Origin: a virus
DNA: 62,124 bases
IMG/VR virus record: IMGVR_UViG_2710723518_000006
Location: 1-62,124 of that record
Direction: 5' to 3' (one strand)
Shown one piece after another: positions 1 to 62,124 of this stretch. The notes below the pieces were generated by a model. The model saw only the letters and a list, made by a program, of their open reading frames with translations. It was not told the origin of the DNA and did no database searches. Made by a program: the position numbers and the translations under genes. Positions within the stretch are counted from its first letter, which is position 1, and each line of letters opens with the position of its first letter.

Positions 1-240
1 GACGCATCGTCCAGCGACGCTCGCCTCAGCGACGCTCGCCTCAGCGACGCTCCGTTCAGCGACGCTCCGTTCAGCGACGCTCCGTTCAGCGACGCTCCGT
101 TCAGCGACGCATCGTCCAGCGACGCTCCGTTCAGCGACGCATCGTCCAGCGACGCTCCGTTCAGCGACGCTCCGTTCAGCGACGCTCCGTCCAGCGACGC
201 ATCGTCCAGCGACGCATCGTCCAGCGACGCATCGTTCAGA
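1..240. repeat. 15-bp tandem repeat array, 16 units of four sequence types; the coding core of the pentapeptide-repeat gene, continued at 61936-62124
   Basis: Units gacgcatcgtccagc, gacgctcgcctcagc, gacgctccgttcagc and gacgctccgtccagc lie head to tail from nt 1. The last unit (226-240) is degenerate. Confidence 0.97.
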
Positions 241-380
241 ATTGCACGCCGGCCCCCTTCCCGTCCCAGTAGCCACGCCCGATGCTCGGTGAGCACATTC
301 GCCAATTCCTCCGGTGTCGGCTTCCAGCCCGGTTCGCCGCGTTGCGGTTTGCGGTCAGCTATCTGTGATTCGCTGCTCAT
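1..380 (-). CDS. Pentapeptide-repeat protein, N-terminal part (ATG 380-378; runs off the window start and resumes at 62124)
   Basis: Translation reads MSSESQIADRKPQRGEPGWKPTPEELANVLTEHRAWLLGREGGRRAILNDASLDDASLDDASLDGASLNGAS..., with A-x-L-x-x periodicity. There is an ATGA overlap with the stop of the upstream ORF. Confidence 0.85.
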   Translation of the reverse strand, partial: MSSESQIADRKPQRGEPGWKPTPEELANVLTEHRAWLLGREGGRRAILNDASLDDASLDDASLDGASLNGASLNGASLDDASLNGASLDDASLNGASLNGASLNGASLNGASLRRASLRRASLDDA

Positions 381-631
381 GATTTCGCGCTCCTAATTTG
401 CCACTTCTTCCTCTGATTTTCCGCCCACCTACTCACGCTGTCGAGCGGCCCGTGCACATTGATCTGCGGCCGCGCGCCGTTCGTCCGTGGTAACCGCTCG
501 ACCAGTGCCCGTCGTAGCAGGCAGTCGCAACGCTCGACGATTTCTAGCAGCCGTAGCTCACGCTCGATTCGCTGGGCGTGGTCGATAACGCGGCGACGTC
601 GGCGGCGTTCGTAGATGGCTTCTGGTATCAT
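377..631 (-). CDS. Small basic protein, paralog of 61534-61800; function unknown
   Basis: ORF-track protein from the ATG at 631 (MIPEAIYERRRRRRVIDHAQRIERELRLLEIVERCDCLL...RPQIN...RKKW). It shares the IxRELxxLEIVERCxCLL and RPQIN...QRxKW blocks with the 61534-61800 ORF. The transcript may be leaderless. Confidence 0.6.
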   Translation of the reverse strand: MIPEAIYERRRRRRVIDHAQRIERELRLLEIVERCDCLLRRALVERLPRTNGARPQINVHGPLDSVSRWAENQRKKWQIRSAKS

Positions 632-639
632 GGTTTCAA

Positions 640-669
640 AGAATATCAAATTTACTATTGCACAGTCAA
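640..669 (-). promoter_or_regulatory. Candidate leftward sigma70-type promoter (TTGACT-N18-TATTCT) ending 8 nt before the ATG at 631
   Basis: The minus strand reads ctactaTTGACTgtgcaatagtaaatttgaTATTCTttgaaaccATG in the AT-rich divergent gap. Confidence 0.4.
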
Positions 670-674
670 TAGTA
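653..674. promoter_or_regulatory. Perfect 8-bp inverted repeat TACTATTG-N6-CAATAGTA; candidate operator shared by the two divergent promoters
   Basis: Read directly. It overlaps both putative -35 elements. Confidence 0.5.
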
Positions 675-686
675 GATTGATATATT
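658..686 (+). promoter_or_regulatory. Candidate rightward sigma70-type promoter (TTGCAC-N17-TATATT)
   Basis: It lies in the AT-rich gap upstream of SD AGGAG (707-711) and the ATG at 722. Confidence 0.4.
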
Positions 687-721
687 TATTTCCGTCGATA
701 CGAAACAGGAGCCAAAAACGA

Positions 722-934
722 ATGGCCGCAACAAAAAAACCAGGACTGAAAGGCCATATGACCGCAACGCAAATCGCAGACCGGTATGGCATTAGCCACC
801 AGCTAGTAGCCCAGTGGCGACGAGCCGGGAAGCTGCCATTCCGTCGCGACGAGGACGGTCGTTATTACTATCCGGTGCCGAGCGTGAAGCAGGTGGTTGG
901 ATGGTTTTTGTGGCGGAAGGGTATCAAAATATGA
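722..934 (+). CDS. Small HTH DNA-binding protein (excisionase/MerR-like HTH_17 type)
   Basis: MAATKKPGLKGHMTATQIADRYGISHQLVAQWRRAGKLPFRRDEDGRYYYPVPSVKQ. SD AGGAG lies upstream, and it is the first gene of the rightward arm. Confidence 0.7.
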   Translation: MAATKKPGLKGHMTATQIADRYGISHQLVAQWRRAGKLPFRRDEDGRYYYPVPSVKQVVGWFLWRKGIKI

Positions 935-1623
935 AGCGAGACATGGGCAGCGACGTGACGAACAGCGGGCCGGTCGACGGCCAGGATGATTGCCTGGAAT
1001 CGCAACTGGAGACGGCATTGCAGGCGGGTGACGCGGCGGACGCGCAACCCACGGCGGAACCGGTCGAATCCGAACCGGCCAAGGAACCGGCGACGCCCGT
1101 GCAGCCCGAGGCGAAGGTGCCGCTCACGGACGGCGAACTCTTGGCGGAGATCGAGGCCGCGGCGAAGGTGGCACGTGAACGGGAGCGGGAATTGCAGGCT
1201 GCGGAATCGGGGCTGAAGGTCGCCAAGGAACATGTCAAGGCGTGCGAGGGGAACCTGCACGCGGCGTTACGCAAGGTGTGCCAACTTTCGCTCCACGAGG
1301 ACATGCCGCTCTTCTCACAGCACGCGAACGGAACCGGCGAGTGCGCGGCTTCCGCCACCCTGGACGGAGAGACGGTGCCTATGCAGTCGGCCAACGACTC
1401 CTGGCGGTCCGTGCGGCTCGACTCGCTGGACGATCCCGATTTTACGCCGAGCCTGCTGAAGAAGCTGGCGGCAGCGGAGATTGAGACGATCGGGCAACTG
1501 GTCGACTATCAGGCGACGGGCAAATGGATCACTTCGATTCACGGCATCGGCCAGGCGGCGGGAGACAAATTGGCCGATGCGATGGAGCGGTTTTGGGCGG
1601 CGCACCCAGAGTACGCTCGCTGA
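931..1623 (+). CDS. Hypothetical protein with acidic/coiled N-terminal region and C-terminal helix-hairpin-helix
   Basis: The ATG at 931 overlaps the upstream stop (ATGA). The C-terminal motif is IETIGQLVDY...ITSIHGIGQAAGDKLADAM. Confidence 0.6.
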   Translation: MKRDMGSDVTNSGPVDGQDDCLESQLETALQAGDAADAQPTAEPVESEPAKEPATPVQPEAKVPLTDGELLAEIEAAAKVARERERELQAAESGLKVAKEHVKACEGNLHAALRKVCQLSLHEDMPLFSQHANGTGECAASATLDGETVPMQSANDSWRSVRLDSLDDPDFTPSLLKKLAAAEIETIGQLVDYQATGKWITSIHGIGQAAGDKLADAMERFWAAHPEYAR

Positions 1624-1640
1624 GGGACAAGGAGGTTGGA

Positions 1641-2999
1641 ATGGATTACGCATCATTTATTGCAGGCAAATGCCAGTCGCGTTCACATGGATTCGACCCG
1701 ATTTGGATTCCCGATTTTCTTTTCGATTTCCAGGTGTCGCTCGTCGAATGGGCTATCGGCAAAGGCCGAGCGGCTATTTTTGCCGAGTGCGGTCTCGGAA
1801 AAACTCCGATGCAGCTCGTCTGGGCTGAGAATGTAATTCGCCACACAAACAAACCTGTACTCCTGGTGACGCCGATCGCGGTCGGATCACAGGCAGAACG
1901 CGAAGCCGTCAAGTTCGGCATCGAGGCAAAACGAACCCGTGATGGCAAGATGGCCGGCGATAAGTGTATATGGATCACGAACTACGAACAATTGCATAAG
2001 TACGATCCGGCGATGTTTGGCGGATGCGTGTGCGACGAATCGTCAGCGATCAAAGACTTTAAGACGGATCGAAAAAAGGTAGTGGTCGAGTTTATGCGGA
2101 CAATACCGTATCGCCTGTTATGCACAGCGACGGCCGCACCGAATGACTACTGGGAACTCGGCACTTCCAGCGAAGCGTTGGGGTATCTCGGCTATCGTGA
2201 TATGCTAACGCACTTTTTCAAAGAGGAAGTAAAAAAGGATTATCTAGGGTGGGGTCGAACGAAATACCGTTTTCGTGGACACGCGGAGCAACCATTCTGG
2301 CAGTGGGTCTGTTCATGGGCACGTTCACTACGCAATCCGTCCGACCTTGGATTCGACGATAGCCGGTTCGCTCTTCCTGATTTGATTGAACATGAAATTG
2401 TCGTCAAACTCGATTCTCCGCGCAATGGCCTGCTGTTCGATATGCCGGCTAGCGACATGCGGGAAGAGCGTGCCGAACGGCGGCGAACGATCAAGGAACG
2501 CTGTGAACGAGCGGCGGCCATCGCCAATGAATGCACGGATGCGTCGGTTGTTTGGTGCGACCTGAACCCAGAAGGGGACTTGCTGGAGTCGCTGCTCGAC
2601 GATTGCGTTCAGGTCAAGGGTAGCATGTCTGACCAGGCGAAAGAAGAGGCGTTGCAGGCGTTCTCTTTTGGCCAGATCAGGCAGATGGTAATCAAACCGA
2701 AAATTGGAGCATGGGGACTAAACTGGCAGCACTGTGCTAATGTCGTTGAGTTCCCCACGCATTCGTTCGAACAACACTATCAGCTAGTTCGCAGATGTCA
2801 TAGGTTCGGCCAGACACGGCCGGTCCATGTATCGTCAGTGATTTGCGACAGCGAACAGGGAATCGTGGCTAACCGACGACGCAAAGCTAATCAGGTCGAC
2901 ACGATGTTTACCAGTATCGTTCGCCATATGGGCGATGAGTTGCATCTTGTTTCGCATGATAATTTCCCCGTAAAAGAGGATTGCCCGGCATGGCTGTGA
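1641..2999 (+). CDS. SNF2/DEAD-like superfamily 2 helicase
   Basis: SD AAGGAGG precedes the ATG at 1641. Motifs seen: AECGLGKTP (motif I), VCDESSAIKD (DExx) and RCHRFGQTRPV (motif VI). Confidence 0.85.
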   Translation: MDYASFIAGKCQSRSHGFDPIWIPDFLFDFQVSLVEWAIGKGRAAIFAECGLGKTPMQLVWAENVIRHTNKPVLLVTPIAVGSQAEREAVKFGIEAKRTRDGKMAGDKCIWITNYEQLHKYDPAMFGGCVCDESSAIKDFKTDRKKVVVEFMRTIPYRLLCTATAAPNDYWELGTSSEALGYLGYRDMLTHFFKEEVKKDYLGWGRTKYRFRGHAEQPFWQWVCSWARSLRNPSDLGFDDSRFALPDLIEHEIVVKLDSPRNGLLFDMPASDMREERAERRRTIKERCERAAAIANECTDASVVWCDLNPEGDLLESLLDDCVQVKGSMSDQAKEEALQAFSFGQIRQMVIKPKIGAWGLNWQHCANVVEFPTHSFEQHYQLVRRCHRFGQTRPVHVSSVICDSEQGIVANRRRKANQVDTMFTSIVRHMGDELHLVSHDNFPVKEDCPAWL

Positions 3000-3967
3000 T
3001 CGACCAGGAAGTCACGGACAGATATGCGATTTACAACGGTGATTCTGCGGAAGTGCTGCAATCTATTCCGGATGAATCCGTAGGGTTGAGTATCTACTCC
3101 CCTCCGTTCGCGACGGAGAATGGAGGGGCACTGTACAATTACAGTTCGTCGCTCCGTGACTTGTCGAACTCGCGAACGTACAAGGAGTTTTTCGATCATT
3201 ACCGCTTTATTGTCGAGCACATTGCCCGCGTCACGAAACCCGGTCGCATCTCGGCAGTGCATTGCATGGACGTTCCGAAACAGGGAGCGAACATCTGCGG
3301 ATACTCCGACTTTCCCGGCCACATTATCGCTCTTCATGAATCGCTAGGCTTCGACTACTTACCGCGTATCTGCATATGGAAAGAACCGCTTGCCGTTCGA
3401 AATCGGACGATGGCAAAAGCTCTTGCCCATCGCCAGATCGTAGAGGATTCTACGAAGACGAACGTCGCGGCCGCCGACTACCTTATTCCGTTTCGCAAGC
3501 GAGGGGACAATCCGGAGCCGGTAGTGCATCCGACCGGACTATCTGAGTATGCCGGAGAGCGTACCGTTCCGGCCGAACTCCATCGCTATCGCAACTGGAA
3601 AGGAAACCAGATAGAGAACCGGTATTCACATTGGATTTGGCGGAACTATGCTTCGTGCTTTTGGGACGATATTCGTTTGGGTCGCGTGCTCCCCTACGAA
3701 GAGAGTAAGGACGAAGGTGACGAGCGGCATATGCACCCGTTGCAGTTGGATGTAGTGGAACGAGCAGTCATATTATGGAGCAATCCCGGCGACGTGGTAT
3801 TGACCCCATTTATGGGTGTTGGCAGCGAAGTGTACGGGGCGGTGACGGCCAGAAGAAAAGGCATCGGTATCGAACTAAAGCCATCGTTCTATCGTCAGGC
3901 AGTAAAGAATCTTCACAAAGCCGTTGAAGAGTCGTCGACCCACAAGGAGCAATTATTGTTTTCATAA
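2990..3967 (+). CDS. DNA methyltransferase, N4-cytosine/N6-adenine family (beta-class order: SPPF then FxGxG)
   Basis: SIYSPPF catalytic motif, followed late by HPLQLDVVERAVILWSNPGDVVLTPFMGVGSE. It overlaps the helicase stop by 10 nt. Confidence 0.85.
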   Translation: MAVIDQEVTDRYAIYNGDSAEVLQSIPDESVGLSIYSPPFATENGGALYNYSSSLRDLSNSRTYKEFFDHYRFIVEHIARVTKPGRISAVHCMDVPKQGANICGYSDFPGHIIALHESLGFDYLPRICIWKEPLAVRNRTMAKALAHRQIVEDSTKTNVAAADYLIPFRKRGDNPEPVVHPTGLSEYAGERTVPAELHRYRNWKGNQIENRYSHWIWRNYASCFWDDIRLGRVLPYEESKDEGDERHMHPLQLDVVERAVILWSNPGDVVLTPFMGVGSEVYGAVTARRKGIGIELKPSFYRQAVKNLHKAVEESSTHKEQLLFS

Positions 3968-3992
3968 TCCACCAACAGGAAAGGAATCCACC

Positions 3993-4172
3993 ATGTTAGT
4001 TCTCTCACGCCACACCAACGAAAAGATCATCATAGGCGACGACGTCGTTATTACGGTCGTCGAGATTCGCGGCGAAAAAGTGAAGATCGGGATTGAGGCT
4101 CCGAGGTCGACCAGCGTACATCGTGAAGAGGTCTGGCTGTCGATCCAGGGGCATCGGGAGGCGGCGGAATGA
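3993..4172 (+). CDS. csrA: Carbon storage regulator CsrA/RsmA-family RNA-binding protein
   Basis: MLVLSRHTNEKIIIGDDVVITVVEIRGEKVKIGIEAPRSTSVHREEV is collinear with the CsrA pattern MLxLxRxxxExxxIGDxxxxxVxxxxGxxVxIGIxAPxxxxxxREE. Confidence 0.85.
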   Translation: MLVLSRHTNEKIIIGDDVVITVVEIRGEKVKIGIEAPRSTSVHREEVWLSIQGHREAAE

Positions 4173-4687
4173 CGTTCGACGAACTCCTCTCCGTGGTCCC
4201 TGGATTGCGGAAAGCCAGACGACTTAATGCCGCACTACTCCGAATCCTGCTCGATCGCCGACGACGCGAATGTACATGGTGTGGCATGACGGTGCCACGT
4301 GGCCGTATCGCGTGGTGTTCAGATAAATGCGTCGCTGATTTTCGTGAACGATGCGACCCGGCGGCATCTGTTAAGGCGGTATTTCGTCGCGATAATGGCC
4401 GGTGCCGACGTTGTGGCCGTGACGTAGAAAAATCAAAACGAGTGTATGTAGCCTACCTGCGTGACTGGCCGGGCAACTGGCGATATCCAGAACAGCATAA
4501 TAAGGTAAAGGTGATGCTAGGGTTTGGTCGCGGGGGATGGTGGGAGATTGACCACACGATACCGGTATGCGAGGGTGGCGGACTGTGCACGATCGATAAT
4601 CTGCGACTGATGTGTGGGGCGTGCCATGATGATGAGACTCGGAATCTATCGCGACGACAACGGCGACAGCGGGAGTTGAGCAAATGA
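4169..4687 (+). CDS. HNH endonuclease
   Basis: ATGA overlap with csrA. Motif WEIDHTIPVCEGGGLCTIDNLRLMCGACHDDETRN plus upstream CxxC pairs. Confidence 0.8.
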   Translation: MTFDELLSVVPGLRKARRLNAALLRILLDRRRRECTWCGMTVPRGRIAWCSDKCVADFRERCDPAASVKAVFRRDNGRCRRCGRDVEKSKRVYVAYLRDWPGNWRYPEQHNKVKVMLGFGRGGWWEIDHTIPVCEGGGLCTIDNLRLMCGACHDDETRNLSRRQRRQRELSK

Positions 4688-4893
4688 AACTCGAATCGAA
4701 ATGGGGCGAGTCTGGCCCGTTGCGGCCGAACGAAGTCGAATCGGTGGAGGTCGACCTGACGATAGAGTACGGCTGCACCGGCTCCTGTGAGATGAGCTTT
4801 ATCTACGTTTACGGCTGCGATGTATTCGGCGCAGTAATTCTCGGTCGCACGATCGACTTTTGGTGGCCGCCCGAACTCGGCGGGGAGTGGTGA
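4684..4893 (+). CDS. Hypothetical protein
   Basis: ATGA start/stop coupling at both ends. Confidence 0.45.
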   Translation: MKLESKWGESGPLRPNEVESVEVDLTIEYGCTGSCEMSFIYVYGCDVFGAVILGRTIDFWWPPELGGEW

Positions 4894-5054
4894 TGAAGAA
4901 ACGACGTTATTGGCCCGTGTCAGTGAAGTGGCGCTGGCACGAACGAAATTACACACGCCTCTACGGAATCCGGACGCACGCGTGCCTTACCCGTGACGGC
5001 ACGGTCGGCGGATGGGTGCTGCACTTGTGGGCCGTGAAAGTGGTGTTTGGATGA
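4893..5054 (+). CDS. Hypothetical small basic protein
   Basis: The ATG at 4893 overlaps the upstream TGA. The protein starts MKKRRYWPVSVKW. Confidence 0.4.
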   Translation: MKKRRYWPVSVKWRWHERNYTRLYGIRTHACLTRDGTVGGWVLHLWAVKVVFG

Positions 5055-5245
5055 ACGGCATGGCTCGCAAAAAGGCACGAAAGGCACATGAGGCAAAGTA
5101 TTCCGATGGTGTGCCGCGTGACCCAAGAGATTGGACGGTAGAGGATTGGAATGATCTGTATAAGGCGATGGAATGGTTGAAGCGTCGAGTCGCCAAACGG
5201 CATGCTGAGAAATGCAAAGAATCGGAACTCGGTGGGGAGGGGTGA
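5051..5245 (+). CDS. Hypothetical protein
   Basis: ATGA overlap at 5051-5054. The protein starts MNGMARKKARKAHEAKYSDG. Confidence 0.45.
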   Translation: MNGMARKKARKAHEAKYSDGVPRDPRDWTVEDWNDLYKAMEWLKRRVAKRHAEKCKESELGGEG

Positions 5246-5249
5246 GGGG

Positions 5250-5597
5250 ATGAATGGAGCGGACACGGACAACATTCTTTTGAGACTCGAAGCGATCGAA
5301 CGCACGAACGGCGTCATTCTGGCCGACATGAAGCGGCTCGCTGACGCGGACGTGGTACGACGGATCGACGACATGAAATGCGCCATCTGCATCTTGTCTA
5401 CCAACGTCGACAACCTCACGACGCTGGCCGAGCGGGCAGGGCATTCGCCACAGATGAGCGTGCGATTGCAGGTCGCGGCGCAGATAGCATCCGGAATCAA
5501 TGTAGCTCATTGGCACATTGAAACTGTCGCTGACATGGCACTAGCTACCGCCGACGCTCTGATCGCGGCGAGCAAGGAGGATCGCGACAATGGCTGA
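5250..5597 (+). CDS. Hypothetical protein
   Basis: ATG at 5250, 4 nt after the upstream stop; helical-looking sequence. Confidence 0.5.
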   Translation: MNGADTDNILLRLEAIERTNGVILADMKRLADADVVRRIDDMKCAICILSTNVDNLTTLAERAGHSPQMSVRLQVAAQIASGINVAHWHIETVADMALATADALIAASKEDRDNG

Positions 5598-5829
5598 CGA
5601 ACTGTCGCAGAAAACATGCCGGTTCTGTGGTGCGACCATCCTGGTCGCACCGTACTGGCCGCATGACCGGATATCCGAGTCGACAGGTTGGCATGTGACG
5701 ATGTGGGACGAAAGGAAACAGTACGACCGTCACTACGCTTGGACGTGCGGTCCGTGCATGAACGAGAAATACGCAAATGGTGCGAGGATCAGTGGTGACG
5801 ACGGTTACATGGAACTTCATTTGCCCTAG
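5590..5829 (+). CDS. Hypothetical Cys-containing (zinc-ribbon-like) protein
   Basis: It overlaps the upstream stop. CRFCG ... CGPC pairs are present. Confidence 0.5.
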   Translation: MADELSQKTCRFCGATILVAPYWPHDRISESTGWHVTMWDERKQYDRHYAWTCGPCMNEKYANGARISGDDGYMELHLP

Positions 5830-6051
5830 GCGGCGGGCAGGGCCTGCTAATCCTCCCACAAGGCCGACGCAGGTTCCCGCCCGACCGCTGTTATCGAGGC
5901 GGCGAGCATTGCCATGCCGGTGTTGGACGTATCGCAGGATGCCAGGACGCTGGCTACCCCTTGCGGGGCGATACGGATGCAGCGTGCGGAGAGCTACGCA
6001 TGTGATGGGTTCGACTCCTGTCGTCGCCAGTTACCGAAAGGAGGTGATACT

Positions 6052-6139
6052 GTGAGATTTCTTTCTTTGTTCTCAGGTATCGGTGGATTTCGATCTTGGC
6101 CTTGAGCGTGCCGGCTGGCAATGCGTCGGCCAGTGCGAG
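6052..6139 (+). pseudogene. Frameshifted 5' remnant of a C5 cytosine methyltransferase gene (motif I), truncated by the HNH cassette
   Basis: SD AAGGAGG then GTG at 6052: VRFLSLFSGIGG. After a 1-nt shift at the TTT of 6088-6090 it reads FDLGLERAGWQCVGQCE. It is collinear with residues 5-33 of the intact gene at 6652. Confidence 0.7.
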
Positions 6140-6625
6140 TCAGGCCAAAAACTTGTATTGCTTTCCGTCAAAGATAATTCGGCCTTCTTCCATAAGTTTG
6201 TAGCAGATTTTTTCGAGTTGAAAATGGATGCTTTTGTGTTCAACACGAGTACAAATCAAGAGATTTTCTATTCGGTTATCATCTTTGATTCCATTGATAT
6301 GGTTAACTACCTCGTTAGGCTTCAATCGCCTTTTTGCGTTTCTCTCGGCAACCAAGACATGCTCAGGAACATATTTGTTGTAGCCTCGACCTGGAGCGTA
6401 GACCATGACGTATCCCCATCGGTCAATAAATCGCCCGCCGTTCCAAGATGGATGGTCCTTACCTCTGAGTATCGGCCGGCAAGGCAATGGTCCGCACCCT
6501 GCCTTGCGGCGGTGGTATTGGAGCGTCTGATAGTACGCTCCAACAGATTTGGCGATCGCTCTAAGGCTTTCGCCGTCAGCCAGTCTCTGCTCGATTTCAT
6601 CTACAGTAATCGTAGTTTTTGTCAT
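6140..6625 (-). CDS. HNH homing endonuclease with N-terminal HTH; AT-rich mobile cassette
   Basis: VVNHINGIKDDNRIENLLICTRVEHKSIH. GC content is clearly lower than in the flanks, and the gene runs opposite to the surrounding operon. Confidence 0.85.
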   Translation of the reverse strand: MTKTTITVDEIEQRLADGESLRAIAKSVGAYYQTLQYHRRKAGCGPLPCRPILRGKDHPSWNGGRFIDRWGYVMVYAPGRGYNKYVPEHVLVAERNAKRRLKPNEVVNHINGIKDDNRIENLLICTRVEHKSIHFQLEKICYKLMEEGRIIFDGKQYKFLA

Positions 6626-6651
6626 ACAGGTATTATACAAATAAATCTGCC

Positions 6652-7500
6652 ATGCAACAACTAACTGTACTTAGTCTGTTTAGCGGAATTGGTGGACTCG
6701 ATCTGGGGTTAGAGAGGGCGGGTATGCGGATCGTTGCCCAAGTCGAGATTGACGACTTCTGTCGTCGCGTGCTGGCCAAACACTGGCCGGACGTGCCGCG
6801 GTGGGACGACGTGACGACGTTGGATTGTGACGAGGTGTTGCTGAAGTGCGGGCCGATCGACGCTGTTGTCGGCGGAGTACCGTGCCAGCCGGCGAGCGTG
6901 GCAGGGAGGCGCAAAGGTGGGACTGACAGCCGCTGGCTCTGGCCAGCTGTTTTGCGAGTTGTGCGGGAGATCAACCCCGTGTGGGTGCTGGCAGAGAACG
7001 TGCCTGGACTCGTTAGTCTGCCAGGTGGAGCGTTTGACGGGATTCTCTCCGCCATCGAGACAATGGGTTACGAAGTCCAGACGTACTGTTTTGGTGCTGG
7101 ACATGCCGGCTCGCCCCACCAGCGGAGGCGAATATGGTTGGTTGCCCACACTGACCGTGTGTCAACGGGGGAATCGGAGCAGTTACCACAATGCGAAGTA
7201 TCGTCCGTCGTTGCAGCAGATCGCTCGTCGTGGCTGGCTCCCGATGCTGCAAGCACAAGACGCAACGGGCGGACCGAACAAGATAACAGCGGACAGGAAA
7301 CGCAACACACGCGGATTCTCACTGATGATGAAGGACATAGCTGGGGGCTGTCTATGCCCCCGCTTCTGCGAGGCGTACATGGGGCTCCCCGATTGTTGGA
7401 CCGAACTGCGAGAGTCAAAGCCCTAGGCAACAGCGTAGTGCCAGCCTGTGCCGAGATGATCGGCCGGGCGATATTGGAGGGGGAACGCAATGAGCGATGA
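6652..7500 (+). CDS. dcm: DNA (cytosine-5) methyltransferase
   Basis: Motifs LFSGIGGLDLGLERAG (I), GGVPCQPAS (IV), AENVPGL (VI), QRRRIWLVA (VIII) and KALGNSVVP (X). The first ~70 nt are AT-richer than the rest. Confidence 0.85.
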   Translation: MQQLTVLSLFSGIGGLDLGLERAGMRIVAQVEIDDFCRRVLAKHWPDVPRWDDVTTLDCDEVLLKCGPIDAVVGGVPCQPASVAGRRKGGTDSRWLWPAVLRVVREINPVWVLAENVPGLVSLPGGAFDGILSAIETMGYEVQTYCFGAGHAGSPHQRRRIWLVAHTDRVSTGESEQLPQCEVSSVVAADRSSWLAPDAASTRRNGRTEQDNSGQETQHTRILTDDEGHSWGLSMPPLLRGVHGAPRLLDRTARVKALGNSVVPACAEMIGRAILEGERNER

Positions 7501-7747
7501 CCTGCCGCCGCTGCTGGACGACGACATCGACGAATGGCTACTCATATTAAAGGAGTCATCCTACGGCCAGATAAATCACCATCTGTTGACGCGGGACTGT
7601 GTACGAGTATTCGCCGAACTCCGTTGCCTACGTGTGGAGTTGGCAGCGGCTCTCGAAGTGCTGCAATCAATTGTTGCGTCCGACGGTGTTGTGTCGTTTC
7701 CATTGTTCGAGGAAATCGAAGGGGTACTTAAAAGACATGGCCGTTGA
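7490..7747 (+). CDS. Hypothetical acidic protein
   Basis: The ATG at 7490 overlaps the dcm end. Confidence 0.5.
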   Translation: MSDDLPPLLDDDIDEWLLILKESSYGQINHHLLTRDCVRVFAELRCLRVELAAALEVLQSIVASDGVVSFPLFEEIEGVLKRHGR

Positions 7748-8114
7748 CAACCTGCCGCCGCTGACGGACGAGGAATTTGCGATCCTACAGGGATTCCCCG
7801 CGTTTGTTCGTAGCAGCAAAACGTCTGCAAATATGCAAAAACTGGCTAACCATATCGAAAAAGCTGTAGCCGAACTCCGCCGCCATCGCGCGACGCTCCC
7901 GTGCGGGCATCCTGCTGGGTGCGTGCGAGGCGAGACTACGCTTTACTGCGGCTGGTGTGCGGACATGGTACGTCAGGCTGTAGTGGCGATCCACCAGGAG
8001 AAGCTGCCATGCGGGCATCCGGCGGGGTGCGTCGGCGATGATGGATCGTGCGGCTGGTGTAAGGATGCGGCTGATGCGGAAATCTATCGGTACTCGTTGA
8101 GGGCAAAAGGATGA
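7737..8114 (+). CDS. Hypothetical Cys-rich protein with internal duplication
   Basis: ATG at 7737. The block LPCGHPAGCV...CGWC occurs twice. Confidence 0.5.
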   Translation: MAVDNLPPLTDEEFAILQGFPAFVRSSKTSANMQKLANHIEKAVAELRRHRATLPCGHPAGCVRGETTLYCGWCADMVRQAVVAIHQEKLPCGHPAGCVGDDGSCGWCKDAADAEIYRYSLRAKG

Positions 8115-8512
8115 GCGACAAAATCGACTGGGACGCGGTGCAGGCCGCGTGCGATGCGGCGACAAAAACGCCTTGGTATCTTGACGAAATTGACAACATT
8201 GGCAACGAGTTGACTGTCGATCTAAGCCGGGTGTCATACTCTGGCGACGTCGTTATCGATACGTTGCAGCATCACGATGCCGTATTTGTCCATCTCGCCC
8301 GCACCGCACTCCCCGCCGCGTTGGCGGAGCGGACGCGTCTACGGGAGTTGCTGCGATCGCTCGAATGGAGCGGTATCTACAGCTATTGCACCGGTTGGCC
8401 GTGCTGTCCGGTGTGTAAAGGAATCAAGCCCGGAGTCGGTGAAGACAATCCGCCCACGTACCAACGCCATCATGTGAATTGCCGGTTAAAGGAGGCTCTC
8501 CGCGATGACTGA
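8111..8512 (+). CDS. Hypothetical protein (RLRELL family)
   Basis: ATGA overlap. ERTRLRELLRSLEW plus a Cys cluster CCPVC. Confidence 0.5.
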   Translation: MSDKIDWDAVQAACDAATKTPWYLDEIDNIGNELTVDLSRVSYSGDVVIDTLQHHDAVFVHLARTALPAALAERTRLRELLRSLEWSGIYSYCTGWPCCPVCKGIKPGVGEDNPPTYQRHHVNCRLKEALRDD

Positions 8513-8705
8513 CGACGAGTATCTTGCGATGGCGAAGAACATTGCCTTTATGGGAATGCCAGATATGTCTGACAAGCTGCAAGAGTTGCTGGACGATCGG
8601 AAGCGGCTGCGGGAACTGCTTAGTCGCGTCGTGTCTAACGGCAACGAAGATTTGCTTCCGCTTGAGATTTACAACGACATTGGCAGGGAGTTAGGCTATG
8701 AGTGA
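8505..8705 (+). CDS. Hypothetical protein (RLRELL family)
   Basis: It overlaps the upstream stop. Motif DRKRLRELLSRV. Confidence 0.5.
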   Translation: MTDDEYLAMAKNIAFMGMPDMSDKLQELLDDRKRLRELLSRVVSNGNEDLLPLEIYNDIGRELGYE

Positions 8706-8958
8706 ACCAACCCGCGAAGAGATCGTGCAGGCGGTATGCGAGATGCTCGCCATCGACAACAACAGCACAATGCCCTTGACGGCAGTGACGACCCGAATGG
8801 AGCTGATTGAGGCCGCGGCGATCCGCTATCGTGACGTGTGCCGGGAGCAGGCGCGGTTGCGGGAGTTGCTGCGACGAACTGTTGACCATTTGTGCTCGCT
8901 AGATGACGAGGGTGCGCAGCTACAGGATGACATATTCCAGGAGATTGGTAATGCCTGA
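8698..8958 (+). CDS. Hypothetical protein (RLRELL family), paralog of the next gene
   Basis: MSEPTREEIVQAVCEML...AAIRYRDVCREQARLRELL. Confidence 0.55.
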   Translation: MSEPTREEIVQAVCEMLAIDNNSTMPLTAVTTRMELIEAAAIRYRDVCREQARLRELLRRTVDHLCSLDDEGAQLQDDIFQEIGNA

Positions 8959-9739
8959 ACCAACCCGCGACGAGGTTGTAGCGGCGGTGTGAGCGCTGCT
9001 ACCGTGCTGTTATCCAGTGTTCCTGGATGGCTACCCGGCATATGCTACAGATCGTTCTGGCAGTGATCTTCTCAGTGCCATCGAATCCGCCGCCCTCCGC
9101 TACCGCGACGTGTGCGCGGAGCGGGACGAATTGACACGAAAACTGGAAGTGATGCGTGCGGCTCTTGGATATAGCGTCGACGAACAGATTTTGTTGGCTG
9201 ATGAACTCGCCGCCACCCGCGCGACGATCGCGAAGCTGTTGGCAGTGCCGGACCAGCTTTCCGAGTGCGACCGGTTGCGACCTATCGCCTGCTACCGGAC
9301 GGCCTGGCCGAAATGCTGTGCGATTTTCAGGGAAGCCCTTCTCTCCATCGTTGACGATCCAGTCCACGGCCAGACGCACGGCGATTCCGCCGCGTGCGCG
9401 ACGGCGAACGCGGCGGATGAGCTGCGGCGGAAGGATGGGGAACGAATGAGCGATTATGGCGAGCCTTGGAGCGTAGACAAATGTTATGATCTGGTCGACC
9501 GCGACCAGAAAGAAGTAGCATTGGAGCATACTTCTTCGGAGCGATTCCGCCGTGCAGCCACTTGCGTCAATGGATGTTGTGGCATCGAGTCACCGGAGAC
9601 GACCGTGCCGGAGCTGGTGCGGCTGGTGCGACAAATGCTAGGTTTTATGACGGTTCCGCCAACCAATTTCGATCCCACTTTGCCACCTCCAGGAAAAATT
9701 GAAATACTGCTAGCAAAGTGCAAAATGGTGCCGGAATGA
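8951..9739 (+). CDS. Paralog of 8698-8958, interrupted by an in-frame TGA at 8990-8992; the uninterrupted ORF runs 9017-9739 from a GTG
   Basis: The ATG at 8951 gives MPEPTRDEVVAAV, then TGA, then the same frame continues ...SAIESAALRYRDVCAERDEL. The stop aligns with Cys14 of the neighbouring paralog. Confidence 0.5.
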
Positions 9740-9798
9740 ATCGAATCATCCACATTGGATGAGTTGAGTGTTTCGAATGTTTTTAAGGGGATTGCGTC

Positions 9799-10623
9799 AT
9801 GGCGAAGAAATCAGAGTCATTGGAACTTCAGATTGTCCGCGTCGATCGCGGGCAGGTCTCGTTCTGCATCTTGGGGACGACGCCGATCATATTGAATCGG
9901 ATGTCGGAAAAGGCCATGCACGAACTGTTGATGCCGCGGAAGAAAACGGCGGCGGATAAGGCGCAGAATCTCAAGCACGATCCGATGGCGGAGTTTCTGG
10001 CGTCACCGTACCTTGATCTGTCCGACGATGGGCCGACGTACATTCAGCACCTATCGTCTGCGTTCGGAGCGGCATTGCGGAACGCGGCATTGGACGTGCC
10101 GGGTTCATCAAAGGCACAAATCGGCCGGCTCGCATGGGTCGAGGGTGAGCGGGTGTCGATCTATGGTGTGCCACAGATGCTGATGAGCGTGACGCGATCG
10201 GCTGACATGAACAAAACGCCTGACGTTCGGACGCGCTGCATCGTGCCGAGGTGGGCTGCGTATATCACGGTCAGCTTCGTGATTCCGCAATTGAATGCGA
10301 CGGCAATCACGAATCTGTTGTGCAGCGCCGGCATGTCGCAAGGCATCGGCGATTGGCGACGGGAAAAAGGAAAAGGCAACTACGGATCGTTTGAACTTGT
10401 TTCCCAGGATCATCCGGAGTTTGCCAAGATCATCGCGACTGGCGGCCGTGCGGTACAGATCGATGCGATGGCGAAGCCGGAAAGTTACGATCGCGAAACG
10501 CAGGAACTTTTTTCGTGGTTCCAGGAGGAACTTCAGCGACGTGGTCGTGAAGTTGCTGTTGGGAACGGCAAAGCTGCACGGCGGACGAAGGCGACATTGC
10601 CGATTCCAGCTTCTGAGGAATAG
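9799..10623 (+). CDS. Phage protein of unknown function
   Basis: Clean 274-aa ORF with an ATG at 9799. I recognise no family with confidence. Confidence 0.6.
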   Translation: MAKKSESLELQIVRVDRGQVSFCILGTTPIILNRMSEKAMHELLMPRKKTAADKAQNLKHDPMAEFLASPYLDLSDDGPTYIQHLSSAFGAALRNAALDVPGSSKAQIGRLAWVEGERVSIYGVPQMLMSVTRSADMNKTPDVRTRCIVPRWAAYITVSFVIPQLNATAITNLLCSAGMSQGIGDWRREKGKGNYGSFELVSQDHPEFAKIIATGGRAVQIDAMAKPESYDRETQELFSWFQEELQRRGREVAVGNGKAARRTKATLPIPASEE

Positions 10624-11046
10624 TCGCGGCTGGGCTTGTCACGGCGAGTTGAGTCCTGTTGCGGCCGGTCCGGGCGGGGCAAGGAGAGGCGAGTTACGGC
10701 TGGCAAGTCGGGTCCTGTTGCATCACGTCCCGTAGCGTTGAGTCGTGGCAAGTCCGGATCAGGCATGGTTTCGCTGGCGTGTTCCGTCTGGTCCGGACAA
10801 GATCCGGCGGATTAAGTCGCGGTTGATCTTGGTGTGTCCATGCACGGCTGGCGAGTCGAGACTTGTCGCTGCGGGGCTGGTCCTGGTGGTTTTCGTTTTG
10901 GCACGGCTGGCATGGTCTGTCCTGTCCCGTCGGGGCAAATCATGGCTAGATGAGTTTAGGCAAGGCTGGCGTGGCCGGTTATCTCACGTCGGGGCATGAA
11001 GCGGCAAGTAAAGTCATGGCACGGTTTCCTTTTTTAGGAGTCATCA
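10624..11046 (+). repeat. Iteron-like field: at least 6 degenerate direct copies of GGCAMGGCTGGCRWGTC-type motifs
   Basis: Examples: 10842 gcacggctggcgagtc, 10900 ggcacggctggcatggtc, 10959 ggcaaggctggcgtggcc, 10697 acggctggcaagtc. All are in the same orientation. The ORFs here look non-coding. Confidence 0.7.
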
Positions 11047-11571
11047 ATGAACGACAAACGAAAAGCGATTGTCGCGAGGCTCGAAAATATCGCAGCACGA
11101 ACTGGCGGGCGGATTACTCCGTCCGCCGTCGTTGAGGACGCACGATCAGCGACAAGTCCGCTGCATGGTCTGTTTGACTGGAGCGACAAATCCGCCGCGG
11201 CGAAGCACCGGCTCGACATCGCGCGGCGGATCATTCGATCCGTTCGGGTTGAAGTCCATACGTCGATTACCGATATTTCGGTTCCGAGTTACATTCGTGA
11301 TCCGCGACTTTCGGAAAGCGAGCAGGGATACTGCCCGACGGTCAGCATCAAGGACGATGCCACGATGGCAAGCGACGTGTTGCAGCGTGAGCTAACGGCA
11401 ATGATCGGATTGCTGACACGCTCGTATGGTATCGCGGAAGTAATCGGCGTTTCGGCAGAAATGTCCACCATCCTTCACCGAACGCGGTTGCTGCGCGAGT
11501 TGCTCGTTGAGCGTGCGGCGAGTCGCAAAAACGCTGGTAAAGCGGCTTCGGCCGCGGTGCCGGCGGGGTAA
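11047..11571 (+). CDS. Hypothetical protein sitting between two iteron-like fields (candidate DNA-binding initiator or packaging protein)
   Basis: SD AGGAG then ATG at 11047: MNDKRKAIVARLENIAARTGGRITPSAVVEDARSATSPLHGLFDWSDKSAAAKHRLDIARRIIRSV. The functional guess is from position only. Confidence 0.6.
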   Translation: MNDKRKAIVARLENIAARTGGRITPSAVVEDARSATSPLHGLFDWSDKSAAAKHRLDIARRIIRSVRVEVHTSITDISVPSYIRDPRLSESEQGYCPTVSIKDDATMASDVLQRELTAMIGLLTRSYGIAEVIGVSAEMSTILHRTRLLRELLVERAASRKNAGKAASAAVPAG

Positions 11572-11574
11572 TTG

Positions 11575-12094
11575 GCGCGGCATGGCGGGGCTTGGTTGAG
11601 TCCCGTCTCGTTTTGGCGTGGCGCGGCTGGTGATGTTAGGCAAGGCGTTTCCTGGTTTGTCGCGGAGAGGCTGGCGAGTCAGTACCGGTTCTGTTTCGGC
11701 ACGGTGGGGTAAGGCACGGCTGGCTTGATTAGTCGTGTCTCGGCTCGGAGAGTTATGGCTGGCGAGTCAATCCCGGCAAGTCAGATCCGGGCGCGTCGCG
11801 TTTAGGCACGGCTGGCGAGTCCGGGCTAGTTCGGGTGCGGCATGTTGTGGCAAGGCGCTACTGGCTAGTCCCGGCATGTCCAGTATCGTCTGGTCAGGAT
11901 ATGGCACGGCTGGCGAATCACGTCTTGTTGGGGCTGGGCGGGATTTGGCAGGGCACGGATTGGCAGGCGTGGTGCGATTAGTCTAGTCGCGATAGGTCGC
12001 GGTAAGTTCTGGCAGGGCTGGTCTTGGCTGGCGTTGCAAGTTCGGGCTGGTCGGGTCTTGATATGACATGTCGCAGCAGGATAAGGCACGGTTA
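11575..12094 (+). repeat. Iteron-like field: about 10 degenerate direct copies of the same GGCACGGCTGGCGAGTC core at roughly 44-59-bp spacing
   Basis: Cores start at 11669, 11713, 11757, 11805, 11849, 11903, 11952 and 12011, plus partial copies at 11621, 11699 and 12085. Confidence 0.75.
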
Positions 12095-12523
12095 TTATTT
12101 GTCTCCGTCCGGAAGATCATCCCGGCTAGTTCCAGCAGGCGGTACGTAAAACAGGCACGTATCGCACGCGGTCCGCGTTGTTCGGCCGCCGTTTAGCTTC
12201 GCTGCATCAACGCTATCGCATTGGTACACGATCAGTTTTTCACAACACGCATTTTTTAATATCGGTCCAATGTCATCACATGCCGGCCTCCCTTGTTTGG
12301 GTTTTTCTTCTACCTGTACCCATTCCACCGGCTGCGGCCGCGCGATCGCCAAAAATCCTCGCAACGTCGGCGTCAAGCTCGTTTCAGTCGGTGGCTGGCC
12401 GTCGATCCATTCGGCCTGGCAGCGGGGACACGGCCAGTTCGGGTTGCCGGGTCCGGCAATGCGCGTGATGCCGTGCGGGAGCAGAAGGGAGCAGGTCGAG
12501 TTTTGCCAGTGGGGACAGGTCAT
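12095..12523 (-). CDS. Hypothetical Cys-rich protein (last gene of the leftward arm)
   Basis: ATGA overlap with the upstream gene. Multiple CxxC-type pairs are present. Confidence 0.5.
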   Translation of the reverse strand: MTCPHWQNSTCSLLLPHGITRIAGPGNPNWPCPRCQAEWIDGQPPTETSLTPTLRGFLAIARPQPVEWVQVEEKPKQGRPACDDIGPILKNACCEKLIVYQCDSVDAAKLNGGRTTRTACDTCLFYVPPAGTSRDDLPDGDK

Positions 12524-13125
12524 GGATTAGATGTAACTGTGAGTGTAGCTCCTGCCGTATCTATGCAAGGGCCAGACGTAACTGTGTATGTCGTCCCATT
12601 ACAATCAAACAGCCCACCGTAACTATTACTCAACGCTCCGCCATATCGCGTGATCGTTGCCCTAGCGCCCTGCAATGAGAATAACCCCATTGTGCCGCAC
12701 GTCGGCGAACCACCATGCAAGGCTGCATAAGCAGCTTTTTTGGTCGGAACTTGTACATACACGCCCGTTTCCGCAGGACTGATAAATCCGCAAAGTGGCA
12801 CCGCAGGATCGCCCCACGGATTCGACAAAAAGTATTGGTGATATTCTTCGTCGACAGCGCAGCCAATCAATTGGCATTGAGGCTTTGATATAAAAAAAGG
12901 AACAATGTACGTTCCGTTCATATCTGGCAATGTGCCGAGATCACATGGCCCGCCGGGAGAGCATCCCGGTAGAGACAGCGGAGTTGTCGACAATCCGCTG
13001 AGTGTAACCGTGATAGTAGTTGCTGTCGGATCGGCACCCAAGTCCCACACGTAATCGCATGATTCAGAACAATCCTCATCACAACAGCACCCGCTCGGAT
13101 TCCACTCCCACGGCTTCTTTCTCAT
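12520..13125 (-). CDS. Hypothetical Cys-rich virion-module protein
   Basis: ATG at 13125: MRKKPWEWNPSGCCCDEDCSESC. GC content is lower than in the neighbours. Confidence 0.5.
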   Translation of the reverse strand: MRKKPWEWNPSGCCCDEDCSESCDYVWDLGADPTATTITVTLSGLSTTPLSLPGCSPGGPCDLGTLPDMNGTYIVPFFISKPQCQLIGCAVDEEYHQYFLSNPWGDPAVPLCGFISPAETGVYVQVPTKKAAYAALHGGSPTCGTMGLFSLQGARATITRYGGALSNSYGGLFDCNGTTYTVTSGPCIDTAGATLTVTSNP

Positions 13126-13133
13126 CACTGCCA

Positions 13134-14654
13134 TTACGGACACTCCGGCGACGTAGCCGCGAACGCGATCCACTTCCCCGCCTCGTCGTCCCAGTAGGCG
13201 AGCACCTTACTGCCTGACGCCAAGCTCTCCGTCAAGCCGAGCCAATCGTAGACCGTCAGGTCGACGCCTGCCGACGCATCGGCGAACGTCTTGACGGCCA
13301 TCGTGGCGGACCCGCCGTCGGCCAGCGCCCCGGAGAGCGTGCCCTTCGCGACCCGGAACGGCCAGCGAGGCCGCGGTTTCATCGGCGGGTTGACGTTCGC
13401 TTGTGACGCCATGTGGATCGCAGGCAACGGCCAGCCGACCGACAGGTCTATCAGCGTTTCCTGAGCGACGATTTCGGTAACGAACCCGTTCCCGATCCCT
13501 TCCCACCGGACGGCCGTTACGTTCGCTCCCGGCAGAATCGTGTCGATGATGCCAGTGTACTTCCGCCAGATTCGCAACCCGACCAGTACGGCACTGTCCG
13601 CGAACTCCTGAGCGATTTCCGTTGCCCGCGTCTGGAGCGTGCTTTCGTTCGTCGGGGTTGTGCTGTCCGTCGTCTTGAATACCGCCACGGCGTCCGACCA
13701 AACGGGCATGATGGTCCCGGCGAGCGTCACGTCGTCATCCACGTCCGGCACCGTCTTGTCGATCGTGTAGGCCGGCTCCGTCAGGCTGTTGTCCTGTGCG
13801 GTCGCTTCGTCGTCCTCCGACCCGACCTTGCCCGTCACGCGATGGAAGAATACCCGAACGGACTTCGGCACGCGGCCGACGTAGCCATCCACCACGTCGC
13901 AATCGTAGATCAGCTTGTCGCGAATCTGCGAGAACTTGCCGTCGACTTCGGAGAAGTCCTCTTGCTCGCCGATCTGGACAAGCGAAAACGTGTTCTCGGT
14001 CGGGTCTAACGCGAATGCACAACCGGCCGCGTCCGCCACGGCGTTGATGGCTGACCAGGCCGATACGCCCACGAAAGAGAAATCGTTCGGCTCATTCGCC
14101 GGCGTCGACGGCAACGACGGCGCCGTGTCTCCGGCCAGTCCGCCAAGGTCCGTCCACAGGTCGTCGATGATCCCTTGCCACGTCCAGGACGATCCGCTGT
14201 TCAACGTCGCCTTGTAGTATTTCGTGGCCGACGCCGCCAGTGCGTCCGGCCGCAAGAGGTTGTACTGCTTGTTGGTCGCCGTGAACCGCTCCAGGATATG
14301 CCGCCGATCCGCGAACTCGACCAGGTAGACGGAGTTGGGATCGGCCTCTTTGCCATGCACGATTCGCAATGCGCCGATGAAGTACGTCTCGGCAAAGAAC
14401 AGGCTCTTCGTCGATGTGGCCATTTCGAGCGGCTGGGCGATATCGAGATTGATCTGGTCAAGTTGCGAGCGGCGGAGCAGGACGTAGCCGCGGCCGGCGG
14501 ACGGGCCGAGCGGCAACGTGAACGAGTTGGCCTTGCCGTCAAACAGCTTGACCAGATCGTCCATGCCGGCGCGGAGCATTTGCCGCTTGAGCATGATGGG
14601 GTCGGTACAGAACTCCGATCCCCAATTGAACGAAATGCGACGTTCAAACGGCAT
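13134..14654 (-). CDS. Virion structural protein (tail/baseplate module), function unknown
   Basis: 506-aa ORF, tightly packed within the structural operon. Confidence 0.55.
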   Translation of the reverse strand: MPFERRISFNWGSEFCTDPIMLKRQMLRAGMDDLVKLFDGKANSFTLPLGPSAGRGYVLLRRSQLDQINLDIAQPLEMATSTKSLFFAETYFIGALRIVHGKEADPNSVYLVEFADRRHILERFTATNKQYNLLRPDALAASATKYYKATLNSGSSWTWQGIIDDLWTDLGGLAGDTAPSLPSTPANEPNDFSFVGVSAWSAINAVADAAGCAFALDPTENTFSLVQIGEQEDFSEVDGKFSQIRDKLIYDCDVVDGYVGRVPKSVRVFFHRVTGKVGSEDDEATAQDNSLTEPAYTIDKTVPDVDDDVTLAGTIMPVWSDAVAVFKTTDSTTPTNESTLQTRATEIAQEFADSAVLVGLRIWRKYTGIIDTILPGANVTAVRWEGIGNGFVTEIVAQETLIDLSVGWPLPAIHMASQANVNPPMKPRPRWPFRVAKGTLSGALADGGSATMAVKTFADASAGVDLTVYDWLGLTESLASGSKVLAYWDDEAGKWIAFAATSPECP

Positions 14655-14656
14655 AG

Positions 14657-14842
14657 TCAGTCATCCGCCAGTGCAATCAGGGCAAGGATCGTGGCAATCT
14701 CTTTCTCTTCACGTCGCCGGCGCAGCTCCAGCCGGCCCGGCTCCGCACGCGACAGGACGCCCGGCACGCCGGCCGGTTCGTCCGTTTCGGTGCGGAACAG
14801 CAGGAACCAACCCGGTCCTTTGCGGGTCGTCACGACGGCCAT
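14657..14842 (-). CDS. Hypothetical small protein
   Basis: 61-aa ORF filling the gap between two structural genes. Confidence 0.35.
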   Translation of the reverse strand: MAVVTTRKGPGWFLLFRTETDEPAGVPGVLSRAEPGRLELRRRREEKEIATILALIALADD

Positions 14843-14853
14843 GCGGACCCCTG

Positions 14854-15384
14854 TTAGCTGCTACTGAAGGTCACGTCGATCTGGTATGTGATGCTAAACG
14901 TCAATCCAACGAGGTCTATGGTAAAGCCGCTGATCGCGTTGTAGAGCGTGCTGGTCCCGTCCGTGGTCCCATTCAGCATCCCGATCTTGCGATGAACGAA
15001 ATTGGCGTTCGCCTGCGTGAACGTCCGGGCGGCAGAGACAACTTGCCCCGACCGCGTGGCGGTCGCGTCGAATGCCAGTACGGTCACGTCGTCATCACCG
15101 CCAATATCGAGCCGGGTATCGCCGGCCGCAGCCGCGCCGGCGTCGGACGTGACGCCCATTGCCGAGACGGCCGCAGGTGGTCCGCCGATCCCGAATGTCC
15201 TGTCTGCCGACAATTGCAGCCCGACGTTGACCACGAGGTTGTGGCCGACGATCATTTCGATCTCGTCATCGGTCCATTTTAGGATTCGCTCTACGTCGAG
15301 CTTGGCGGCGAGCAGGCCCCGGCCGTGAATCTTCGCGGTCAGGATGCCGCCCTGTTGCTGGCGATCTTTTGCTGATTGGCGCAT
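14854..15384 (-). CDS. Virion-module protein, unknown function; C-terminus ...VTFSSS
   Basis: SD GGAG then ATG at 15384. Confidence 0.5.
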   Translation of the reverse strand: MRQSAKDRQQQGGILTAKIHGRGLLAAKLDVERILKWTDDEIEMIVGHNLVVNVGLQLSADRTFGIGGPPAAVSAMGVTSDAGAAAAGDTRLDIGGDDDVTVLAFDATATRSGQVVSAARTFTQANANFVHRKIGMLNGTTDGTSTLYNAISGFTIDLVGLTFSITYQIDVTFSSS

Positions 15385-15398
15385 GGTTACTCAGGCTC

Positions 15399-15578
15399 CT
15401 ATTGGGGCAATGTCGGCATTCGGTCCGATTCGTGGGAAAGCGATATCGTCTTGGTCACGACGTTATCGAGACGGCTTTCGTATCCAAGCGACGTGTTGGC
15501 ATCGAGGTACGCGACCCACGAATTGTATTCCTCAATCGTGTCGAACGTGAGCGTAAGAGATACGACCATACTGGCCAT
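15399..15578 (-). CDS. Hypothetical 59-aa protein (below the ORF-track cutoff)
   Basis: Hand translation: MASMVVSLTLTFDTIEEYNSWVAYLDANTSLGYESRLDNVVTKTISLSHESDRMPTLPQ. SD AAGAGGA lies upstream. Confidence 0.4.
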   Translation of the reverse strand: MASMVVSLTLTFDTIEEYNSWVAYLDANTSLGYESRLDNVVTKTISLSHESDRMPTLPQ

Positions 15579-15710
15579 GATGTTCCTCTTTCAGAATCGC
15601 TTGATTTCTTTGACGAACAGGTCCAGGTAGCTCCACCAGCGATAGTAGAAGGCCCAGTTAGCGACGTAGAGCGGAGCCAGAATCGCATCGACGTTATTCG
15701 TGCTTTTCGT

Positions 15711-16040
15711 TCAGGTGAACTTTCCAAGGTCCAGTGCTTCGTCATTGTTTTTGAACTTGCATACCAGCGTTGTCGCCGTATGGTTGAGCGTCAGGATGCA
15801 CTTGCCGGGAGCGACCTTGCTCAAGTTCAGGCGACTGTTGACGACGGATACGAAGTCTCCCATGCTGTTGACGAAGGTTTCAAAATCCGCCAATGATGCC
15901 GAATAGATCGGCACGATCGCTGTAATTGTCACATTGCCTGCCGCTAGCAAATGCTGACTCAGCAAGGTCACGCCGTCGTAGAAATCGCAATAGCCAGTCG
16001 CTAAATAAGCATTCAGTCCTATCGTAGCATTGTGACTCAT
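15711..16040 (-). CDS. Hypothetical virion-module protein
   Basis: ATGA overlap with the upstream gene. Confidence 0.5.
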   Translation of the reverse strand: MSHNATIGLNAYLATGYCDFYDGVTLLSQHLLAAGNVTITAIVPIYSASLADFETFVNSMGDFVSVVNSRLNLSKVAPGKCILTLNHTATTLVCKFKNNDEALDLGKFT

Positions 16041-16876
16041 GGTAAAGTGAACTCCACGACAAGTTCCGGCGCGTTCGTTCCTTCCTTGCTGTCGAACGTG
16101 CGATCAGTTCCGTTCACCGCATCCGCCCCAACTTCAATTTCAGCGCGGAATGTGAAATCTGCCGTCGCCTTGTTGGCGGACACGACGGCCGTTACGTCGA
16201 ACTCCACGTAGCCACTGGTCACGACCGGCCAAACTTGCAGGCTGGCGATCGCCGTCTCACCGGCCAGAGACGGTTGGTTGTTCCAAGTGAGCGTCCCTTC
16301 ATCCAATCCTGTTGCCGGATTGAATAAGAGATTCCATGTCACGACGCCAACCGCTGCGTTCTGCCACAGTCTGAGCGTGGCGCTCACGACTGTCGCGTCC
16401 GCCAGCAGGCCGTCCGCTTCGAAGATTAACCAGCCGTACTTGTCCGAACCTCCTACCGTGCCGTTCTCGCCGATCGTGACCGTCGCGCCGGCCCCGTGAG
16501 CCGCGTCCGCGTCTTCCGCGTCCGTGTAGGCATCCTCTTTCGTCTCCATCGTGGCGTCGCCGACGATATCGCCTTCCGTGTGGGACTGCGATTCCGGACG
16601 CGAGAAGTCGATCGCCATGACCGTCGCGTGCGATTGCGTATCCAGCAGCGTCGCTGAGCCGGCCGTGTCGGCGATCGCGTCCGCCGCATCCTCCACGTCG
16701 GCCAACGTCACGGCGAACGTATCGGCTGCGTCCCCGGCCGTCTGGCTGTCGGTCATCGGCAAGTCGATCAGGAGCGTATCGGCCGCATCCTGTGATTCCG
16801 CGAACGTCGCATCCGTGGCTCCCGGAGCGGCCCCGGCGCCGGTCCCCTTCGTGCGTATCCGCCGTCGCGCCGTCAT
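16037..16876 (-). CDS. Acidic protein with C-terminal DNRLRE-like carbohydrate-binding-type domain
   Basis: ATG at 16876 (ATGA overlap). The C-terminal pattern ATLRLWQNAA...GTLTWNNQPSLAG resembles DNRLRE-domain proteins. Confidence 0.5.
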   Translation of the reverse strand: MTARRRIRTKGTGAGAAPGATDATFAESQDAADTLLIDLPMTDSQTAGDAADTFAVTLADVEDAADAIADTAGSATLLDTQSHATVMAIDFSRPESQSHTEGDIVGDATMETKEDAYTDAEDADAAHGAGATVTIGENGTVGGSDKYGWLIFEADGLLADATVVSATLRLWQNAAVGVVTWNLLFNPATGLDEGTLTWNNQPSLAGETAIASLQVWPVVTSGYVEFDVTAVVSANKATADFTFRAEIEVGADAVNGTDRTFDSKEGTNAPELVVEFTLP

Positions 16877-17319
16877 GGGGAGACCTCCATGACGCACAGC
16901 GTTTGCGAGCCGCTGTCCGCGATCGCGTAGATGGCTTGCCCCGGCGACAGGTCGATCTCGACCGACTCCGAAGCGTCCAGGGGGAAACTGTTCGCATCCG
17001 TCGCGGGCGTAACGCTGCTTATCCAGATCGTCGCCGTGTTGTCCGGATGGGCCTTCAGGCTGATCGTGCGCCGGCCGGCCAGCCCGCTTGCCACGATCTG
17101 TCCGCTGGTCCCCGTGACGGTCTCTTGCGAAGTCGCAAACGTGGCCAGTGCCGTCACGTCGGCCGGCATCGGATTCGTGGCCGATACCGGCCCGTCGTCC
17201 GCGTCCATCGCGCCGAGGACCAACTTGAAGCCCGGAACGTGGACGCCCGATACGTCATCGGTCCATACCACGATGGTCCCCGCTCCGCTGTCCGGCTTGA
17301 TCCGCGTGTTATCAGCCAT
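16873..17319 (-). CDS. Hypothetical virion-module protein
   Basis: It overlaps the portal gene stop. Confidence 0.5.
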   Translation of the reverse strand: MADNTRIKPDSGAGTIVVWTDDVSGVHVPGFKLVLGAMDADDGPVSATNPMPADVTALATFATSQETVTGTSGQIVASGLAGRRTISLKAHPDNTATIWISSVTPATDANSFPLDASESVEIDLSPGQAIYAIADSGSQTLCVMEVSP

Positions 17320-20300
17320 CGCTGCCTTCTTCCACGATCTCGGCAGACTGAATCTCGCCCATCGTGCCGCGGTTCAGCTTGACCGTCTTCGTCTTCGGCT
17401 TCGCGGCCGGCGCGGCCTCGACCGTGACGGTTGGGTTGATCGTCACGTTAGCCGGCGGGGGCGGGTCTACCTGGACGTTCACGACGGCTGGGGGCGGCGG
17501 GTCGATATGGACGTCGATCTTTGCAGGAGGCGGAGCTTCTACAGTCACGTTTGCCGGCGGCGGCGAATCAATATGCACGTCCACGTTCGGAGCGGGAGCG
17601 GCCTGGACGTTGATCGTCGGCTGGACATTGACGACGATCGGCTCGACTTTCTTCGCTTCTTCCGTGACTGTTTCCGCTCCCAGCGACAACCGGACGCCGC
17701 CCCGCTTCTCAGGAAACATCATCTTTGCCAGTTCCGGCGGTGGCGGCGACATGCGGTACGGATTCTCCGGCGGCTGTCCCGTCCGGATCCATACCTGGGC
17801 CTCCAGGACGCCGCGTGCGGCTGCATCGGAGATAGAAAGAGGCGTCTTTCCTGTTCTGCACGAAAAATGACGAGGGGGCGACATCTGCCGGTACAGCGGA
17901 TCGTCGCGCCGATATATGTTCGATCCGCCGATGCCGGCCGTTGCAAACCATTCACAGATCGGCGTTCGCCGGCCGTCATGGATCGACGAATCGGAAACGT
18001 AGGGGAACTCGTCCGACACCATCGGGTTGTCGAGGATATCATCCAATCCGCGGGCGTAGGCGGTCTGGACGTTCGTGCGGAAGACGGTCTCGACTCGTGC
18101 CGGGTGCAACGGGGTCGCGCCGCCGAATACGTCCCGGTCGAGCTTCTCGCGGAAATCTTCCAGCGTATCGCCTTGCGTGATCGCTTCCAGGACCGCGTTG
18201 CGGATCGCCCCGATGGATTCCACGTTGTCCACGTCCGATACCGTGAACGCGAACCGGCGAGCTTCCGCCGACAAGGAATCGAACTGGTCCCGCGTGACAA
18301 GCGTGCGGTCCGCGATATCCTGCGCGGCCTTGTCGATCAGCGGCAAGCGGATTCGTGGCTCGCCCTCGGGGAAGAGCGATCCCATCGCGTCGACGGGCGG
18401 CGCCCCACCGATTCCGGCCGGTGGACGGGCGATTCGCTCCAGGAGTGCCGGCGGGAGCGTTTGGTGGATATCGTCCGCGCCGAATACCCAAGCGGCCAAC
18501 GTGGCGTCGGACAAGTTCCCGGCTGCGATCGGCAGGTACTCGTCCATGACGGCTCGCACTTCCGCCATGATGGTGTCGACGTCCCGCGTCGGCAGCAGCG
18601 GACCGACCCGGTTAAGGATTTGCTCCCGCACGTTCGCGATGGCCTCGACCGAATGGCCGACGGACTGCTCGATGATTGCGTCGACGATCGGGAGTTTCGC
18701 TTGCGACCGGTCCGGCAAGTCGGCAATGGCCATCTGGATGGAATCATTCTTCGCTGGCCGGCCGCGTTTCGGACGCTGGACGAATCGGTAATCCCCGGCG
18801 TCCCGGACACGCTTGGGCAATTGCTCTACGTGATCGCAGCGGCGGACGGAACCGGTCGGGGTGATGTATTCCAGGGCCATGCGGACGGAATCGGGCGTTG
18901 GTTCCACGGGGGCCATTGGTTCCGCTGGCGGTATCGGTGGTTGCGTAGGCTTGTCGGTGGTTGTCGGTGGTACGACAGGGGATGTCGGTATCGCCATCCG
19001 CGTCGTCTTCGTTCGCCGCTTCGGCATCATGACATAGCTCGTATACTCCTTCCCGTTCTTCGCCCGCACTGTCACTGCCCGCATGCGGCCGTTGCCGAGT
19101 GACATTCGCTGTTGCGATTGCCCGCCGCCGAACAACCCCGCCAGCGGATTGCCGCCCGGACTACTGCCGTTCGTCCCGCCCCCCGGCCCGCCGGGACTGC
19201 CGCCTGCCATCCCCTGTCCTTGTCCGGGGTCTTCCGGTAACAACGACGCCGAATTGATTGCGTACTCCGGGATCTCGCCAAAGTTCAACTCGATCAACGG
19301 ATCGGCGATCATCTTCCGGAAGTCGCGCAGGATTTCCAGCAGCACGATCTCCAGCCCGGAGTAGAACGCGGCCGCCGGCACGCCGCGACCGAATGTCCCG
19401 GTTCCCTGCGATTGCACCACTTCAGGTGGGATGCCAAGCCCCTTGATGATGTCAATGTCGAGGTCTTTCGGATACTCGCGCAGTTCCTGCCCACTGCCGT
19501 TGATGGTCGGCTCCTTCAAGTCCCATGTCGGCTTGCCGGAATCGTCCAGGTCGTTCGGCAGCGTCAGGACGCCGCCCGTCTTCCACAGTTCCAAGATTTG
19601 CCTCGCCACGTCCTGGTAGTCGACGAACGAGCCATCCGGCATCGTGCGACCGCCAGGCGGATGGCGCAGGATACCGCCCCAAAATGCGTTTTTGTGGAAC
19701 CACAGTTTGCGGATATCGACCGCGCCGCCCCGGCTCCACTTCTCGTACCACGGGTCGTAAGCGGATCGCAGCCGCGAGCGGCCGAACCAACTGCTGTAGC
19801 GGGCATCATGCCGGTTCCACCATGCTTTCGGCGTCATGATGTCGACCGCCCCGCTCGTGTTGCCCGTCACGCGGATTCCGGCAAAGTCGCCATCCTGCGT
19901 CAATGGCTTGGCGTCCAACGGATGGAAGTCGGCCACCATGTCAAACTCGACATGCGGCCCGGACCTGCGGTACAGGATCTCGCCAGCCGATACGCCGTAC
20001 TCGATCGACCGCAGCACTTTCGCGAGCGACGTTTCCCAGAAGCGTTTCAGTTGATCCGTGACGAACTTCGCGACCCGCTGATCCTTGCTCTCGACCTTGA
20101 TTTTGTCGATTGCGTTGAACATCGGTCCCTTGATGATCGCCAGCCCGAGCGATACTTGCGGATCGTACAGCATCTTCTCAAGCCAGTAGATGCTGAACAT
20201 CGGCTTGTCGGCCTGGAACATCAGCACGGACGGGAGCCACGTCGGCTTGTAGGCGGTCGTCTGCCGTTCGATGAGCTGTTGCTTCTTCTGCTCTGAATTG

Positions 20301-20335
20301 TGCGAGCGTTTGCTACGCGGGCGTGGCATGGCCAT
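17312..20335 (-). CDS. Portal protein fused to a Mu F-like head-morphogenesis domain and a proline-repeat C-terminal tail
   Basis: The N-terminal ~450 aa are portal-like. The central part ...FRTNVQTAYARGLDDILDNPMVSDEFPYVSDSSIHDGRRTPICEW... is Mu F / SPP1 gp7-like. The tail has repeats of PPPA-x-V-x-V. Confidence 0.75.
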   Translation of the reverse strand: MAMPRPRSKRSHNSEQKKQQLIERQTTAYKPTWLPSVLMFQADKPMFSIYWLEKMLYDPQVSLGLAIIKGPMFNAIDKIKVESKDQRVAKFVTDQLKRFWETSLAKVLRSIEYGVSAGEILYRRSGPHVEFDMVADFHPLDAKPLTQDGDFAGIRVTGNTSGAVDIMTPKAWWNRHDARYSSWFGRSRLRSAYDPWYEKWSRGGAVDIRKLWFHKNAFWGGILRHPPGGRTMPDGSFVDYQDVARQILELWKTGGVLTLPNDLDDSGKPTWDLKEPTINGSGQELREYPKDLDIDIIKGLGIPPEVVQSQGTGTFGRGVPAAAFYSGLEIVLLEILRDFRKMIADPLIELNFGEIPEYAINSASLLPEDPGQGQGMAGGSPGGPGGGTNGSSPGGNPLAGLFGGGQSQQRMSLGNGRMRAVTVRAKNGKEYTSYVMMPKRRTKTTRMAIPTSPVVPPTTTDKPTQPPIPPAEPMAPVEPTPDSVRMALEYITPTGSVRRCDHVEQLPKRVRDAGDYRFVQRPKRGRPAKNDSIQMAIADLPDRSQAKLPIVDAIIEQSVGHSVEAIANVREQILNRVGPLLPTRDVDTIMAEVRAVMDEYLPIAAGNLSDATLAAWVFGADDIHQTLPPALLERIARPPAGIGGAPPVDAMGSLFPEGEPRIRLPLIDKAAQDIADRTLVTRDQFDSLSAEARRFAFTVSDVDNVESIGAIRNAVLEAITQGDTLEDFREKLDRDVFGGATPLHPARVETVFRTNVQTAYARGLDDILDNPMVSDEFPYVSDSSIHDGRRTPICEWFATAGIGGSNIYRRDDPLYRQMSPPRHFSCRTGKTPLSISDAAARGVLEAQVWIRTGQPPENPYRMSPPPPELAKMMFPEKRGGVRLSLGAETVTEEAKKVEPIVVNVQPTINVQAAPAPNVDVHIDSPPPANVTVEAPPPAKIDVHIDPPPPAVVNVQVDPPPPANVTINPTVTVEAAPAAKPKTKTVKLNRGTMGEIQSAEIVEEGSDG

Positions 20336-20864
20336 GTTCCCTGATTAGCTGTTCGTGCTTCTTCCGGATCGCTTCCGTCGCCATCTGCTGCGCCCGTTCC
20401 TCGTCATACGCCAACCGACCCAAGCGGTACGCTTTGCCCGCATCGTCCGGAACATCGCCCTCAAAGATGATCTGCCTAGCTTTCTGACGTTCCAGGTTTG
20501 CCAATAGTCCAATCTTCTGCTCCGTCGTCAGGCCGAACGGATCAATCTTGTACCACCATGCTATTTCGGCGTCGTGGTCATGTTTTTTTTTTAACTCCAG
20601 GTAGCGGTCACGAACCGCGTCCCGAAGCTGGCTCGCCATCCAGGGCGTACAGTTCACTATCCCGATCTCTTGGTAAGCGGAAGCCAGGTCCGCAAAGAAC
20701 GCCGCCGTAATCCAGTCCATGTTCTCATCGGTCGCACCGTGCTTCAGCTCGACCCGTTCGCACGCGATTTCGGCAATCAGCACGTCGACAGAGAACGTCG
20801 TTCCGGCCATCGGTCCATCGGTCAAAGAAATCTCGATTGCTCCGCTCGAAAGCGACAATGCCAT
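20313..20864 (-). CDS. Hypothetical protein
   Basis: The ATG at 20864 overlaps the upstream TAA. Confidence 0.5.
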   Translation of the reverse strand: MALSLSSGAIEISLTDGPMAGTTFSVDVLIAEIACERVELKHGATDENMDWITAAFFADLASAYQEIGIVNCTPWMASQLRDAVRDRYLELKKKHDHDAEIAWWYKIDPFGLTTEQKIGLLANLERQKARQIIFEGDVPDDAGKAYRLGRLAYDEERAQQMATEAIRKKHEQLIREHGHATPA

Positions 20865-22600
20865 TATTCGCCGTCCTCTTCTAGCTTGCCTTTGTTCGCT
20901 GCCGGGTCGTAGGGGAACTCGATCAACTGGTCGGGTGGCTTGTCGATGACGTAACCGATCGTCCACTTTGCTGCATAGATTGCGCAGCCTTTGTTTTCGA
21001 TGATCTTTTGCGATACGTCTTGCGTCGTCTCCGTCACTTCCCGACCGGCGATTTTCTTGATCCGCGGCAACGGGATCTTGTGGCCAACCCGAACCGCATG
21101 GCCTGTGATGAACACCTCGTATTTCGGTCCGCCCGTTTGCTGAACATACATGCTTGGTTGAGTACCATCAAAGAACAACCCCGCCTCCTGTCCAGGGTCG
21201 AAACCGTCAGGTACGTTCTCTGATGTCTTTGGAAGGTCATCTTGCTCAAGGACGCGATGGACGATCGTTCCGTTATCCGACTTGATGTTCAGCTCCAGGC
21301 TGTATTCCATCCAGCTTGATTCGGGTTCCGGGCATTTGTTGAGCGGAAACGCTACCAGGAAGTCAGACGGCTCCGTTTTGGTAGAAAACATCTCGATTGG
21401 TGGGATATCCTGATTGCCGCACAGGTCGATGATGATAACGTCCGACTCGTCATGAAACAGGTTGGCGAATCCTCTTGCGCCGAACACGTCTGACATGGTA
21501 GCTTGCCATTCGCTGAACGAGCCGGGCGGCCGCCGCCACAAGCCGGACTTGACAAAAATTTCCTCCAGCTTTGCCCCGTAGATCGTGTAGCCGACCGAAA
21601 AGCGTGTCACGAACGAGTAAATATCTTCGGAAATCGACACCGAAGTAATCAGGTATTGCGACTTCTTTGGCTTCTCGCCGTCATCTTCGTTTTGCGTTTG
21701 CGTCAAGGCGTTCTCGCCAACGCGGCGAATGCGATCGCCAAGCACGGATTGGATTGCCGTCCAGGCGATCGACTTGGGAAGATTGAACGGCGTCTTGACT
21801 GTTCCCGATAGCGTGCAATTCCAGTTCTGGAATGCCGCCCCTCGCGTACTCGATGAAATCGTGTGCGTCGCCTGCATGTCGACCACGTTCGTAGGGAATC
21901 CGAACGGGCTGGGAATCTCCGTATCGGTGATCGTCCACGTCAACTTGCGATAGTCGGCGGAAAGCGAATACGTCTGCGAACGCCTGAACCCAGGCAATGA
22001 CGAAATCAATATCCGTTCTCGATAACTGTCCGCCGACTCAAAGATACCATCGCCGTTTCGGCTTCCCGCAATCTCCAGATAGCCGTTGATGGTACGGGTC
22101 GTCATTCCTTCCGTGTCGAGCGCCCACGTCACGCCGTACCCAAATGCGGCCAGTCCTTCGTCCGCACTGTTGAGGCAACGGGCAAGATGCACCACGATTT
22201 GCCAGACGATTCGACAGGCGCGGTTGTTGCCGATCGGCTGGTACTCCAGCATTTGCGGCAACGGCCCATATACTACGTCAAACGCATCGGAGCCGGTGTT
22301 GATCGTGAAATCGCGAAAACCTTTGTCCACGTAGTAAAGCGGCTTTCCAGGATCGAGCAATCGCGAATAGGCGTTGTTGAGCAGCACGCCAGTCCCACGC
22401 GAATCGCTCTCCGCTTCCGCGTCCGTCACGGCCAATACGTCCTCGACCGTCAACGAGTACCGGACGTACTTGACCTCCGTGGTGTTGTCGTTGTAGACCG
22501 GGACGGCCGACACGTTGCGCACGAGCATGGTTGACCCGAACGTGTAGCCGTTATAGGTCAGTTCGCCAGTCGCAGCAGGTAGTCCAACGTCAGCGGCCAC
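20864..22600 (-). CDS. Large virion protein (tail tip/distal tail candidate)
   Basis: 578-aa ORF with a GTG start overlapping the upstream stop. It shares a ~50-aa segment with the ORF at 23377-23607. Confidence 0.55.
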   Translation of the reverse strand: MAADVGLPAATGELTYNGYTFGSTMLVRNVSAVPVYNDNTTEVKYVRYSLTVEDVLAVTDAEAESDSRGTGVLLNNAYSRLLDPGKPLYYVDKGFRDFTINTGSDAFDVVYGPLPQMLEYQPIGNNRACRIVWQIVVHLARCLNSADEGLAAFGYGVTWALDTEGMTTRTINGYLEIAGSRNGDGIFESADSYRERILISSLPGFRRSQTYSLSADYRKLTWTITDTEIPSPFGFPTNVVDMQATHTISSSTRGAAFQNWNCTLSGTVKTPFNLPKSIAWTAIQSVLGDRIRRVGENALTQTQNEDDGEKPKKSQYLITSVSISEDIYSFVTRFSVGYTIYGAKLEEIFVKSGLWRRPPGSFSEWQATMSDVFGARGFANLFHDESDVIIIDLCGNQDIPPIEMFSTKTEPSDFLVAFPLNKCPEPESSWMEYSLELNIKSDNGTIVHRVLEQDDLPKTSENVPDGFDPGQEAGLFFDGTQPSMYVQQTGGPKYEVFITGHAVRVGHKIPLPRIKKIAGREVTETTQDVSQKIIENKGCAIYAAKWTIGYVIDKPPDQLIEFPYDPAANKGKLEEDGE

Positions 22601-23373
22601 TAACGAATCCCCAGGAATGCGTCGATCTGTTTGCCAAGTCCCTCTTGGTCAATGTCTTGGTCTTGATCGCCGAGCCATTTACGGATTGCATCCGCGAGGC
22701 CAGAAAACTCTTTGATAATCAGCCCAATTCCTGGAAGAGCCTCCAATTCTTTGATGCGGTCGTTCATCCATGAAGAAACGAACTCGAAAAAATCCCGCAA
22801 GTTTGCTGTTCCCGTTTCTACTGCGTCAGCCATTTTTGCGATCAACCGCAAACCATCGTTGATTGTTGCAAGAACTGGCTCCATGATCGTCGCCATCGAA
22901 GTCGAAATAGATTCAGCAATCCGTGATGTTTGGCGAAGAAAATCCGCTTGTTCGTCGCCAATAATTCCAGCCCTCTTGATCCCCCCCCGGATGGCCCGCA
23001 CGTCCGCTTCCGCTTTGGCTGCCTGGACTTCTCCGGAGAAGTCTTCGACGCCGCGAGTCGCGACCTTGAATGCGGCATATAGGCTGCCAAGAGCAACGGT
23101 AGCTACGCCTGCCGCCGTCCCCATCGCGAGCATCGCTCCCCCGGCCTTGCCGATCGTCGAAGTGATCGCCGCGAACTTATCGCCTGTTTCGGCAACCGCG
23201 CCGGATTGCTCGGCTCCCATCACTGACGATGCCGCCGCTCGCAACGCTGGCGATATCCCTTTCGACAATGACGCACCAGCACCACCAGTAGCGACGGCAG
23301 AAGGTTTCGGCGACGGTCCCCCGCCCCCGCCGCCTTCCGTCACTTCAATCCTGATCGTTGCTGCGTCAGCCAT
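22600..23373 (-). CDS. Ala/Gly-rich protein with hydrophobic segment (short tape-measure-like or internal virion protein)
   Basis: GGAMLAMGTAAGVATVALGSLYAAF plus helical repeats. The position after the tube-like gene fits the call. Confidence 0.45.
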   Translation of the reverse strand: MADAATIRIEVTEGGGGGGPSPKPSAVATGGAGASLSKGISPALRAAASSVMGAEQSGAVAETGDKFAAITSTIGKAGGAMLAMGTAAGVATVALGSLYAAFKVATRGVEDFSGEVQAAKAEADVRAIRGGIKRAGIIGDEQADFLRQTSRIAESISTSMATIMEPVLATINDGLRLIAKMADAVETGTANLRDFFEFVSSWMNDRIKELEALPGIGLIIKEFSGLADAIRKWLGDQDQDIDQEGLGKQIDAFLGIR

Positions 23374-23376
23374 GCG

Positions 23377-23607
23377 TTACCTACGTGGGATTTCCATGTC
23401 CGTGATCGAAAACTTTAATGTCTTCATGTCTTTCGACATTGCATAGGTTTGTTCGCGTCTGTTGAATCCGTATGGCAGAATCGGCACAACATGATTCCGG
23501 TAGGCGTCGGCAATTCCTTCGAAGGATATCGCCAAAACACCTGATATGGTACGCTGTGCTAGCCCTGCGTCATTCAGAGACCAAACTTCATGGCTGTCAA
23601 TCGTCAT
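23377..23607 (-). CDS. Small protein, partial paralog of 20864-22600
   Basis: PYGFNRREQTYAMSKDMKTLKFSITDMEIP compares with LPGFRRSQTYSLSADYRKLTWTITDTEIP. Confidence 0.45.
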   Translation of the reverse strand: MTIDSHEVWSLNDAGLAQRTISGVLAISFEGIADAYRNHVVPILPYGFNRREQTYAMSKDMKTLKFSITDMEIPRR

Positions 23608-23618
23608 GCGTCACCGCC

Positions 23619-24083
23619 TTACGTCGTCGTGAACCAATTGCCGCTACCGTCCGGCAGAATCTGAAACATGATCGGCACGATCCGCAATCGGGGAGCGAAC
23701 AGCAATTCCGTTTGCTGACCAGGGGCAAGGATCGCTCGCGCGAACGTGACGGTAGCCGGCGTCGATGCCGCCGGCGTCCCGGCCACGGCCGTCATGACGA
23801 TCTGCTTGGCGAGTGCCGTTTGCAGACGGCCGATGACTCCCAACGTCCCGAACGTCCCGTAAGGCCACATGGCCGTCTGGATCGCGGCCGCGTTGTACTC
23901 CAGCAGGTCCATTTGCAGGAAGCACGAGCCGCCACGGTAGACGCCATCCTGGACCGTGTCGCCATAGTTGTCGCCCGTGATTTCCTCGACGGCGGGCGAA
24001 ACGCGGAGCCGGTAGCCGTCCCGTGCCTGTCCAAGTGCCAGCGCGTTGTACGTGACCGTGTAGGCACCAGCGATGAACGACAT
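23619..24083 (-). CDS. Putative tail tube-type structural protein; C-terminus ...NWFTTT
   Basis: 154 aa. The call rests on position and general resemblance to tail-tube proteins only. Confidence 0.4.
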   Translation of the reverse strand: MSFIAGAYTVTYNALALGQARDGYRLRVSPAVEEITGDNYGDTVQDGVYRGGSCFLQMDLLEYNAAAIQTAMWPYGTFGTLGVIGRLQTALAKQIVMTAVAGTPAASTPATVTFARAILAPGQQTELLFAPRLRIVPIMFQILPDGSGNWFTTT

Positions 24084-24098
24084 TTTCCGATCTCCTCA

Positions 24099-24626
24099 TT
24101 ACGTTGCCGGCAAAGTCTGATACCTGATCGCACCGCCGAACCGGATCGTGCGCAGCAGTCCCGCGAACGATTCTGATTGAGCGTAAAAGTAATCGCCCGT
24201 CACGACTTGCGGAGCGCTGCATCCCTGGAACCGCAGCGGATGATGGAAGCCCGTCGCGGACGGCAACAGCAGATCGTTGGCCGCGTCCATGACGGCGTAG
24301 TTCATGTGGATCGCCAGCATGATGGCCCGGCATCGCACGTTCACCGACGCCTTTGCGTCCAGCAGCAGGTTCCGGCTCCGATCGCGGGGAACCTTTGGGG
24401 CACGCAGATAGACGTTCACCTGGACGCCGTGCCGCTCATCAAGGAAGTGTTCCGTCTGGCCGTCGTTCGACCACTCGCCCGGCCAGACTGCGATGTAGGT
24501 TTCGCCGGCGATCGCCAGCGGCCGGCCGTCAAACTCAACATCGCATTCGCTCGGCTTGTACTTCAGGCTCGTGCGAATCTCGTTGCGGACGGCCAGCAAG
24601 AGGGATTCTTCGCTCACAGTATCCAC
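24099..24626 (-). CDS. Neck/tail-completion candidate
   Basis: 175-aa ORF (GTG start) between head-completion genes and the tube-like gene. Confidence 0.4.
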   Translation of the reverse strand: MDTVSEESLLLAVRNEIRTSLKYKPSECDVEFDGRPLAIAGETYIAVWPGEWSNDGQTEHFLDERHGVQVNVYLRAPKVPRDRSRNLLLDAKASVNVRCRAIMLAIHMNYAVMDAANDLLLPSATGFHHPLRFQGCSAPQVVTGDYFYAQSESFAGLLRTIRFGGAIRYQTLPAT

Positions 24627-24838
24627 TCCACGTCGGGAATAGAATCAAGATATCCCCGTCGTTCTGTGCGACTACCATTGGCATCTTCTACGGTAATTTC
24701 ACGATCGCAAAATACGTTTCCGTCAGATTCCAGTGCTTTCCTTATGTCTTCCGTCGCAATGGCATATTTCAACGGCAAACCGCATATTGCCATGCTTTCT
24801 TCGTTTGCTTTTTTGATAAAATCAATCATGTTGCTCAT
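24614..24838 (-). CDS. AT-rich 74-aa ORF of unknown function (moron-like insertion)
   Basis: ATGA overlap at 24835-24838: MSNMIDFIKKANEESMAICGLPLKYAIATEDIRK... Local GC content is clearly below that of the flanks. Confidence 0.45.
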   Translation of the reverse strand: MSNMIDFIKKANEESMAICGLPLKYAIATEDIRKALESDGNVFCDREITVEDANGSRTERRGYLDSIPDVEWIL

Positions 24839-25680
24839 TCGGAGAACCCCCCACGCTGCATCACGAGAGCGAACGCACGAGCCACGCCGCGCGAGGCCGC
24901 GCCGGCGATATCGTCCCACGCGGCTTGCGGCCACTTCGACGGTTCCGGCCACAGGCGGCGTTTGCCATCATGGTGGAACGCCGCGTACTTGACGTTCGTG
25001 CCGACGATGACGCTATTCTGGCCAACCGCGAACTCTTGTTCGTCAACAGATTCTCGCTGAAATACGTCCATCGTCGCCAAATCTTCGTCGTCATCAATTC
25101 CAGGCGACAGCGAATTTAACAGCCGGCCGGTGTCGCGAAGGATTTTCAACTTGCGTTGGCCCAGTGTGCCAAGCAGCGTCTTGGCTCCCTGCTCTTTCAG
25201 GACGTTCCACGCGCGGCCAGCCGCAACGCCTTTTGCAGCCTTTACCGTGTCCCCCTTAGCGATTCTCCAGCCAAGCGTGTCGTGGTAGATTTTCCACCAT
25301 CGCTCTCGCTGACCTTCGTCTAAAGTTGGGAGCCTATCAATGTTTGTTCCTGGTTTTCGCTTTACTTTACGTCCTTGATCCATGACGTTGGTCGGCAATC
25401 CAAGAGCCTTGACTTCATCTTCGGTAGTCCGACGCCCATACGCCTTGTACTCCGGTGTCAGGTCCGGCCACGACTCCCCGGCTGGATCTGTCCCGCCGTC
25501 GGCCTTGATTTCGTACCACTGCTTGACCTTCGACAGTGCCGCCATGCCGATCCGCAACAGGAACCCCTCGCGAATCTGCCCTTCGTCCGCCGTCTGGCCG
25601 GTCAAGATATCGCGCAGCCGGTCGATGTGCTGAGCGACATCGGCACGCGAACCACGGAAGATAACGCGATGATCGGCCAC
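24835..25680 (-). CDS. Virion morphogenesis protein, Mu G-like
   Basis: ...ILRDTGRLLNSLSPG...VIVGTNVKYAAFHHDG matches the tGrL...vGtnv.YaaxHqxG pattern of the Mu G family. Confidence 0.6.
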   Translation of the reverse strand: MADHRVIFRGSRADVAQHIDRLRDILTGQTADEGQIREGFLLRIGMAALSKVKQWYEIKADGGTDPAGESWPDLTPEYKAYGRRTTEDEVKALGLPTNVMDQGRKVKRKPGTNIDRLPTLDEGQRERWWKIYHDTLGWRIAKGDTVKAAKGVAAGRAWNVLKEQGAKTLLGTLGQRKLKILRDTGRLLNSLSPGIDDDEDLATMDVFQRESVDEQEFAVGQNSVIVGTNVKYAAFHHDGKRRLWPEPSKWPQAAWDDIAGAASRGVARAFALVMQRGGFSE

Positions 25681-25689
25681 GCGGTTCCT

Positions 25690-26202
25690 TTACTTCGGCA
25701 AATCCAACCCAAGCTCCGTCACGTCCGTATTCTGACCCAACGTGCTTTCGCCGCCGGTCGAAATGGTCTTCTGTACCCGGACCTTCGCATTCTGAAATCT
25801 TCCGTCGATTCGCACGTTCGACAATGCTGGCAACTGATTCGACCGCTCCGGCGAGTTCGGCAGCGTCAGGTCGCCGTCCTTGATCTTCTTCAGTTCCTCC
25901 AGGAACTCCTTGCATTGCTCGTTCAACGATTCCGGGCACGGGTTGCCGCGCCGCTTACAGAACTGGCACGATGCGAAGTGAGCCGTCACGTCGTTGATGA
26001 ACGTCGACGTAGCCAGGTCCGCGACCGTGTACCGCTGGGAGACGTAGAGGTTGACCCGATCGGTTGCCCATTGGATGACGAGCGTGATGAGTGCCGTCTC
26101 GCCCGCGAGGTCTTCGCTGTCGTCCGTGCGGTCGACCAGCCCTTCTGCGCTCAGGATCGCCTCAACGTCGGCTTGCGTGCAATAAACGGTAGAAACAGCC
26201 AT
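25690..26202 (-). CDS. Head-tail connector-type protein, Mu gp36/DUF1320-like
   Basis: The N-terminus YCTQADVEAILSAEGLVDRTDDSED...VIQWATDRVNLYVSQRY is typical of DUF1320. Confidence 0.55.
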   Translation of the reverse strand: MAVSTVYCTQADVEAILSAEGLVDRTDDSEDLAGETALITLVIQWATDRVNLYVSQRYTVADLATSTFINDVTAHFASCQFCKRRGNPCPESLNEQCKEFLEELKKIKDGDLTLPNSPERSNQLPALSNVRIDGRFQNAKVRVQKTISTGGESTLGQNTDVTELGLDLPK

Positions 26203-26241
26203 GACGTAAATTCTCCGCAGAATTATTCAAACTGATCGCAT

Positions 26242-26268
26242 GCGCCGGAATAAAACGTTTTCCGGCGC
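26242..26268 (-). promoter_or_regulatory. 9-bp stem hairpin (GCGCCGGAA / TTCCGGCGC) with two further direct copies of the arm at 26271 and 26286
   Basis: Read directly in the gap between the glycosyltransferase and the connector gene. No U-tract follows. Confidence 0.35.
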
Positions 26269-26282
26269 GATTCCGGCGCGAT

Positions 26283-28565
26283 TTATTCCGGCGCAATCGC
26301 CATATCTTTCGACAGGTGTTCGGCTTCCGCCTCCCAGCACATGCGGAATTTCATCGTCCGATTCGTAGGCGTCTTTTTTCTGTGCAACGCCAGATAGAAA
26401 GCGATGTCGAAATCCGGCGACGTTTGCGGCGTGTTGTCGCCAGTGAAACGGTAGACGTGATTCCGCACCAGTTGGGTGCGAATTAGCGTGCAGCCGAACC
26501 CGTTGCCGTCCAGGTAGTCATAGCCCTCGCCGCGGTCGACGAAGTGGATTCGCTGGCCGGCGTCGTTCAACCGCCATGCGACGTACCCTTTGTGGAATCG
26601 CGACAGGTACGGGCCGGCCACGCTTCCCACGTCATGATCGAAGCCACGCATCAGCAGGTCGATCCCGTCGTCTGGCGGAATACAGTCGTCCTCCAGCGAC
26701 AGGACGTAAGGCGAGTCGATCGACAGCCGGATCTGTTGCCACATGTCTGCCATCGCGGTACGGACGGCCGTACCAGCCTTCTTCCGGGGTGCGTCGGCCA
26801 GATCCCGCTCGCCGACTCGCATGGCCCGTACCCGAACGTCGGGATAGCCGCACCGGATCAACCACTCCCGAACCATTGCGGAAAACTCGGCATCGTGCGA
26901 CGTATTGACCAGCAGGATAGCTACCTGCTCTCGCGGCCACGTTTGGCGGTCGAGCCACGCGGAGTACGGTCCCCACGCCCACATGCGGCCAGCAAGCGGC
27001 GTCACGATCGTCACCCGCTCATACGCCAGCCCAGCCCGGTGGTAGTAATCGGTCTGCTTGAGCACCTTGGACCGCTGTGGCTGCTCGCCTGCCAATCCGT
27101 GCTTACGATAGCGGTAGACGGTCTGCTGCTTGGCAGCCTTCCATCCGCGTTGCACGATCCGGCGCCACCAGTCCCAGTCTTCTGTAATCAGCGGATCCTC
27201 ACGGACCAGCGGGCCGATCAGGTCCAACGCCTCGCGGCGGACGATCGCCCCCGCATGGATGTAGTTGTCCCATTCGATATGGTCGGGGTCGAAGGTCGGC
27301 ATTTGCAAAATGCGCGTCTCTTCCCCAAAGCAGTGCATGTCAGAGTAAACCAGCCCTATGCCTGGGTCTTTGAACATCGCATAGCCGTTATCGAGATATG
27401 CGGCCGGCAATTCGTCGTCGGCGTCCAGGAAGCATACCAGCGGGGCCGACGTTGCGTGCAAGCCGGCCGCTCGCGCCGTCGCCACGGACCCGGCGTTGAT
27501 CCGCATGTACCGCACGCCAGCGAACGATCTGGCTACCTCCTGCGTGTTGTCCGTTGACGAATCGTCTACGACTACGATTTCATCAGGCCGGACCGATTGA
27601 TTGATTACCGATCGGATCGCGTCGCCAAGGAACCGGCCGTAGTTGTGGCAGGGGATCACGATGGCGATAGGAACATCACGGTGTCCGCGTTCGGCTATCT
27701 TCTGCCGCCGTTTTCGTGGCAATAGTTCCGTCGCGTCGAACTCTTCACCGCGGAATGAGTCCGACTTGCGCGAACCGTTCGCTTTCCATGTCGGCGATAT
27801 CGTGCTCTCTTCCCCGACGTGCTGGGCAAGGCTCGGCGTGTGGTAGTAGACGAGCCGGTGTTCGTTCTGTGCCCATGTACCAATCGCCATTTCGACGTTT
27901 CGCTTGCGGTCCCACTCGGCAATGACCTTCGCGTGAAGCAATTCCTTCGCCACGTCTGGCGGGAACACCCACGCACATGCCCCCCATAGGTTCTCGCCCC
28001 GGTTCGTGATGAACCAACCATTGCCGGTGTCGTAGGTCGCGGGCGTGTAGATGGAGCAAAGCCCGACTCGCCCCGGTGGCCAGAGCGATGCTTCCAGGTA
28101 TTGCCGAACGCAATGCGAGAATACCACGTCATCTTGAACGATCAGGTAGGCATCCGCGTTCGGTTCGCGGATCGTCATTTCCGACAGTGCCCGATGCCAG
28201 TTCTTCCAGATGCCGCGAGCGGGCGGATCGTCGCGAAACACCAGCGGGTTCCGCCAGCCGGCGGACGCCAAGGAATCGACGGTCTTGTGGAAGTAGTCCT
28301 CGCGTGTCGGAATCGTCGTGATCCCGACACACCACGTATTGACCCGCTGCTGGCCGGACACGCGGACCTCTTCAATGATCCGTTGCGACGGCGGCGGCGG
28401 AATGTTGTCCCCTGGATCGAACGGCCGGCGGTACTCGCACTTGGCGCAATGCTTGGCGGTCGTCTCCGGGAACATCGGGTGCGAGCAACTGTAGATTTCG
28501 GTTGGCGATCCGCCCTCATTGCGAAGGGCGATCAGGTCTCCGAGGTGAACGCAATGGCCGTGCAA
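26283..28565 (-). CDS. Large multi-domain glycosyltransferase (central GT2 domain plus two further GT-A-like regions, N-terminal Cys/His cluster)
   Basis: IAIVIPCHNYGRFLGDAIRSVINQSVRPDEIVVVDDSSTDNT...CFLDADDEL. The start is probably the TTG at 28565, after SD AGGGAGGG. The ORF track extends to 28721 but that stretch overlaps the capsid gene. Confidence 0.8.
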   Translation of the reverse strand: MHGHCVHLGDLIALRNEGGSPTEIYSCSHPMFPETTAKHCAKCEYRRPFDPGDNIPPPPSQRIIEEVRVSGQQRVNTWCVGITTIPTREDYFHKTVDSLASAGWRNPLVFRDDPPARGIWKNWHRALSEMTIREPNADAYLIVQDDVVFSHCVRQYLEASLWPPGRVGLCSIYTPATYDTGNGWFITNRGENLWGACAWVFPPDVAKELLHAKVIAEWDRKRNVEMAIGTWAQNEHRLVYYHTPSLAQHVGEESTISPTWKANGSRKSDSFRGEEFDATELLPRKRRQKIAERGHRDVPIAIVIPCHNYGRFLGDAIRSVINQSVRPDEIVVVDDSSTDNTQEVARSFAGVRYMRINAGSVATARAAGLHATSAPLVCFLDADDELPAAYLDNGYAMFKDPGIGLVYSDMHCFGEETRILQMPTFDPDHIEWDNYIHAGAIVRREALDLIGPLVREDPLITEDWDWWRRIVQRGWKAAKQQTVYRYRKHGLAGEQPQRSKVLKQTDYYHRAGLAYERVTIVTPLAGRMWAWGPYSAWLDRQTWPREQVAILLVNTSHDAEFSAMVREWLIRCGYPDVRVRAMRVGERDLADAPRKKAGTAVRTAMADMWQQIRLSIDSPYVLSLEDDCIPPDDGIDLLMRGFDHDVGSVAGPYLSRFHKGYVAWRLNDAGQRIHFVDRGEGYDYLDGNGFGCTLIRTQLVRNHVYRFTGDNTPQTSPDFDIAFYLALHRKKTPTNRTMKFRMCWEAEAEHLSKDMAIAPE

Positions 28566-28577
28566 GATACCCTCCCT

Positions 28578-28614
28578 AAACAAGCAAGGCCGGCCAAGTG
28601 ATTGGCCGGCCTTG
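28578..28614 (-). terminator. Intrinsic terminator-like hairpin just after the capsid gene
   Basis: Perfect 12-bp stem CAAGGCCGGCCA-agtgat-TGGCCGGCCTTG (28585-28614), followed on the transcribed strand by CUUGUUU. Confidence 0.6.
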
Positions 28615-28650
28615 CGAGGCGACGCGACGGAACAGCAGGAGGCGAACTGC

Positions 28651-29790
28651 TTACGATCCGAAAACGACCGTGCCATAGGCCGACGCATTCGGCACGTACA
28701 GGGCCGGCATGGCGTTGTCAATCGCGTACAGGACGTGGGCGGTCGGATCGTCCATCCACTTGGCGTAGCTGTACAGACCCATTTGCACGACCGGCGGACG
28801 GTTCGGACCGTCGCTGATCGGCTCGGAACCTTCGAGCATCTCGAAGACTTCGCTCGTCGGCTTCGGACCGAACCACGCCTTGTTCTCTTCGACGAACTTC
28901 GTGTAGGTCTCGGAACCAGGGGCCCCGACCTCCATGCCCTCGTCCGTGATGATCCACTCGACCCACGGTACGGCCATCAACCGGCCGCGGAACTCGTTGA
29001 TCGGCGCTCCGGCCGAATCGGTCCCGATCTGGCGTTCATAGATGTCGAACACTTTGTTGCTGGAGCCGGCCCGGTTGCGCAAGCCAGTGTTGTTCGTGAC
29101 GTAGCCCCAAATGGCTGCGTTCGTCACGACTTGCTCCAGGCGTTGGCCGCAAAGCTGTTGGAACGCGGCATTGATCGCCGACAGATCGCCGAAGATGTCG
29201 GCGGCGGCATCGTCCCAACTCGTGCCGATGATATCGCCGGCTCCCAGCATGTTGAGCTGGTCTTTGTTGCCGGCCGGCATCCGGAAGTTGATCTGCTGGC
29301 CGGTCGAATCGGTGAAAGCGTAATACCATTCGCTCCCGTTCGGGATCATATAGAGCGAATCCCGCATCATGCCAACCGTGAGCATGGTGCGGAAGTTCGC
29401 CGCCTCTTGCCCGAGGACGCGAAGCTGCTTCTTGATGTAGCTTTCGCCGGCTTCGTCGAACTCGCCGGCCGTGCCGCCGATCCGGCGAAAGTTGTGAACC
29501 TCTTCCGCCAGCAGCCAAACCGATTCGGCCATGCGGGGGAAGGTGCCGTCGACCCGGCCGACCTTCTTCCGCGTCACGCGAGCGGCCGGCGTGCCCGGAG
29601 CCGTCGCACGGCCGACCTTGCGGCTGGCGTCGAAGATATCGTAACCGAACTGGCGATGGCCGATCCGGGAGACGTTCGGTCCGCCCGGCTGGAAGCCAAA
29701 CGCATTGAGAAGGGAGGACGAAGTGGCGGCGACGCGCTGGACGACTTTCGTCGTTACTTCTGCCCTCAGGAGGGTGTCGATGGAAGCCAT
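28651..29790 (-). CDS. Major capsid protein (lambda gpE-like by context)
   Basis: 379 aa, directly after a gpD-like decoration gene and followed by a terminator. The family assignment is from memory, not from a search. Confidence 0.75.
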   Translation of the reverse strand: MASIDTLLRAEVTTKVVQRVAATSSSLLNAFGFQPGGPNVSRIGHRQFGYDIFDASRKVGRATAPGTPAARVTRKKVGRVDGTFPRMAESVWLLAEEVHNFRRIGGTAGEFDEAGESYIKKQLRVLGQEAANFRTMLTVGMMRDSLYMIPNGSEWYYAFTDSTGQQINFRMPAGNKDQLNMLGAGDIIGTSWDDAAADIFGDLSAINAAFQQLCGQRLEQVVTNAAIWGYVTNNTGLRNRAGSSNKVFDIYERQIGTDSAGAPINEFRGRLMAVPWVEWIITDEGMEVGAPGSETYTKFVEENKAWFGPKPTSEVFEMLEGSEPISDGPNRPPVVQMGLYSYAKWMDDPTAHVLYAIDNAMPALYVPNASAYGTVVFGS

Positions 29791-29916
29791 TGTATTCTCA
29801 CCACAACACCCCCGCTCCGGTGGCTTCCGCGTATACTGATCGGTCAGCCTGTCGCGGTAACAGGTTTTCGGGAGCTACCCTAGACCGATAGTTTCCAAAG
29901 CTCCAAACTCCGCCGC
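29791..29916 (-). promoter_or_regulatory. Structured leader upstream of the capsid gene (copy 2 of a duplicated element)
   Basis: The minus strand reads CTAGGGTAGCTCCCG-aaaa-CCTGT-taccgcg-ACAGG-N15-ACGCGGAAGCC...GTGAGAATacaATG. Confidence 0.55.
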
Positions 29917-30696
29917 TTACGTGGCGGTCGTGATCGTGTTGCCCGGCGACAGATTGCGAACGTACCACTTCGTGCCGGCATCGTTCGAATGAACGATGAC
30001 GTGCCCGCCGATCTTCTGGCTGCCGGTGGAAAACGCGATCGAATCGGCCGATGCGTCGTTGATCGAAACCATGTCGTCACCGGCCGCGCTGGCAACCGTC
30101 ATGTTGAAGTCAACGACGTTGAGAAACTCGAACATCAGGCCGCGGGCGATCGTCGGCAACGTGAAGACGACGTTGCCGGCCGCCGCGGTGGTGGTGAACA
30201 GCGTGCCGTTGTCGGCCGCGACCACGGAGTAGTCGGCCGTCTTCGCGACTTCTTTGAGCGGACCGCCAAGGAACTGACGGCCCGGCAGGTCATCGTCGAA
30301 AAGGAAGTTGTTGGCAAGCTGGCGACGCGCCAGGCTGTCGAGGCCGATCAAGTTCGCGGCCTTGATCGGCCCGCCAACCGCAATCGGCATCAAGCGATTC
30401 TGGTTGTTGCCGTCGATGTCGGTCGCCCGGCATTCGAGCAACGCGATCGCTCGCGCGACCGCCGTGCCGTCCGTCGCGGTCGGACTGTACTGAGCGTACA
30501 GGTTGCTGGCCGTGATGAGGCCGAGCACCAGGCCTGGACGCAGGACAGTCGTTGGCGAATTGGCGGTATCGCGGGCCGCGCCGGAAATCAACCCGTTATG
30601 CAGGTGCCGCAGTTCCAGCGGACCCCAAAAAATCTCGGCTTCCGAGTTTTCGCGGGCGGTCGTGAAGCCCGGTACGGCGAATCCCATTTGGCTCAT
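29917..30696 (-). CDS. Head decoration protein (lambda gpD-like N-terminal domain plus C-terminal extension); C-terminus ...NTITTAT
   Basis: GLVLGLITASNLYAQYSPTATDGTAVARAIALLE... resembles the gpD family. The position next to the capsid gene fits. Confidence 0.65.
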   Translation of the reverse strand: MSQMGFAVPGFTTARENSEAEIFWGPLELRHLHNGLISGAARDTANSPTTVLRPGLVLGLITASNLYAQYSPTATDGTAVARAIALLECRATDIDGNNQNRLMPIAVGGPIKAANLIGLDSLARRQLANNFLFDDDLPGRQFLGGPLKEVAKTADYSVVAADNGTLFTTTAAAGNVVFTLPTIARGLMFEFLNVVDFNMTVASAAGDDMVSINDASADSIAFSTGSQKIGGHVIVHSNDAGTKWYVRNLSPGNTITTAT

Positions 30697-30809
30697 GTTT
30701 CATTCTCACGAGCCTCCCCGCGAAAGGCTTCCGCGTGTGTTGTGTGCGGCTGACGGACGCGGTTGCCGTCTGGTCGGGAGCTACCCTAGCCGCACGTTCG
30801 ATGATCGTC
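30697..30809 (-). promoter_or_regulatory. Structured leader upstream of the decoration gene (copy 1 of a duplicated element)
   Basis: The minus strand reads CTAGGGTAGCTCCCG-acca-GACGG-caaccgcgt-CCGTC-N15-ACGCGGAAGCC...GTGAGAATgaaacATG. Confidence 0.55.
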
Positions 30810-32432
30810 TTAAATCAGCCGCTTCACCGCGGCATCGATCTCCTCTTGCGAGAGCTTGCCGCTCCCGTCGTGGTCCTTGAACTCGTTCGGATGATCGACG
30901 GCCCGGAGGCTCATCTTCGTAGCCCGCTCGCCCGGCTCCCAGCACGCGCCGGCCGGTAGCTTCTTCGCGAACTCGATCAAGCGGTCCACGTCTTGCGGGA
31001 CCGTCTCGCCGTTCGCGTTCAGCGACATGCGATACGATGTCGCCTGTGGCTTGAGGAACTCGTTCGCGAGAGCCGGCGAGATACGGCCGGAACTCACCAG
31101 TTCGTCGATATCGCGGCTGATGCGGGCTTTCTCCGTCTTTTCGAGCCGGTTGTAGACTGACTTCATGAGCGGATTCGCCTTGAGCGACATGGCAATCTGC
31201 TCTTCGGCGTTCGGCTGCTCGACGTTCATGTCCGCGCTGTCCATGTCGGCCATGTCGTCTTCGTCCTCTTCCTCTTCGCCGTCCGCCTGGGCCTCGACTG
31301 CTTCCTTGGTATCGAGCGCGACCATGAGCAAGTCGGGAAGCTCTTCGAGGGTCGCGTCTTCGGGGAGCATGAAGCCATGCTTGGCGAGCTTGGCGAGCAG
31401 GTCGGCCATGCCGGTTTCTTCCGGCTCGTCGTCCGCCCCCTCTTCGACAGCGTCCGTGTCGGGGATTTCCACGTCCTGAACGTCGTCGAGGACTTCTTCG
31501 TCGGTGTCGGTGGCCATGCGGGTTACCTCGTAAAGAGACATGCGTGATTTACGTTTGGTTTTGGCGGCGGCGATATTGGCCTTGCCTTGTTGCTTCGCCT
31601 TCTTTTTGTCGACCGACTGATACGGACCCGGCGATGCTAACCCGGTCGTTTTCGCCGACTTCATGCCCGCCTTGCGAGACTCCGCCGCCTTCTTTGCCGA
31701 CGCGGAACGCTTCTTCGCGGCCTTTGCTTTGTCCTGCTTGTCCGCAGCCTTGACGGCTTTCTTTTCCGTCGCTTTCTTTTCCGTGCTGCGGACCCCGACG
31801 CCCTTGATTTCTTCGAACTTCCCGCTGGCCAGAACGCCCTTGGGAATCTGGCTCTTGCTGCCAACCACACGGGACTTGCCGCTGCGCGGACCGACGAAGC
31901 GAAACGCTAACTGGTCGGTCGTGACAGCCATGCCAAGCGACAGGTGCATGAGATCGGCTCCGTCGGTTCCGGCGGACGCGACCAACGGCGTCCCGGCCGG
32001 TTCGAAGTTCTCTTGACCGGCCGCGACCGGCATATTGACCAGCGCGACGTGCGTAATCACGTCCTCCCACACGTTGCCGGATCCGTCGCGGAACCGATCG
32101 CAGATTTCCGGCGAGACTTCGCGGACTACGGTCCCGACCCGGCGAGCATCTTCTTCGAGTGGGATTTCCAGTTCGGCAAGGAGCCTGCCCGCTTCATCCG
32201 TCTTGAGCGACTTCACGAAACCAGCGTTGTACTTGCTCGACCAGAACTCTTCTTCGTCCGGCGTGCGCGGCGTCGAATTGACGTGACCCCACGGGACGGG
32301 AATTTGCAGGCCCGCTTGCGACATGCGGTCAAATTGCTCGCACCAATGGCGAATCCGCTCCGGCGTAATCCGGATCGTCCGCTTGGGTGCCCGGTAGGTT
32401 CCGGCGTTCAGAATGTGCTTGCGAAACTCCAT
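30810..32432 (-). CDS. Prohead protease/scaffold-type protein (Mu gpI-like N-terminus, Lys-rich and acidic middle, C-terminal EF-hand loop)
   Basis: The N-terminus ILNAGTYRAP...ITPERIRHW...IPVPWGH...REVSPEI resembles Mu I-like proteins. The C-terminus carries DHDGSGKLSQEE. Confidence 0.6.
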   Translation of the reverse strand: MEFRKHILNAGTYRAPKRTIRITPERIRHWCEQFDRMSQAGLQIPVPWGHVNSTPRTPDEEEFWSSKYNAGFVKSLKTDEAGRLLAELEIPLEEDARRVGTVVREVSPEICDRFRDGSGNVWEDVITHVALVNMPVAAGQENFEPAGTPLVASAGTDGADLMHLSLGMAVTTDQLAFRFVGPRSGKSRVVGSKSQIPKGVLASGKFEEIKGVGVRSTEKKATEKKAVKAADKQDKAKAAKKRSASAKKAAESRKAGMKSAKTTGLASPGPYQSVDKKKAKQQGKANIAAAKTKRKSRMSLYEVTRMATDTDEEVLDDVQDVEIPDTDAVEEGADDEPEETGMADLLAKLAKHGFMLPEDATLEELPDLLMVALDTKEAVEAQADGEEEEDEDDMADMDSADMNVEQPNAEEQIAMSLKANPLMKSVYNRLEKTEKARISRDIDELVSSGRISPALANEFLKPQATSYRMSLNANGETVPQDVDRLIEFAKKLPAGACWEPGERATKMSLRAVDHPNEFKDHDGSGKLSQEEIDAAVKRLI

Positions 32433-32545
32433 AAGGCCAATTAGATGCGGTGTATTTCAAAAAAACCGCCTATTATGGAAAAAAATCGGCGGGTCGCTCC
32501 CGCGTCTCCTGTGCCCGTCGCGGTCGGGCCGGTCACGTTGCACAC

Positions 32546-33937
32546 ATGGCGATCGACTACGACGGCGCAAATAATGGCCTTTTCACACATATCGGCTCGA
32601 TCATCCAACGTATCAACGCCTACGAAATCTACTCCGACACGACATTCCCCGCCGATCTACAGGTAGTCATCGAGAAATTCCAGGCCGGCGACAAAGACAA
32701 AGAGATTGAGGGGATCGTCGCCGCCTATGAGGGTTTCAAGTCCAACGTCGACGGCTGGGCGTCATCGCTGGCCGGATTCATCACTCGCCGGATCACCGCC
32801 GAAGAAATCGTCCGCGAATTAAAGATGGAAACAAACGGGATCGCAGCCGTTCTGGCGGAACTCATCCGCCGCATGAACGAAGACAACGAGACTGTGGAGC
32901 CGTGCGCCGTCACGCTTTCGTCCGTATCGGCCGACGCGATAAACAACGGCAACGGGGTGGTTATCACAACCCGCCGCCTCGATGGCTACACCAAGCCCGG
33001 ATCGAACATGGCGGCCCACCAGCAATACAACGAGCTGCCGACGGAGCTTGCAGTCCCCGGCGAAACCATGACGTTGGAATGCGTGGCCGATTCCCAGCGT
33101 GACGGCCGGCCCGAGGGTCAGGAGTCGTTCCGCTGGCATGGCGAACTGGAGAATCTGTCGCTGGCCCATCCCACGGAAGGGAGCGGCAACGGTCCGACCC
33201 TGCAGACGTTGAACGCTTCGTCGTTGGTCAATAACCGCGACTTCGAGACGTTCAGCAGCAACGCGCCGAGCCGGTGGGATATCGACAGCGGGACGGCCGG
33301 AACGCACATTTTCCAGGACACAAGCGCAGGCGACTTCTTCCGCGGCGAGTCGGCCTTGCGGTTCGACGGCCAGCTTTCGCAGACCACGATCCAGATTTCG
33401 CAATCGCTCTCCGTGTCGGCATTGCGGCCGCTGCGTCGCTACGTCGGAGCCGTCTGGTACAAGGCGAGCGAAGAACCGGCTTCCGGCGACGCATCGACCC
33501 TGACGATCCAGCTCCAGGGGACCGGCCTCACGCTTTCGTCTACGGAGAAAATCGTCATCCAGTCGATCAACTACGCGACCGTCTGGACGCTCGCGTACTT
33601 CAAGATCAACTTGCCGGCCGTCATTCCGGACGATATCGAGCTGGCCATCAAGACGACTAACCTTACCAGCGGCATGTCGATCTGGATTGATTCGCTCGCA
33701 TTCGGTCCCATGACATACCACGGCGGCGTCGGGGCGGTCATCGTGGCCGGCGACGATCGGTTCATGCGCGGGGATCGGTTCACCTTCACCGTCGCCAATG
33801 ACCAGCTTGGCACGTTTCAGGATTTCTTCCGTCGTCATTACGGGATTCAGTTGCCGTCGAATGCAACGTCGACGATTTCAGATACGCTCGCCGGCGGAAT
33901 CGCTGGCGACGGCGACGGAGCCAGCCCGGTCAGCTAA
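32546..33937 (+). CDS. Hypothetical 463-aa protein on the opposite strand inside the head module
   Basis: The ATG at 32546 follows a divergent AT-rich gap. It is a clean ORF with no family I recognise. Confidence 0.55.
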   Translation: MAIDYDGANNGLFTHIGSIIQRINAYEIYSDTTFPADLQVVIEKFQAGDKDKEIEGIVAAYEGFKSNVDGWASSLAGFITRRITAEEIVRELKMETNGIAAVLAELIRRMNEDNETVEPCAVTLSSVSADAINNGNGVVITTRRLDGYTKPGSNMAAHQQYNELPTELAVPGETMTLECVADSQRDGRPEGQESFRWHGELENLSLAHPTEGSGNGPTLQTLNASSLVNNRDFETFSSNAPSRWDIDSGTAGTHIFQDTSAGDFFRGESALRFDGQLSQTTIQISQSLSVSALRPLRRYVGAVWYKASEEPASGDASTLTIQLQGTGLTLSSTEKIVIQSINYATVWTLAYFKINLPAVIPDDIELAIKTTNLTSGMSIWIDSLAFGPMTYHGGVGAVIVAGDDRFMRGDRFTFTVANDQLGTFQDFFRRHYGIQLPSNATSTISDTLAGGIAGDGDGASPVS

Positions 33938-34950
33938 TGAGGTCATCCATGCCAACGGTCAAAACTCGTTATCGCGTCAAGGTCATGACTCCTGTCAAGG
34001 CGTCCCGCATGTCGCTGTCGCCCGATCGCTGCATCCGCCTGTTCCTGCGTCACGCCCCTGACGCGGAGCAGCGGATGATTCACGGCCAATTGCACGATCC
34101 CAAAGGTTTGGCTCGCGAGATCCTCCAATTCGCGTTCCGGTTCGTCGGTCCGCGATCCGGCAAACCACGTACCGTCGCGTCGCGGTCGCAGGTGCCGAAA
34201 GGCATCTTGGCGTCTGGCAAGTTCGAAGAGATCAAGGTCGAGCGGAAGAAGCGGGAAGCGAAACCGAAGAAGGAACCGACAAAGAAGCTGGCAAAATCCC
34301 CCGCTGCGGACGCCGCGAAAGAACCGTCGCACGCGGAGGCCCACGCGAACGAACAGGCGAAAGCCCTCGGACACCTAAAGCGGCTCGGGGTAGACGTGAC
34401 GCACAATCCGAACGCGAATCCAGGCGAGTTGGAGTACCAGATTTCCAAATTCTCGAGGCAATTGACGGAGCCGCAGTTGACCCGCGTCAATTCCATCGTG
34501 GCGTCGCAGGCCCTTAACAAGCGAATCCCGCCACGCGGTGAACGCAAGGCCCCGGCCACGATCGCCGCTGCCGACCAAAAGAAAGTCGACGCATTGATTG
34601 AACGTATCCACAAGAGCTTGCCAGCCAACCAAGCCGAGTTGCTGGAAAAGTATGCCCCGCTCTTGGCACCGAAACGGACCTACGCCAAGCACACGTCGCT
34701 ACCTACCATGCCGAAAGCGGATGAGACGCTGATCCAAAAAGAGATGGCGTTTATCCCACGCGACCACGATTTCAACCTGGCAATGGAACGTCTCGGCTCT
34801 CGGCACGAACTGCCAAGCGATCGCCGCAAGGCTCGGCTGTTCCGCGCGGAAGCCATCAAGCGGGTCCGGAACCGGTTCGATTCCTCGAAGGACCGCGGGG
34901 AATGGACACGGTGGAACGATCTGTATTCGCAGATCACTCAAGGTGTCTAA
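33937..34950 (+). CDS. Lys-rich hypothetical protein sharing a 37-aa motif with the scaffold/protease
   Basis: TAATG overlap. FAFRFVGPRSGKPRTVASRSQVPKGILASGKFEEIK compares with LAFRFVGPRSGKSRVVGSKSQIPKGVLASGKFEEIK in 30810-32432. Confidence 0.5.
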   Translation: MRSSMPTVKTRYRVKVMTPVKASRMSLSPDRCIRLFLRHAPDAEQRMIHGQLHDPKGLAREILQFAFRFVGPRSGKPRTVASRSQVPKGILASGKFEEIKVERKKREAKPKKEPTKKLAKSPAADAAKEPSHAEAHANEQAKALGHLKRLGVDVTHNPNANPGELEYQISKFSRQLTEPQLTRVNSIVASQALNKRIPPRGERKAPATIAAADQKKVDALIERIHKSLPANQAELLEKYAPLLAPKRTYAKHTSLPTMPKADETLIQKEMAFIPRDHDFNLAMERLGSRHELPSDRRKARLFRAEAIKRVRNRFDSSKDRGEWTRWNDLYSQITQGV

Positions 34951-35336
34951 AGTTTCCTCTCTTTGAATTTATCGCTTCTGCCGCACGATAGACATACCGG
35001 CCAATGCGACAGATGGATCTTCATGCACCTTGTGCAATACGTTACTTTTGTCGCTAGCGTCCATTCGCGATTCGTGACCGGTTCGGTATTGTCTGGTGTG
35101 AGTGAGTAGTCAAATTGATCGTCAGCTCTCTTGATCGCTTCGCGATACTCCACTTCGATGCGATCCACTTCCGCCGCAAGCATTTGGTCATCCGGCCGAC
35201 AATACTGAAACCCAGACAGCCCGATCGCTTCGAGCGCTTTCGCTCGTTTGATTTCCGCATTGCCAATGAGCCGGTGCCAGTCCGTGACTTCGGATTTTCT
35301 GATCTGTTCGAATGCCCGTATCGTAGCTTCCTTCAT
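34947..35336 (-). CDS. Hypothetical protein with C-terminal zinc ribbon
   Basis: CTRC...CLSC. Its stop codon overlaps the stop of the convergent gene at 33937-34950. Confidence 0.5.
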   Translation of the reverse strand: MKEATIRAFEQIRKSEVTDWHRLIGNAEIKRAKALEAIGLSGFQYCRPDDQMLAAEVDRIEVEYREAIKRADDQFDYSLTPDNTEPVTNREWTLATKVTYCTRCMKIHLSHWPVCLSCGRSDKFKERKL

Positions 35337-35348
35337 TGATTTCCTTCG

Positions 35349-37727
35349 TTACTTCACCACGTAAGGCATGAATGAACTCGTGCCGACGTTCGACGCGAGA
35401 CGGCAAGCGTAGGAAATTGCGTCGCAATTATGAACGAGTATGCCTGAAGAGAAGTATTCGTGATTGCCTTCAATCGTTAGATTGTAAACGACATGCCGCC
35501 CTGGCAAGATTGCTGGCAATTCTACCGCATGCACGCGAACAATTCTTTTGCTTTGCATACCGGCTGACAGAAAACACTTTTCCGCATGTTGCGCATATTC
35601 TGTTTTCGTTGTCGATCTTTGATTTACGACGTGACCTGAGACTGCATTTTCCTGAGCAAAACTTGCTCTTGCCAACATATTCATGACAGTAGTCTTTTCC
35701 GCATTCTGAGCATATGGCGCAACGACGTATTGCTTTTCCAAATCCGTGTTGTTTTGCATGACGCCGATGCCATTCTTTTCCCTCTGCTGATTGATGCCAT
35801 GCGACAGTAAGGTGACGTATCTTAGCAAGATGCTGCAAAGCTTTTGTTGTGGCGTAGTCTCCTCGCTCGCCATGAACCTTATGATGTTTTTCCGACGATA
35901 CACATTCAAGATTTGATATATCGTTGTTAAGGAAGTCTCCATCTTTATGATGGATATGGCATCCGTCAGGAATAGGGCCGTAATGAGATTTCCAGATTTC
36001 CTGATGAAGGTGCTGAATGCCTCTTTTAACGTGCCCGCCATGCGGCCGATAATATCTTCGATATGCCTCTTGTTTTGCTTCGGGATATCTCCGGAAGACA
36101 ATGCCGTTAAAAACGATTGATTCTGATTTAGCTCCTGATTTCCACATGGCACCATTGTATCTTCGTAAGAGATAGCGTCGAGTGGTATCCATCCACGATC
36201 AAGAGAAAATACGGGATGGTTTCTGGTCCCAACAAGTTCCATGCCGTTTGATAGTCGCACGCGACACACGGTTGCAGAATGGCTAGTTATTCCAGATGCG
36301 ACTACCTTTCTTGTTCCTGATCTTGTCGTAACAAAATCCCCTACGCGAATCGTGTCGATGCGACGTGGACCGCTCGGCGTACTGATTAGTGTATCCGCTA
36401 CAAAACATTGGTCATCGTGTGATCCGTCCGGAAACGCCAACAACTCCCTCTCAAATTCTGGCACCCACGCGGCATCTTTTGGTAGCCATACCTTCCCCTG
36501 CTCAAACTTTACCGACGCCGCCTGTGCCCGCACGATCTTGTCGCCCTTCGGATGGATCGGCCGGACCTGAACGCCCTGCCGATTAAGCAACTGAATCATG
36601 GCCCGCTGGTACGCCACGTCCTCGACCCCGACCCATTGCAGCCCGTACTCATTGACCAACGCCTTGATTCTCTCCAGCGTCTCCGGTGCCCCGATGCGGC
36701 CGCGGTAGCAGTGCCGGATGATGAGCGTCCCGGTACTGTCGTGCTCGCAGCACAGGATAACCGTGTAATCCGCCGACGTCGATTCGCTCACAGCCAGATC
36801 GACTACGCCGAACGGCAGGAACGAGCGTTGCGGGACGATGTTCGGACCAAGGATGTATTGCTGTTCCTGTGCCCGCCATGATTGGAACCATTCGCGCTTG
36901 AAAATGTTGCCGTCCGCCACCACGTCCCAATCGCCGTCGAGCAATTGCGCCCGCGTGATGTGGTCGAGGTGGCCCAGAGCCTGGACGTATTCCTCTTGGT
37001 CAAGGAACGGATTGTCACGCAGGCCGGCGGGAACGAATGTTCTCTTTAGACCAGGGTCAACGATGAATCGCTGTTTCACCCAGTCGTTGCCAATACCTCC
37101 AGGATTGCTTGCTGACAACATCCTGATAGGTATGCGACTCCCTTCAAGGCGACGGAGCCGACTGAACAAATATAGGTAATCCTCTTCTTTGAACTGCGTT
37201 AGCTCATCAAACACAACGGTCTGACATTCCATGCCTTGATAGCGGTAACGGTCGTTTCGCTGGTCGAGGTATCCGAACGTGATCGTTGCTCCGCTTGGGA
37301 ACCGCCAACGCTTGTCTGTCCCATTCCATGTCGCTCCGGACCCTTGCAGCCAATCGTGCGAGCGATCCATCAATGCCCCTGGCAATGCCAAGTCTGCATA
37401 AGTACGACGGAAGAGAATTGCGGAGTAATTAGGATGATGAACGTACTGCAAAACAGACATTAAAAGAACATCACTTTTCCCGGAACCTGCTGAACCTCCG
37501 TACAGTATTTCAGTGCTGTCCGTTCTTAGGAATGCCGTTTGCTTTGCCGTTGGTCGGTGTGGGCAGAATGGGATGATCGGCCGCGTGTCCATTGCTCGGA
37601 GCAACGTCGATAGTCTGTCCGTGTTGCCCGTCTTCAAGCAGGAGTCGATCGAGTTCCTCAAGAGCGATCGCTGCTTGCTCGGCAACGCCTTCAACGCTTC
37701 CCGGAGTTCCCGCCTCAACGTGGACAT
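35349..37727 (-). CDS. terL: Terminase large subunit, interrupted by an intein; start uncertain (ATG 37727 or 37592, GTG 37763)
   Basis: Walker A GGSAGSGKSD. The nuclease motif DGSHDDQ|...|CDAISYA is split by the intein. Third-position G/C is high in this frame upstream of 37600. Confidence 0.85.
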   Translation of the reverse strand: MSTLRRELREALKALPSKQRSLLRNSIDSCLKTGNTDRLSTLLRAMDTRPIIPFCPHRPTAKQTAFLRTDSTEILYGGSAGSGKSDVLLMSVLQYVHHPNYSAILFRRTYADLALPGALMDRSHDWLQGSGATWNGTDKRWRFPSGATITFGYLDQRNDRYRYQGMECQTVVFDELTQFKEEDYLYLFSRLRRLEGSRIPIRMLSASNPGGIGNDWVKQRFIVDPGLKRTFVPAGLRDNPFLDQEEYVQALGHLDHITRAQLLDGDWDVVADGNIFKREWFQSWRAQEQQYILGPNIVPQRSFLPFGVVDLAVSESTSADYTVILCCEHDSTGTLIIRHCYRGRIGAPETLERIKALVNEYGLQWVGVEDVAYQRAMIQLLNRQGVQVRPIHPKGDKIVRAQAASVKFEQGKVWLPKDAAWVPEFERELLAFPDGSHDDQCFVADTLISTPSGPRRIDTIRVGDFVTTRSGTRKVVASGITSHSATVCRVRLSNGMELVGTRNHPVFSLDRGWIPLDAISYEDTMVPCGNQELNQNQSFLTALSSGDIPKQNKRHIEDIIGRMAGTLKEAFSTFIRKSGNLITALFLTDAISIIKMETSLTTIYQILNVYRRKNIIRFMASEETTPQQKLCSILLRYVTLLSHGINQQREKNGIGVMQNNTDLEKQYVVAPYAQNAEKTTVMNMLARASFAQENAVSGHVVNQRSTTKTEYAQHAEKCFLSAGMQSKRIVRVHAVELPAILPGRHVVYNLTIEGNHEYFSSGILVHNCDAISYACRLASNVGTSSFMPYVVK
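35427..36407 (-). mobile_element. Hint-type intein (327 codons) in TerL
   Basis: It starts CFVADTLISTP, has GTRNHPVF (block B), and ends VYNLTIEGNHEYFSSGILVHN followed by the extein Cys. It is AT-rich. Confidence 0.85.
35470..36192 (-). CDS. HNH endonuclease ORF nested in the intein but in a different reading frame from TerL
   Basis: 240-aa ORF with its own ATG and TGA. HIHHKDGDFLNNDISNLECVSSEKHHKVH plus CxxC...CxxC. Its frame offset to TerL is 2 nt. Confidence 0.75.
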   Translation of the reverse strand: MDTTRRYLLRRYNGAMWKSGAKSESIVFNGIVFRRYPEAKQEAYRRYYRPHGGHVKRGIQHLHQEIWKSHYGPIPDGCHIHHKDGDFLNNDISNLECVSSEKHHKVHGERGDYATTKALQHLAKIRHLTVAWHQSAEGKEWHRRHAKQHGFGKAIRRCAICSECGKDYCHEYVGKSKFCSGKCSLRSRRKSKIDNENRICATCGKVFSVSRYAKQKNCSRACGRIASNLARAACRLQSND

Positions 37728-38136
37728 GGCTGTGGACGTGCTGGTGGAGTTCTGGTTGTTCACCTTTACCCGCCTTTTCCTTGTCGAGTTCCAGCCGCTC
37801 GCGGTCCATTTCGAGTTTTGCGATCGCGGCCGGAACCCGCATGGCCGCCCCGTAGTCGCGTGCCGATCCGTCCTGGACCGCCTGGGCGCCGAGCCGGAAC
37901 GCACCGGCCAGAACTTTCGCCGCCTGTTCCTCCGTCACGACGCCGCAAGAGAGAATCCGGGCCGCCAGCCGGGCGTCCTGTTTGGTTCTGTGCGGGTCGA
38001 ATAGCTCGCCCGTCCCGCCCATGCCGTCTGGCATCGGCGGCGGTTTCGGCAATGCCGCCAGTTCGGCCGCGTGCGGCGCGTTCACCTTCTGGTGCGCGGC
38101 TTTCTTGTTGCGGCGTTTTTGGCGTTTAGATGCCAT
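37510..38136 (-). CDS. Putative small terminase/packaging accessory protein (position-based only); its 3' part overlaps TerL
   Basis: MASKRQKRRNKKAAH... lies directly upstream of TerL. No family recognised. Confidence 0.4.
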   Translation of the reverse strand: MASKRQKRRNKKAAHQKVNAPHAAELAALPKPPPMPDGMGGTGELFDPHRTKQDARLAARILSCGVVTEEQAAKVLAGAFRLGAQAVQDGSARDYGAAMRVPAAIAKLEMDRERLELDKEKAGKGEQPELHQHVHSHVHVEAGTPGSVEGVAEQAAIALEELDRLLLEDGQHGQTIDVAPSNGHAADHPILPTPTNGKANGIPKNGQH

Positions 38137-38240
38137 TGGTCTTTGCCTTATCGAGTATGTCCGTCTTGATTACTTCCGCAATCGCCATCATCATTACGGG
38201 CGGAACACTATTACCGAGTCGTTCCCATTGCTGTGCGAAA
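38126..38240 (-). pseudogene. Orphan 3' fragment of a C5 cytosine methyltransferase gene (motif X)
   Basis: MFYDFAQQWERLGNSVPPVMMMAIAEVIKTDIL lies immediately after the HNH stop. It is AT-rich, and no motifs I-VIII are nearby. Confidence 0.55.
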
Positions 38241-38771
38241 TCATAAAACATGCGACCATCCTCCATTGGTATCAGCATTGACGACGCGACCAACAGTTGA
38301 TTTCCCGACTCCAACTGCTGCGGCAATATCTTCATACTTCTGTCCTTCAGCCCGTCGCTTCCTGATCTCCCGTACCTTTTCGTCCGTGAGCCTAGAAAGA
38401 TGATGAGACTCTCCGACAGGTGGCCGTTTTCTGACTCTAGCGATTCTTGCCGCAGCTTCGGTACGATGATTTTGTGACCATGAACGAACCTTGGCGCTCA
38501 TATCCTTCATGTTGTTAGTCTGTGTACCGATGAATAAGCATGACGGATTGACACATGCAGGGTTGTCGCATTTGTGGAGAACGTACAGATTATCGGGTAT
38601 TGATCCTACAAACAATTCCCATGACACCCGATGAGCGCTTCGGTAACGCCCGCCGCTAAGATAAACCATACCGTAACCGCTTTTGGATTTTTTCCCCCGC
38701 CAGATCCAACAGCTATCCGTTTTAAGAATCTTGTCGAGAAATCTTTCCGCAAACGGCTTGAATCTTGGCAT
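38241..38771 (-). CDS. HNH homing endonuclease (HNH_3 type) with C-terminal HTH; AT-rich cassette
   Basis: SAHRVSWELFVGSIPDNLYVLHKCDNPACVNPSCLFIGTQTNN. SD AAGGAGG lies upstream. Confidence 0.85.
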   Translation of the reverse strand: MPRFKPFAERFLDKILKTDSCWIWRGKKSKSGYGMVYLSGGRYRSAHRVSWELFVGSIPDNLYVLHKCDNPACVNPSCLFIGTQTNNMKDMSAKVRSWSQNHRTEAAARIARVRKRPPVGESHHLSRLTDEKVREIRKRRAEGQKYEDIAAAVGVGKSTVGRVVNADTNGGWSHVL

Positions 38772-38853
38772 AATGTCCTCCTTAAAAGTACACTATACCA
38801 TAGTTTCCCATTTGTGTCTAGGTGCCGTTCGTTCCTGCCAGTTACGGAAACCG

Positions 38854-39411
38854 TCACTTGCCACCACTCCATTGGAACCCACAATGCGGGCAAGTATGCT
38901 CCACCTCGATATTCTCGTCAACTTTCTTGAAGTCCTCCGGAGCATACTTAGCATCTGGCGGCACGATCCCCGCATCTTCCGCCATCCCCGCGACCAATTC
39001 CGCCAACGCCTCATCGCCCGTGTCGATCTCGCGAATCAGCGCATCGAGTTCCGCCGCGCCCGTCTCGGCCAGCGCAGCGATCGGGTCGAACGTGGCCAGC
39101 ACAAGATCCGCTTCCGCCTGCGTCAGGTCGACCACCAGGACCGGCACTTCCTGGTCCGGTGTCGTCTCGGCGCGGAGGTGTCCGTCCAGGAGAACATAAC
39201 CAGCGTCCGTCTCGCGAACCATCAGTGCATCGACGTAGCCGACTTCGCGAAGGATTCCGGCCATCGCGGCCCGTTGCTTCTCTCCGTGCTTCCTCCAGTT
39301 CTTTTCGTTGGGAATCAGCATCCCAGCCTTGACCCGCCGGAAGTCGACAATCCGGTCCCGGATGGCCGGGACGGTAGGATCGGCCGGCTCGGGTTGCTTC
39401 TTCTTCGCCAT
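38854..39411 (-). CDS. ParB-like nuclease domain protein with C-terminal zinc ribbon
   Basis: LIPNEKNWRKHGEKQRAAMAGILREVGYVDALMVRETDAGYVLLDGHLRAE, and CPHCGF at the end. Confidence 0.8.
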   Translation of the reverse strand: MAKKKQPEPADPTVPAIRDRIVDFRRVKAGMLIPNEKNWRKHGEKQRAAMAGILREVGYVDALMVRETDAGYVLLDGHLRAETTPDQEVPVLVVDLTQAEADLVLATFDPIAALAETGAAELDALIREIDTGDEALAELVAGMAEDAGIVPPDAKYAPEDFKKVDENIEVEHTCPHCGFQWSGGK

Positions 39412-39860
39412 CACTTCGCCCCCACCGCGTTCCCACTCGCCTCTTGCACCGTATCCGCCTGCGTCGCCCCGCACCGCTTGCACTTCCCGCACCGGTCCCA
39501 GCGATGCCGACCCACGCACCGCGGCGGTTGTTCCTTGATCTTGGATTCGCCGAACTCGTGGCAACCACACCAGCAATGCGATGGGACGACCGGAAACGAA
39601 ACCAATGGCTCACCGATCTGGGCCGCGATCATCCCGTTACGGTACATGCTGTCCGGCTCGTCATGATCGCGTCGGCCGGGGTTGCGTCCTTCGAGCAATA
39701 CGAACATTTGCGGCGACGTGGCCCGGCATTCGCCGAGTTTGCTATCGACGTTCGCATTGATGAACTTTGCATTTTCATTGTAGACCGGCTGCCAGAAGCG
39801 GCAGTTGCCGCACGTCGGCTTGCGTTCGCTGCCGTTGCTGTTGGGTTCCGCTGTCACCAT
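39411..39860 (-). CDS. Hypothetical Cys-rich protein
   Basis: SD GGGAGG then ATG at 39860. CGNCRFW...CWCGCHEF...CGKCKRCG. Confidence 0.5.
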   Translation of the reverse strand: MVTAEPNSNGSERKPTCGNCRFWQPVYNENAKFINANVDSKLGECRATSPQMFVLLEGRNPGRRDHDEPDSMYRNGMIAAQIGEPLVSFPVVPSHCWCGCHEFGESKIKEQPPRCVGRHRWDRCGKCKRCGATQADTVQEASGNAVGAK

Positions 39861-39871
39861 GTACCGCCTCC

Positions 39872-40669
39872 CTACGAACTCCGCTTCGTCGCCCTAAACC
39901 GCGTCTGCGTGAACAATTTCCGGACGATCCCGACCTCCTGGTCCCATTGCTTTTCCGGCCCGATCGCTTGGACCCGCTCCGTACATGTCTCACCGCAAAG
40001 CTCGTGCGTCATCCAATAATACGCATCATCCAGGTGCCGGCAGAAATGGAACGGGTAGACGTAGCATGACGGGAACCCCTTCGATCCGAGCAGGAGTTGG
40101 TAGTCCGTCCAGCCGGAACGCATCTTGCCGGACACCTGCAAGAATCCATGCTTGCGCACCAGCCCCAACGGCAACAGGTAGCAGCATCCGCCGACGTGCG
40201 TTTGGATCAGGACGCCATACGGCCAGCCGTTGTGGATGTTGTGCCGGTACTCGCCGATCGGCATTCGGTCGATCGTCTTGGGCGAGAAGTGCAACGCCGA
40301 CACGGCCCCAAGCTGTAACGGAAACGACTCGTGGATTCGCCGTGCGTGCCACCAGAAGCCATGAGGGATGATCGTGTCGTTGTCGACCTTGCCGACGAAT
40401 TGGTAGTTCTCTGCGATCGCCCATTGCCAAAACGTGTTCGTCACTTCGGAGAGCGTATCGTTGTGGTCATTACGGACCACGATCGTCCGGCAACGCAGCT
40501 TCGTGGCCGTCTCCAGAAACAGGTCATGTATCTCCGTCCCGTCGCTCGCGTTGTCGACCAGGTACAGGTCGATCCGTTCGGTAAGCGATTCGACCAGGGC
40601 CGCGAGCGATTGCCGCGTGAACCCCGGCCGGCCATGAGCGATGAACAGGATTGCGGAACGTCCGTTCAA
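39872..40669 (-). CDS. Glycosyltransferase-like protein (GT2/GT-A fold)
   Basis: The probable TTG start at 40669 (SD GGAGG) overlaps the upstream TGA. AILFIAHGRPGFTRQSLAALVES...YLVDNASDGT...KVDNDT. Confidence 0.6.
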   Translation of the reverse strand: MNGRSAILFIAHGRPGFTRQSLAALVESLTERIDLYLVDNASDGTEIHDLFLETATKLRCRTIVVRNDHNDTLSEVTNTFWQWAIAENYQFVGKVDNDTIIPHGFWWHARRIHESFPLQLGAVSALHFSPKTIDRMPIGEYRHNIHNGWPYGVLIQTHVGGCCYLLPLGLVRKHGFLQVSGKMRSGWTDYQLLLGSKGFPSCYVYPFHFCRHLDDAYYWMTHELCGETCTERVQAIGPEKQWDQEVGIVRKLFTQTRFRATKRSS

Positions 40670-41490
40670 GCGACAGCCTCCATTCCCTCCAGGCAAATGA
40701 CCGGCTTTCCGGCCAACCGCTTGATCTCTTTCGCTTGCGGCCGACTCGATTCGACGAACAACTTCGCGGCATCCAGTTCGCGGTAAATCCCGCCCTTCCA
40801 TGTCCCGTGGCCGGCTGCCCACAGTTCCGCCTTGCGCTCGAAGGGAGCCATGATGAGCTGCGTGAACTTGACGCCGTGCTGACGCAGCCATTCCGCTGTT
40901 GCGGTCCGATAGCGTTCCAGCCGAGCCGTCACAATCGCATAAATCGGCACGGTCGGAAGGTGGAACGGCGTCGCGTTCGGCAACCATGCCTCGTACTTAG
41001 CGTCATCGGCAATCGCGGCCGGCGGCGGATCAAGGCACAAGATGCCGTCCATATCGAGGCACGCCGTCGCCATGTTGCCAGCATGGAACAGGTTCCACTC
41101 GAAGGCCCGCGGACCCTGGACCACGCGATACCAGCGGTCGACTTTCGTGACGCGCGACTCGTGCGACGGATAGACTGCCGCATACTCGAAGCGGATCGTC
41201 GATCCAGAGTAGCGGGCATGAATCCACGACTTCATCCGCTCCATCGACTTGCCGCTGTCCAGCGAATCGTCGACGACCAGAACCCGCTCCAACAGCCTCT
41301 TGCTGCAACGGTTGCTCGTGCCTGATTCGAGTCCGGAATACAGGATCGGGATGTTCCGCTGCAAGGCGATCATTGACGCGGGAATGATGCCGCTGCGTGG
41401 CACGCCGATTACCGCGTCGATATCACGCGGCAATCGTGAGCACCAGTCGGTCACGTCCTTCGCAAGCTGGGCGTAGGAGACGAAGTTCAT
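40666..41490 (-). CDS. Fusion of a type I phosphoribosyltransferase domain and a HAD-type phosphatase/nucleotidase domain
   Basis: AVIGVPRSGIIPA...VLVVDDSLDSGKSM (PRT), then ACLDMDGILC (HAD motif I) ...IVTAR... Confidence 0.7.
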   Translation of the reverse strand: MNFVSYAQLAKDVTDWCSRLPRDIDAVIGVPRSGIIPASMIALQRNIPILYSGLESGTSNRCSKRLLERVLVVDDSLDSGKSMERMKSWIHARYSGSTIRFEYAAVYPSHESRVTKVDRWYRVVQGPRAFEWNLFHAGNMATACLDMDGILCLDPPPAAIADDAKYEAWLPNATPFHLPTVPIYAIVTARLERYRTATAEWLRQHGVKFTQLIMAPFERKAELWAAGHGTWKGGIYRELDAAKLFVESSRPQAKEIKRLAGKPVICLEGMEAVA

Positions 41491-41804
41491 TTGTCCTCCA
41501 TGAAGGGAGGACCTAAAACGCAATGATCCGTCAACGGCTGATCCCATACCATGCGGGTGATGATGTCCCGGCAGCTATCGCAGACAGGATGATCGGTCGG
41601 CAAGCGTTCGGTCTCGCGGCAGATAAGGCAGGGACGATTGAGTGTTCTCTTAACCTCTCGCAGTCGCTGGTTTTCGCAACGTAGATCGTCGATATATGCG
41701 ATGATTTGTCCCATCATCGAGTTTGGTTGGTTGTGATAACGCAAGTCATCAAGCGTCAACTGTGCGTCACCGAACACCCGCTCGCCTTTGCTGTTCCTCG
41801 CCAC
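41487..41804 (-). CDS. Hypothetical protein with Cys pairs
   Basis: GTG start overlapping the upstream TAG. CLICRE...CDSCRD. Confidence 0.45.
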   Translation of the reverse strand: MARNSKGERVFGDAQLTLDDLRYHNQPNSMMGQIIAYIDDLRCENQRLREVKRTLNRPCLICRETERLPTDHPVCDSCRDIITRMVWDQPLTDHCVLGPPFMEDK

Positions 41805-42334
41805 TACTTTACCCCCTTTATCCCTAAGTTAATCCACCCATGATTTTCCGCTCGCGGCGTCGTCAATGGCTTGATCTCCGAGAACTCCGCCCGCCGCAAG
41901 CATTTCTCCAGGTGCTCTGCCGAAAACGCGGCCCGATGCCAATTCTGTTGATCGGGCTTCGAATACGCGAACAACCGTCCCTGCATCCACGTCCAAGGGT
42001 CGTTGTCCGGGTTCGACTCCCGCCATTTCTCCTCAACGGGAATAAAACCTTGTATGGCGCAACGAATGATCTTGCGAGCATCCGGCACCCATACCTCCAG
42101 CGATCCGCCGAACCGCAAGATTCTCCTCAAGTCCTTCAGGACCGCAACTGTTTTTCGCCAGTCTACATGCTCCAAAATGTGAGAGGCGTAAATCAGATCG
42201 AATGACCCATCCGGGAACGGCATCCGCTGTTCGATATCGTGAACATGATCGACGTTCGGGCGCTTCACGCAATCAAGCGTGACCCATTCCGGGCCGATGC
42301 GGTCCTTGCCGGGTCCGATCTCAAGACATTGCAT
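41804..42334 (-). CDS. Class I SAM-dependent methyltransferase
   Basis: MQCLEIGPGKDRIG...FDLIYASHILEHV...LKDLRRILRFGGSLEVWVP. Confidence 0.75.
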   Translation of the reverse strand: MQCLEIGPGKDRIGPEWVTLDCVKRPNVDHVHDIEQRMPFPDGSFDLIYASHILEHVDWRKTVAVLKDLRRILRFGGSLEVWVPDARKIIRCAIQGFIPVEEKWRESNPDNDPWTWMQGRLFAYSKPDQQNWHRAAFSAEHLEKCLRRAEFSEIKPLTTPRAENHGWINLGIKGVK

Positions 42335-42642
42335 TATGTGCGATACCTCGCCACGCATGGCATCCGCCACGCCCCATTGATTCCCGACTGGTCGAGCGTG
42401 ATCTCCAGGAAGTAATTCTCCCGATCGACCAGGGCGAGCGTCTCCGGCAAGTGCCCGCTGTACGTTCCGCTTCCGTCATGGCTCAGTGCAACCGGCGAGC
42501 CTACCGCTACGTCATCCGCGTCGTAAAGCTGCATCGAAACGGTTGCGATCGTCAAGGCTGCGCCGCCCGGTCCGTTCGTCGCGTCCTCGACGATGACCGT
42601 GGTATCGTTGTCGATGTAGAGGACATCCTTTTTCTTTTCCAT
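42334..42642 (-). CDS. Hypothetical protein
   Basis: SD GAGGA then ATG at 42642. Confidence 0.5.
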   Translation of the reverse strand: MEKKKDVLYIDNDTTVIVEDATNGPGGAALTIATVSMQLYDADDVAVGSPVALSHDGSGTYSGHLPETLALVDRENYFLEITLDQSGINGAWRMPCVARYRT

Positions 42643-42654
42643 GCAGCAGTCCTC

Positions 42655-42852
42655 TCAATCGCACTCGTTGATTTCGATGGTCGCTGATACGCGCGGCCTG
42701 ATCGTCACGCCCGATACGTCGACGCGCGGCCGGATCGTGATATCCGCTGAGACTCGCGGCCGGATGATGATAGTCGCGCAGACGCCGCCAGGGGGCTTGC
42801 CACCCATGATCCGGTATAACCACCATGCAATCGATCCGAACCCGCCAGGCAT
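42655..42852 (-). CDS. Small protein with three (I/T)IRPRV repeats
   Basis: IIIRPRVSADITIRPRVDVSGVTIRPRVSA. Its start overlaps the fibre gene stop. Confidence 0.4.
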   Translation of the reverse strand: MPGGFGSIAWWLYRIMGGKPPGGVCATIIIRPRVSADITIRPRVDVSGVTIRPRVSATIEINECD

Positions 42853-44810
42853 TATGAAATACCTTTCACCAGATCAAGGTCAGTATCGGTTGTTGCCGTC
42901 TTCGTAGCGTGCGGCGTACTTCCGTCCGTGCGGTAAATCGTCAGCGTCGTTCCTGACAATGTCCAATGCAATGCAGCAAGGACAATTGTACAGAGTGAAT
43001 CTTCCGCAGCCGTCGCCTCGACATTCGACACGTTACGAATCAGCAAGGCGTCGGCGTTCTCGATTGCGGTTGGCAATGCCGCAATGTCCGTGATGATCGT
43101 CGTCTGATTCGCGGCCGTCGCGTAGTTGGCGGCCACGAGCGTCCTGGCTTCCATTTGTGCGTTTGTCGGCAAGGCGTCAATGAGCAGGTCAAGGCGTCCG
43201 CCGTCCGTCCAATCGCCCTGGAGTTCATTGGTGTCATTGTAGATATCGTTGACGATCTTGCCGAACGTCCCGACCGTCAAATGCGTTCCTGTGCTTTCGT
43301 CCCACACGGCATCGGCGATAGACGAATTGGACGGCAATGACGTGATCGCATCCCGAACCGCTTCGAGGCTGTCGCTGGTGTTGACGAAGCTGTCCCAGTC
43401 GGCTGGAGCTGTCTTGCTAGCGAGCTTGGCAAAAATGGAATCATTGGCAATGTCCGTGCCGGCAACGCTCGCAGATACCAAGTGGTCGAGCCCGTAGGTT
43501 TCGATCGCGGCATCGACTTCCGCTCTTACCTGAGCGGCCGACAGGTTGTTGAGAGCGGCGATACTTGCCGCTGTCGCCAAACCGACTTGAATTTCCGTCA
43601 CGGCGTCCGCCGCTAACGCCGATGCCGTCAAGGTGTTCACAGCCATCGCTCCCACGCTGGCGTCGATCCGGCCGGATACCAGAGCGGCCGGCAATCGCGA
43701 TTGAATATCCTGCGTGTCGGTCTCGATGGCGTCGGCCGTCGTCTGGCTCGCCCGGCTGCTGACCGTGGCATTGAGGTTGTCGCCGACGATCTTGCCAGCC
43801 GAGCCGGCCCCGTAAGCTCCTGGCAATGCCGTAATCCACGGATCGCCCGCTGAGCCGGCCGCTGCCAATGCTTCCGCCGTCGATCCGGCCGTGCCGCTGT
43901 GATCGGCGATCGCCTCCTCCCACACCTGATCGGCGATCGCTCCAGCCGTAATCGAGAACGTCGATGTGATCCATGCTGCGTCGCCGCGGTCGCGGATCGC
44001 TTCTTGGCTGTCCGTCGTGCTGGCGTAGGATCCCGCTCCGCTGCCAAGATCGGCGTTGAGAGTCGTCAACAATGCCGCAAGGTCCGTCGCCAAAGCCGCG
44101 TCCTTCCGAAGCGATACGCGAATCAGATTGAGCAGTTCCGTGTACGTCGGCGGATCGTAGGCGTTGAGGGCGTCGGTCACTTCGCTTTCGACTTCCGCAT
44201 CCCACGCGGCATTCCAGGGAACGGCCGTCAATCCTGCTCCGGCCGTTCCAATATCATCGGTTTGACCCTCGATATCGACAAGGTTCGCCCCGATCGTCGC
44301 ACCGCCTCCGAGGTCTACGATCGTGCCGAGCTTCGGTTGCATGTCCGCCGTGTCGGCCAAGATCGCATCCAGGTCCAGTCCGCCCGCGTCGCTGATCGGC
44401 AACCCGCCCGCGGCATCCGCCGCCGCGTTAGGCAGCGCCGTCAACCCAAGCCGAACGCCGTCGGCCGGATCATAGGCGACAATCGGATGGTAGTCGCCAA
44501 TCACAATCATGTCGGTGACGGTGCCAAACACGAGCACGCCGGTCACGCCAGCCGTGAAAGCAGCGTCAGGCAAGTCGATCCGATAGTAGCCGGCCCCGAT
44601 ATGCAACATTCCACCGTCCGAATGTGCGTCAGTCAGGGCCGACAGATCGGATTCCGTGATGCTGACGGCCACCGCACCCTCACGACGATACTTGAGGTCG
44701 AGGCCGGTCGTGGCCGACGTGACGCCCGTCTCCGGCAGGAACGTGGTCGAGTCGATGATACGGATGACCGTCGATTGGTCGGCCGTCCCGCCTTTTACTG
44801 CGCGTCCCAT
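42852..44810 (-). CDS. Tail fibre-like protein (Ala-rich, repetitive)
   Basis: 652 aa with long Ala/Thr/Asp-rich repeats, located in the fibre cluster. Confidence 0.55.
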   Translation of the reverse strand: MGRAVKGGTADQSTVIRIIDSTTFLPETGVTSATTGLDLKYRREGAVAVSITESDLSALTDAHSDGGMLHIGAGYYRIDLPDAAFTAGVTGVLVFGTVTDMIVIGDYHPIVAYDPADGVRLGLTALPNAAADAAGGLPISDAGGLDLDAILADTADMQPKLGTIVDLGGGATIGANLVDIEGQTDDIGTAGAGLTAVPWNAAWDAEVESEVTDALNAYDPPTYTELLNLIRVSLRKDAALATDLAALLTTLNADLGSGAGSYASTTDSQEAIRDRGDAAWITSTFSITAGAIADQVWEEAIADHSGTAGSTAEALAAAGSAGDPWITALPGAYGAGSAGKIVGDNLNATVSSRASQTTADAIETDTQDIQSRLPAALVSGRIDASVGAMAVNTLTASALAADAVTEIQVGLATAASIAALNNLSAAQVRAEVDAAIETYGLDHLVSASVAGTDIANDSIFAKLASKTAPADWDSFVNTSDSLEAVRDAITSLPSNSSIADAVWDESTGTHLTVGTFGKIVNDIYNDTNELQGDWTDGGRLDLLIDALPTNAQMEARTLVAANYATAANQTTIITDIAALPTAIENADALLIRNVSNVEATAAEDSLCTIVLAALHWTLSGTTLTIYRTDGSTPHATKTATTDTDLDLVKGIS

Positions 44811-44909
44811 TTACCCGACCTCCGACACGTACAGATCGAACAGCAGCATGGGCGAGCCAGCAGGAGCGGCCGCAATCGGTGCCACGACGAACACCCAGAA
44901 CGTCTCCAT
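44811..44909 (-). CDS. 32-aa hydrophobic micro-ORF
   Basis: Hand translation: METFWVFVVAPIAAAPAGSPMLLFDLYVSEVG. It exactly fills the gap and overlaps both neighbours. Confidence 0.3.
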   Translation of the reverse strand: METFWVFVVAPIAAAPAGSPMLLFDLYVSEVG

Positions 44910-44910
44910 A

Positions 44911-45672
44911 TCACGCCCTCAACTTGTACAGTTCGTCGCCGTGCAAGTACAGTTCGTTGACCCACGCCGTCGTCGGGATGCGGTTATACCACCGCACGTC
45001 CCAGATCGTGCCGTCCCATGACGCGGCCGAATATAGCCCGTCGATCTGCACCTGGCCGATCGTCAGATGTTTCGGCGCCGTCACGACCGCGGCCCCGTAC
45101 CAGATCCCCGAATTGGCAACGCTCGTGGTGAGCGTCTCAGCATGGCCGTTGACCCAAATGGCCCAGCCGTTCGCCGCTCCCGTCGCTGATGCGACTACGT
45201 GATAGACGTTGCCGGCCGTCATCACGGTGTCGCCTGTCACTGACGGCAGGCTACTTGTGTTTTGGTCCCGTTTGCGAATCTGAACCTTTCCGGTCGTCAG
45301 CGCGTGTAGCTGGAGAAATCCGCCGTTGCCTGTATCGGCCGCTCCGCCGAACCCAATCAATTGGATCTGTGCAGCCAACGAATCCGGTATGCACCATAAT
45401 GAAACGCAGCCGGACGTAGCTGCGTGGAGCGTTGGCAACGCCACGTCGATTCGCTCGTTCGACGTAGCGACGAACTCTGCCCCGAATCCCGCCGGCGTCT
45501 TGCGCCAACCGTGTGTCGTGCCCGTCCCAATCGACCCGCGTGGGTAGCCGTTCGTTATCTTCCCGCTCCCCTCGTTGAGCGGAAACGCGACTACTAGCCC
45601 GCCCGGCATCCCCTGCGTCGGATGATGGGCGTTTATCATCGGCAGCCGCGGGCGAGGAACGTGGTACGTCAT
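44911..45672 (-). CDS. LamG/concanavalin-like lectin-domain tail protein
   Basis: The pattern ...CVSLWCIPDS...NVYHVVASATGAANGWAIWVNG...WDGTIWDVRWYNR is typical of Laminin_G_3 domains. Confidence 0.6.
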   Translation of the reverse strand: MTYHVPRPRLPMINAHHPTQGMPGGLVVAFPLNEGSGKITNGYPRGSIGTGTTHGWRKTPAGFGAEFVATSNERIDVALPTLHAATSGCVSLWCIPDSLAAQIQLIGFGGAADTGNGGFLQLHALTTGKVQIRKRDQNTSSLPSVTGDTVMTAGNVYHVVASATGAANGWAIWVNGHAETLTTSVANSGIWYGAAVVTAPKHLTIGQVQIDGLYSAASWDGTIWDVRWYNRIPTTAWVNELYLHGDELYKLRA

Positions 45673-46058
45673 GTCACCGTCACTACGGATTGTCGGTAAT
45701 TCACTGTCGCGGTCACATCCTGCGCTCCCGGATTCGCGACCAGAATCTCAAACTTCCGAACCTCAAAAGCGTCGACCGGAATCGTGATCCCGGCCAGGTT
45801 GCCGGCATCAAGCGGAACAACATAGTGATCCGGGTTGTCGTTCACGTCTTGGTACGCGGAGCCGCTATGCCGCAACAGGTACACGTCCACATCAAGGTCC
45901 GACGACGCATGGAACGTGATCTCTACTAACACCTCCGCCGACATTTTGCTGTTGTTGTCGATCTCGCCCGTCGTGGCCGTGCCGCCGCCGCTCGTCACGG
46001 TCGACGCGGCAATGCTGGTCGTTTGGTCGGTGCCCCATGTGGTCGTGGCCGTGCTCAA
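45669..46058 (-). CDS. Beta-sandwich fibre-module protein, paralog of the N-terminus of 46380-47543
   Basis: TTG start after SD GAGGAGG. It shares YLLxHSGxAYQDVxDNP and VTATVNYR with the larger gene. Confidence 0.5.
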   Translation of the reverse strand: MSTATTTWGTDQTTSIAASTVTSGGGTATTGEIDNNSKMSAEVLVEITFHASSDLDVDVYLLRHSGSAYQDVNDNPDHYVVPLDAGNLAGITIPVDAFEVRKFEILVANPGAQDVTATVNYRQSVVTVT

Positions 46059-46387
46059 GCGTCGTCCTCCTCGGGGTCGACGCCAAAGCCGGCTAGAATC
46101 GTCTTGGCTCGCCGGGGATGAGTTATGATCCAGTCGAGCATCACTTCATTGACGAACGCCGTGCGGATCGCTGCCGCCTGTCCCGTCGCCTGGATGGCGT
46201 CAATGATCTGTTGCCGCGTCCGTTGGCGTTTGGGAGTGACGGCCAACAACTCCGCCTCCGTAGGTTGGGGACCAACGTCGGGAGGCCAGTAGGCAATTTC
46301 ATTATTGGCAAGGACGACCACACCAGGTGCCTGAATCGGCCCGACGGTGAATCCAAGCGACTGTAATCGCGCGGCCAGTTTATCCAT
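46055..46387 (-). CDS. Hypothetical protein (fibre-assembly candidate by position)
   Basis: 110-aa ORF between two fibre-module genes. Confidence 0.45.
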   Translation of the reverse strand: MDKLAARLQSLGFTVGPIQAPGVVVLANNEIAYWPPDVGPQPTEAELLAVTPKRQRTRQQIIDAIQATGQAAAIRTAFVNEVMLDWIITHPRRAKTILAGFGVDPEEDDA

Positions 46388-47543
46388 GACCTAGCCACCT
46401 TGCTGTGAAATAGGATACAACTGCCCCGCCGACTACCGTTACTGTGCCTGACGCCACGTTGCCATATGTGATCGCATGGAGGTAATCGGATTTGACGAGT
46501 GACATCGTGGCATCCACCGCCCCGTATCCATTCGCTGATCCAACCACAATTAGCGGTGATTGCCGCGTTGGTCCGCCGCTGCTCGTATTGAGCCACAGGC
46601 CGGCCCACCCTTCCGTTAGCGTTGTGCCTGCGATATTTACCTGATGCCTGATTTGCCACGATCCGGGCCGATTTGCCGTAAAACGATAGTTTGTTGCCGC
46701 ATCGAATATCGCAAATGGATCTGTGCCTGGGTCAGTAGAATCATCGTTGTATTCAACTTTCGTCCAAGTCACGTCGGAGATGCCTGTCTGATTTACGCTA
46801 TTTCGGTGAGCAAAAAATTCGGGATACACGAGCGACTCGAACGAGTTCCAAATCCCGCCGCCCACCTGCATCACCGCCGATTCGTCAGGGATGTAGCTGC
46901 GGGTCAGGTTTGTCCCGATCGTCTCCGAGCCGTTGCCGTCGATCGTGATTAGTACGCCAGCGTTTTGATTGAAAATAAACTCGATTGCCTTTTGGTCATT
47001 GCTGCTGACGGCCGGCAGTGTGATTGTGTAATCGCTCGACCCCGTGCAGACGTGCCGCTTGCCGAACGCAGAAGACGTGAGCGTCGTTGCCCCCGTGATC
47101 GACACGTCAGCATTGATGAGCGTCGCCAGCATGTCCCCGGCCGTCGCCGCGCTCGTATCGGTGGAATTGACCGTGGATGTTCGGTAATTGACCGTCGCCG
47201 TGACCGTCGCACCGCTGTTATTCGTCAGGTGGACTTTGTACTTTCCCGCCGCTAGCCCGGTGACGGTCCACGAAAAATCATGCGTGCCCGAGACGGAGTA
47301 AGGAAGCTCAATCGCCGGCGGGTTGTCGGACACGTCTTGATATGCCGTGCCAGAATGATGGAGCAGATACGCCTTGACGCCCTGCGTCGCCGTGCCGCCG
47401 TAGACGATCTGGAAGCCGAACTCGATGGATGCTGCGTCGCCGCTGATCTCGCCAGTTGTGTCTGTCGCTGTGTTCGCGATCGACGACGCGGCGATCGACG
47501 TAGCGTTGTCGGCGGACCATGCGGAAGCGTACTCGATTGTCAT
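46380..47543 (-). CDS. Tail fibre/receptor-binding candidate
   Basis: 387 aa. The N-terminal domain is duplicated in 45669-46058. Confidence 0.5.
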   Translation of the reverse strand: MTIEYASAWSADNATSIAASSIANTATDTTGEISGDAASIEFGFQIVYGGTATQGVKAYLLHHSGTAYQDVSDNPPAIELPYSVSGTHDFSWTVTGLAAGKYKVHLTNNSGATVTATVNYRTSTVNSTDTSAATAGDMLATLINADVSITGATTLTSSAFGKRHVCTGSSDYTITLPAVSSNDQKAIEFIFNQNAGVLITIDGNGSETIGTNLTRSYIPDESAVMQVGGGIWNSFESLVYPEFFAHRNSVNQTGISDVTWTKVEYNDDSTDPGTDPFAIFDAATNYRFTANRPGSWQIRHQVNIAGTTLTEGWAGLWLNTSSGGPTRQSPLIVVGSANGYGAVDATMSLVKSDYLHAITYGNVASGTVTVVGGAVVSYFTARWLGHG

Positions 47544-47770
47544 TCGTCCGCCTCCGACTCGTCAATCCACACGCCAACTCGCCGCAAACTGTGCTCGAAG
47601 CTGGCCCGGTACGTCCCGACGGTTGCGTCCATCGTGTAGGACGTTGCGACGTTCACCGCCCGCACGCCGCCGACCGCGTTTACCGTCACCTGCCACGTCT
47701 CGCCCGTGTGGGCGCGGAGCCAAGCTGCGATGACGGCGGAGTTGCTAGCATGCGGGTATTTTCGACTCAT
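47540..47770 (-). CDS. Hypothetical protein
   Basis: ATGA overlaps at both ends. Confidence 0.45.
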   Translation of the reverse strand: MSRKYPHASNSAVIAAWLRAHTGETWQVTVNAVGGVRAVNVATSYTMDATVGTYRASFEHSLRRVGVWIDESEADE

Positions 47771-47913
47771 CGCCAGTACGCCCCCCACATGAGCAGCCCG
47801 ACCAACGCCACGGCCAGCCCGATCCAAATGGCGAAGTCCCACCAGTACGGGCCGCGCGGTTGCGGAGCGGGAGCGGGCGGGCGATAGCGTGGTTGGTAGC
47901 TGTTCATTTCCAT
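47767..47913 (-). CDS. 48-aa membrane micro-protein
   Basis: MEMNSYQPRYRPPAPAPQPRGPYWWDFAIWIGLAVALVGLLMWGAYWR. Confidence 0.4.
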   Translation of the reverse strand: MEMNSYQPRYRPPAPAPQPRGPYWWDFAIWIGLAVALVGLLMWGAYWR

Positions 47914-47981
47914 GCGTCCCGGATCGCCATGATCGACAGCGTTATGACCACGGCAATGCCGGCCAAAAGAATGTCGGTCAT
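47904..47981 (-). CDS. 25-aa membrane micro-ORF
   Basis: Hand translation: MTDILLAGIAVVITLSIMAIRDAWK. ATGA overlap with the upstream stop. Confidence 0.3.
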   Translation of the reverse strand: MTDILLAGIAVVITLSIMAIRDAWK

Positions 47982-48244
47982 TTACCGTCGCACTCCTGTA
48001 TTGCCGCAACCGACTTAGCATGTTTCGCGATAAGAGCCTTTGCCCCTTCGAGCGAAGATGCGAACATGATGGCTTCCGGGGCCGGTTCGCCTCGACGATC
48101 GAACCGAAGCATTTTCGTTTGCCCCCAATCCGATTTGTACAGGTGAAACGAACATTTCGGCGATCGCGTCTCGACACAGAAACCAGCCTCAACTACCGCA
48201 GCGATCTGCTCACAGAGACCTTGCAGGTTTACAGACTTCGCCAT
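47978..48244 (-). CDS. Hypothetical protein
   Basis: ATG at 48244 after a purine-rich SD. Confidence 0.5.
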   Translation of the reverse strand: MAKSVNLQGLCEQIAAVVEAGFCVETRSPKCSFHLYKSDWGQTKMLRFDRRGEPAPEAIMFASSLEGAKALIAKHAKSVAAIQECDGK

Positions 48245-48295
48245 ACTTCCACCACCACGAGAGACGCCAAACGAGATAGAGCAGGCCGACGCGGG

Positions 48296-48664
48296 TCATT
48301 CCATCGACGGTTCCACGTACAGCGTCACGTTCAGCCGGACCGCAATAGCCGTCGCGCGGTAAATGTGCTGTGCCTCTTTCTCCTTGTCTTTCACGAGCAA
48401 CAGCACGGCCGGCTTCTTTCCAGTCACGATCGAGTACCACGTCGCTTGCCCGAACGCTTCGTAATGTTTGTGGCTCCAGTCCGCCTCGATGGCGTACTCG
48501 TCGTTGAGCAGATCAACCCGCGTGCCGTCCCACAGGCGATGCTCCGCTACCGCGTGATACTTCGGCGCCAGCCGGCGACACGCGGCCAGTTCGTCCTCCG
48601 CCTGGAGCGGTTGCTGAACGAACCACAGGATTACGCCGGCGATCATGGCAACGTGAAACGGCAT
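48296..48664 (-). CDS. Hypothetical protein with N-terminal hydrophobic segment
   Basis: SD GGAGG then ATG at 48664: MPFHVAMIAGVILWFVQQPL. Confidence 0.45.
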   Translation of the reverse strand: MPFHVAMIAGVILWFVQQPLQAEDELAACRRLAPKYHAVAEHRLWDGTRVDLLNDEYAIEADWSHKHYEAFGQATWYSIVTGKKPAVLLLVKDKEKEAQHIYRATAIAVRLNVTLYVEPSME

Positions 48665-48665
48665 G

Positions 48666-49031
48666 TCACGGCCTCCGCCCGAACAACGCCCGGCCCAGCG
48701 CATGCAACGGTCCCCGTCTCCGGGCCGTCCCGTCCGCGCGAATCGCCCCGTAGTACGCCGGGTAGCCGGCCGCGTTCATCAACACGGGCGCCGATGAGTA
48801 GGTGTAGACGACCGGCTCGGCTAGCGAATACTCGACCGTCGGCGTGAACGACCACACGGCCGGCTGTGCTTCCATGATGACACCGGTTGCCGGCACAAAG
48901 GAGAACACGTCCACGAGCCGGCAACGGCCGCCCTCGCAAATCGAGACGTATCCGGCAGGTGTTGCAAATTGTGCAACAAGTGGCGAGACGAGCAGCAGCA
49001 ACGCGACGCAAACGAACAATGCACGTTTCAT
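48666..49031 (-). CDS. Secreted small protein (signal peptide)
   Basis: MKRALFVCVALLLLVSPLVAQ. Confidence 0.5.
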   Translation of the reverse strand: MKRALFVCVALLLLVSPLVAQFATPAGYVSICEGGRCRLVDVFSFVPATGVIMEAQPAVWSFTPTVEYSLAEPVVYTYSSAPVLMNAAGYPAYYGAIRADGTARRRGPLHALGRALFGRRP

Positions 49032-49039
49032 CTCTTCCC

Positions 49040-49972
49040 TCACACAAAGTCCCAAAGTTGTTCCGGGAACCCCTCGAATTGGCTATAGGCGAACGAATCA
49101 TTCTGCCGCAGCATGTAGTCGGCCACGTCAGCATCGACCCAGAACCCTCCGGGTGGCTCGTCTCCAGCCGGCGGACCGTGCGCATCCGCACTCCAACTAT
49201 TTTGGCAGTAGACTGCCGGCCGTTGGGGATCATCATCCACGCCGATGAACGTCATGGCATGGTGCCACGTCCCACGCGGCACGCCGAACTTCTTTCCCGC
49301 CTTGCGGTCAAGCTGTGGGTCCATCGTAAAGCCACGATCGGAGCAGACGCCGACTGGATAGCCATTCGCTAGTGCGTCGCGGGCCTGCGTATAGCTCTGG
49401 ACAGGCGCTGCCGACTTGATCGGGTGCAATTTGCCAAGCTCAATCCATTTGTCCTCAATACGAGCACCGTCGGACCACTTCATTTCAACTTCCGCGCCCC
49501 ATGTCAGTCCGCTGTCGCCGCCCGAAGGTTGCGGCAATCCGGACAGGTCGGAGCGAATCACGCCATCCTGTACGATCGCTTTCGCCTGACCTGATCCGGT
49601 CGACCCTTCGCCCCGGCCGCGAATACCACTATGCAGCCGCCCACGGCCGTAGCCATAGGGCATGAAAATCGGGTGGAACTGTTCCGCGTCGCCGTTGGCG
49701 ATCTCGACGACCGCCACATAGTCCACGACGTTCTTTCCCATTTCGCCCACGCAGCAACCGGACTTTTGCAACAGCGTCGGCAAGTGCTTACCAAGCACCT
49801 GCTTCGCCGCATCCCACAAGACGACCCGCTTGCGGTCCGTCTCCTGCGTCTGGCCGAAAATGAAGAAACGCGGCATCGACGACAAGATGCTCTCGCACAT
49901 GCGGCGCACGGCCAGCGATCGCTGATCCGGCGGAACCCATCCCATGCGTGCGTTCGTCGGCGTTACTGGCAT
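49040..49972 (-). CDS. Papain-like (C1-type) cysteine peptidase; endolysin candidate by context
   Basis: QKSGCCVGEMG (Gln-x4-Cys), GTWHHAMTFIGVDD (His), CQNSWS (Asn-Ser-Trp). Confidence 0.65.
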   Translation of the reverse strand: MPVTPTNARMGWVPPDQRSLAVRRMCESILSSMPRFFIFGQTQETDRKRVVLWDAAKQVLGKHLPTLLQKSGCCVGEMGKNVVDYVAVVEIANGDAEQFHPIFMPYGYGRGRLHSGIRGRGEGSTGSGQAKAIVQDGVIRSDLSGLPQPSGGDSGLTWGAEVEMKWSDGARIEDKWIELGKLHPIKSAAPVQSYTQARDALANGYPVGVCSDRGFTMDPQLDRKAGKKFGVPRGTWHHAMTFIGVDDDPQRPAVYCQNSWSADAHGPPAGDEPPGGFWVDADVADYMLRQNDSFAYSQFEGFPEQLWDFV

Positions 49973-50541
49973 CGCTTCAGCCCCTCCGCGATCTGTTCCC
50001 AGGCCTTGACTTGCTGTTCCACCGTCCGCACTTCGCCGCGGAGGTAGCCGGCCGCGAGCGTCTTTTCCCACTCCTGCCATGCGGCCGACAGTCCAAGCGG
50101 GGCGAGCCGCTCCTTCGTCGTGGCCGACATCTCCTCTCGCGTCGGCGGCGTCCCTGCCGCTATTGCCGCCTGGACGCTCCTGGCGACCGACGCGAAGACT
50201 TCTGCCGCTTCAGGCGTCTTGTCCAGTTTCAACCGCTCCGCCTCATCGCACGCGAGCTTTGCCAACCCGGTCAGTTCCGGTTGCGGCGGCGGTACGGGCG
50301 GAGCGGGCGGCCGAGGCGGAACCGGAACCGGAGCGGGACCAGGCCCAGGGGATGGAGGTACTGGTCCCGGCTCCGGCGGTCCCGGTAGCGGGACGGGTGC
50401 GACGTGATCGACATTGGAAAGGCGAACATCGACCTGGAGCCAGCCTCCGTACAGCAGCAGACACGCGACGGCGGCGGCGAGCGTGGGACGCCAGTTCAGG
50501 CCGGCGATGGATTTCAGCAGGTTACGCCAGTCGTCGTGCAT
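49963..50541 (-). CDS. Membrane-anchored protein with a long proline-rich linker (spanin-like or anchor candidate)
   Basis: ATG at 50541. TM segment PTLAAAVACLLLYGGWL, then PVPLPGPPEPGPVPPSPGPGPAPVPVPPRPPAPPVPPPQP. Confidence 0.5.
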   Translation of the reverse strand: MHDDWRNLLKSIAGLNWRPTLAAAVACLLLYGGWLQVDVRLSNVDHVAPVPLPGPPEPGPVPPSPGPGPAPVPVPPRPPAPPVPPPQPELTGLAKLACDEAERLKLDKTPEAAEVFASVARSVQAAIAAGTPPTREEMSATTKERLAPLGLSAAWQEWEKTLAAGYLRGEVRTVEQQVKAWEQIAEGLKRCQ

Positions 50542-50623
50542 GTTGTCCCCCTGACCCCGCGTAAACCGCCGACCGACCGGCCACAGCAGGCCACGCCCCC
50601 GCGACCGGCCGGCCAGCAGTAGA

Positions 50624-50971
50624 TCACCCGAGTTCGTCACGCAGATTGTCAATCAACTTGTTGACGAGCCACGACAGAAACGCGCTCATCAGCACCGGCC
50701 CCAACGGAAAGAAGCCGTAGACCGGCCCCTCCGGCGTCGTCACGCGGGCGATCAGGTCGCACGCGGCATCGTCGTCCAGCGGATCGCACGGACATGCGGC
50801 GGACGCGGCCATGAGCCGTCCCGGCTCGCCGAACACCTGTCCCTGCACGTAGCCCTGGACGTGCCAGATCGACGCAGCGAACAGTTGCCGCTCGGAGGCG
50901 ATCGTTTTGTTTTTGACGATACGGTAAATCGTCTGGAGTTCGGCGAGCGGCATTTCGGTTGGGTAGGTCAT
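50624..50971 (-). CDS. Hypothetical protein with C-terminal hydrophobic helix
   Basis: ATGA overlap with the upstream gene. Confidence 0.45.
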   Translation of the reverse strand: MTYPTEMPLAELQTIYRIVKNKTIASERQLFAASIWHVQGYVQGQVFGEPGRLMAASAACPCDPLDDDAACDLIARVTTPEGPVYGFFPLGPVLMSAFLSWLVNKLIDNLRDELG

Positions 50972-51348
50972 GGCGTGCGTTCCCCTTGTTTGACAAGCTG
51001 CTGGAGTGAGCGGTTGAGTTCTTTTGTCGTCTCGATCGCCTGGTCATACTGGGTGAATTGCTTCTCGACGACGCGAGCATGGGCCTCGATCATCGCCTTG
51101 TTGTCGCTGGCGATCTTCTCGTAGCCGGATTGGATCTGCTGAAGGTGGGCCGGGACGGCGGTCCGCATGGCGTAGTCGGCAAAATAGTAGATGCCGTAGA
51201 GAATCCCGCACAAGACGACGAACGAAGGACCTTGTTTGATTGCGGCTGAAAGGAGTTCGGCTTTGAGCGAGCCGTTGCCGTTGGATGTGGTTGCTTCGGC
51301 GGTCAATGTAGGCACCCTCCCCTTGCGATTTAGGGGAGCAGGTGCCAT
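50968..51348 (-). CDS. Single-pass membrane protein (holin candidate by context)
   Basis: TM segment GPSFVVLCGILYGIYYFADYA. Confidence 0.4.
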   Translation of the reverse strand: MAPAPLNRKGRVPTLTAEATTSNGNGSLKAELLSAAIKQGPSFVVLCGILYGIYYFADYAMRTAVPAHLQQIQSGYEKIASDNKAMIEAHARVVEKQFTQYDQAIETTKELNRSLQQLVKQGERTP

Positions 51349-51405
51349 AGCGGCGGCGACAGATCGGGCAACGTGGCCCGCTTCGCCCTGCTCACGCGAT
51401 TTAAT

Positions 51406-51651
51406 CTACGGACCAGGGCGGCGGCATGTCAAGAGGATTTTTGCAGCAGTCGGGTCGGCCGGCGCTAGGTGCATCCCAAGCACCGCCGCCAATTTGCCGG
51501 CGACTGACAGGTTGATGTCACCGTCGCCGTTGGCGAATTTATATACCACCGGATTCGCGACGCCGGCCCGTTTGGCGATCTCGTATCGGGAGAGATCGCT
51601 GGCCGCGATGGCGGCGCGGAGTTGGTCGGAAATGGTAGGTGGTAATTTCAT
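51406..51651 (-). CDS. XRE/Cro-type HTH transcriptional regulator
   Basis: MKLPPTISDQLRAAIAASDLSRYEIAKRAGVANPVVYKFANGDGDINLSVAGKLAAVLG. Confidence 0.7.
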   Translation of the reverse strand: MKLPPTISDQLRAAIAASDLSRYEIAKRAGVANPVVYKFANGDGDINLSVAGKLAAVLGMHLAPADPTAAKILLTCRRPGP

Positions 51652-51717
51652 CCCTCTTCCCCTTCTCTCTCCAACTCCCATCGCCCCCGCGAGTGCAGGG
51701 GCGTTCGGGAGGGGATG

Positions 51718-52044
51718 TTAGGTTGTCGGCAACGGGAACGGCGACTCGACGCAGTACGACGGCGATGGTAGTGATGGATCATGATGGTGCTTCAGACTCA
51801 ATTGTTCGATGATACGCGATTCGAATTGGTCGATGTTCTCGCCGTTCCGCCGGTCCGCACTTACTAATTGATCGACGTTCACCGGCTCGCGCCGCAGACC
51901 GATGACGGCGTTGCAGTATCGCCCCCCCTGTCGTCGATAAACGGCCCACCAGCCGTCGCCGGTCGGTTCCGCCGTGAGGCTATTGCTCCGGATCGTCAAC
52001 GGTCCATGACACGAATCATGGCGATATACGTTCCAATCGCTCAT
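51718..52044 (-). CDS. Hypothetical protein
   Basis: ATG at 52044 after a purine-rich SD. It is the first gene after the promoter at 52107-52135. Confidence 0.45.
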   Translation of the reverse strand: MSDWNVYRHDSCHGPLTIRSNSLTAEPTGDGWWAVYRRQGGRYCNAVIGLRREPVNVDQLVSADRRNGENIDQFESRIIEQLSLKHHHDPSLPSPSYCVESPFPLPTT

Positions 52045-52106
52045 CGTCTCTTCCCCTTCTCTCTCGTTCCCATCTTCGTGGCCGCGTCCCCCGCGTCCAC
52101 ACCTAT

Positions 52107-52135
52107 ATACTATCACGCGATCGCTAGTGTGTCAA
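52107..52135 (-). promoter_or_regulatory. Near-consensus sigma70-type promoter TTGACA-N17-TAGTAT with a GCGATCGC palindrome in the spacer
   Basis: The minus strand reads accacTTGACAcactagcgatcgcgtgaTAGTATatagg in a 128-bp gap. Confidence 0.5.
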
Positions 52136-52172
52136 GTGGTCGAGAGATAATTTGGGGAATCTTTTTGCGAGG

Positions 52173-52364
52173 TCAGCCGACGGGTTCGGGCGCGGGCGCT
52201 CCCGGTGGAATGGCCGGCTCCACGAACCGCCAGCCCGGCGGCGCATTGACCGTGATCCGCGCCTGATCTCGCCGCGTGCGGTGGACCCGGACGCGGATTT
52301 GCTCGCCGTCCCGCTCGATCACGATTTCTTCCCCCTCGCTCACGTCGCGCGTCCTGGCGTTCAT
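52173..52364 (-). CDS. Distant CsrA-like small protein (tentative)
   Basis: SD GGGAGG then ATG at 52364 (ATGA overlap). EEIVIERDGEQIRVRVHRTRRDQARITVNAPPGWRFVE is collinear with the I-IGD--I-V---G--VRIGI-AP----R-E pattern. Confidence 0.4.
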   Translation of the reverse strand: MNARTRDVSEGEEIVIERDGEQIRVRVHRTRRDQARITVNAPPGWRFVEPAIPPGAPAPEPVG

Positions 52365-52912
52365 GGGGTTCCTCCCTTCGCATGGGGTTGTCCTTTCGTC
52401 CGATCGTCGATCCTGTGGCATTCTGGGGCCTCTCGTGGGCATCCTGGTGCCTCTCGCGGATATTCCAGCCGGCCCTGGAGCCACTGGTCGTAATCGCAGA
52501 CCGGCCAGTCGACGTAGCCGAGGTGACCGGGCAGCAGGTGTGCCACGAGCGCGGCTTTGTGCTGCGCGACCAGTGGGCGGAATCTCGCGATATCCTCTTG
52601 ACGGCCGGCGAGTCGGATGCGAAAGTAGGCGGTGTCGGGGATGTATTCTGTTGGTGCTGCAGATGATGGCGGCTCAGAAACTCGAGTTTGTACAGTAGTG
52701 AACAAGTGTCTCTTGACAGTTTGTCCGGCATCCAGCCGCTCCATCTCCGGGCCGTCCGCAGGACCCCCCTCCGCGACCTCCCCCGATGGGGTGGCCACGA
52801 GGGAGCAGGTGATACCGCGAGCCGCGAGCAGATTGACGACCATCTGCGGCGTCATGGTCGCTGTCGGAGTTGCCGGGTTCTCCGGAGTCGCCGGAGTCAT
52901 TTTGCGACCCAT
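52361..52912 (-). CDS. Hypothetical protein; its N-terminal MTPATP repeat echoes the C-terminus of the primase-helicase
   Basis: MGRKMTPATPENPATPTATMTP... It is translationally coupled to the downstream gene. Confidence 0.45.
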   Translation of the reverse strand: MGRKMTPATPENPATPTATMTPQMVVNLLAARGITCSLVATPSGEVAEGGPADGPEMERLDAGQTVKRHLFTTVQTRVSEPPSSAAPTEYIPDTAYFRIRLAGRQEDIARFRPLVAQHKAALVAHLLPGHLGYVDWPVCDYDQWLQGRLEYPREAPGCPREAPECHRIDDRTKGQPHAKGGTP

Positions 52913-53063
52913 CTAAACCCAGTCCTCCACGATCTCGGTTGCCGGAGTCGCCGGAGTCGCCGGAGTCATTCCCCCTCCTACCCGTTTTTCATCCCCCTTA
53001 CCCCCCTCCCTTGAAAAACTCTGGTTAAGTGAAACGACTCCGGCGACTCCGGCGACTCCGGCG
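52865..53063. repeat. Clusters of a 9-bp unit CGGAGTCGC: two direct clusters (52865-52898, 52935-52967) and one inverted cluster (53036-53063)
   Basis: Read directly: ccggagtcgccggagtcgccggagtc versus gactccggcgactccggcgactccgg. Confidence 0.75.
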
Positions 53064-55912
53064 CTGTCTTTTACATACCAGATCGCAGTCTTTTTGGTGT
53101 TAGTTGTTTGTAGTAAACATTTTCCGTTCAATTTCCTGCCAGAGTATCTACGAAACATCCTTCCGAGTGCATGGATTCCAGGCAATCCGCGTGATTTCGA
53201 CGACTGTAGCTCCTCGATCGCCTCTCGCATCGCGCCAAGGTACTGTTGAGCCGCCGGCAGGAACTCGTCCTCGTGCAAAATCTCGATCAGTTGGGCCGCC
53301 GTAAACCCGATTTGGTTGTTCGGTGGGGTCGGTAGATCGGCCCATCCGGCTAGCAATTTCCGTAGTGCGTTCGTGTCGCTATCTGCCGCCTCGGCCAGTC
53401 CCGCTCGAGTCTCTCCGGGATCCGGTTGGCCGGCCCAGATCAACGCCTGCCTGACCAGATTCGACCAGCCCTCGAACGACCCCCACGGGGCGACGCCGGG
53501 GATGGCTGGCCGGCCGGCTGTACAGTATGCCCTGAGGATCGTTAAGGCGGCCGGAACGAGCCGGTGGCGGTTGTCGTGGGCGTACTGGCGGATGTTCGCG
53601 TGGGCGAAGTCCTGCCGTTCCTCGGGGTTCTCCTCGGGCGATTCCAGGCGGATATGCAGCGTCCGCCGCGCGAGATCGCCGCGGACCTCAACATTGTTGC
53701 CGGTGGCGTACCAGACGGTCAGGAGCGGCAGGGCGTTGGTGTTCTCGGATTTTCCGAGGACGCGATCGACCCAGACTGTGGAAGTGAGGGCGGCGTCGAG
53801 GGATGGGCAGCCGAGCGGGCCGGAGACGTTGTCGATCATTACGGTACGATCGCCGGCTAAAGCTATGGCTGTTATCCGTTTACGCATTTCGTCGTCGAGT
53901 GCCGTGTTGACCGTCCGGGCCATCTCCCGGCCGGTGCAGATGATGCCGGCGATATCGCAGAGTAAGGACTTGCCGGCCCCTCGCACGTTCGCGTCGACCA
54001 GGAAGAGCGGGGCCGGGCCGGTGAATCCGAACCTGGCAAGCGGGGTGAGTACGCTGGCCAGCCATGCGGAGGCGTGGGCCGTGGTCGAAAACGGGAAGTC
54101 GCCCACCACGTCAAGGATGGCCTGGCACGCGGCCGCGGCGTCGGTCTGGGTCGGCGCGTGCGGGACCGGATCGAACTCCTGCGACGGCTGGTAGAGCAGC
54201 CCGGTGTCGTCGTGGTATCCGGCATCGTTCAGGATTGACCCGTCCGGCGTGATGACGGGCGTCTCGACGATCGCCTCCAGGTGTCGGACGGGCCACTCGC
54301 CGCGGTGCATGACGGCCCGGATTGCCCACACTGGCGGGTGGGCTGGGATGGTCTGGAACTCGCCTGGGTCGTCGCGGGCCGGGAGTTGCTTGAGCCAATC
54401 TGCTACCAGGGTGAGCCGCTCGCGTAATCGTGGCTCGGGGAGCGGCACGATTTTGGGGGCGTTGGCCGGCCGGACGATCTTGCGATTTTCGGCCGACTCG
54501 CGGATCACGCCGACCAGGGCGCCGCCACGCTGGTAGACCGCCTCGTCGGCGACCAGGGCAAGCACGGCCTCGTCGATTGTCAGGTGTTCAGCGGTGCGGA
54601 TCGTGACGGTGGGCCGCTCTCCGGCCGGGCGGGAGTAGGGAATGGCGGTGATGCGCGCGTCGCGGATCGCCTGCTCGCCGGCCTCTTGGCTGATCTCGCG
54701 AGTGAGTTTGACCAGAACATCGAGCCAATCGGAGCAGCCGGTCAGGTGGGCCGGCGGCGAGACGATTACTACCTCGATGGCGGCTGGGCCGGATCGCAGC
54801 GAGGCGTTGGCGGCGGCGCACTCCAGAGCCTTGGTGTGCCCCACGTCGCCGGCGTCGGCGTAGATTTCGAGGCGACGGCATCCGGCCGGGGCCTCGAAGG
54901 ATCCCATGCCGCCGGCGGAGACGGTCGACCAGACGGGCAGGTCTGGGCACGCTTGGCGGATCGCAAGGGCGGTCTCGATGCCTTCGGTGATTGCCAGCGT
55001 GGTTCCGGTGGTCTGGGAGAACGGGTACAGGTGGATGGCGGCGCCGGACGCGGAGCCAGGGAAGATCGGCGTTGATAGCTTTTTTGGCGATGGGACCGCG
55101 GCCTTGCCGGGTTGGTAGGGTGAGCCGTCCAGGTAGGTCCGGTGCAGGGCGGCGAGTCCGTGCCGCTCGTGGATGATCTTGGCGACGATCGCAGGGAAGT
55201 CGCCAACGTGCGTGGGTGGGGCGTCCGGGTTGTCGGGCGTCTTCGCCTCCTCGTAGTAGCCGAGCGACTGATGCAGGCGGAGCGTCGGCGGCACTGGGAG
55301 TTTGACTGATAGGCCGCGGTGTTGGAGGTAGGCCGCGATTCGCCCGTTGTCGGGGATGCACTCCGACCAGCGGCGGTTGAGTGCGGCCCGCTTATTGTCG
55401 ACGTCTTTGGTGTCGGCGAGAGCGGCGGCGGACTTCTTTTGGCGGCGTGGTCGCCGTGGTTGACTGGCCCGCTTCGGCGTGGTGCCGTTTTTGCCCGTGG
55501 TTCCCGGCTGGAGTTGCAGGTACTCCGCAACCGCCGTGCGGGCCATCTCGCGATCAGGCCAGTCGTTCAACCAGCACAGCAAATTGAACCCGTCGGACGC
55601 CTCTCCGCACGAATTGCAGACCGCGCCGCCGGTTTCGTTCGCGTCGTCGAACAACCGAAAAGCGTCCGCGTGCTTGCCGCCGTGGACGGGGCATTCGTGG
55701 TGTTTGGTCGATCCCACGGTTGCGATCGCGTCTTTGATCTGCGGGGCGAGCGCGGAGAGGATTTGCAGCCAACGGCCGCGCGCGGCGTCGATGACCTCGC
55801 GCCACGGGACGCGGCAATGTGGTGAAGGAAGGTTACTTCGAGTAGATTCCGCCCCGGATGATTCGTTGACTATGTTTGGCTCCGGCAGATCGGTCGGGAG
55901 ATTGATCGGCAT
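52913..55912 (-). CDS. Primase-helicase (zinc-binding plus Toprim primase N-terminal half, P-loop SF3/D5-like helicase C-terminal half)
   Basis: HECPVHGGKHADAFRLF...CNSCG; ITEGIETALAI (Toprim); VDANVRGAGKSLLCD (Walker A). Confidence 0.8.
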   Translation of the reverse strand: MPINLPTDLPEPNIVNESSGAESTRSNLPSPHCRVPWREVIDAARGRWLQILSALAPQIKDAIATVGSTKHHECPVHGGKHADAFRLFDDANETGGAVCNSCGEASDGFNLLCWLNDWPDREMARTAVAEYLQLQPGTTGKNGTTPKRASQPRRPRRQKKSAAALADTKDVDNKRAALNRRWSECIPDNGRIAAYLQHRGLSVKLPVPPTLRLHQSLGYYEEAKTPDNPDAPPTHVGDFPAIVAKIIHERHGLAALHRTYLDGSPYQPGKAAVPSPKKLSTPIFPGSASGAAIHLYPFSQTTGTTLAITEGIETALAIRQACPDLPVWSTVSAGGMGSFEAPAGCRRLEIYADAGDVGHTKALECAAANASLRSGPAAIEVVIVSPPAHLTGCSDWLDVLVKLTREISQEAGEQAIRDARITAIPYSRPAGERPTVTIRTAEHLTIDEAVLALVADEAVYQRGGALVGVIRESAENRKIVRPANAPKIVPLPEPRLRERLTLVADWLKQLPARDDPGEFQTIPAHPPVWAIRAVMHRGEWPVRHLEAIVETPVITPDGSILNDAGYHDDTGLLYQPSQEFDPVPHAPTQTDAAAACQAILDVVGDFPFSTTAHASAWLASVLTPLARFGFTGPAPLFLVDANVRGAGKSLLCDIAGIICTGREMARTVNTALDDEMRKRITAIALAGDRTVMIDNVSGPLGCPSLDAALTSTVWVDRVLGKSENTNALPLLTVWYATGNNVEVRGDLARRTLHIRLESPEENPEERQDFAHANIRQYAHDNRHRLVPAALTILRAYCTAGRPAIPGVAPWGSFEGWSNLVRQALIWAGQPDPGETRAGLAEAADSDTNALRKLLAGWADLPTPPNNQIGFTAAQLIEILHEDEFLPAAQQYLGAMREAIEELQSSKSRGLPGIHALGRMFRRYSGRKLNGKCLLQTTNTKKTAIWYVKDSAGVAGVAGVVSLNQSFSREGGKGDEKRVGGGMTPATPATPATEIVEDWV

Positions 55913-56471
55913 TTGAGGCGTTCCCTCGCTGCTGTGCGTGCATCTGTCCTGACGACTTTCGTTCTTCTTGGCGGTCCTTCCAGAAGCGTTCCAGTATCCG
56001 GAAGGTGGTAATTTCGGCTAGCCGGCGCCCGTCCATCGCGAACCAGTGGACCCGTGGGAACCGCTGCGAATAGGCGATGATCGACCGGTAAACGCTCTTG
56101 GGAGGCAACTTCGTGTGGGGCGGCGGCGAGTTGATAATTTCACGCCAGTCGGCCTCGATCACGACGGCGGCGAATCGCATGGCATCGAGGCGGACGATCT
56201 CGCGATCGAACCGCTCCCGCTCCCGGCCCAGTGTGCCGTAGAGATCCTCGATTGACTTCCGCTCGACCGAGACGAGCAACTCCATTCCCTCGATCGAGTA
56301 GTCGCCGGTGGCCAGCGTGCGGGTGACGACCGGGATGATGAGCGGCCGGTTGCGGTCCCGCGCGTCGCCGTGAATGCCGTCGAACGACCAAGGGGCTTGC
56401 TCGCGAGTGTCCGTTACCACGCGGAAAGGGCAGATATCCGGCTCGTTTGGATCGCGTTTCTTTCTCGCCAT
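55833..56471 (-). CDS. ERCC4-type nuclease domain protein
   Basis: LATGDYSIEGMELLVSVERKSIEDL (GDY...ERK signature). Its tail overlaps the primase start by ~80 nt. Confidence 0.65.
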   Translation of the reverse strand: MARKKRDPNEPDICPFRVVTDTREQAPWSFDGIHGDARDRNRPLIIPVVTRTLATGDYSIEGMELLVSVERKSIEDLYGTLGRERERFDREIVRLDAMRFAAVVIEADWREIINSPPPHTKLPPKSVYRSIIAYSQRFPRVHWFAMDGRRLAEITTFRILERFWKDRQEERKSSGQMHAQQRGNASNADQSPDRSAGAKHSQRIIRGGIYSK

Positions 56472-58723
56472 CACACAAGAACCTCCTGTTCTTTCGGAAT
56501 CAATACCGGCGCGTTTTCCGCCAGCATTTCCACGAGGAAAGTTTTCCGGTCACGAAGCGAAATCCGCTTGCACTGGCGGGACACGGTGTCCGACCTTCCA
56601 AGGATGATGCACCGCTCCGATGCACGGCTCGCGGCGGTGTACCAAAGTTCTCGGCTGGCTACTCTGCCGGCCGCTTCGTCGGCGATGACGACCACTACGG
56701 GCCATTGGCTGCCTTGAGATTTGTGGACCGTGATCGCGTAGCCGAGCGTGAATGATTTGGCTTTGTCCCCCTTCACGGGGATCTTCAATTCGCGCGGTCC
56801 TTCGCCGGTGTCCGGAAATGAAAACTCGACGTGTGAGACTGAGATAGCGGAGACTCGCCCCTGCTCGCCGTTATAGACCGCCGCCTTGACTTGCGCGGAC
56901 TCGCGCGTCGGGTAGTGGCCATTGTCGAGGCAAATCACTTTGTCGCCGACGCGGTACTCTGATCCATTGACGGTCTCGCCTGTGGGATTACATAGCCGCT
57001 GGAGGAACGTGTTGAGTTTCTCACGCGAGACGGGCGACTGCTTGTTGAGCGGCGTCAATACCTGGATGTCTTCAAACACGTTCCGCCGCCCGCCGGCGAT
57101 CGCCGCCTGATAGATCCGCTGCAACTCGTTCACGACTGCCGCCCCGTCGCTGGCCGGCGTCAGCACGAGATTAACTTCCGGGCCGTCGAATCGCTGGGCA
57201 AACATCGGCCGCGTTCCCTCTTTGATCGCGCGGCACGCGAAGACGATCAGCCCGGAGTTGCGGCGGATCTCGGTGAGCAGCCCGCACGGGACGCCTGCCT
57301 GGATCATGTCGCGCAGCGGCGCCCCGTGGCCGACCGGAGGTAACTGGTACGGATCGCCGACTAGGAGTATGTGCGTCGACGGCCGGCAGGCGCGGAGCAG
57401 GGATGCAAACAGGTCGACGTCCAACATGCTTGCCTCGTCGACGATGATGAATTTTTCATCCAGCGGACTGTTCTCGTCGTGGGCGAATCCCCACTCGCCA
57501 GACCCGTGGCCGTTCTCAGGATCGCGCGGCTCTAGGAGCCGGTGAATCGTCCGGCCGCGCAGAGCCAGCCCTTTGGCGATCATCGTCTCTGTGGTCCGCA
57601 CTGCCGCTTTACCGGTCGGCGCGACGATCGCAATATCGCCGTCCGTGTAGGCCGCGACGATGGCCTGGATGACTGCTGCGGCGGTGTAGGTTTTGCCGGT
57701 CCCCGGAGTCCCGGCGAGAATCGCGATCTGGCCGGTGAGCGCCTGTGCGAGTTGCTCTTGCTGGTGGAGAGACAGGTTCATATCGTGGACCGCCGGCCAG
57801 TTACTGGGAGAGTGCATCATCCGACCGACGATCCTTGCAACGATCCGCTCGTTCTTCGCTTTGGTCGCGTCGGCCAGCCAGGTGTTTCCGTTCTCGCGGT
57901 GGACCGCCAGCATCCCCGCCCGGCGTGCTAGCCGCATTGCCTTGATTGGATTGATCTTGTTTGTGCCGGCGATCTTCGCCCGGATCGCCTTGACCGCCAC
58001 TTCGGGCCGGTGCCAGGTGTGGCCGGCCCCGTCGTTCCGAAGCCCCCACCAGGCGCACAAGGCTTGCCGTTTGAGCCGGGCCGGATCGCCTCCCAGCTTG
58101 AGGTAGAGTGTGTCACAGCGAGAGAACCCAGATCCTTTGATCCCCTGCGTCATTAACAGGAATGCGTCACGGCGGACCAATGACGGAGCCTTGATGCCCC
58201 AGCGGTCGATCGCCTCTTGGATGGTCGCACCGTGGAAGCCGCCGCCGGCGAAGAGGCCCATGAGTTCGATCTTGGAATCTTCGAGTCGCGCGTCACGCTG
58301 GAGTATTTCCGCTGCTTTGGTCGCGCCGGCCAGATCACAGCCGATCTCCGCCGCCACCATGGCCGGTTCCATGCGCAACTTGCGAACCGCGTCGGCATGG
58401 TACTGGTCGAACATCCGGCCGGCGGTGACTTCGCCTATCCCGGTCCTGTGGCCGGCGATGGCACGGAGGATGTATTGAACAACCGCCTCTCGCGAGTGAG
58501 GCAGGTCCTTGACGTGGCAGATGAACGCGAATTGCTGGCCGTAATTTGGATCGTTGACCCACTTGCCGAAGAACCGGTACGCGATCCCTGGCTGCAATTC
58601 GGCTGGCTCTGCGGACCCCTTGACCACGGTGCCGGACTCGAGGAACCCGATCACGTAGTCGCCATCGGCGCTCACCCAGCGGGTGCGATCGAACACGCCG
58701 GACAGTTCTTCGTGGGTCGCCAT
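56471..58723 (-). CDS. RecD-like SF1 DNA helicase
   Basis: ILAGTPGTGKTYTAA, FIIVDEASMLD, LLVGDPYQLPPVGHG, TVHKSQGSQWPVV, YTAASRA. Confidence 0.85.
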   Translation of the reverse strand: MATHEELSGVFDRTRWVSADGDYVIGFLESGTVVKGSAEPAELQPGIAYRFFGKWVNDPNYGQQFAFICHVKDLPHSREAVVQYILRAIAGHRTGIGEVTAGRMFDQYHADAVRKLRMEPAMVAAEIGCDLAGATKAAEILQRDARLEDSKIELMGLFAGGGFHGATIQEAIDRWGIKAPSLVRRDAFLLMTQGIKGSGFSRCDTLYLKLGGDPARLKRQALCAWWGLRNDGAGHTWHRPEVAVKAIRAKIAGTNKINPIKAMRLARRAGMLAVHRENGNTWLADATKAKNERIVARIVGRMMHSPSNWPAVHDMNLSLHQQEQLAQALTGQIAILAGTPGTGKTYTAAAVIQAIVAAYTDGDIAIVAPTGKAAVRTTETMIAKGLALRGRTIHRLLEPRDPENGHGSGEWGFAHDENSPLDEKFIIVDEASMLDVDLFASLLRACRPSTHILLVGDPYQLPPVGHGAPLRDMIQAGVPCGLLTEIRRNSGLIVFACRAIKEGTRPMFAQRFDGPEVNLVLTPASDGAAVVNELQRIYQAAIAGGRRNVFEDIQVLTPLNKQSPVSREKLNTFLQRLCNPTGETVNGSEYRVGDKVICLDNGHYPTRESAQVKAAVYNGEQGRVSAISVSHVEFSFPDTGEGPRELKIPVKGDKAKSFTLGYAITVHKSQGSQWPVVVVIADEAAGRVASRELWYTAASRASERCIILGRSDTVSRQCKRISLRDRKTFLVEMLAENAPVLIPKEQEVLV

Positions 58724-58781
58724 CGCCGCCGCTCCGTGCCGCTCAGTCGTTACCGTCTCTACTGCCGTTGCCGATAGAGGG

Positions 58782-58817
58782 GGCCGGCGACCAGGGAGTA
58801 AGGTCTGATCGCCGGCC
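58782..58817 (-). promoter_or_regulatory. 13-bp stem hairpin (one mismatch) in the gap after the SSB-like gene
   Basis: ggccggcgaccag-ggagtaaggt-ctgatcgccggcc. No U-tract follows. Confidence 0.3.
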
Positions 58818-58851
58818 GGGAAAGGACTTCGTTACCTACGTCGACAGTCGG

Positions 58852-59532
58852 TTAGATGTCGTCGTAGGCTGACTTGCCGGCAGCAGCGGTTGCGGCTGCT
58901 GTTGCTGGTTGACGGGCCGGTGTCGCAGATTTTGCAGTGGACGGCTTCTTCGCTGTGCCCCCGTTGCCGTTGGTCGCGGCCTTTGCTGGCGGCGTTGCGA
59001 GTGCTGCCGCATCGTTTGGCGTGATCCCCAGCAAAGTGAGATGGTCGGCAGACATGACAGCGTTTTTGGATTGTTCGCTCATCACGTCGTAAATGCGGAA
59101 GAAAATCTCCGGATACCGTCCCTTCTCGCCGGTGGATTTGTTGGTTCGCTCCTTGCCGAGCTTCCATTCCACGACAGCCTGCCCGACTCCGATCGCCTGG
59201 GCGAAGTCCAGGGAGATGTTCTCGCCATCCTCTTTCGCCGCCCGGTAATCCTCCCTGGTCAGCATTCGCAACGCAAAGGCATAGTGGTAGAGTTTTTTGA
59301 CGGCCGTGCCGTCCTTTTCGGCGTCGTCGCCTTTCGGATACCACAGACGCTCGTAGCAGTTCTTCCCGGCGTTTTCACTTGGTGAGACGACCACAAATTT
59401 CAGGTTGCAACTATTTCCGTCCTCGGCTTCATCTGCCGATACAAGTTGGACATGGTGCCAGCCAGGATCGGCCGTGCCGCCGTGATTGTCGAAATCGTCC
59501 TCTTCAAATTCGGTGGGTAGATCAACTGCCAT
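58852..59532 (-). CDS. DUF669-like single-strand DNA-binding-type protein with acidic C-terminal tip
   Basis: Typical partner of Sak4-like ATPases. It has a low-complexity Ala/Thr/Lys tail ending SAYDDI. Confidence 0.55.
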   Translation of the reverse strand: MAVDLPTEFEEDDFDNHGGTADPGWHHVQLVSADEAEDGNSCNLKFVVVSPSENAGKNCYERLWYPKGDDAEKDGTAVKKLYHYAFALRMLTREDYRAAKEDGENISLDFAQAIGVGQAVVEWKLGKERTNKSTGEKGRYPEIFFRIYDVMSEQSKNAVMSADHLTLLGITPNDAAALATPPAKAATNGNGGTAKKPSTAKSATPARQPATAAATAAAGKSAYDDI

Positions 59533-59760
59533 TGTGCTTTCCCTTTCCCAAAGAAACACGGAACTAACGAGACTGCTTGGAACGCTTCTGGACTTCTGCC
59601 ATCACACGATTACTCTCGCCAACCTGATGGCAAAGGGTCGGCGGATACCCGAGAACTTCGAGGCCGATGGCGTAAATGACATCGGCACCATACGCCTGTA
59701 CTGCCCCCCGGAGAACCAGCGGCCATGATTTGTCGTCCGCTGCGTCGGCCGGGGGGCCGG

Positions 59761-61167
59761 TCAAAAAGGGGGATCGTCCGGCCCGTCCGGCGCCGTCTGC
59801 CGATCCACGGCTGCCATGAGCGCGTCGATCAGTTCCGCCGCCTGTTCCGGCGTCAACTCCTTGGCGGACTTCACCCCACGTTTCGCGAGGATCTTCTCGC
59901 GGTAGGTTTCTCGCGGCATGCCGCCGGTCACCAGGTCGTTGACCAGTGCGACGATCTGGTCGAGTTGGTCTGAGTGTGGGCCGACGCCGGGAGTGATAGG
60001 TACGTTCAACGGGTCGGTCAGTTCAGAGGGAACGGCCGGCTCTGTGATGGCCGATGACGTGTCCGCTTCCGTCGTAGTTGTCGATTCTACTGTGGCCGGC
60101 TCCGCTGCGTCGTGCTGGCCGTTGCCATTGGCCTCCACGGGCGCAGTCGTCGCCGCGGCCGCTCCCCGTGGCTTCCGTGCCGGCTTCTTGTTGGCCGCGA
60201 GCCGGACCTGCCCCTCCAGCCAAGTGATCGTCTCATCAGCCTCGGTCGCCTTGAGTTGGTAGAGAGCGTCGCAACCGAATTTTTTCACGGTCTCAACTGT
60301 CACGCGGCCGATCTTCCACGAGAGTTGCTCTGCCAATTCCACGATTCGATTGCACTGGTCGTCGGTGCATTTCGGGGCGATCCGCGGCGGATCGGTGACG
60401 GTTCCGGTGTCGAGCCAGTCGATGATCGGAGCCATGAACCCGGCTCCCGCTTTGACGACTGTCAATCCATCGACGGACGGGCAGCGGGTTTTGGTCACGG
60501 TCAGGATGTGGGACCAGTCGAGCGATCCGTAAATGTCGAACTCGTACTCCATCCCCTGCCGCTGGATCGGGGCCATGCCGACTTTTCGAGGAACCTGTTT
60601 TGGTTTGCCGTCCTTGCCGGCCTGCTCTTCAAGGATGTACTCCGTCTTACTTCGCATCGTGCAGATGACGTGCGCGGTCGAATTGAGGATCGCGTCGACC
60701 ATCCGCCGGTGCATGGGCGTCACGTCCTTCCAGGCGGTGTAGCTGTTCCCTGGTGTCCTGCCCACCAACTCCAGGGAGCCGTCCTTCCCTTCCCACGCAT
60801 GGGAGAGGCTATCAACGATCACAACCTCGTACCCAGCACGGCACGCTTCCTCGATCGCCGCGGTGTACTCGGTCGGACTGAACGACGACAGGTGCAGAAT
60901 GTCGAACTCCCACGTCTGGCCGGCGTGGTCCGGGTCCGGCAGCCCGACGTACTTTTCCGCCGCGTCGTCGTCCTGGCTTCCCTCGGTGCCGATGACAGCG
61001 ACCTTACGAGACGGTGATAGCGCGAACGCGCATCGCAGAGCCGTGTACGTCTTGCCGCTGCCGCTCGGCCCGTCGATAGCCATGCGGAGCTTGAGTTGCC
61101 GCCTGGTCCCTTTGCGGAATCGTTTGCTGGCCACTGTGGCCGTTGCTGTTGCCGTTGCTGTTGCCAT
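59761..61167 (-). CDS. RecA-fold ATPase, Sak4/AAA_24-like, with a long C-terminal extension
   Basis: ATG at 61167: MATATATATATV...IDGPSGSGKTYTAL...VVIVDSLSHAWEG. Confidence 0.7.
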   Translation of the reverse strand: MATATATATATVASKRFRKGTRRQLKLRMAIDGPSGSGKTYTALRCAFALSPSRKVAVIGTEGSQDDDAAEKYVGLPDPDHAGQTWEFDILHLSSFSPTEYTAAIEEACRAGYEVVIVDSLSHAWEGKDGSLELVGRTPGNSYTAWKDVTPMHRRMVDAILNSTAHVICTMRSKTEYILEEQAGKDGKPKQVPRKVGMAPIQRQGMEYEFDIYGSLDWSHILTVTKTRCPSVDGLTVVKAGAGFMAPIIDWLDTGTVTDPPRIAPKCTDDQCNRIVELAEQLSWKIGRVTVETVKKFGCDALYQLKATEADETITWLEGQVRLAANKKPARKPRGAAAATTAPVEANGNGQHDAAEPATVESTTTTEADTSSAITEPAVPSELTDPLNVPITPGVGPHSDQLDQIVALVNDLVTGGMPRETYREKILAKRGVKSAKELTPEQAAELIDALMAAVDRQTAPDGPDDPPF

Positions 61168-61267
61168 GTCCTCTCCCCTTTCCTTTTCCCTTGAAATTCG
61201 GCCCCGGACGGAAAACATCCTGATCCGCCGGGGCCGGTCCCAACGCCGGCCTCGTCGCCGTGCAATT

Positions 61268-61537
61268 TCAAACGTACTCGTCGATGTCCCGTGATCGCTC
61301 CTCTTCGCACTTACGGCAGTAGTGGGCACCATAGGCGTCCTCGCCGCAACTCAGGCAGTGCCACGGAGCAGTATCGGTTTCCTCCGACGGCCCCTCTTGC
61401 GCGAGAGCGATGAGCCGATTGCGTTCCTCCCAATCCGCCATGTCTCGCGCTCGGCAGGTTTCGCAGCATCCCGGCTGAAAAACACCGGCGGCCAATCGCG
61501 TCTCGCGGTGGCACACGCAACAGATAAACGTCGTCAT
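61268..61537 (-). CDS. Cys-rich zinc-ribbon protein
   Basis: SD GGAGG then ATG at 61537 (ATGA overlap). CCVCH...CCETC...CLSCG...CRKCE. Confidence 0.5.
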   Translation of the reverse strand: MTTFICCVCHRETRLAAGVFQPGCCETCRARDMADWEERNRLIALAQEGPSEETDTAPWHCLSCGEDAYGAHYCRKCEEERSRDIDEYV

Positions 61538-61800
61538 CGTCCTGCCTCCGCTGCCAGTCGTTTGCCGTCCGCCGTTACCGGGTGCCACTTCCGCCGTTGT
61601 TCCGCCAGCCAATCAGTCAATGTGCCGAGCTTGCCGGCCGGGTTGATCTGCGGCCGCGTGCCGCGTGCCCGCTTGGCTCCGAGCGATCGCCAGAGCAGGC
61701 ATTCGCATCGTTCGACGATTTCGAGCCGGTTAAGTTCCCGATCGATCCGCTGCGTGTGGTTCAGGACGCGGCGGAATTGGCGTGCTTCGTCGATGGTCAT
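61534..61800 (-). CDS. Small protein, paralog of 377-631
   Basis: ATG at 61800 (ATGA overlap with the pentapeptide gene stop): MTIDEARQFRRVLNHTQRIDRELNRLEIVERCECLL...RPQIN...QRRKW. Confidence 0.6.
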   Translation of the reverse strand: MTIDEARQFRRVLNHTQRIDRELNRLEIVERCECLLWRSLGAKRARGTRPQINPAGKLGTLTDWLAEQRRKWHPVTADGKRLAAEAGR

Positions 61801-62124
61801 TGGCTGCGTCCTTTTTTGATCGTCTCCCACTCCGCGTCGGTCAGGGCGCAGAGGATGTGCCCCGGCCCGCCAAGTGCGGCTGGCGAGAGGATTGCGCCGT
61901 CGATGTTAGCACCGCACCAGGAGCAAGCAATCAGCGACGCTCCGTTCAGCGACGCATCGTCCAGCGACGCTCCGTCCAGCGACGCTCCGTTCAGCGACGC
62001 TCCGTTCAGCGACGCTCCGTCCAGCGACGCATCGTCCAGCGACGCATCGTCCAGCGACGCTCGCCTCAGCGACGCTCGCCTCAGCGACGCTCCGTTCAGC
62101 GACGCTCCGTTCAGCGACGCTCCG
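61797..62124 (-). CDS. Pentapeptide-repeat protein, C-terminal part (enters from the window end; stop 61797-61799)
   Basis: ...ASLNGASLDDASLIACSWCGANIDGAILSPAALGGPGHILCALTDAEWETIKKGRSQ*. The frame is continuous with 1-380 once the 84-bp overlap is merged. Confidence 0.85.
   Translation of the reverse strand, partial: GASLNGASLNGASLRRASLRRASLDDASLDDASLDGASLNGASLNGASLDGASLDDASLNGASLIACSWCGANIDGAILSPAALGGPGHILCALTDAEWETIKKGRSQ
61936..62124. repeat. 15-bp tandem repeat array, 12.6 units; the last 84 nt duplicate nt 1-84
   Basis: Same four unit types as 1-240. 62041-62124 is identical to 1-84. Confidence 0.97.

Follow-up and report, generated by a model that had tools for sequence, protein, structure and literature searches.

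A phage pentapeptide-repeat gene with a near-perfect 15-bp array that is probably subject to resizing

The two ends of the window (the whole stretch of viral DNA analysed, 62,124 nucleotides) are parts of one minus-strand gene built from 15-bp units. The first 84 bases of the window recur exactly as its last 84, and merging the ends on this overlap yields a 624-nt minus-strand open reading frame encoding a 207-aa pentapeptide-repeat protein (PRP). It seems reasonably probable (about 0.6) that this is an early-expressed phage PRP composed of an N-terminal cap helix, a square beta-helix, four closing units and a conserved C-terminal module, the array of which is continually being resized. Phage PRPs are widespread and located in early or replication modules, with almost no assigned function, and the window gene is an ordinary but clear new example of this known kind.

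In the merged protein, a 47-aa N-terminal cap precedes 23 regular units, which are followed by four degenerate closing ones and, at the C-terminus, by a module of 25 aa; the solenoid units (23 or more, plus the closing four) run on without any insertion (Table 1). The 15-bp tandem repeat is detected at 8-239 and 61931-62124 (TRF scores of 310 and 269, respectively). The original prediction of 23 units of four sequence types was right in that the array is real and the 84-bp merge gives 23, but there are five DNA unit types, unit 1 being LNDAS (CTGAACGATGCGTCG), and the count of 23 is one solution only; the blocks of four LNGAS and two LRRAS that it described are both found in the unit table.

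Table 1. Features of the pentapeptide-repeat gene and its surroundings (window coordinates)
Feature	Position	Strand	Remarks
N-side array	1..239	-	Units 1-15 + first 12 nt of unit 16; order LNDAS, LDDAS x2, LDGAS, LNGAS x2, LDDAS, LNGAS, LDDAS, LNGAS x4, LRRAS x2, LDDA
N-terminal cap region of PRP gene	240..380	-	aa 1-47; predicted helix aa 23-40; ATG 380-378
84-aa gene, first of leftward operon	377..631	-	No family hit; paralogue of 88-aa gene across PRP gene
Divergent AT-rich intergenic 'switch region'	632..721	.	Promoter-like sites on both strands; 12-nt inverted repeat 649-660 / 667-678
AAA_24 ATPase (Sak4-like, phrog_1366)	59761..61167	-	First recognisable replication/recombination gene downstream
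Cys-rich zinc-ribbon protein, 89 aa	61268..61537	-	YacG matches sub-threshold only
88-aa paralogue of 84-aa gene	61534..61800	-	50% identity, E 4e-24; directly downstream of PRP gene
C-terminal module LGGPGHILCALTDAEWETIKKGRSQ + stop codon	61797..61874	-	Predicted loop + terminal alpha-helix aa 195-206
Closing units, four, degenerate (LIACS WCGAN IDGAI LSPAA)	61875..61934	-	Begin conserved subfamily C-terminal region [LWF]C.A.[IL]DGA
C-side regular array	61935..62124	-	Bases 62041-62124 = exact copy of 1-84; order ..GAS, LNGAS x2, LRRAS x2, LDDAS x2, LDGAS, LNGAS x2, LDGAS, LDDAS, LNGAS

The backbone codons (CTG..GCG TCG) are the same in 23/23 units and variation is confined to codons 2 and 3, of which the first, after Leu, encodes N, D or R and the second G, D or R (i.e. 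the unit reads A-S-L-[NDR]-[GDR]), in keeping with the family pattern of a central Leu or Phe and a small residue at i-2. Mean pairwise identity between units is 83.5%, the shortfall coming wholly from these two codons. In addition, the array contains an exact internal duplication (units 2-6 being the same as 16-20, at an offset of 210 nt), whose 88 nt exceed the 84-bp overlap on which the ends were merged, as well as a higher-order pattern of DDgNN blocks. Because of the perfect backbone codons, the multi-unit duplication and the block-wise pattern, recent slippage or unequal recombination, as had been proposed, is well supported on sequence grounds. Replication slippage, together with unequal homologous recombination in which single units or whole multi-unit blocks take part, would expand, contract and reshuffle the array, with every four units gained or lost amounting to one coil gained or lost. 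In PRP geometry the residues that vary here face outward, and Leu and Ala inward; the length of the rod and its surface pattern would change, with both caps remaining constant.

The protein is acidic (net charge -14, pI 4.3), a property contributed entirely by the array, and when the units were assigned to the helix's four faces (-6, -4, -2, -3) no clear charge stripe emerged. Positive selection on the window gene is not claimed, as the count of 0 synonymous versus 4 non-synonymous codon variants among its units is not significant (p ~0.2). Family-wide, 21% of codon variants are synonymous versus ~28% expected, which indicates relaxed constraint or mild diversification in these sequences rather than strong positive selection.

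That the product is a pentapeptide-repeat beta-helix, as originally suggested, was borne out by profile matches (PF00805 94.6 bits against a cut-off of 20.2, PF13576 56.1 against 27, PF13599 47.5 against 38) and by modelling, which predicts a right-handed quadrilateral beta-helix. The AlphaFold models (mean pLDDT of 68, with ~90 in the repeat region, and 75.6) show strands recurring at five-residue intervals between aa 47 and ~177, flanked by the two helices at 23-40 and 195-206, and the top Foldseek matches (PDB, BFVD) are all pentapeptide solenoids. The best PDB matches are synthetic consensus solenoids (beta1 / SynRFR; PDB 4yfo, 4yc5, 4ycq), with a sequence E-value of 4.8e-44 and a fold match of 1.0 A rmsd over 121 columns. 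In its degree of idealisation the natural array roughly equals repeats designed from a consensus. The synthetic solenoids, being designed, have other caps and no biological role.

Directly after the array, the window PRP carries the signature [LWF]C.A.[IL]DGA-x(6-7)-GGPGHIL[CY]ALT..EW..I..R. Its last 46 aa are 70, 67 and 56% identical to those of three orthologues, with 22 invariant columns, and relatives of the C-terminal module were found in 7 proteins (E 5e-20 to 1e-12), 46 metagenome loci and 1 MAG locus. Searches with the models of Pfam, PHROG, NCBIfam and PADLOC gave no match to the module, which is likewise missing from PHROGs and, by tblastn, from the entire set of 50,697 deposited phage records; by megablast, the right-hand 10 kb matched none of the deposited phages. 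The window gene is a member of a subfamily that lacks annotation, occurs in metagenomes only and is recognised by its C-terminal module. An exhaustive profile search gave 43,500 matches at E<=1e-3, dominated by giant PRPs matching few repeat columns, and was used only to extract ~30 further true subfamily members, not to estimate family size.

Across the ~50 loci and proteins with the module, between 1 and 45 in-register units precede it, and large differences occur between close relatives: 45 versus 8 units in a pair with flanks that are 93-95% identical (L028 and L036) and 14 versus 7 in a pair with 96-98% identical flanks (L013 and L021). In members of 69-89 aa, no more than 1-6 in-register units precede the closing ones, which in the shortest cases amounts to about one to two coils. 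Regular arrays of differing length thus recur throughout the subfamily, as they do in unrelated phage PRPs. Together with the window locus, these ~50 relatives put PRP beta-helices among the most length-labile coding repeats of phages.

The size of the array also differs among assemblies of the same phage. Assembly ERZ4903070 contains a complete 9-unit gene (137 aa), whose array is what remains of that of the window once the 210 nt lying between the two 88-nt repeats are taken out, whereas four other contigs of ~62 kb end inside the array with conflicting N-side and C-side readings. Compared to the window, two of the broken contigs and the 9-unit contig have flanks of 99.7-100% identity. In two assemblies with 100% identical flanks, the N side reads nDDgNN-DNDNNNN-RR-D.. 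and the C side ..DgNN-DNNN-RR-DDgNN-gDN (one letter per unit, cf. the orders in Table 1), and because these readings disagree the 84-bp merge is one solution among several. Either an array of 34 units (262 aa) or the coexistence of alleles with 23 and 20 units would account for the conflict. Array size among same-phage assemblies is 9 versus at least 23, and possibly 34, units, to which assembler effects may contribute.

It could also be that the copy number is stable and that the apparent variability, perhaps with some of the regularity too, comes from short-read assemblers collapsing, expanding or breaking a fixed array, an explanation that we consider unlikely. The array interrupts 5/6 of the ~62-kb contigs of the phage (the window included), a 3.3-kb JGI contig starts inside it, and the two assemblies with 100% identical flanks perhaps stem from the same or related data. 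Moreover, the 34-unit solution holds a repeat of ~150 nt (NNNRR-DDgNN), which is beyond reads of 150 nt, and the 9-unit form corresponds to a collapse across the 88-nt repeat. However, the 9-unit contig is a distinct strain, with 8 mismatches to the window in 2.9 kb of left flank, and the C-side reading, which differs from that of the N side by a 3-unit change, is the same from two assemblers. Furthermore, similar arrays and length differences occur in isolate phages, in near-identical isolates described in the literature and in a nanopore-assembled contig. Resizing of the array remains the preferred reading, and the variable length that had been predicted is seen between assemblies and close relatives, with the same-phage differences possibly being in part assembler behaviour. 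Against it stands that the 9-unit form is identical to the expected collapse product, and that several of the assemblies are perhaps from related samples.

The observation that the assembly 'breaks exactly here' was correct insofar as contigs do end in the array, but this reflects an unresolvable repeat and no biological end of the genome. PRP arrays break short-read assemblies at a predictable place, and the closure of a 'circular' viral contig within one of them does not fix the copy number. The merged 207-aa protein is absent from the protein collection, where the best match has 73% identity over 60% of the query, as would be expected if the gene is split in most assemblies.

Nucleotide-perfect arrays are found in cultured phages as well. 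The isolates BL94, RapA and Jess A (Caulobacter phages) have 22, 27 and 20 units, respectively, of the same four 15-mers between identical termini, and a further such array is present in Rheinheimera phage Barba17S. In phage GB2A, a PRP gene has a deletion of 375 bp (25 units) compared to near-identical Riverwalkvirus isolates (PMC11053796). Among other phage PRPs, P0012 and P0013 are exactly one unit apart, and a nanopore-assembled contig contains an array of the same nucleotide perfection. The premise that perfect units are unusual for PRPs therefore applies to cellular proteins of the Qnr/MfpA type, but not to phage PRPs such as those of BL94, RapA, Jess A, Barba17S and the nanopore contig. 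Like the window gene, the PRPs of cultured phages (Rauchvirus BL94 gp020, RapA gp021 and Jess A gp021, and Barba17S gp045) are made of near-perfect 15-bp units of 4-9 types that vary only at outward-facing residues and differ in number and order between close relatives. They lie in or beside the replication module (in Rauchvirus directly after DNA polymerase I) and are without reported function. They differ from the window protein in their N- and C-terminal domains, in lacking the GGPGHILCALT module and in having A-N/D-L-x-x rather than A-S-L-x-x as their unit.

As predicted, the gene is the second after the switch region and lies ahead of the replication genes, with the promoter region at 632-721 on one side and the AAA_24 ATPase, a RecD-like helicase and a primase downstream. 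Both of its junctions are ATGA overlaps, its start overlapping the stop of the 84-aa gene and its stop the ATG of the next gene, and an AGGAG Shine-Dalgarno-like sequence (390-394) precedes its start. A 42%-identical AAA_24 homologue adjoins the PRP orthologue in L028 and L036, and the PRPs of three unrelated phage subfamilies adjoin replication genes. In two further loci found via the AAA_24 neighbour (L009 and L010, 51-56% identity), a PRP gene is missing upstream, so that they give no information on synteny. PADLOC gave zero matches for the PRP and its small neighbours.

Because of its second place in a putative early operon, its translational coupling, the replication-gene neighbours of phage PRPs and one anti-defence precedent, the protein might serve host takeover or anti-defence by acting as a binder or decoy towards some component of DNA metabolism, although this is inferred more weakly than the resizing itself. 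By analogy, a variable protein-binding early or anti-defence factor is the most plausible role. The precedent is gene 24_60 of Vibrio phage 24, a PRP that is reported to counter the Sucellos defence system and of which residues are changed in escape mutants (bioRxiv 10.1101/2024.07.02.601686). It resembles the window gene in being a phage-encoded PRP and, as a likeness of role only, in setting a precedent for a variable binding surface, whereas its changes are point mutations and not changes in unit number. If the variable rod is indeed a binding or decoy surface, the locus would offer a simple and tractable system in which repeat number and a small residue alphabet tune the phage-host interaction.

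A more specific role had been proposed, namely that of a DNA mimic acting on gyrase or against restriction. Such a protein would be an acidic beta-helix rod that dimerises via its C-terminal helix and fills the DNA-binding saddle of gyrase or another DNA enzyme (restriction enzyme, RecBCD), a possibility that we rate as rather doubtful. The window protein is strongly acidic, its 207 aa are close to the size of Qnr (NCBIfam models of 211-221 positions) and MfpA (183), and a C-terminal helix is predicted after the solenoid, as in MfpA and Qnr (PMC10886550). In addition, the PRPs of several phage subfamilies lie inside replication modules, and the zinc ribbon two genes downstream has weak YacG-like matches. 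These matches, however, are below the cut-offs (Pfam 20.1 versus 25.5 bits, NCBIfam 16.1 versus 83 bits), and the PRP itself scores far below those of MfpA (NF000349, 51.5 versus 360 bits), Qnr (NF033086, 33.9 versus 240 bits) and the Qnr subfamilies (16-32 versus 425-500). Members of 69-89 aa with 1-6 units, as well as the 9-unit related strain, are too short to mimic ~30 bp of DNA, and net array charge is not conserved, the subfamily spanning values of -0.6 to +0.67 per unit. McbG and QnrB gave no relief of BREX in a published test (PMC7261183), which argues against PRPs being general anti-restriction mimics.

In the structural comparison with Qnr and MfpA, the beta-helix and C-terminal helix are both predicted. 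By sequence as well as by fold, however, the protein comes closest to cyanobacterial PRPs and to solenoids of a generic or synthetic kind, and the array lacks the loop insertions of Qnr. In Qnr, loops A and B interrupt the solenoid (as in the QnrB1 structures), and the repeats of Qnr, MfpA, AlbG and McbG are degenerate and fixed in number. The likeness to these proteins thus extends to fold class, the size of the 23-unit form, the acidic surface in the window and the helix after the solenoid, whereas the repeats of the window are perfect and variable, and the subfamily includes very short, neutral or basic arrays. The proposed mimic was not upheld, and the window PRP appears not to be a member of the Qnr/MfpA family, although this too is inferred more weakly. 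Annotation of such genes as Qnr-like resistance or DNA mimics is unwarranted.

It is very improbable that the 15-bp array is chiefly a DNA element (e.g. origin iterons or sites for the flanking small paralogues) with coding being secondary, even though it is a tandem direct repeat beside a divergent control region and replication genes, flanked by two paralogous small genes. The reading frame and homologous terminal modules are kept in ~50 relatives, in which the unit DNA differs (CTGACAGGCGCGAAC, CTGAGCGGGTCGAAC, CTCAGCGGGGCGAAC and others) and A-x-L-x-x is always retained; some orthologues have only few units, and no other tandem occurrence of the backbone 9-mer was found elsewhere. The iteron/origin reading was rejected, as orthologues preserve the peptide pattern with units that differ in their DNA.

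N/D/Y and S/R/C patterns in orthologues brought up the idea of a diversity-generating retroelement acting on adenines. Such targeted mutagenesis of units, although some orthologues have A in at least one variant at every variable position (e.g. CTC[A/C/T]GCG[G/A]GGCG[A/G/T]AC in L004), has next to no likelihood and is effectively refuted for the window, where the scanned ORFs (230-1007 aa) have no reverse transcriptase domain, a template-like second copy of the array is absent and the variable unit positions 6 (C/G) and 7 (G/C) are never A.

Beyond the continual resizing favoured here, it is conceivable, if speculative, that the GGPGHILCALT subfamily (and perfect-array phage PRPs in general) constitutes a recombination-driven diversity system without reverse transcriptase. 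In this system, a constant C-terminal effector or anchor would be combined with a beta-helix drawn from an alphabet of 3-5 15-bp cassettes, and its continual reshuffling and resizing would equip each phage population with a range of decoy or binding surfaces towards host defence or DNA-metabolism proteins. TAL effector repeats, with their variable di-residues, and the in-frame perfect tandem repeats of Borgs are tandem-repeat proteins under concerted evolution; the likeness, by analogy only, would lie in a conserved scaffold, few exposed variable residues and a unit number changed by recombination, whereas there is no relation in fold, in the length of the unit or in biology. One and the same residue repertoire, {N,D} followed by {G,D,R}, occurs on three unrelated codon backbones (those of the window, L002 and L058), which hints at convergent selection for the alphabet.

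Two 15-bp arrays were detected by Tandem Repeats Finder, one at each end of the window (8-239, 15.5 copies, score 310; 61931-62124, 12.9 copies, score 269), with no comparable array elsewhere in the whole window, which confirms that the repeat itself is real. The first 84 bases of the window equal the last 84 (the sole exact end overlap of at least 10 bases), and removal of the duplicate yields a 62,040-bp circle with a 624-nt minus-strand ORF encoding a pentapeptide-repeat protein (PRP) of 207 aa. The Leu, Ala and Ser codons are invariant in all 23 regular units, variation being confined to codons 2 and 3, and five unit sequences (including LNDAS) were counted rather than the four originally proposed. 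The merged array also contains an exact 88-nt duplication (units 2-6 equal units 16-20, offset 210 nt), which exceeds the 84-bp end overlap, and is strongly acidic (net charge -14, pI 4.3).

Features of the PRP gene and its genome, with unit backbones of related arrays
Feature	Position	Strand	Detail
PRP start ATG	380	minus	preceded by AGGAG, 390-394
PRP N-terminal region		minus	47 aa, merged ORF
PRP regular units		minus	23, ORF merged on the 84-bp overlap
Unit LNGAS			CTGAACGGAGCGTCG, 10/23
Unit LDDAS			CTGGACGATGCGTCG, 7/23
Unit LDGAS			CTGGACGGAGCGTCG, 3/23
Unit LRRAS			CTGAGGCGAGCGTCG, 2/23
Unit LNDAS			CTGAACGATGCGTCG, 1/23
PRP degenerate units		minus	4, after the regular units: LIACS WCGAN IDGAI LSPAA
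PRP tail	stop 61797-61799	minus	25 aa, LGGPGHILCALTDAEWETIKKGRSQ, merged ORF
Upstream partner gene	377-631	minus	84 aa, ATGA overlap with PRP gene
Downstream partner gene	61534-61800	minus	88 aa, ATGA overlap with PRP gene
Large terminase with intein	35349-37904		Hint_2 and Intein_splicing domains after nuclease domain
Primase	window		encoded
Mu-like portal, major capsid protein, two DNA methylases	window		encoded
RecD-like helicase, SNF2-type helicase, AAA_24/Sak4-like ATPase	window		encoded
Unit backbone, window			CTGAACGGAGCGTCG
Unit backbone, locus L001			CTGACAGGCGCGAAC
Unit backbone, locus L003			CTGAGCGGGTCGAAC
Unit backbone, locus L004			CTCAGCGGGGCGAAC

The product is a bona fide PRP (PF00805, 94.6 bits versus a cut-off of 20.2). 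Two AlphaFold models, from the single sequence (mean pLDDT 68, ~90 in the repeat region) and from a nine-sequence alignment (mean pLDDT 75.6), both place one strand per five residues from aa 47 to ~177 and helices at 23-40 and 195-206. The predicted structure is thus a solenoid, as originally expected, and its top Foldseek matches in PDB and BFVD are all pentapeptide solenoids. Among solved structures, the synthetic consensus 'beta1' solenoids come closest in both sequence (E 4.8e-44) and fold (rmsd 1.0 Å over 121 columns), and the natural array is thus roughly as ideal as a designed repeat. In standard nomenclature the unit reads A(i-2) S(i-1) L(i) [NDR](i+1) [GDR](i+2). Positions i and i-2 face inward in this fold, and the variable residues are therefore expected to be surface-exposed.

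The window is a tailed-phage genome. No tRNA genes were found in it, and none of the ORFs scanned showed a reverse transcriptase domain. The small genes on either side of the PRP gene are paralogous to each other (50% identity, E 4e-24), and each is translationally coupled to it through an ATGA overlap; they have no family match, and no fetched locus contained a homologue. The original placement of the PRP gene, second in a leftward operon and before the replication genes, was correct, since the spacer at 632-721 is AT-rich and carries promoter-like sites on both strands (4 versus 0.5 expected); a 12-nt inverted repeat is also present there.

The same phage was located in other public assemblies by exact-sequence look-up of the two flanking small proteins, and several of these assemblies may share related source samples. 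The fetched flanks of three other assemblies are 99.7-100% identical to the window. In ERZ4903070 k141_4021470 (61,971 bp; 8 mismatches to the window over 2.9 kb of left flank) the whole PRP gene lies inside the contig and encodes 137 aa, with a nine-unit array nDDgNNgDN (n, LNDAS; D, LDDAS; g, LDGAS; N, LNGAS; R, LRRAS). This is exactly the window array less the 210 nt lying between the two 88-nt repeats; the nine-unit form, from a strain slightly unlike that of the window, arose either by true recombinational deletion or by collapse in the assembler. ERZ27254846 k141_323170 (62,198 bp), ERZ28563591 scaffold_796 (62,137 bp) and SRR2090157_22585 (61,755 bp) break inside the array like the window, making at least four independent ~62-kb assemblies that begin and end within it, and a short JGI contig likewise begins there. 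Where such contigs are called 'circular' or assigned direct terminal repeats, the call depends on a repeat match, which does not fix the array length. The two furthest-reaching contigs read nDDgNN-DNDNNNN-RR-D.. from the N side and ..DgNN-DNNN-RR-DDgNN-gDN from the C side. Past the window's right end the C-side and N-side sequences disagree, so that the 84-bp overlap reflects the similarity of two blocks and is no proof of a unique junction. The original 207 aa and 23 units are indeed obtained by the 84-bp merge, which is only one solution; copy number is a more important correction than the count of unit types. The data fit either a single array of 34 units (n / DDgNN DNDNNNN RR / DDgNN DNNN RR / DDgNN gDN; 262 aa) or 23- and 20-unit alleles side by side. 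It is firm that assemblies of one phage differ in their array, which may also vary within the population.

The array shows backbone codons without variation, an exact duplication spanning several units, a higher-order pattern of blocks and length differences of whole units, in line with the slippage or unequal recombination originally proposed. Slippage and unequal homologous recombination among units and blocks probably expand, contract and reshuffle the array. Since one coil equals four units, the rod would change length, and its surface pattern would shift, while both caps stay constant.

The accompanying premise, that PRP repeats are degenerate in their DNA sequence, fails for phage PRPs. 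Locus L002 (a nanopore-polished 64.6-kb contig) encodes a different PRP of 24 units, 22 of which fall within four 15-mers, while gp045 of Rheinheimera phage Barba17S has 26 units of 9 types. In the Caulobacter Rauchvirus isolates BL94, RapA and Jess A the PRP gene immediately follows DNA polymerase I and holds 22, 27 and 20 units, respectively, built from four 15-mers common to all but differing in order, between identical N- and C-termini and flanks that are 97-99% identical. Two metagenomic proteins with identical termini (P0012 and P0013) differ by exactly one unit, and a 375-bp PRP-gene deletion in phage GB2A (PMC11053796) amounts to 25 units. Labile perfect arrays thus occur in cultured phages, where they were noted in passing; a literature search found no paper analysing them. 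The alphabet after Leu ({N,D}, then {G,D,R}) is common to the window, L002 and another locus (L058), on three different synonymous backbones. The window gene belongs to the phage PRPs with labile perfect arrays, within an unannotated subfamily.

In homology searches, true orthologues were marked by the C-terminal region rather than by the repeats ([LWF]C.A.[IL]DGA-x6-7-GGPGHIL[CY]ALT..EW..I..R). A profile of this module retrieved seven small proteins (69-89 aa), two IMG/VR loci, 46 metagenome loci plus one locus in a Planctomycetaceae MAG, and ~30 more representatives (88-312 aa). The module has no match in Pfam, NCBIfam, PADLOC or PHROGs and does not occur in any of 50,697 deposited phage genomes; the subfamily is known so far from metagenomes only. 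Its members carry at least three kinds of N-terminal cap and 1 to 45 in-register units ahead of the module (three in the loci encoding two of the seven small proteins, P0022 in L005 and P0021 in L024), with an array charge per unit of -0.6 to +0.67. Three loci hold tandem paralogues, two per phage (L008, 318-1282; L030, 2-1104; L051, 33-1075), one with ...ILYALT and the other with ...ILCALT in the C-terminal module, and with very unlike arrays.

Unit backbones differ from array to array, each being near-invariant internally, and 45 arrays form a continuum from near-zero synonymous variation (0 in the 23 regular units of the window; 0/115 cells with 14 distinct 15-mers in L034; 0/70 in L025; 0/72 in L016) to degenerate (36/171 in L030; 20/100 in L018). 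A continuum of this kind is expected where arrays are repeatedly amplified and homogenised within individual lineages and then decay. Unit number differs sharply between close relatives: 45 versus 8 units in L028 and L036 (flanks 93-95% identical), and 14 versus 7 in L013 and L021 (96-98%). A test for bias towards amino-acid change gave no significant result for the window alone (0 synonymous versus 4 non-synonymous codon variants, p ~0.2). The family-wide synonymous share (88/411, 21%, versus ~28% expected) points to weak constraint, or to mild diversification, where residues are exposed, and does not demonstrate strong positive selection.

The evolutionary interpretation is supported, and the functional one, a DNA mimic of the Qnr/MfpA/AlbG type acting on gyrase, is not. 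The long acidic forms may act in such a way, but family membership is not supported, given scores far below the cut-offs (MfpA 51.5 bits versus 360; Qnr 33.9 versus 240), an array without interrupting loops, and the few-unit subfamily members and the nine-unit form of the window gene, which cannot mimic a useful length of DNA duplex. A zinc-ribbon neighbour matches the gyrase inhibitor YacG below threshold only. A gyrase-type mimic is unlikely. Where context is visible in the subfamily, the PRP gene heads an early operon (L005-L007), lies immediately upstream of a family-A DNA polymerase (L008) or adjoins an AAA_24 homologue (42% identical; L028 and L036). That replication genes recur as neighbours is a weak pointer to a DNA-metabolism target. 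A role other than DNA mimicry has a precedent in the PRP of Vibrio phage 24 (24_60), reported to counter Sucellos defence, with escape mutations within the PRP (bioRxiv 10.1101/2024.07.02.601686). McbG and QnrB gave no relief of BREX in a published test (PMC7261183). The most plausible reading is that the gene encodes an early factor that binds proteins or acts as a decoy, with the beta-helix as variable surface and the C-terminal module as constant part. As an example the gene is instructive and open to testing, but not surprising.

Several further observations were made. The zinc-ribbon neighbour (61268-61537; 89 aa, two CxxC pairs) probably resembles YacG through generic zinc-ribbon similarity (Pfam 20.1 versus 25.5 bits; NCBIfam 16.1 versus 83). 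Phage-encoded CsrA homologues occur in the early regions of relatives (L001, 1326-1496, immediately after the PRP orthologue; L009, 3620-3808; L010, ~4260-4420). L009 also has a short GSGYG-type repeat ORF upstream of its AAA_24 gene (3350-3517), a position comparable to that of the window PRP gene, and L003 carries a TnpB/IS605 OrfB-like ORF (7504-9246; 580 aa, C-terminal zinc-finger motif) 1.3 kb downstream of the PRP orthologue. In the window, the N-terminus of the AAA_24 ATPase (MATATATATATVAS) is encoded by a 6/12-bp tandem repeat (61134-61165), which makes it the second short in-frame tandem repeat of this phage to lie at a gene start. At the 3' end of the primase ORF, a perfect 9-bp repeat (GCCGGAGTC, three copies, 52941-52967) and its reverse complement (CGACTCCGG, 3.2 copies, 53035-53063) flank a 67-bp C-rich spacer, and a degenerate third set lies at 52865-52898. 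These repeats encode MTPATPATPAT-type N-termini on the minus strand (ATG at 52969 and 52900), and possible explanations of the whole 52865-53063 stretch are an operator, an origin element or N-terminal TPA repeats.

Follow-up and report, generated by a model that had tools for sequence, protein, structure and literature searches.

Two int-alpA-type leader RNAs precede the decoration and major capsid genes of a Planctomycetota phage

Introduction

The int-alpA RNA motif (Rfam RF02996) was reported in the supplement of Weinberg et al. 2017 (NAR 45:10811; PMC5737381). Rfam types it as 'Gene; sRNA' rather than as a cis-regulator, and literature searches returned no functional study, which leaves an orphan RNA family that is catalogued and labelled as an sRNA, with its function undescribed. 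Its members occur in Proteobacteria, beside int and alpA genes. They fold into a three-way junction with the junction nucleotides C-UA-G(P1a)C-GAAAA-(P2)-CUG, and the loop of P2 pairs with the 3′ tail (CCuU...aAgG in the Rfam consensus). Two members from E. coli lie in integrase-bearing, satellite-like islands, where each begins 8 nt past the stop codon of the integrase gene, with about 22 nt left to the next start codon on the same strand; these are therefore also intercistronic leaders. They contain a U-rich run after P1 and occupy the same alignment columns as the other copies analyzed here, and the proteins encoded 3′ of them have no match in Pfam, PHROGs, or PADLOC.

Here, we describe two int-alpA RNAs in a phage genome of 62,124 nt (IMG/VR record IMGVR_UViG_2710723518_000006, analyzed in full and referred to as the window), one before the head decoration gene and one before the major capsid gene. 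The products of these genes are the two most abundant proteins of the virion and are required in equal numbers. The copies extend the family to a new host group, phages of Planctomycetota, and to a new gene context, late structural genes. Together with a survey of viral contigs, they describe the element as a leader with a set distance to the start codon that follows it, in which the P2 loop has two competing partners.

Results

Analysis of the window bore out an original prediction, made from the letters of the sequence, that a structured leader is duplicated on the transcribed strand: each of two intergenic gaps holds one copy of about 100 nt, and all of the blocks listed in that prediction are present at their places on the minus strand (Table 1). 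Copy 1 lies in the gap between a 540-aa gene and the decoration gene (30809-30697, minus strand), and copy 2 in the one that separates the decoration and major capsid genes (29916-29791, minus strand). The 15-mer CTAGGGTAGCTCCCG is exact at 30775-30789 and 29869-29883 (minus strand), ACGCGGAAGCC occurs at 30726-30736 and 29822-29832, and GTGAGAAT is found at 30702-30709 and 29794-29801, 3-5 nt 5′ of each ATG. Two 5-bp hairpin stems (GACGG/CCGTC versus CCTGT/ACAGG) enclose loops that both contain ACCGCG. Identity between the copies is complete in the junction and P1a (15/15), the P2 loop (L2), the first L2-complementary site plus AAGCC (11/11), and the Shine-Dalgarno (SD) block (8/8), whereas the P1 and P2 helices have almost no bases in common. 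By itself, a 15-mer repeated once in 62 kb carries no significance against chance.

Copy number was evaluated with R2, a covariance model for which 20 sequences from other phages, and none from the window, were used. With its filters switched off, the search was run across the entire window and returned copy 2 (41.0 bits) and copy 1 (36.1 bits), followed by a next-best match of 12.9 bits. The window therefore holds exactly two copies, as had been proposed by eye, and no third copy of CTAGGGTAGCTCCCG occurs in it with up to 3 mismatches allowed.

Both copies are located inside an operon, 14-29 nt 3′ of a stop codon. Their neighbors are the gene for the 540-aa protein, which has no family assignment, and the decoration and capsid genes; no integrase or alpA gene is among them. 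These three genes are bracketed by a pair of terminator-like hairpins, one directly 3′ of the capsid gene and the second at 32489-32503. No sigma-70-like promoter was detected in either gap, and the copies also contain no terminator-like signal.

Table 1 Coordinates of the leader elements and flanking features in the window
Feature	Position	Strand	Basis or remarks
Head decoration gene, lambda gpD-like, 259 aa, 3′ of copy 1	29917..30696	-	PF02924, phrog_49/3583
Major capsid gene, lambda gpE-like, 379 aa, 3′ of copy 2	28651..29790	-	PF03864, phrog_29; 287 homologues
14-bp terminator-like hairpin directly 3′ of capsid gene	28584..28615	-	
int-alpA-type leader copy 1, P1 5′ strand to decoration-gene ATG, 102 nt	30694..30795	-	R2 36.1 bits, E 2.4e-7
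int-alpA-type leader copy 2, P1 5′ strand to capsid-gene ATG, 102 nt	29788..29889	-	RF02996 37.2 bits; R2 41.0 bits, E 1.2e-8
Copy 1 P1 5′ strand GTGCGGC; partner GCCGCAC 30744-30750	30789..30795	-	Sequence, alignment
Copy 1 P1a hairpin GGG-UAGCU-CCC; 5′ junction UA 30787-30788, 3′ junction GACCA 30771-30775	30776..30786	-	
Copy 1 P2 hairpin GACGG-CAACCGCGU-CCGUC; L2 30757-30765	30752..30770	-	
Copy 1 site 1 ACGCGG, pseudoknot partner of L2 CCGCGU	30731..30736	-	
Copy 1 candidate P4 hairpin AGCCU-UUCGCGGGG-AGGCU; loop holds second L2-complementary site CGCGG 30718-30722	30711..30729	-	Inspection; P4 inferred
Copy 1 SD-like purine block GUGAGAAU, 5 nt 5′ of ATG	30702..30709	-	Aligns with GGAGA(A)UGA in relatives
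Copy 2 P1 5′ strand ATCGGTC; partner GACCGAT 29839-29845	29883..29889	-	
Copy 2 P1a hairpin GGG-UAGCU-CCC; junctions UA 29881-29882, GAAAA 29865-29869	29870..29880	-	
Copy 2 P2 hairpin CCUGU-UACCGCG-ACAGG; L2 29853-29859; junction CU 29846-29847	29848..29864	-	
Copy 2 site 1 CGCGG, pseudoknot partner of L2 CCGCG	29827..29831	-	
Copy 2 weaker second L2-complementary site GCGG, in G-rich tract	29812..29815	-	Inspection
Copy 2 SD-like block GUGAGAAU, 3 nt 5′ of ATG	29794..29801	-	

The fold of both leaders is a three-way junction, in the order P1, UA, P1a, GAAAA, P2, CU(G), and the 3′ strand of P1, and L2 forms a pseudoknot with a site located 6-7 nt past P1 (site 1). Two of the helices did not figure in the original prediction: the outer 7-bp helix P1, which closes the element (GTGCGGC/GCCGCAC in copy 1, ATCGGTC/GACCGAT in copy 2), and the small hairpin P1a, in which GGG pairs with CCC within the 15-mer. 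Minimum free energy (MFE) folding recovered P1, P1a, and P2 in both window copies (z = -2.9 for copy 1). All of the conserved junction nucleotides UA, GAAAA, and CUG are present in copy 2, while copy 1 keeps UA but has GACCA where copy 2 has GAAAA, and its J3 is one base long (A-G in place of CUG). Downstream of the junction, the MFE structure of copy 1 prefers a different local fold over the candidate P4, with a competing predicted hairpin that buries the ATG. In addition, CGCG is self-complementary, so that a duplex of site 1 with site 2 is possible as well in copy 1.

All four helices (P1, P1a, P2, and the pseudoknot) covary across relatives. In a hand alignment of 15 copies (13 of the planctomycete-phage type and 2 from E. 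coli), each checked against its source and fitted to the structure, 97.8% of cells are paired and 23/26 pairs show compensatory changes, compared to 36-50% in controls where the partner was slid by 1-3 columns. A model-based alignment of 80 distinct viral copies gave 85.6% paired cells and compensatory changes in 17/18 pairs. For the pseudoknot, each loop matched its own downstream region better than those of the other copies, and in 20,000 permutations the observed value was never attained. P1 ranges from 5 to 8 bp among the relatives, with 1-4 nt between P2 and the 3′ strand of P1, and P1a varies as GGGUG/CACCC, GGA/UCC, and AGGG/CCCU. G-U pairs occur on the gene strand only, which indicates an RNA rather than a DNA element.

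The compensatory changes among relatives support the covarying hairpin stems that had been suggested from the two window copies, as well as the suggested pseudoknot between the loop CCGCG and CGCGG, which is replaced by CCCCG/CGGGG, CCACG/CGUGG, UCCGCU/AGCGGG, GUGCGU/ACGCAC, and ACCUUA/UAAGGU. A further pairing, proposed between GCTCC(C) of the first block and the SD, did not survive: CCC pairs locally with GGG in the covarying P1a, and CUCC is missing in 5/13 copies of the planctomycete-phage type and in both E. coli copies. As regards identity and fold alone, we have very little doubt that both gaps contain real structured RNA leaders.

Comparison to Rfam assigned the leaders to int-alpA, a known family that the original prediction had not recognized. 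Copy 2 (29823-29890) scored 37.2 bits (E 8.5e-6) against RF02996 in a local scan with laxer filters, which passes the gathering threshold of 35.8; a gathering-mode Rfam scan of the whole window gave no match, copy 2 being lost to the speed filters. Copy 1 (30743-30798) misses the threshold and stayed unreported when 151 nt were scanned with matches up to E 10 admitted, and its placement as a divergent int-alpA member follows from the independent model R2 (36.1 bits, E 2.4e-7). Both copies contain the covarying P1/P1a/P2 junction and a P2 loop that pairs 3′ of P1 (CCGCG(U)/(A)CGCGG). The relative L313 scored 39.5 bits, and L187 scored 23.6 bits. The identical 18-nt core CUAGGGUNGCUCCCGAAA is found in at least 120 viral contigs, nearly all with the full architecture and with leader sequences that range from AT-rich to GC-rich, and 10 of the 12 IMG/VR contigs tested were confirmed as RF02996 at 39-50 bits. 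An alternative reading, in which 119 IMG/VR matches to the 15-mer are due to chance since none has the downstream blocks of the window, was rejected: the blocks are lineage-specific and the matches are true family members. R1, a weak model from an N-padded hand alignment that was superseded by R2, also gave matches in L280, L221, and L165, which inspection rejected as false.

The window copies share with int-alpA the three-way junction and its junction nucleotides, the pseudoknot that the P2 loop makes with the 3′ tail, and the phage or mobile-element setting. They differ in host, which is Proteobacteria for int-alpA and, as judged from prophage relatives, Planctomycetota for the window phage, and in gene context, since they stand before capsid and decoration genes rather than beside int and alpA. 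The linker, which is U-rich in int-alpA, is A/C-rich in the window copies, and site 1 is followed by 30-36 nt rather than approximately 20 nt, which places the SD outside P4.

Relatives of the capsid protein were gathered from metagenomes, genomes, and viral contigs; as a single query against viral contigs, the protein found no match, and a profile search was needed. Prophages among these relatives place the host in Planctomycetota, mostly in the Pirellulaceae. The element is encoded directly 5′ of the capsid gene in about eleven distinct relatives, while in one (L210) it is found 5′ of the decoration gene instead. Two relatives, L120 (61% capsid identity) and L313 (53%), have it before the capsid gene only, and the closest relatives at 50-56% capsid identity (L310-L312 and L123-L126) have short gaps without the element, so that its distribution is patchy. 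Despite only 53% capsid identity, L313 retains ACCGCG/CGCGG. Four other phages (L013, L040, L071, and L024) contain two copies each, and the two copies of a phage have different L2 and site sequences. The L2 and site set common to the two window copies could therefore indicate joint control, or it could reflect slower change, since L2 must co-evolve with two partners.

The position of the element relative to the next gene is nearly fixed. The distance from P1 to the start codon is 98-107 nt in 11/13 planctomycete-phage copies, the distance from CUAG to the start codon peaks at 72-86 nt (120 viral copies among the matches listed), and in every case the element shares its strand with the gene that follows. 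This fixed spacing fits the translational role that had been considered for the leader. Across the family, downstream genes encode DUF1376 proteins, HTH replication proteins, endonuclease VII and HNH proteins, and helicases. Such diversity indicates that the element acts as a portable leader and not as the partner of one protein family, and it provides no common physiological signal that would hint at a ligand. Coupling to upstream termination was rejected, since the spacing from the upstream stop codon to P1, from 2 to >300 nt, is too variable.

Downstream of the junction, L2 has two potential partners in most copies. At least two separate L2-complementary sites are present in 57% of 105 copies among the matches listed, compared to 6% after an exchange of loops among the copies. 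The first site starts approximately 9.5 nt past P1, the gap between the sites is approximately 8 nt, and the second site reaches to within a median of 6 nt of the start codon, which is the SD position. In 42/57 cases the second site falls within the loop of a predicted P4 hairpin. The energies of L2 pairing with the proximal half of the leader and with its distal half are about equal; in copy 1 the duplex energies are -10.5 (site 1 region) versus -9.7 kcal/mol (rest of the leader), and in copy 2 they are -9.0 versus -8.1 kcal/mol, with a site 2 of only 4 bp. In most phages, the small hairpin whose loop holds the second site overlaps the ribosome-binding site. In the planctomycete-phage clade, to which the window belongs, the P4 loop contains site 2 at 10-20 nt 5′ of the working SD (GGAG; here GUGAGAAU), which comes after P4, and any blocking would therefore be steric rather than by direct masking.

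Discussion

The arrangement of L2 and its sites suggests a three-part toggle that would act in cis on translation initiation. L2 would serve as the 'anti' sequence and site 1 as a decoy, such that the ribosome-binding region would stay accessible as long as L2 and site 1 form the pseudoknot, while pairing of L2 with site 2, in the P4 loop beside or overlapping the SD, would impede binding of the 30S subunit. Which pairing wins may be decided by the near-invariant nucleotides of the junction, either through their own tertiary fold or through binding of a putative, widely conserved factor. Both window leaders have the same junction, L2 (ACCGCG), site 1 (CGCGG), and SD block, and the two shell proteins would therefore be expected to respond together. 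A role of the leaders in setting shell-protein stoichiometry, raised in the original prediction, is a conjecture. The whole statement, comprising int-alpA leaders with a cis toggle on translation initiation, comes close to being evenly balanced between true and false; the switch model for int-alpA leaders, derived from comparison of the copies, is one that we put forward tentatively.

The closest functional likeness is to the SD/anti-SD/anti-anti-SD expression platforms found in translational riboswitches and leader switches, in which one segment has two alternative partners of similar energies, one of them at the ribosome-binding site, as is the case for L2 of int-alpA. Riboswitch platforms of this kind switch between alternative hairpins, whereas the int-alpA 'anti' sequence is a hairpin loop and both of its alternatives are tertiary, either a pseudoknot or a loop-loop kiss; the likeness is one of function alone, and membership is not claimed. 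The toggle offers a concrete model for a widespread phage RNA that can be tested by mutation, and the window provides a natural system with matched copies on two genes whose products are needed in equal numbers. If the toggle is wrong, a clean annotation of two structured RNAs remains.

A different function, in the processing or stability of mRNA, would make the compact fold of junction and pseudoknot a nuclease target, or else a 5′ roadblock after cleavage further upstream, and in both cases the transcripts of the decoration and capsid genes would be longer-lived than the remainder of the operon. The intercistronic position is consistent with this, since roughly half of the viral copies have a same-strand ORF that stops 2-27 nt 5′ of P1, and in one phage lineage the element lies 3-15 nt after a tRNA array, a processing context. 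In the window, the copies precede the genes for the two most abundant virion proteins, in an operon bracketed by strong hairpins. However, most members of the family precede genes of low abundance products, such as replication proteins and HNH endonucleases, the tRNA adjacency is limited to that one lineage, and neither the tight spacing to the start codon nor the two L2 partner sites, one of them at the SD, is explained. We consider a function in processing or stability unlikely.

The invariant core of the element could also be read as a sensor, riboswitch-like or protein-binding, in which C-UA-G, the UAGCU loop, GAAAA, and CUG, all conserved across phyla, would bind a universal small molecule or a host component, for example a part of the ribosome, and so set the fate of the pseudoknot. 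This reading extends the toggle rather than excluding it. Consistent with a sensor, an identical CUAGGGUNGCUCCCGAAA is retained across the at least 120 viral contigs and their AT-rich to GC-rich leaders, the helices drift freely around it, and the layout resembles a two-state expression platform. Yet the downstream genes have no common metabolic theme, no Rfam riboswitch model matches in whole-window and local scans, and tertiary folding alone could account for the strong conservation; a sensor is thus improbable on present evidence. We regard as equally improbable the broadest form of the proposal, that int-alpA is a portable, factor-responsive switch across many phyla whose core binds a universal ligand or host component and chooses between an 'on' pseudoknot and an 'off' kiss, with the two copies here gating decoration and capsid proteins jointly.

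Regulation by the phage's own CsrA had been raised because GGA occurs in both the conserved block and the SD region; in this case both shell genes would be repressed by a CsrA dimer spanning one GGA in ACGCGGAAGCC and a second in the G-rich tract. The phage does have a gene for a CsrA homologue, at 3906-4169 (E 9e-16 versus E. coli CsrA; phrog_9500), and two GGA triplets lie 10-19 nt apart in both leaders. Leaders under CsrA control have conserved GGA motifs, usually within hairpin loops and across the SD. The triplet is not conserved here, however: the downstream block reads GGGCAAAC, GCGGUUAG, or GGGGCAAAC in relatives, and L133, L137, L313, and L120 have no GGA at the equivalent place. Furthermore, GGA is expected in purine-rich SD regions regardless, the covarying L2-site pairs point to RNA-RNA recognition rather than a protein motif, and the family is widespread in viral contigs with leaders of AT-rich to GC-rich composition and is found in phages whose many hosts are unrelated. 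The CsrA link is very unlikely.

Hardly credible is a trans-acting sRNA, despite the Rfam type and the U-rich run after P1 in the E. coli copies, or a DNA-level site (late promoter, operator, or recombination site), despite the conservation of the 15-mer as DNA, since the window copies have neither promoter-like nor terminator-like signals and lie inside an operon, 14-29 nt past a stop codon and at a fixed distance from the next start, and since the compensatory changes and one-strand G-U pairs argue for RNA.

Several described RNAs resemble parts of the element. Ideas of a tRNA-like or RNase P-related structure were set aside, since adjacency to tRNAs is confined to one phage lineage. A three-way junction that contains GAAA also invites comparison to the hammerhead ribozyme, in whose core CUGANGA joins stem I to stem II and GAAA joins stem II to stem III. 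Here, only UA separates P1 from P1a, no CUGANGA is found in any rotation of the junction, and there is no Rfam match. The core of the guanidine-I (ykkC) riboswitch is CUAGGGUUCCG, and with this class the window copies share CUAGGGU at a junction, with no Rfam match to ykkC at E up to 10. The likeness is coincidental, since the GGG of P1a belongs to a variable helix strand in int-alpA, where it is GccC in the Rfam consensus and GCGC and GCCC in the E. coli copies.

Gene order around the window leaders

The three consecutive minus-strand genes around the two int-alpA leaders of the window, encoding the 540-aa, decoration, and major capsid proteins, form a unit bracketed by terminator-like hairpins. 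A large family-2 glycosyltransferase gene is flanked by the major capsid gene and a Mu gp36-like head gene. Because the gp36-like gene directly follows the capsid gene in the closest relative (L120), the glycosyltransferase gene appears, from this comparison of gene order, to have been inserted into the head module. The window also encodes a CsrA homologue, in which homology begins at approximately residue 30 of the open frame.

In L120, the gap preceding the decoration gene contains no int-alpA copy and holds a different structured stretch, in which an 8-bp helix (GCATTGTC...GACAATGC) surrounds an inner hairpin. In many Pirellulaceae prophage relatives, short tandem or inverted repeats (with units such as AATGACC or CTTGAAC) replace the leader before the decoration and capsid genes.

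Locations of features in the window and in compared sequences.
Feature	Sequence	Position (strand)	Details
CsrA homologue, phage-encoded	window	3906-4169 (+)	E 9e-16 vs. E. coli CsrA; phrog_9500, E 3e-20
Glycosyltransferase gene	window	26283-28721 (-)	PF00535; 760-812 aa
Terminator-like hairpin	window	28584-28615 (-)	14-bp stem; just after capsid gene
Terminator-like hairpin	window	32489-32503 (-)	just upstream of 540-aa gene
CGTTCAGCGACGCTC array, first end	window	8-239	~15.5 copies
CGTTCAGCGACGCTC array, second end	window	61931-62124	~12.9 copies
GGCACGGCTGGC repeats	window	10841-12058	at least six
Structured stretch replacing leader	L120	2996-3100	before decoration gene
Gap repeats	L158, L163, L207, L215, L217, L218, and others		upstream of capsid gene
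Leader adjoining tRNA array	L018; also L002, L027	3507-4108 (L018)
Paired int-alpA leaders	L013	1638-1693 and 2153-2207	before HNH endonuclease, then replication protein
GP20-b RNA (RF03003)	L001	4621-4676	50.6 bits
int-alpA copy	L314 (E. coli)	5994-6084
int-alpA copy	L315 (E. coli)	5996-6084

int-alpA leaders in other genomes

Paired int-alpA leaders before consecutive or nearby genes were also found in four other viral contigs (L013, L040, L071, and L024), although, unlike in the window, the sequences of the P2 loop and its downstream complementary sites differ between the copies. In one IMG/VR phage lineage, an array of four to five tRNA genes ends 3-15 nt before an int-alpA leader on the same strand, and in viral contig L001 the leader co-occurs with a GP20-b RNA. 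Downstream of the copies in two E. coli chromosomes, within satellite-like islands, lies an unannotated gene of 293-317 aa, without a match in Pfam, PHROGs, or PADLOC, with the integrase on one side and an HTH regulator on the other.

Window ends and direct repeats

The 15-nt tandem repeat CGTTCAGCGACGCTC occurs at each end of the window, and the contig probably represents a genome, either circular or terminally redundant, that was cut within one array of this repeat. A second family, of imperfect direct repeats each starting with GGCACGGCTGGC, is spaced at approximately 49-59 nt and grouped in two clusters, and looks iteron-like or origin-like.

Follow-up and report, generated by a model that had tools for sequence, protein, structure and literature searches.

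The gene for the large terminase subunit (TerL) in the viral DNA analyzed here very probably carries a composite selfish element, made up of a class 1 Hint intein and a separately translated HNH homing endonuclease gene in the −1 frame. In the window, by which we mean the whole stretch of 62,124 nucleotides (IMG/VR record IMGVR_UViG_2710723518_000006), the nuclease open reading frame (ORF) lies out of frame between the splicing lobes while the extein frame is unbroken, which makes this intein noncanonical. All of the features described below are on the minus strand.

The intein and its host gene

The TerL ORF extends from position 35349 to position 37904 (851 codons as an open frame), and translation likely starts at the ATG at 37727 (MSTLRRE); the gene call in the source annotation is 627 amino acids long. 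The product matched Terminase_6N (E value of 9e-14), Terminase_6C (E value of 2e-8), and TIGR01630. The N-extein (36408 to 37727) holds the ATPase domain, with the Walker A motif GGSAGSGKS at 37499 to 37473, and most of the RNase H-like nuclease domain, and it ends in ...PDGSHDDQ. The C-extein (35349 to 35426) consists of 25 codons counted from the +1 cysteine (CDAISYACRL...) and the stop codon at 35349 to 35351, and the last TerL nuclease motif, C-x-D-A-x-x-Y, sits within it. The insertion site in relatives is identical, reading ...[DN]H/C[ILV]DA[LI]RY, where the slash marks the junction here and below. The GC content of the intein is 45.4%, 10.7 points lower than the 56.1% of the N-extein, and the 723-nucleotide interval of the nuclease gene is the most AT-rich stretch of that length in the window (44.1% GC).

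The intein occupies 35427 to 36407, exactly 327 codons in the TerL frame, running from C1 (CFVADTL...) to ...GILVHN; the coordinates and sequences that the first-pass annotation gave for a Hint intein of this length at the TerL nuclease motif all agreed with our own. Its N-terminal splicing lobe (36150 to 36407, with an approximate boundary to the linker) ends in the residues GWIPLDAISYED, and homologous lobes were present in 76 loci. The nucleophile Cys1 (codon 36407 to 36405) directly follows the N-extein (DGSHDDQ/CFVADTL) and is conserved in relatives, and the block B T-x-x-H motif is present as GTRNHPVF at 36230 to 36207. The C-terminal splicing lobe, with blocks F and G, spans 35427 to 35546 (RIVRVHAV...VVYNLTIEGNHEYFSSGILVHN), and the intein ends in His-Asn followed by Cys+1 (GILVHN/CDAISYA). 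The terminal Asn was invariant in all relatives with a resolved C-terminal junction, and the +1 residue was C, S, or T. In block F of the window intein, the Asp is replaced by Asn (VYNL), as it is in about half of the family.

Searches with the TerL frame recovered both ends of the intein. Pfam Intein_splicing scored 37.8 against a cutoff of 35.8, and Hint_2, covering intein residues 1 to 37, scored 36 against 28.4; TIGR01443 (intein_Cterm) reached 21.5 bits with a cutoff of 15.6, and TIGR01445 (intein N terminus), at 22.5, fell just under its cutoff of 24.5. An exhaustive search with the intein retrieved 3,341 cluster representatives at an E value of ≤1e-3, most of the top 150 of which aligned to it end to end, and the empty result of a word-indexed protein search with the same query is therefore attributed to a limitation of the prefilter. 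Between the lobes lies a linker (35547 to 36149) of about 200 TerL-frame codons, which are simply the HNH gene read in the +1 frame. A Pfam scan of this linker in the TerL frame found zero domains, and single-sequence AlphaFold2 (AF2) prediction of the intein gave a pLDDT of 36, too low to be informative. Because TerL is essential and the insertion lies inside a catalytic motif, we infer that the intein splices, restoring ...DGSHDDQ-CDAISYA....

A nuclease gene in the −1 frame

The HNH endonuclease ORF runs from 35470 to 36192, counted from its first ATG, and comprises 240 codons plus a TGA in the −1 frame relative to TerL. The out-of-frame position, ATG, and TGA are as first described, and the assignment to the HNH nucleases is borne out by a match to Pfam HNH_3 (59.4 bits versus a cutoff of 24.8; E value of 2.6e-16) and by one to phrog_15471 (E value of 1e-34). 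Nothing but HNH_3 was found by Pfam at an E value of <0.1, and hence no Endonuclease_7. The catalytic motif, HIHHKDGDFLNNDISNLECVSSEKHHKVH (35872 to 35958), matched I-HmuI (PDB 1U3E) by profile with an E value of 8.6e-4; I-HmuI was reached by profile only, as a phmmer search of PDB sequences with the HNH protein gave no match. Residues H81, H82, N90, N94, and H103 were invariant in all 74 nested homologs. The CxxC pairs noted earlier near the C terminus proved to belong to two zinc ribbon-like modules (35527 to 35721; CAICSEC...FCSGKC and CATCGK...CSRAC) with fold matches to YacG-like zinc ribbons. The first set of cysteines (C161, C164, C179, and C183) showed no variation among the 74 either, and about 60 of them also have the second set. 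AF2 modeled the product with a mean pLDDT of 86 (residues 1 to 15 below 50), placing strands at residues 78 to 82 and 95 to 99, followed by a helix at 100 to 109. The top Foldseek match of this model in the PDB was again I-HmuI, although the match was weak (probability of 0.82, E value of 0.11, and TM score of 0.23 to 0.29).

Over the HNH interval, both the TerL and HNH frames are free of stops, as the first-pass annotation had reported, and the third frame of the same strand contains 14, close to the 14.1 predicted from base composition. The chance of encountering no stop in 240 codons of this base composition is 5e-7. When the HNH codons were shuffled synonymously, the TerL frame acquired a mean of 3.7 stops and was stop free in just 0.5% of shuffles. 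Stops in one of the two frames of homologs were named by the first-pass annotation as a refutation, but the TerL frame was open in all 74 distinct nested homologs, in contrast to an average of 5.9 stops in that frame of free-standing or split relatives, and in the HNH frame a premature stop was found in one relative only (L016). In nested HNH genes, NTA and NTG codons are halved in frequency, and the next base is never one that completes a stop codon. Nucleotide divergence at the first, second, and third HNH codon positions was 0.46, 0.43, and 0.66, respectively, and amino acid identity across homologs was 43% in the HNH frame but 22% in both the TerL frame and the +2 frame. From these comparisons, selection at the protein level is apparent in the HNH frame only, since identity in the TerL frame equals that of a noncoding frame. 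The proposal that both frames are under selection thus holds fully for the HNH frame; for the TerL frame it holds as far as the avoidance of stops and does not extend to protein-level conservation. The roughly 200 TerL-frame codons described as featureless are indeed without a Pfam domain and without conservation of their protein sequence, and this "featureless" middle of the intein is shown to be the shadow of a real gene. The two products overlap in a dual-coding segment of about 25 codons (35470 to 35546), in which the HNH tail CSRACGRIASNLARAACRLQSND, up to its stop codon, shares its nucleotides with intein block F, and the conserved HNH C terminus "..LQS(N/D)(D/G)" is the shadow of the intein sequence "VYNLT(I/V)EG."

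Conservation of start codons suggests that the true HNH start is probably the second ATG, at 36147 (MWKSGAKSESIVFNGI...). HNH homologs begin 6 to 18 codons before the FNG motif, and 68 of the 74 nested genes have an ATG 6 to 18 codons before the conserved N terminus. A Shine-Dalgarno-like motif was found upstream in 33 of the 74 nested genes, and in the window no clear Shine-Dalgarno sequence precedes either HNH ATG. In the window, a stop closes the HNH frame 2 codons ahead of the first ATG, and most loci have one within a few codons of theirs; no slippery X XXY YYZ heptamer was found at the TerL/HNH junction. A σ70-like site (TCGACG-16 nucleotides-TACAAT; 36154 to 36181; 9 of 12 matches) is a weak lead, and the promoter scan as a whole did not exceed chance (4 sites versus 2.1 ± 1.6 expected). 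The −10 hexamer of this site ends 6 nucleotides before the ATG at 36147, and the same geometry, GA-TATAAT-N6-ATG, recurs in about 12 related loci; this spacing could point to a leaderless HNH mRNA.

Relatives, mobility, and alternative explanations

A homologous HNH was found in 85 loci. In 76 of them it was nested in the same frame relation, each time in an intein of about 300 to 345 codons that occupies the identical TerL position; an HNH in frame with the intein occurred in none of the 85. The arrangement recurs unchanged in a separate metagenome contig from NCBI (L004) and in Tetrasphaera phage TJE1, which has been cultured, and finished genomes with a nested gene include TJE1, phiCDHM19, and Highwayman. 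The element has spread across Pfam families of TerL: its hosts belong to the Terminase_6 or Terminase_3 families or lack any Pfam terminase match. Among TerLs that cover the insertion site, the nearest relatives lack the intein (the best TerL relatives, at 65% and 58% identity, come from a Verrucomicrobiota metagenome-assembled genome and IMG/VR, respectively). The window HNH is at most 49% identical to its relatives, and no close relative of the phage was found. When N-lobe, HNH, and extein identities were compared, they proved only weakly correlated (Spearman coefficients of 0.23, 0.10, and 0.18), which speaks neither for nor against cotransfer in a family that is star-like at 40 to 50% identity; no recent transfers were seen in the sampled loci. 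About 1,000 protein clusters (50% identity; E value of ≤1e-10) make up the TerL intein/HNH_3 family; database copies of the HNH come mostly from short contigs with truncated terL genes.

A precise presence/absence pair is formed by Clostridium phage phiCDHM19, which has the intein (HDDA/intein/CDATTG), and Clostridioides phage CD1801, which does not (HDDA-PDALTG), with 94% identity up to the exact site. The Acinetobacter phages BP10 and Highwayman were considered as a further pair and rejected, as their TerLs are 32% identical. Free-standing HNH genes occur immediately 3′ of a terL without the intein, at a distance of about 15 codons from the site (L003 and phage PAE1, where the gene lies between terL and the portal gene), and upstream of terS in phage BP10. 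Other relatives have apparently split inteins (L060, L062, L077, and L076/78/83; L055 is either split or disrupted). The presence/absence pair and the distribution of the gene lead us to infer that the HNH protein is a homing endonuclease.

In the composite element that we propose, ribosomes translating terL would read through the intein, for which the linker would serve merely as a stop-free tether between the splicing lobes. The lobes, in which C1, the block B T-x-x-H motif, the terminal HN, and C+1 are all present, would fold and splice to yield active terminase. The HNH protein, with its I-HmuI-like core and two zinc ribbons, would be initiated internally and on its own, probably at the ATG at 36147, and would cut or nick the intein-less terL of coinfecting phages near the site, so that repair would copy the intein and the HNH gene together. 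The element apparently also yields split-intein ("fractured terL") derivatives.

A domain in the wrong frame is a priori most commonly the product of sequencing or assembly error, and two compensating indels, which the first-pass annotation had itself raised, might mask a canonical in-frame HNH intein in a region that is AT rich and foreign in composition. Compensating indels are effectively excluded, since the same frame relation recurs in 76 loci that are independent and stem from different projects, finished phage genomes among them. The absence of in-frame members, the boundaries of the HNH frame (a stop just 2 codons ahead of the ATG and a TGA within the C-lobe), and the active maintenance of a stop-free TerL frame seen in the shuffles also argue against an artifact, for which the probability is close to nil. 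It is only slightly less improbable that the HNH protein arises by a programmed −1 frameshift from the TerL frame, as a fusion of N-extein, N-lobe, and HNH. The offset is in the usual direction for phage frameshifts and the window has no visible Shine-Dalgarno sequence, but the stop closing the HNH frame in the window and in most loci, the missing heptamer, the conserved distance of the ATG, the Shine-Dalgarno-like motifs of other nested genes, and the existence of the same proteins as free-standing genes all speak for separate initiation.

Two further possibilities, both unlikely, concern what the nuclease does. The homing cycle predicts that endonucleases decay after fixation, and with the intein fixed the ORF in the window might be an inactive relic in which the TerL frame alone now matters; the premature stop in L016 and the lack of a visible Shine-Dalgarno motif in the window would fit such decay. 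Against this, the window ORF is intact and keeps all of the family-invariant catalytic and zinc-binding residues, its fold is confidently predicted, and purifying selection acts on the HNH frame across the family. Alternatively, the protein might be a packaging accessory of the terminase, like gp74 of HK97, that resides in terL and is not, or not only, a homing endonuclease. Zinc ribbon HNH enzymes beside terminase genes are known (PMC3592412), the free-standing relatives in BP10 and PAE1 adjoin terS or terL, and the idea was raised for a similar case in brucellaphages (PMC4422536). However, the HNH_3/I-HmuI-like core is of the homing endonuclease type, and the gene travels with the intein at a fixed site across unrelated TerL families. 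It is also missing from the 94%-identical terL of CD1801 and from the TerL relatives of the window phage, and therefore appears dispensable for packaging.

Returning to the composite element, the three states of the model in which splicing came first and the nuclease invaded later are all found in this family: a free-standing nuclease beside an empty site, a nuclease overprinted in a contiguous intein, and apparently split inteins. We tentatively suggest, at slightly less than even odds, that the out-of-frame arrangement, rather than being a transient step toward a fused intein, is ancient, maintained by selection, and very widespread; the nuclease may have stayed in the −1 frame for as long as the family has been diversifying. 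It is possible that separate, perhaps leaderless, initiation uncouples the dosage and timing of the nuclease from those of the highly expressed terminase. Split inteins may also arise repeatedly in this family through a stop in the functionless linker, in which case fractured genes would descend directly from overprinted inteins. The phiCDHM19/CD1801 pair and the carrier TJE1 are cultured, tractable material in which the model and the expression of the nested nuclease are directly testable. For annotation, same-strand nested ORFs are rarely called, so the HNH gene is suppressed by standard gene callers, and the −1 frame should be inspected wherever a TerL of about 700 to 850 amino acids has an unexplained insert of 200 amino acids near its C terminus.

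Comparison with known systems

The first-pass annotation was aware of no described case of an overprinted homing endonuclease gene inside an intein, but the architecture is not new, having a brucellaphage precedent in the literature from 2015 and being the subject of two preprints from 2025 and 2026 (bioRxiv 10.1101/2025.01.02.630785 and 10.64898/2026.09.14.751524). The out-of-frame HNH gene of brucellaphages Tb, Pr, and relatives was described in words (PMC4422536), and in the Tb genome (RefSeq NC_019446) the TerL gene product gp07 is annotated "intein present" and the overlapping out-of-frame gp08 "putative HNH endonuclease." Both elements combine an intein in TerL, a nested HNH/zinc ribbon ORF on the same strand (about 230 amino acids in the brucellaphages), and an open TerL frame. 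The brucellaphage intein, however, lies in the middle of TerL (about residues 181 to 506 of 848) rather than at the C-terminal nuclease motif, its HNH frame is +1 rather than −1 relative to TerL, and its nuclease has Pfam HNH PF01844 with N-terminal zinc ribbons, whereas that of the window has HNH_3 with C-terminal ribbons. Alignment of the two nucleases is limited to the ββα motif (pairwise E value of 0.002), and tblastn with the window HNH protein did not retrieve the brucellaphage element.

The type D inteins of Gosselin et al. share with the window a same-strand nuclease ORF between the splicing blocks, in "frame 3" relative to the intein, hosts that include TerL, and an extein-frame linker without recognizable structure; a free-standing homing endonuclease gene invading an intein was proposed as their origin. 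Their nuclease is endonuclease VII-like (IPR004211/PF02945; core residues 1 to 67) and that of the window is HNH_3/I-HmuI-like, and since HNH_3 was the sole Pfam match, the nuclease family differs while the architecture is the same. Those authors call the architecture rare, whereas the family found here appears to be very large. In the cyanobacterial dnaX intein (Phillips et al., bioRxiv 10.64898/2026.09.14.751524), splicing and nuclease functions likewise occupy separate overlapping frames, with purifying selection on the nuclease frame, a sporadic distribution, and a disordered extein-frame linker, but the host gene is cellular, the nuclease is of the LAGLIDADG type, and the frame offset is another one.

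Fractured genes (Dassa et al. 2009, PMC2677866) resemble the window in having a nuclease gene of free-standing type between the N and C parts of an intein, with the 3′ end of the nuclease gene overlapping the start of the C-terminal part. They differ in that the intein halves are on separate ORFs, whereas the window intein is contiguous in one ORF of 851 codons, and in that the nucleases are GIY-YIG and Vsr-like rather than HNH. ShiLan-type insertions in phage methylase genes (PMC11855218) also carry an alternative-frame HNH with the host frame open, but they are without detectable splicing domains, while the Hint lobes of the window exceed Pfam thresholds. For the catalytic core, the best solved relative is I-HmuI, the HNH nicking homing endonuclease of phage SPO1, which is intron encoded in its own frame and binds DNA through NUMOD/helix-turn-helix modules where the window HNH has zinc ribbons. 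The HK97 gp74 type, finally, is a small PF01844-type HNH that sits beside terS or cos and is needed for cleavage by the terminase; the HNH_3 of the window is of another Pfam type. The window element is thus a member of a different, apparently very large nuclease/intein family of known architecture.

An out-of-frame HNH gene within a TerL intein

The large terminase (TerL) ORF of the window lies on the minus strand at 35349..37904 (851 codons) and matches Terminase_6N (E 9e-14), Terminase_6C (E 2e-8) and TIGR01630. It contains an insert of 327 codons at 35427..36407 (-), entered at ...PDGSHDDQ/CFVADTL... and left at ...SGILVHN/CDAISYA... (slashes mark splice junctions); an intein-less terL junction is of the type ...GATGGTTCACACGATGACCAA/TGCGACGCAATTTCC.... 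The insert passes the Pfam thresholds for Intein_splicing (37.8 bits; threshold, 35.8) and Hint_2 (36; threshold, 28.4) as well as the intein C-terminus model TIGR01443. Nested within it at 35470..36192 (-) is an ORF of 240 codons, running from ATG to TGA in the -1 frame relative to TerL, that matches HNH_3 (59.4 bits; cutoff, 24.8) and phrog_15471 (E 1e-34); the intein models match the TerL frame and HNH_3 matches the -1 frame. No other 723-nt stretch of the window is as AT-rich as the HNH interval (44.1% GC). Across it the third frame of the same strand holds 14 stops, against a composition-based expectation of 14.1, and the probability of the interval being open by chance, from base composition, is 5e-7. 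The first-pass annotation had described this feature from the sequence, and its coordinates, frames, splice junctions, domains and AT-richness all proved correct on rechecking. In the source annotation there are apparently calls for both overlapping genes: a 239-aa HNH product (P0001) and a TerL of 627 aa from an internal start (P0092).

About 90 relatives of the HNH protein, 200 to 230 aa long, are present in databases, each called as its own protein. Look-ups of their contigs showed three settings for the gene: free-standing in the interval from terL to portal, directly after an intein-less terL, or nested in a TerL intein. An NCBI metagenome contig (L004) has the HNH gene in the second frame of the TerL intein, as in the window, and at a further locus (L002), where it had been called as free-standing between terL and portal, frame analysis found it to be nested too. 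A scan of IMG/VR with an HNH alignment gave 80 loci, out of at least 297 in IMG/VR. Among the 85 loci carrying a homologous HNH gene, the window included, the HNH open frame lay wholly within a long +1-frame ORF in 76 and was in frame with the intein in none. The long ORF was in all 76 a TerL with an intein of about 300 to 345 codons (a few were resolved as shorter, 226 to 299), at an identical site, ...[DN]H / C...HN / C[ILV]DA[LI]RY; the HNH match starts at about intein residue 65 to 100, and the HNH ORF ends 12 to 30 codons short of the intein end. The nested arrangement also occurs, annotated plainly as terminase, in finished genomes of cultured phages, namely, Tetrasphaera phage TJE1, which was checked in detail, Clostridium phage phiCDHM19, Acinetobacter phage Highwayman, and Vibrio phages 1.238.A and 1.245.O.

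When the TerL-frame intein of the window was used in an exhaustive HMMER search, it matched 3341 cluster representatives at E<=1e-3, of which 1003 reached E<=1e-10; most of the best 150 matches cover the full 327 residues and lie close to the C-terminus of proteins of 700 to 1200 aa. The intein family is therefore large, although these are protein matches and the nested ORF is established only for the loci examined as DNA. As judged from the DNA compared, an assembly or sequencing artifact is excluded as the source of the frame offset, and the out-of-frame HNH gene is a genuine feature of the predicted TerL intein. Our survey suggests that the nested ORF is usually suppressed by gene callers. 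The other database copies of HNH come mostly from contigs of 1 to 2 kb with terL cut off.

Constraint on the two frames and initiation of the HNH gene

It had been proposed in the first-pass annotation that both frames are under selection, and this is supported. In a set of 74 distinct nested HNH genes, the three HNH codon positions diverged at the nucleotide level by 0.46, 0.43, and 0.66 (positions 1, 2, and 3), and the pattern was unchanged in non-nested relatives (0.45, 0.42, and 0.63). Mean amino acid identity across the nested genes was 43% in the HNH frame and 22% in both the TerL (+1) frame and the non-coding +2 frame; the TerL-frame linker is therefore conserved no better than non-coding sequence. 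Stops in the TerL frame, which had been named as a possible refutation, were found in none of the 74 nested genes; eight distinct non-nested relatives average 5.9. Codons of the form NTA or NTG are half as common in nested genes as in the non-nested relatives, and the base that follows them never completes a stop. Synonymous shuffling of the window HNH gene gave a mean of 3.7 TerL-frame stops, with 0.5% of shuffles free of them. The HNH frame is thus selected at the protein level and the TerL frame is kept open, but the linker lacks protein-level conservation, and the absence of stops is the sole constraint on the TerL frame over it. True double constraint is restricted to the last ~25 HNH codons (35470-35546), the region that the last zinc ribbon and tail of HNH share with intein block F; read in the other frame, "VYNLT(I/V)EG" gives the recurrent HNH C-terminus "...LQS(N/D)(D/G)."

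Residues H81, H82, N90, N94, and H103, together with C161, C164, C179, and C183, are invariant in all 74 nested genes. AlphaFold, supplied with the homolog alignment, modeled the HNH-frame product with a mean pLDDT of 86 and low confidence at residues 1 to 15 only, and the best relative of this product among solved structures is the homing endonuclease I-HmuI (profile E 8.6e-4 and top Foldseek match). The mechanistic reading of the first-pass annotation is supported by the 76 nested loci of 85, the selection on the HNH frame and the 74 open TerL frames; we infer each of its steps, in which the intein would splice, the HNH gene would be translated, and cleavage and homing would take place. At one nested locus, L016 (IMGVR_UViG_3300045988_062966, 3001-3645), HNH is cut short by an in-frame stop within the conserved RYP motif (MSKTETIIYDGKRWNR, stop, PESK...) and the TerL frame is open. 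The homing cycle predicts decay of the nuclease, and this copy may be such a case, or else carry a sequencing error.

An ATG lies 6 to 18 codons before the conserved xVxFNG start in 68 of the 74 nested genes, usually as the sole ATG, and a Shine-Dalgarno-like motif is present in 33. Upstream of the ATG, a stop usually closes the HNH frame of nested genes within a few codons, and no X XXY YYZ slippery site is present at the window junction. Because of this conservation of start signals, the upstream closure and the lack of a slippery site, independent initiation is favored over -1 frameshifting as the probable route to the HNH product. For the window, homologs and AlphaFold confidence point to the second ATG, at 36147 (MWKSGAK...), as the likely start; no Shine-Dalgarno motif is visible there. 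A -10-like TACAAT ends 6 nt upstream of this ATG (candidate site, 36154-36181, minus strand), and GA-TATAAT-N6-ATG occurs at the equivalent place in about 12 relatives (e.g., loci L006, L007, L011, L018, L021, L028, and L072), which suggests, as a lead, that the HNH transcript may be leaderless. The bases of the hexamer also encode the conserved end of the N-lobe (Y-x-D-I-I), and the promoter scan gave nothing above chance.

Probable mobility, non-nested relatives, and other HNH genes

The host TerLs of the intein/HNH unit span Pfam families, including Terminase_6 (window, L009), Terminase_3 (L016, L022, L041), and several without a Pfam terminase match. Where extein identity is at noise level (<25%), the N-lobe is still ~38% and HNH ~43% identical. 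Of 55 loci, 53 have an intein with lower GC than its extein (mean difference, 5.8 points); the gap in the window is 10.7 points (45.4% versus 56.1%). The nearest TerL relatives of the window (L085; L103 and L106-L109) are without an intein at the nuclease-motif site. The clearest case of the presence/absence pattern expected of homing is a pair of cultured C. difficile phages: terL of Clostridium phage phiCDHM19 (L145, NC_028996) reads ...KNKHDDA/intein/CDATTGVAEK..., and that of Clostridioides phage CD1801 (L146, MW512570) reads ...KNKHDDA-PDALTGVAEK... with no insert. The two are 94% identical up to the insertion site, with several substitutions just past the junction; precise loss would be the alternative to homing.

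The nine non-nested loci among the 85 form two groups, free-standing (L001, L003) and apparently split. In L003, terL has no intein, and HNH starts 2 nt past the terL stop codon, ~15 codons away from the vacant insertion site. In L001, whose HNH is the closest relative of that of the window (49% identity), the gene is free-standing in the terL-portal interval, 78 nt downstream of the terL stop. The L001 terL itself (1182-3923, plus strand) lacks an intein at the nuclease-motif site and has one of LAGLIDADG type in the ATPase region. An apparently split terL is found in IMG/VR contigs L060, L062, L077, L076/L078/L083, and probably L055: the N-terminal part of TerL ends with the intein N-lobe at the HNH start, and a short ORF beginning within the HNH 3' end (e.g., MKVKSITYAGKADVYNMEVE...AHN/C...) supplies the C-lobe and C-extein.

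The closest TerL relative in genomes, at 65% identity, is encoded at 398-2671 (+) of L085, a Verrucomicrobiota MAG (JAUPWC010000542.1). It has a different intein, in the Walker-B region (...AELQY/CVAAGT...LIARN/CGFDEATQF), within which an antisense ORF at 993-1646 (-) encodes 217 aa with HNH_3 (Pfam E 3e-11) and a helix-turn-helix. Antisense LAGLIDADG and VSR-like intein nucleases have been reported (bioRxiv 10.1101/2025.01.02.630785); an antisense HNH was not among the cases that we saw reported.

Two further HNH-type ORFs are present in the window. A free-standing HNH_3-type ORF at 38241-38771 (-), two ORFs upstream of terL, encodes 176 aa (phrog_1872, E 1e-31) in a low-GC island (47% GC), and another at 6140-6640 (-) encodes 166 aa (...VNHINGIKDDNRIENLLICTRVEHKSIH...), of which the N-terminal part resembles a helix-turn-helix, in the second most AT-rich island of the window (47% GC). 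The three lowest-GC islands of the window, the nested one included, thus all hold HNH genes. The ORF at 6140-6640 abuts an apparent DNA cytosine methyltransferase gene (6619-7500, plus strand). Directly downstream of terL, an ORF of 129 aa at 34947-35336 (-) has reduced GC (~48-53%), a C-terminal CxxC...CxxC (CTRCMKIHLSHWPVCLSCG), and no PHROG match.

Relation to described intein nucleases

The first-pass annotation knew of no out-of-frame intein nuclease, a claim that does not hold, since earlier cases exist in Brucella phage Tb and in the studies of Gosselin et al. and Phillips et al. In RefSeq NC_019446 (Brucella phage Tb), TerL is noted "intein present" and is overlapped by a "putative HNH endonuclease." That element sits mid-TerL, has an HNH of another Pfam family (PF01844), and differs in domain order and frame offset from the window element; only the catalytic motif of the two HNH proteins aligns. 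Gosselin et al. (bioRxiv 10.1101/2025.01.02.630785) proposed an origin through invasion by free-standing nuclease genes, Phillips et al. (bioRxiv 10.64898/2026.09.14.751524) described, with a comparable analysis of selection, an out-of-frame LAGLIDADG in the dnaX intein of cyanobacteria, and Arsenault et al. (PMC11855218) described hidden out-of-frame HNH genes without splicing domains. In open-access papers and bioRxiv, we found no description of the HNH_3/zinc-ribbon family of the window and no account of the family size or of a contiguous, split, and free-standing series.

The window element belongs to an already recognized, little-studied kind, and its architecture alone would no longer surprise a specialist. 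Of interest are how abundant and how stable over the long term the out-of-frame state appears to be, as well as the cultured presence/absence pair (phiCDHM19/CD1801) and the split derivatives. The site is distinct from that of mycobacteriophage TerL inteins, which in the survey of Kelley et al. 2016 were all in the ATPase domain, whereas the window intein is at the nuclease motif. In layout, the split group apparently corresponds to the "fractured gene" described by Dassa et al. 2009 (PMC2677866); there, the nucleases were GIY-YIG and Vsr-like only, whereas in L060 and the other split contigs the nuclease is HNH.
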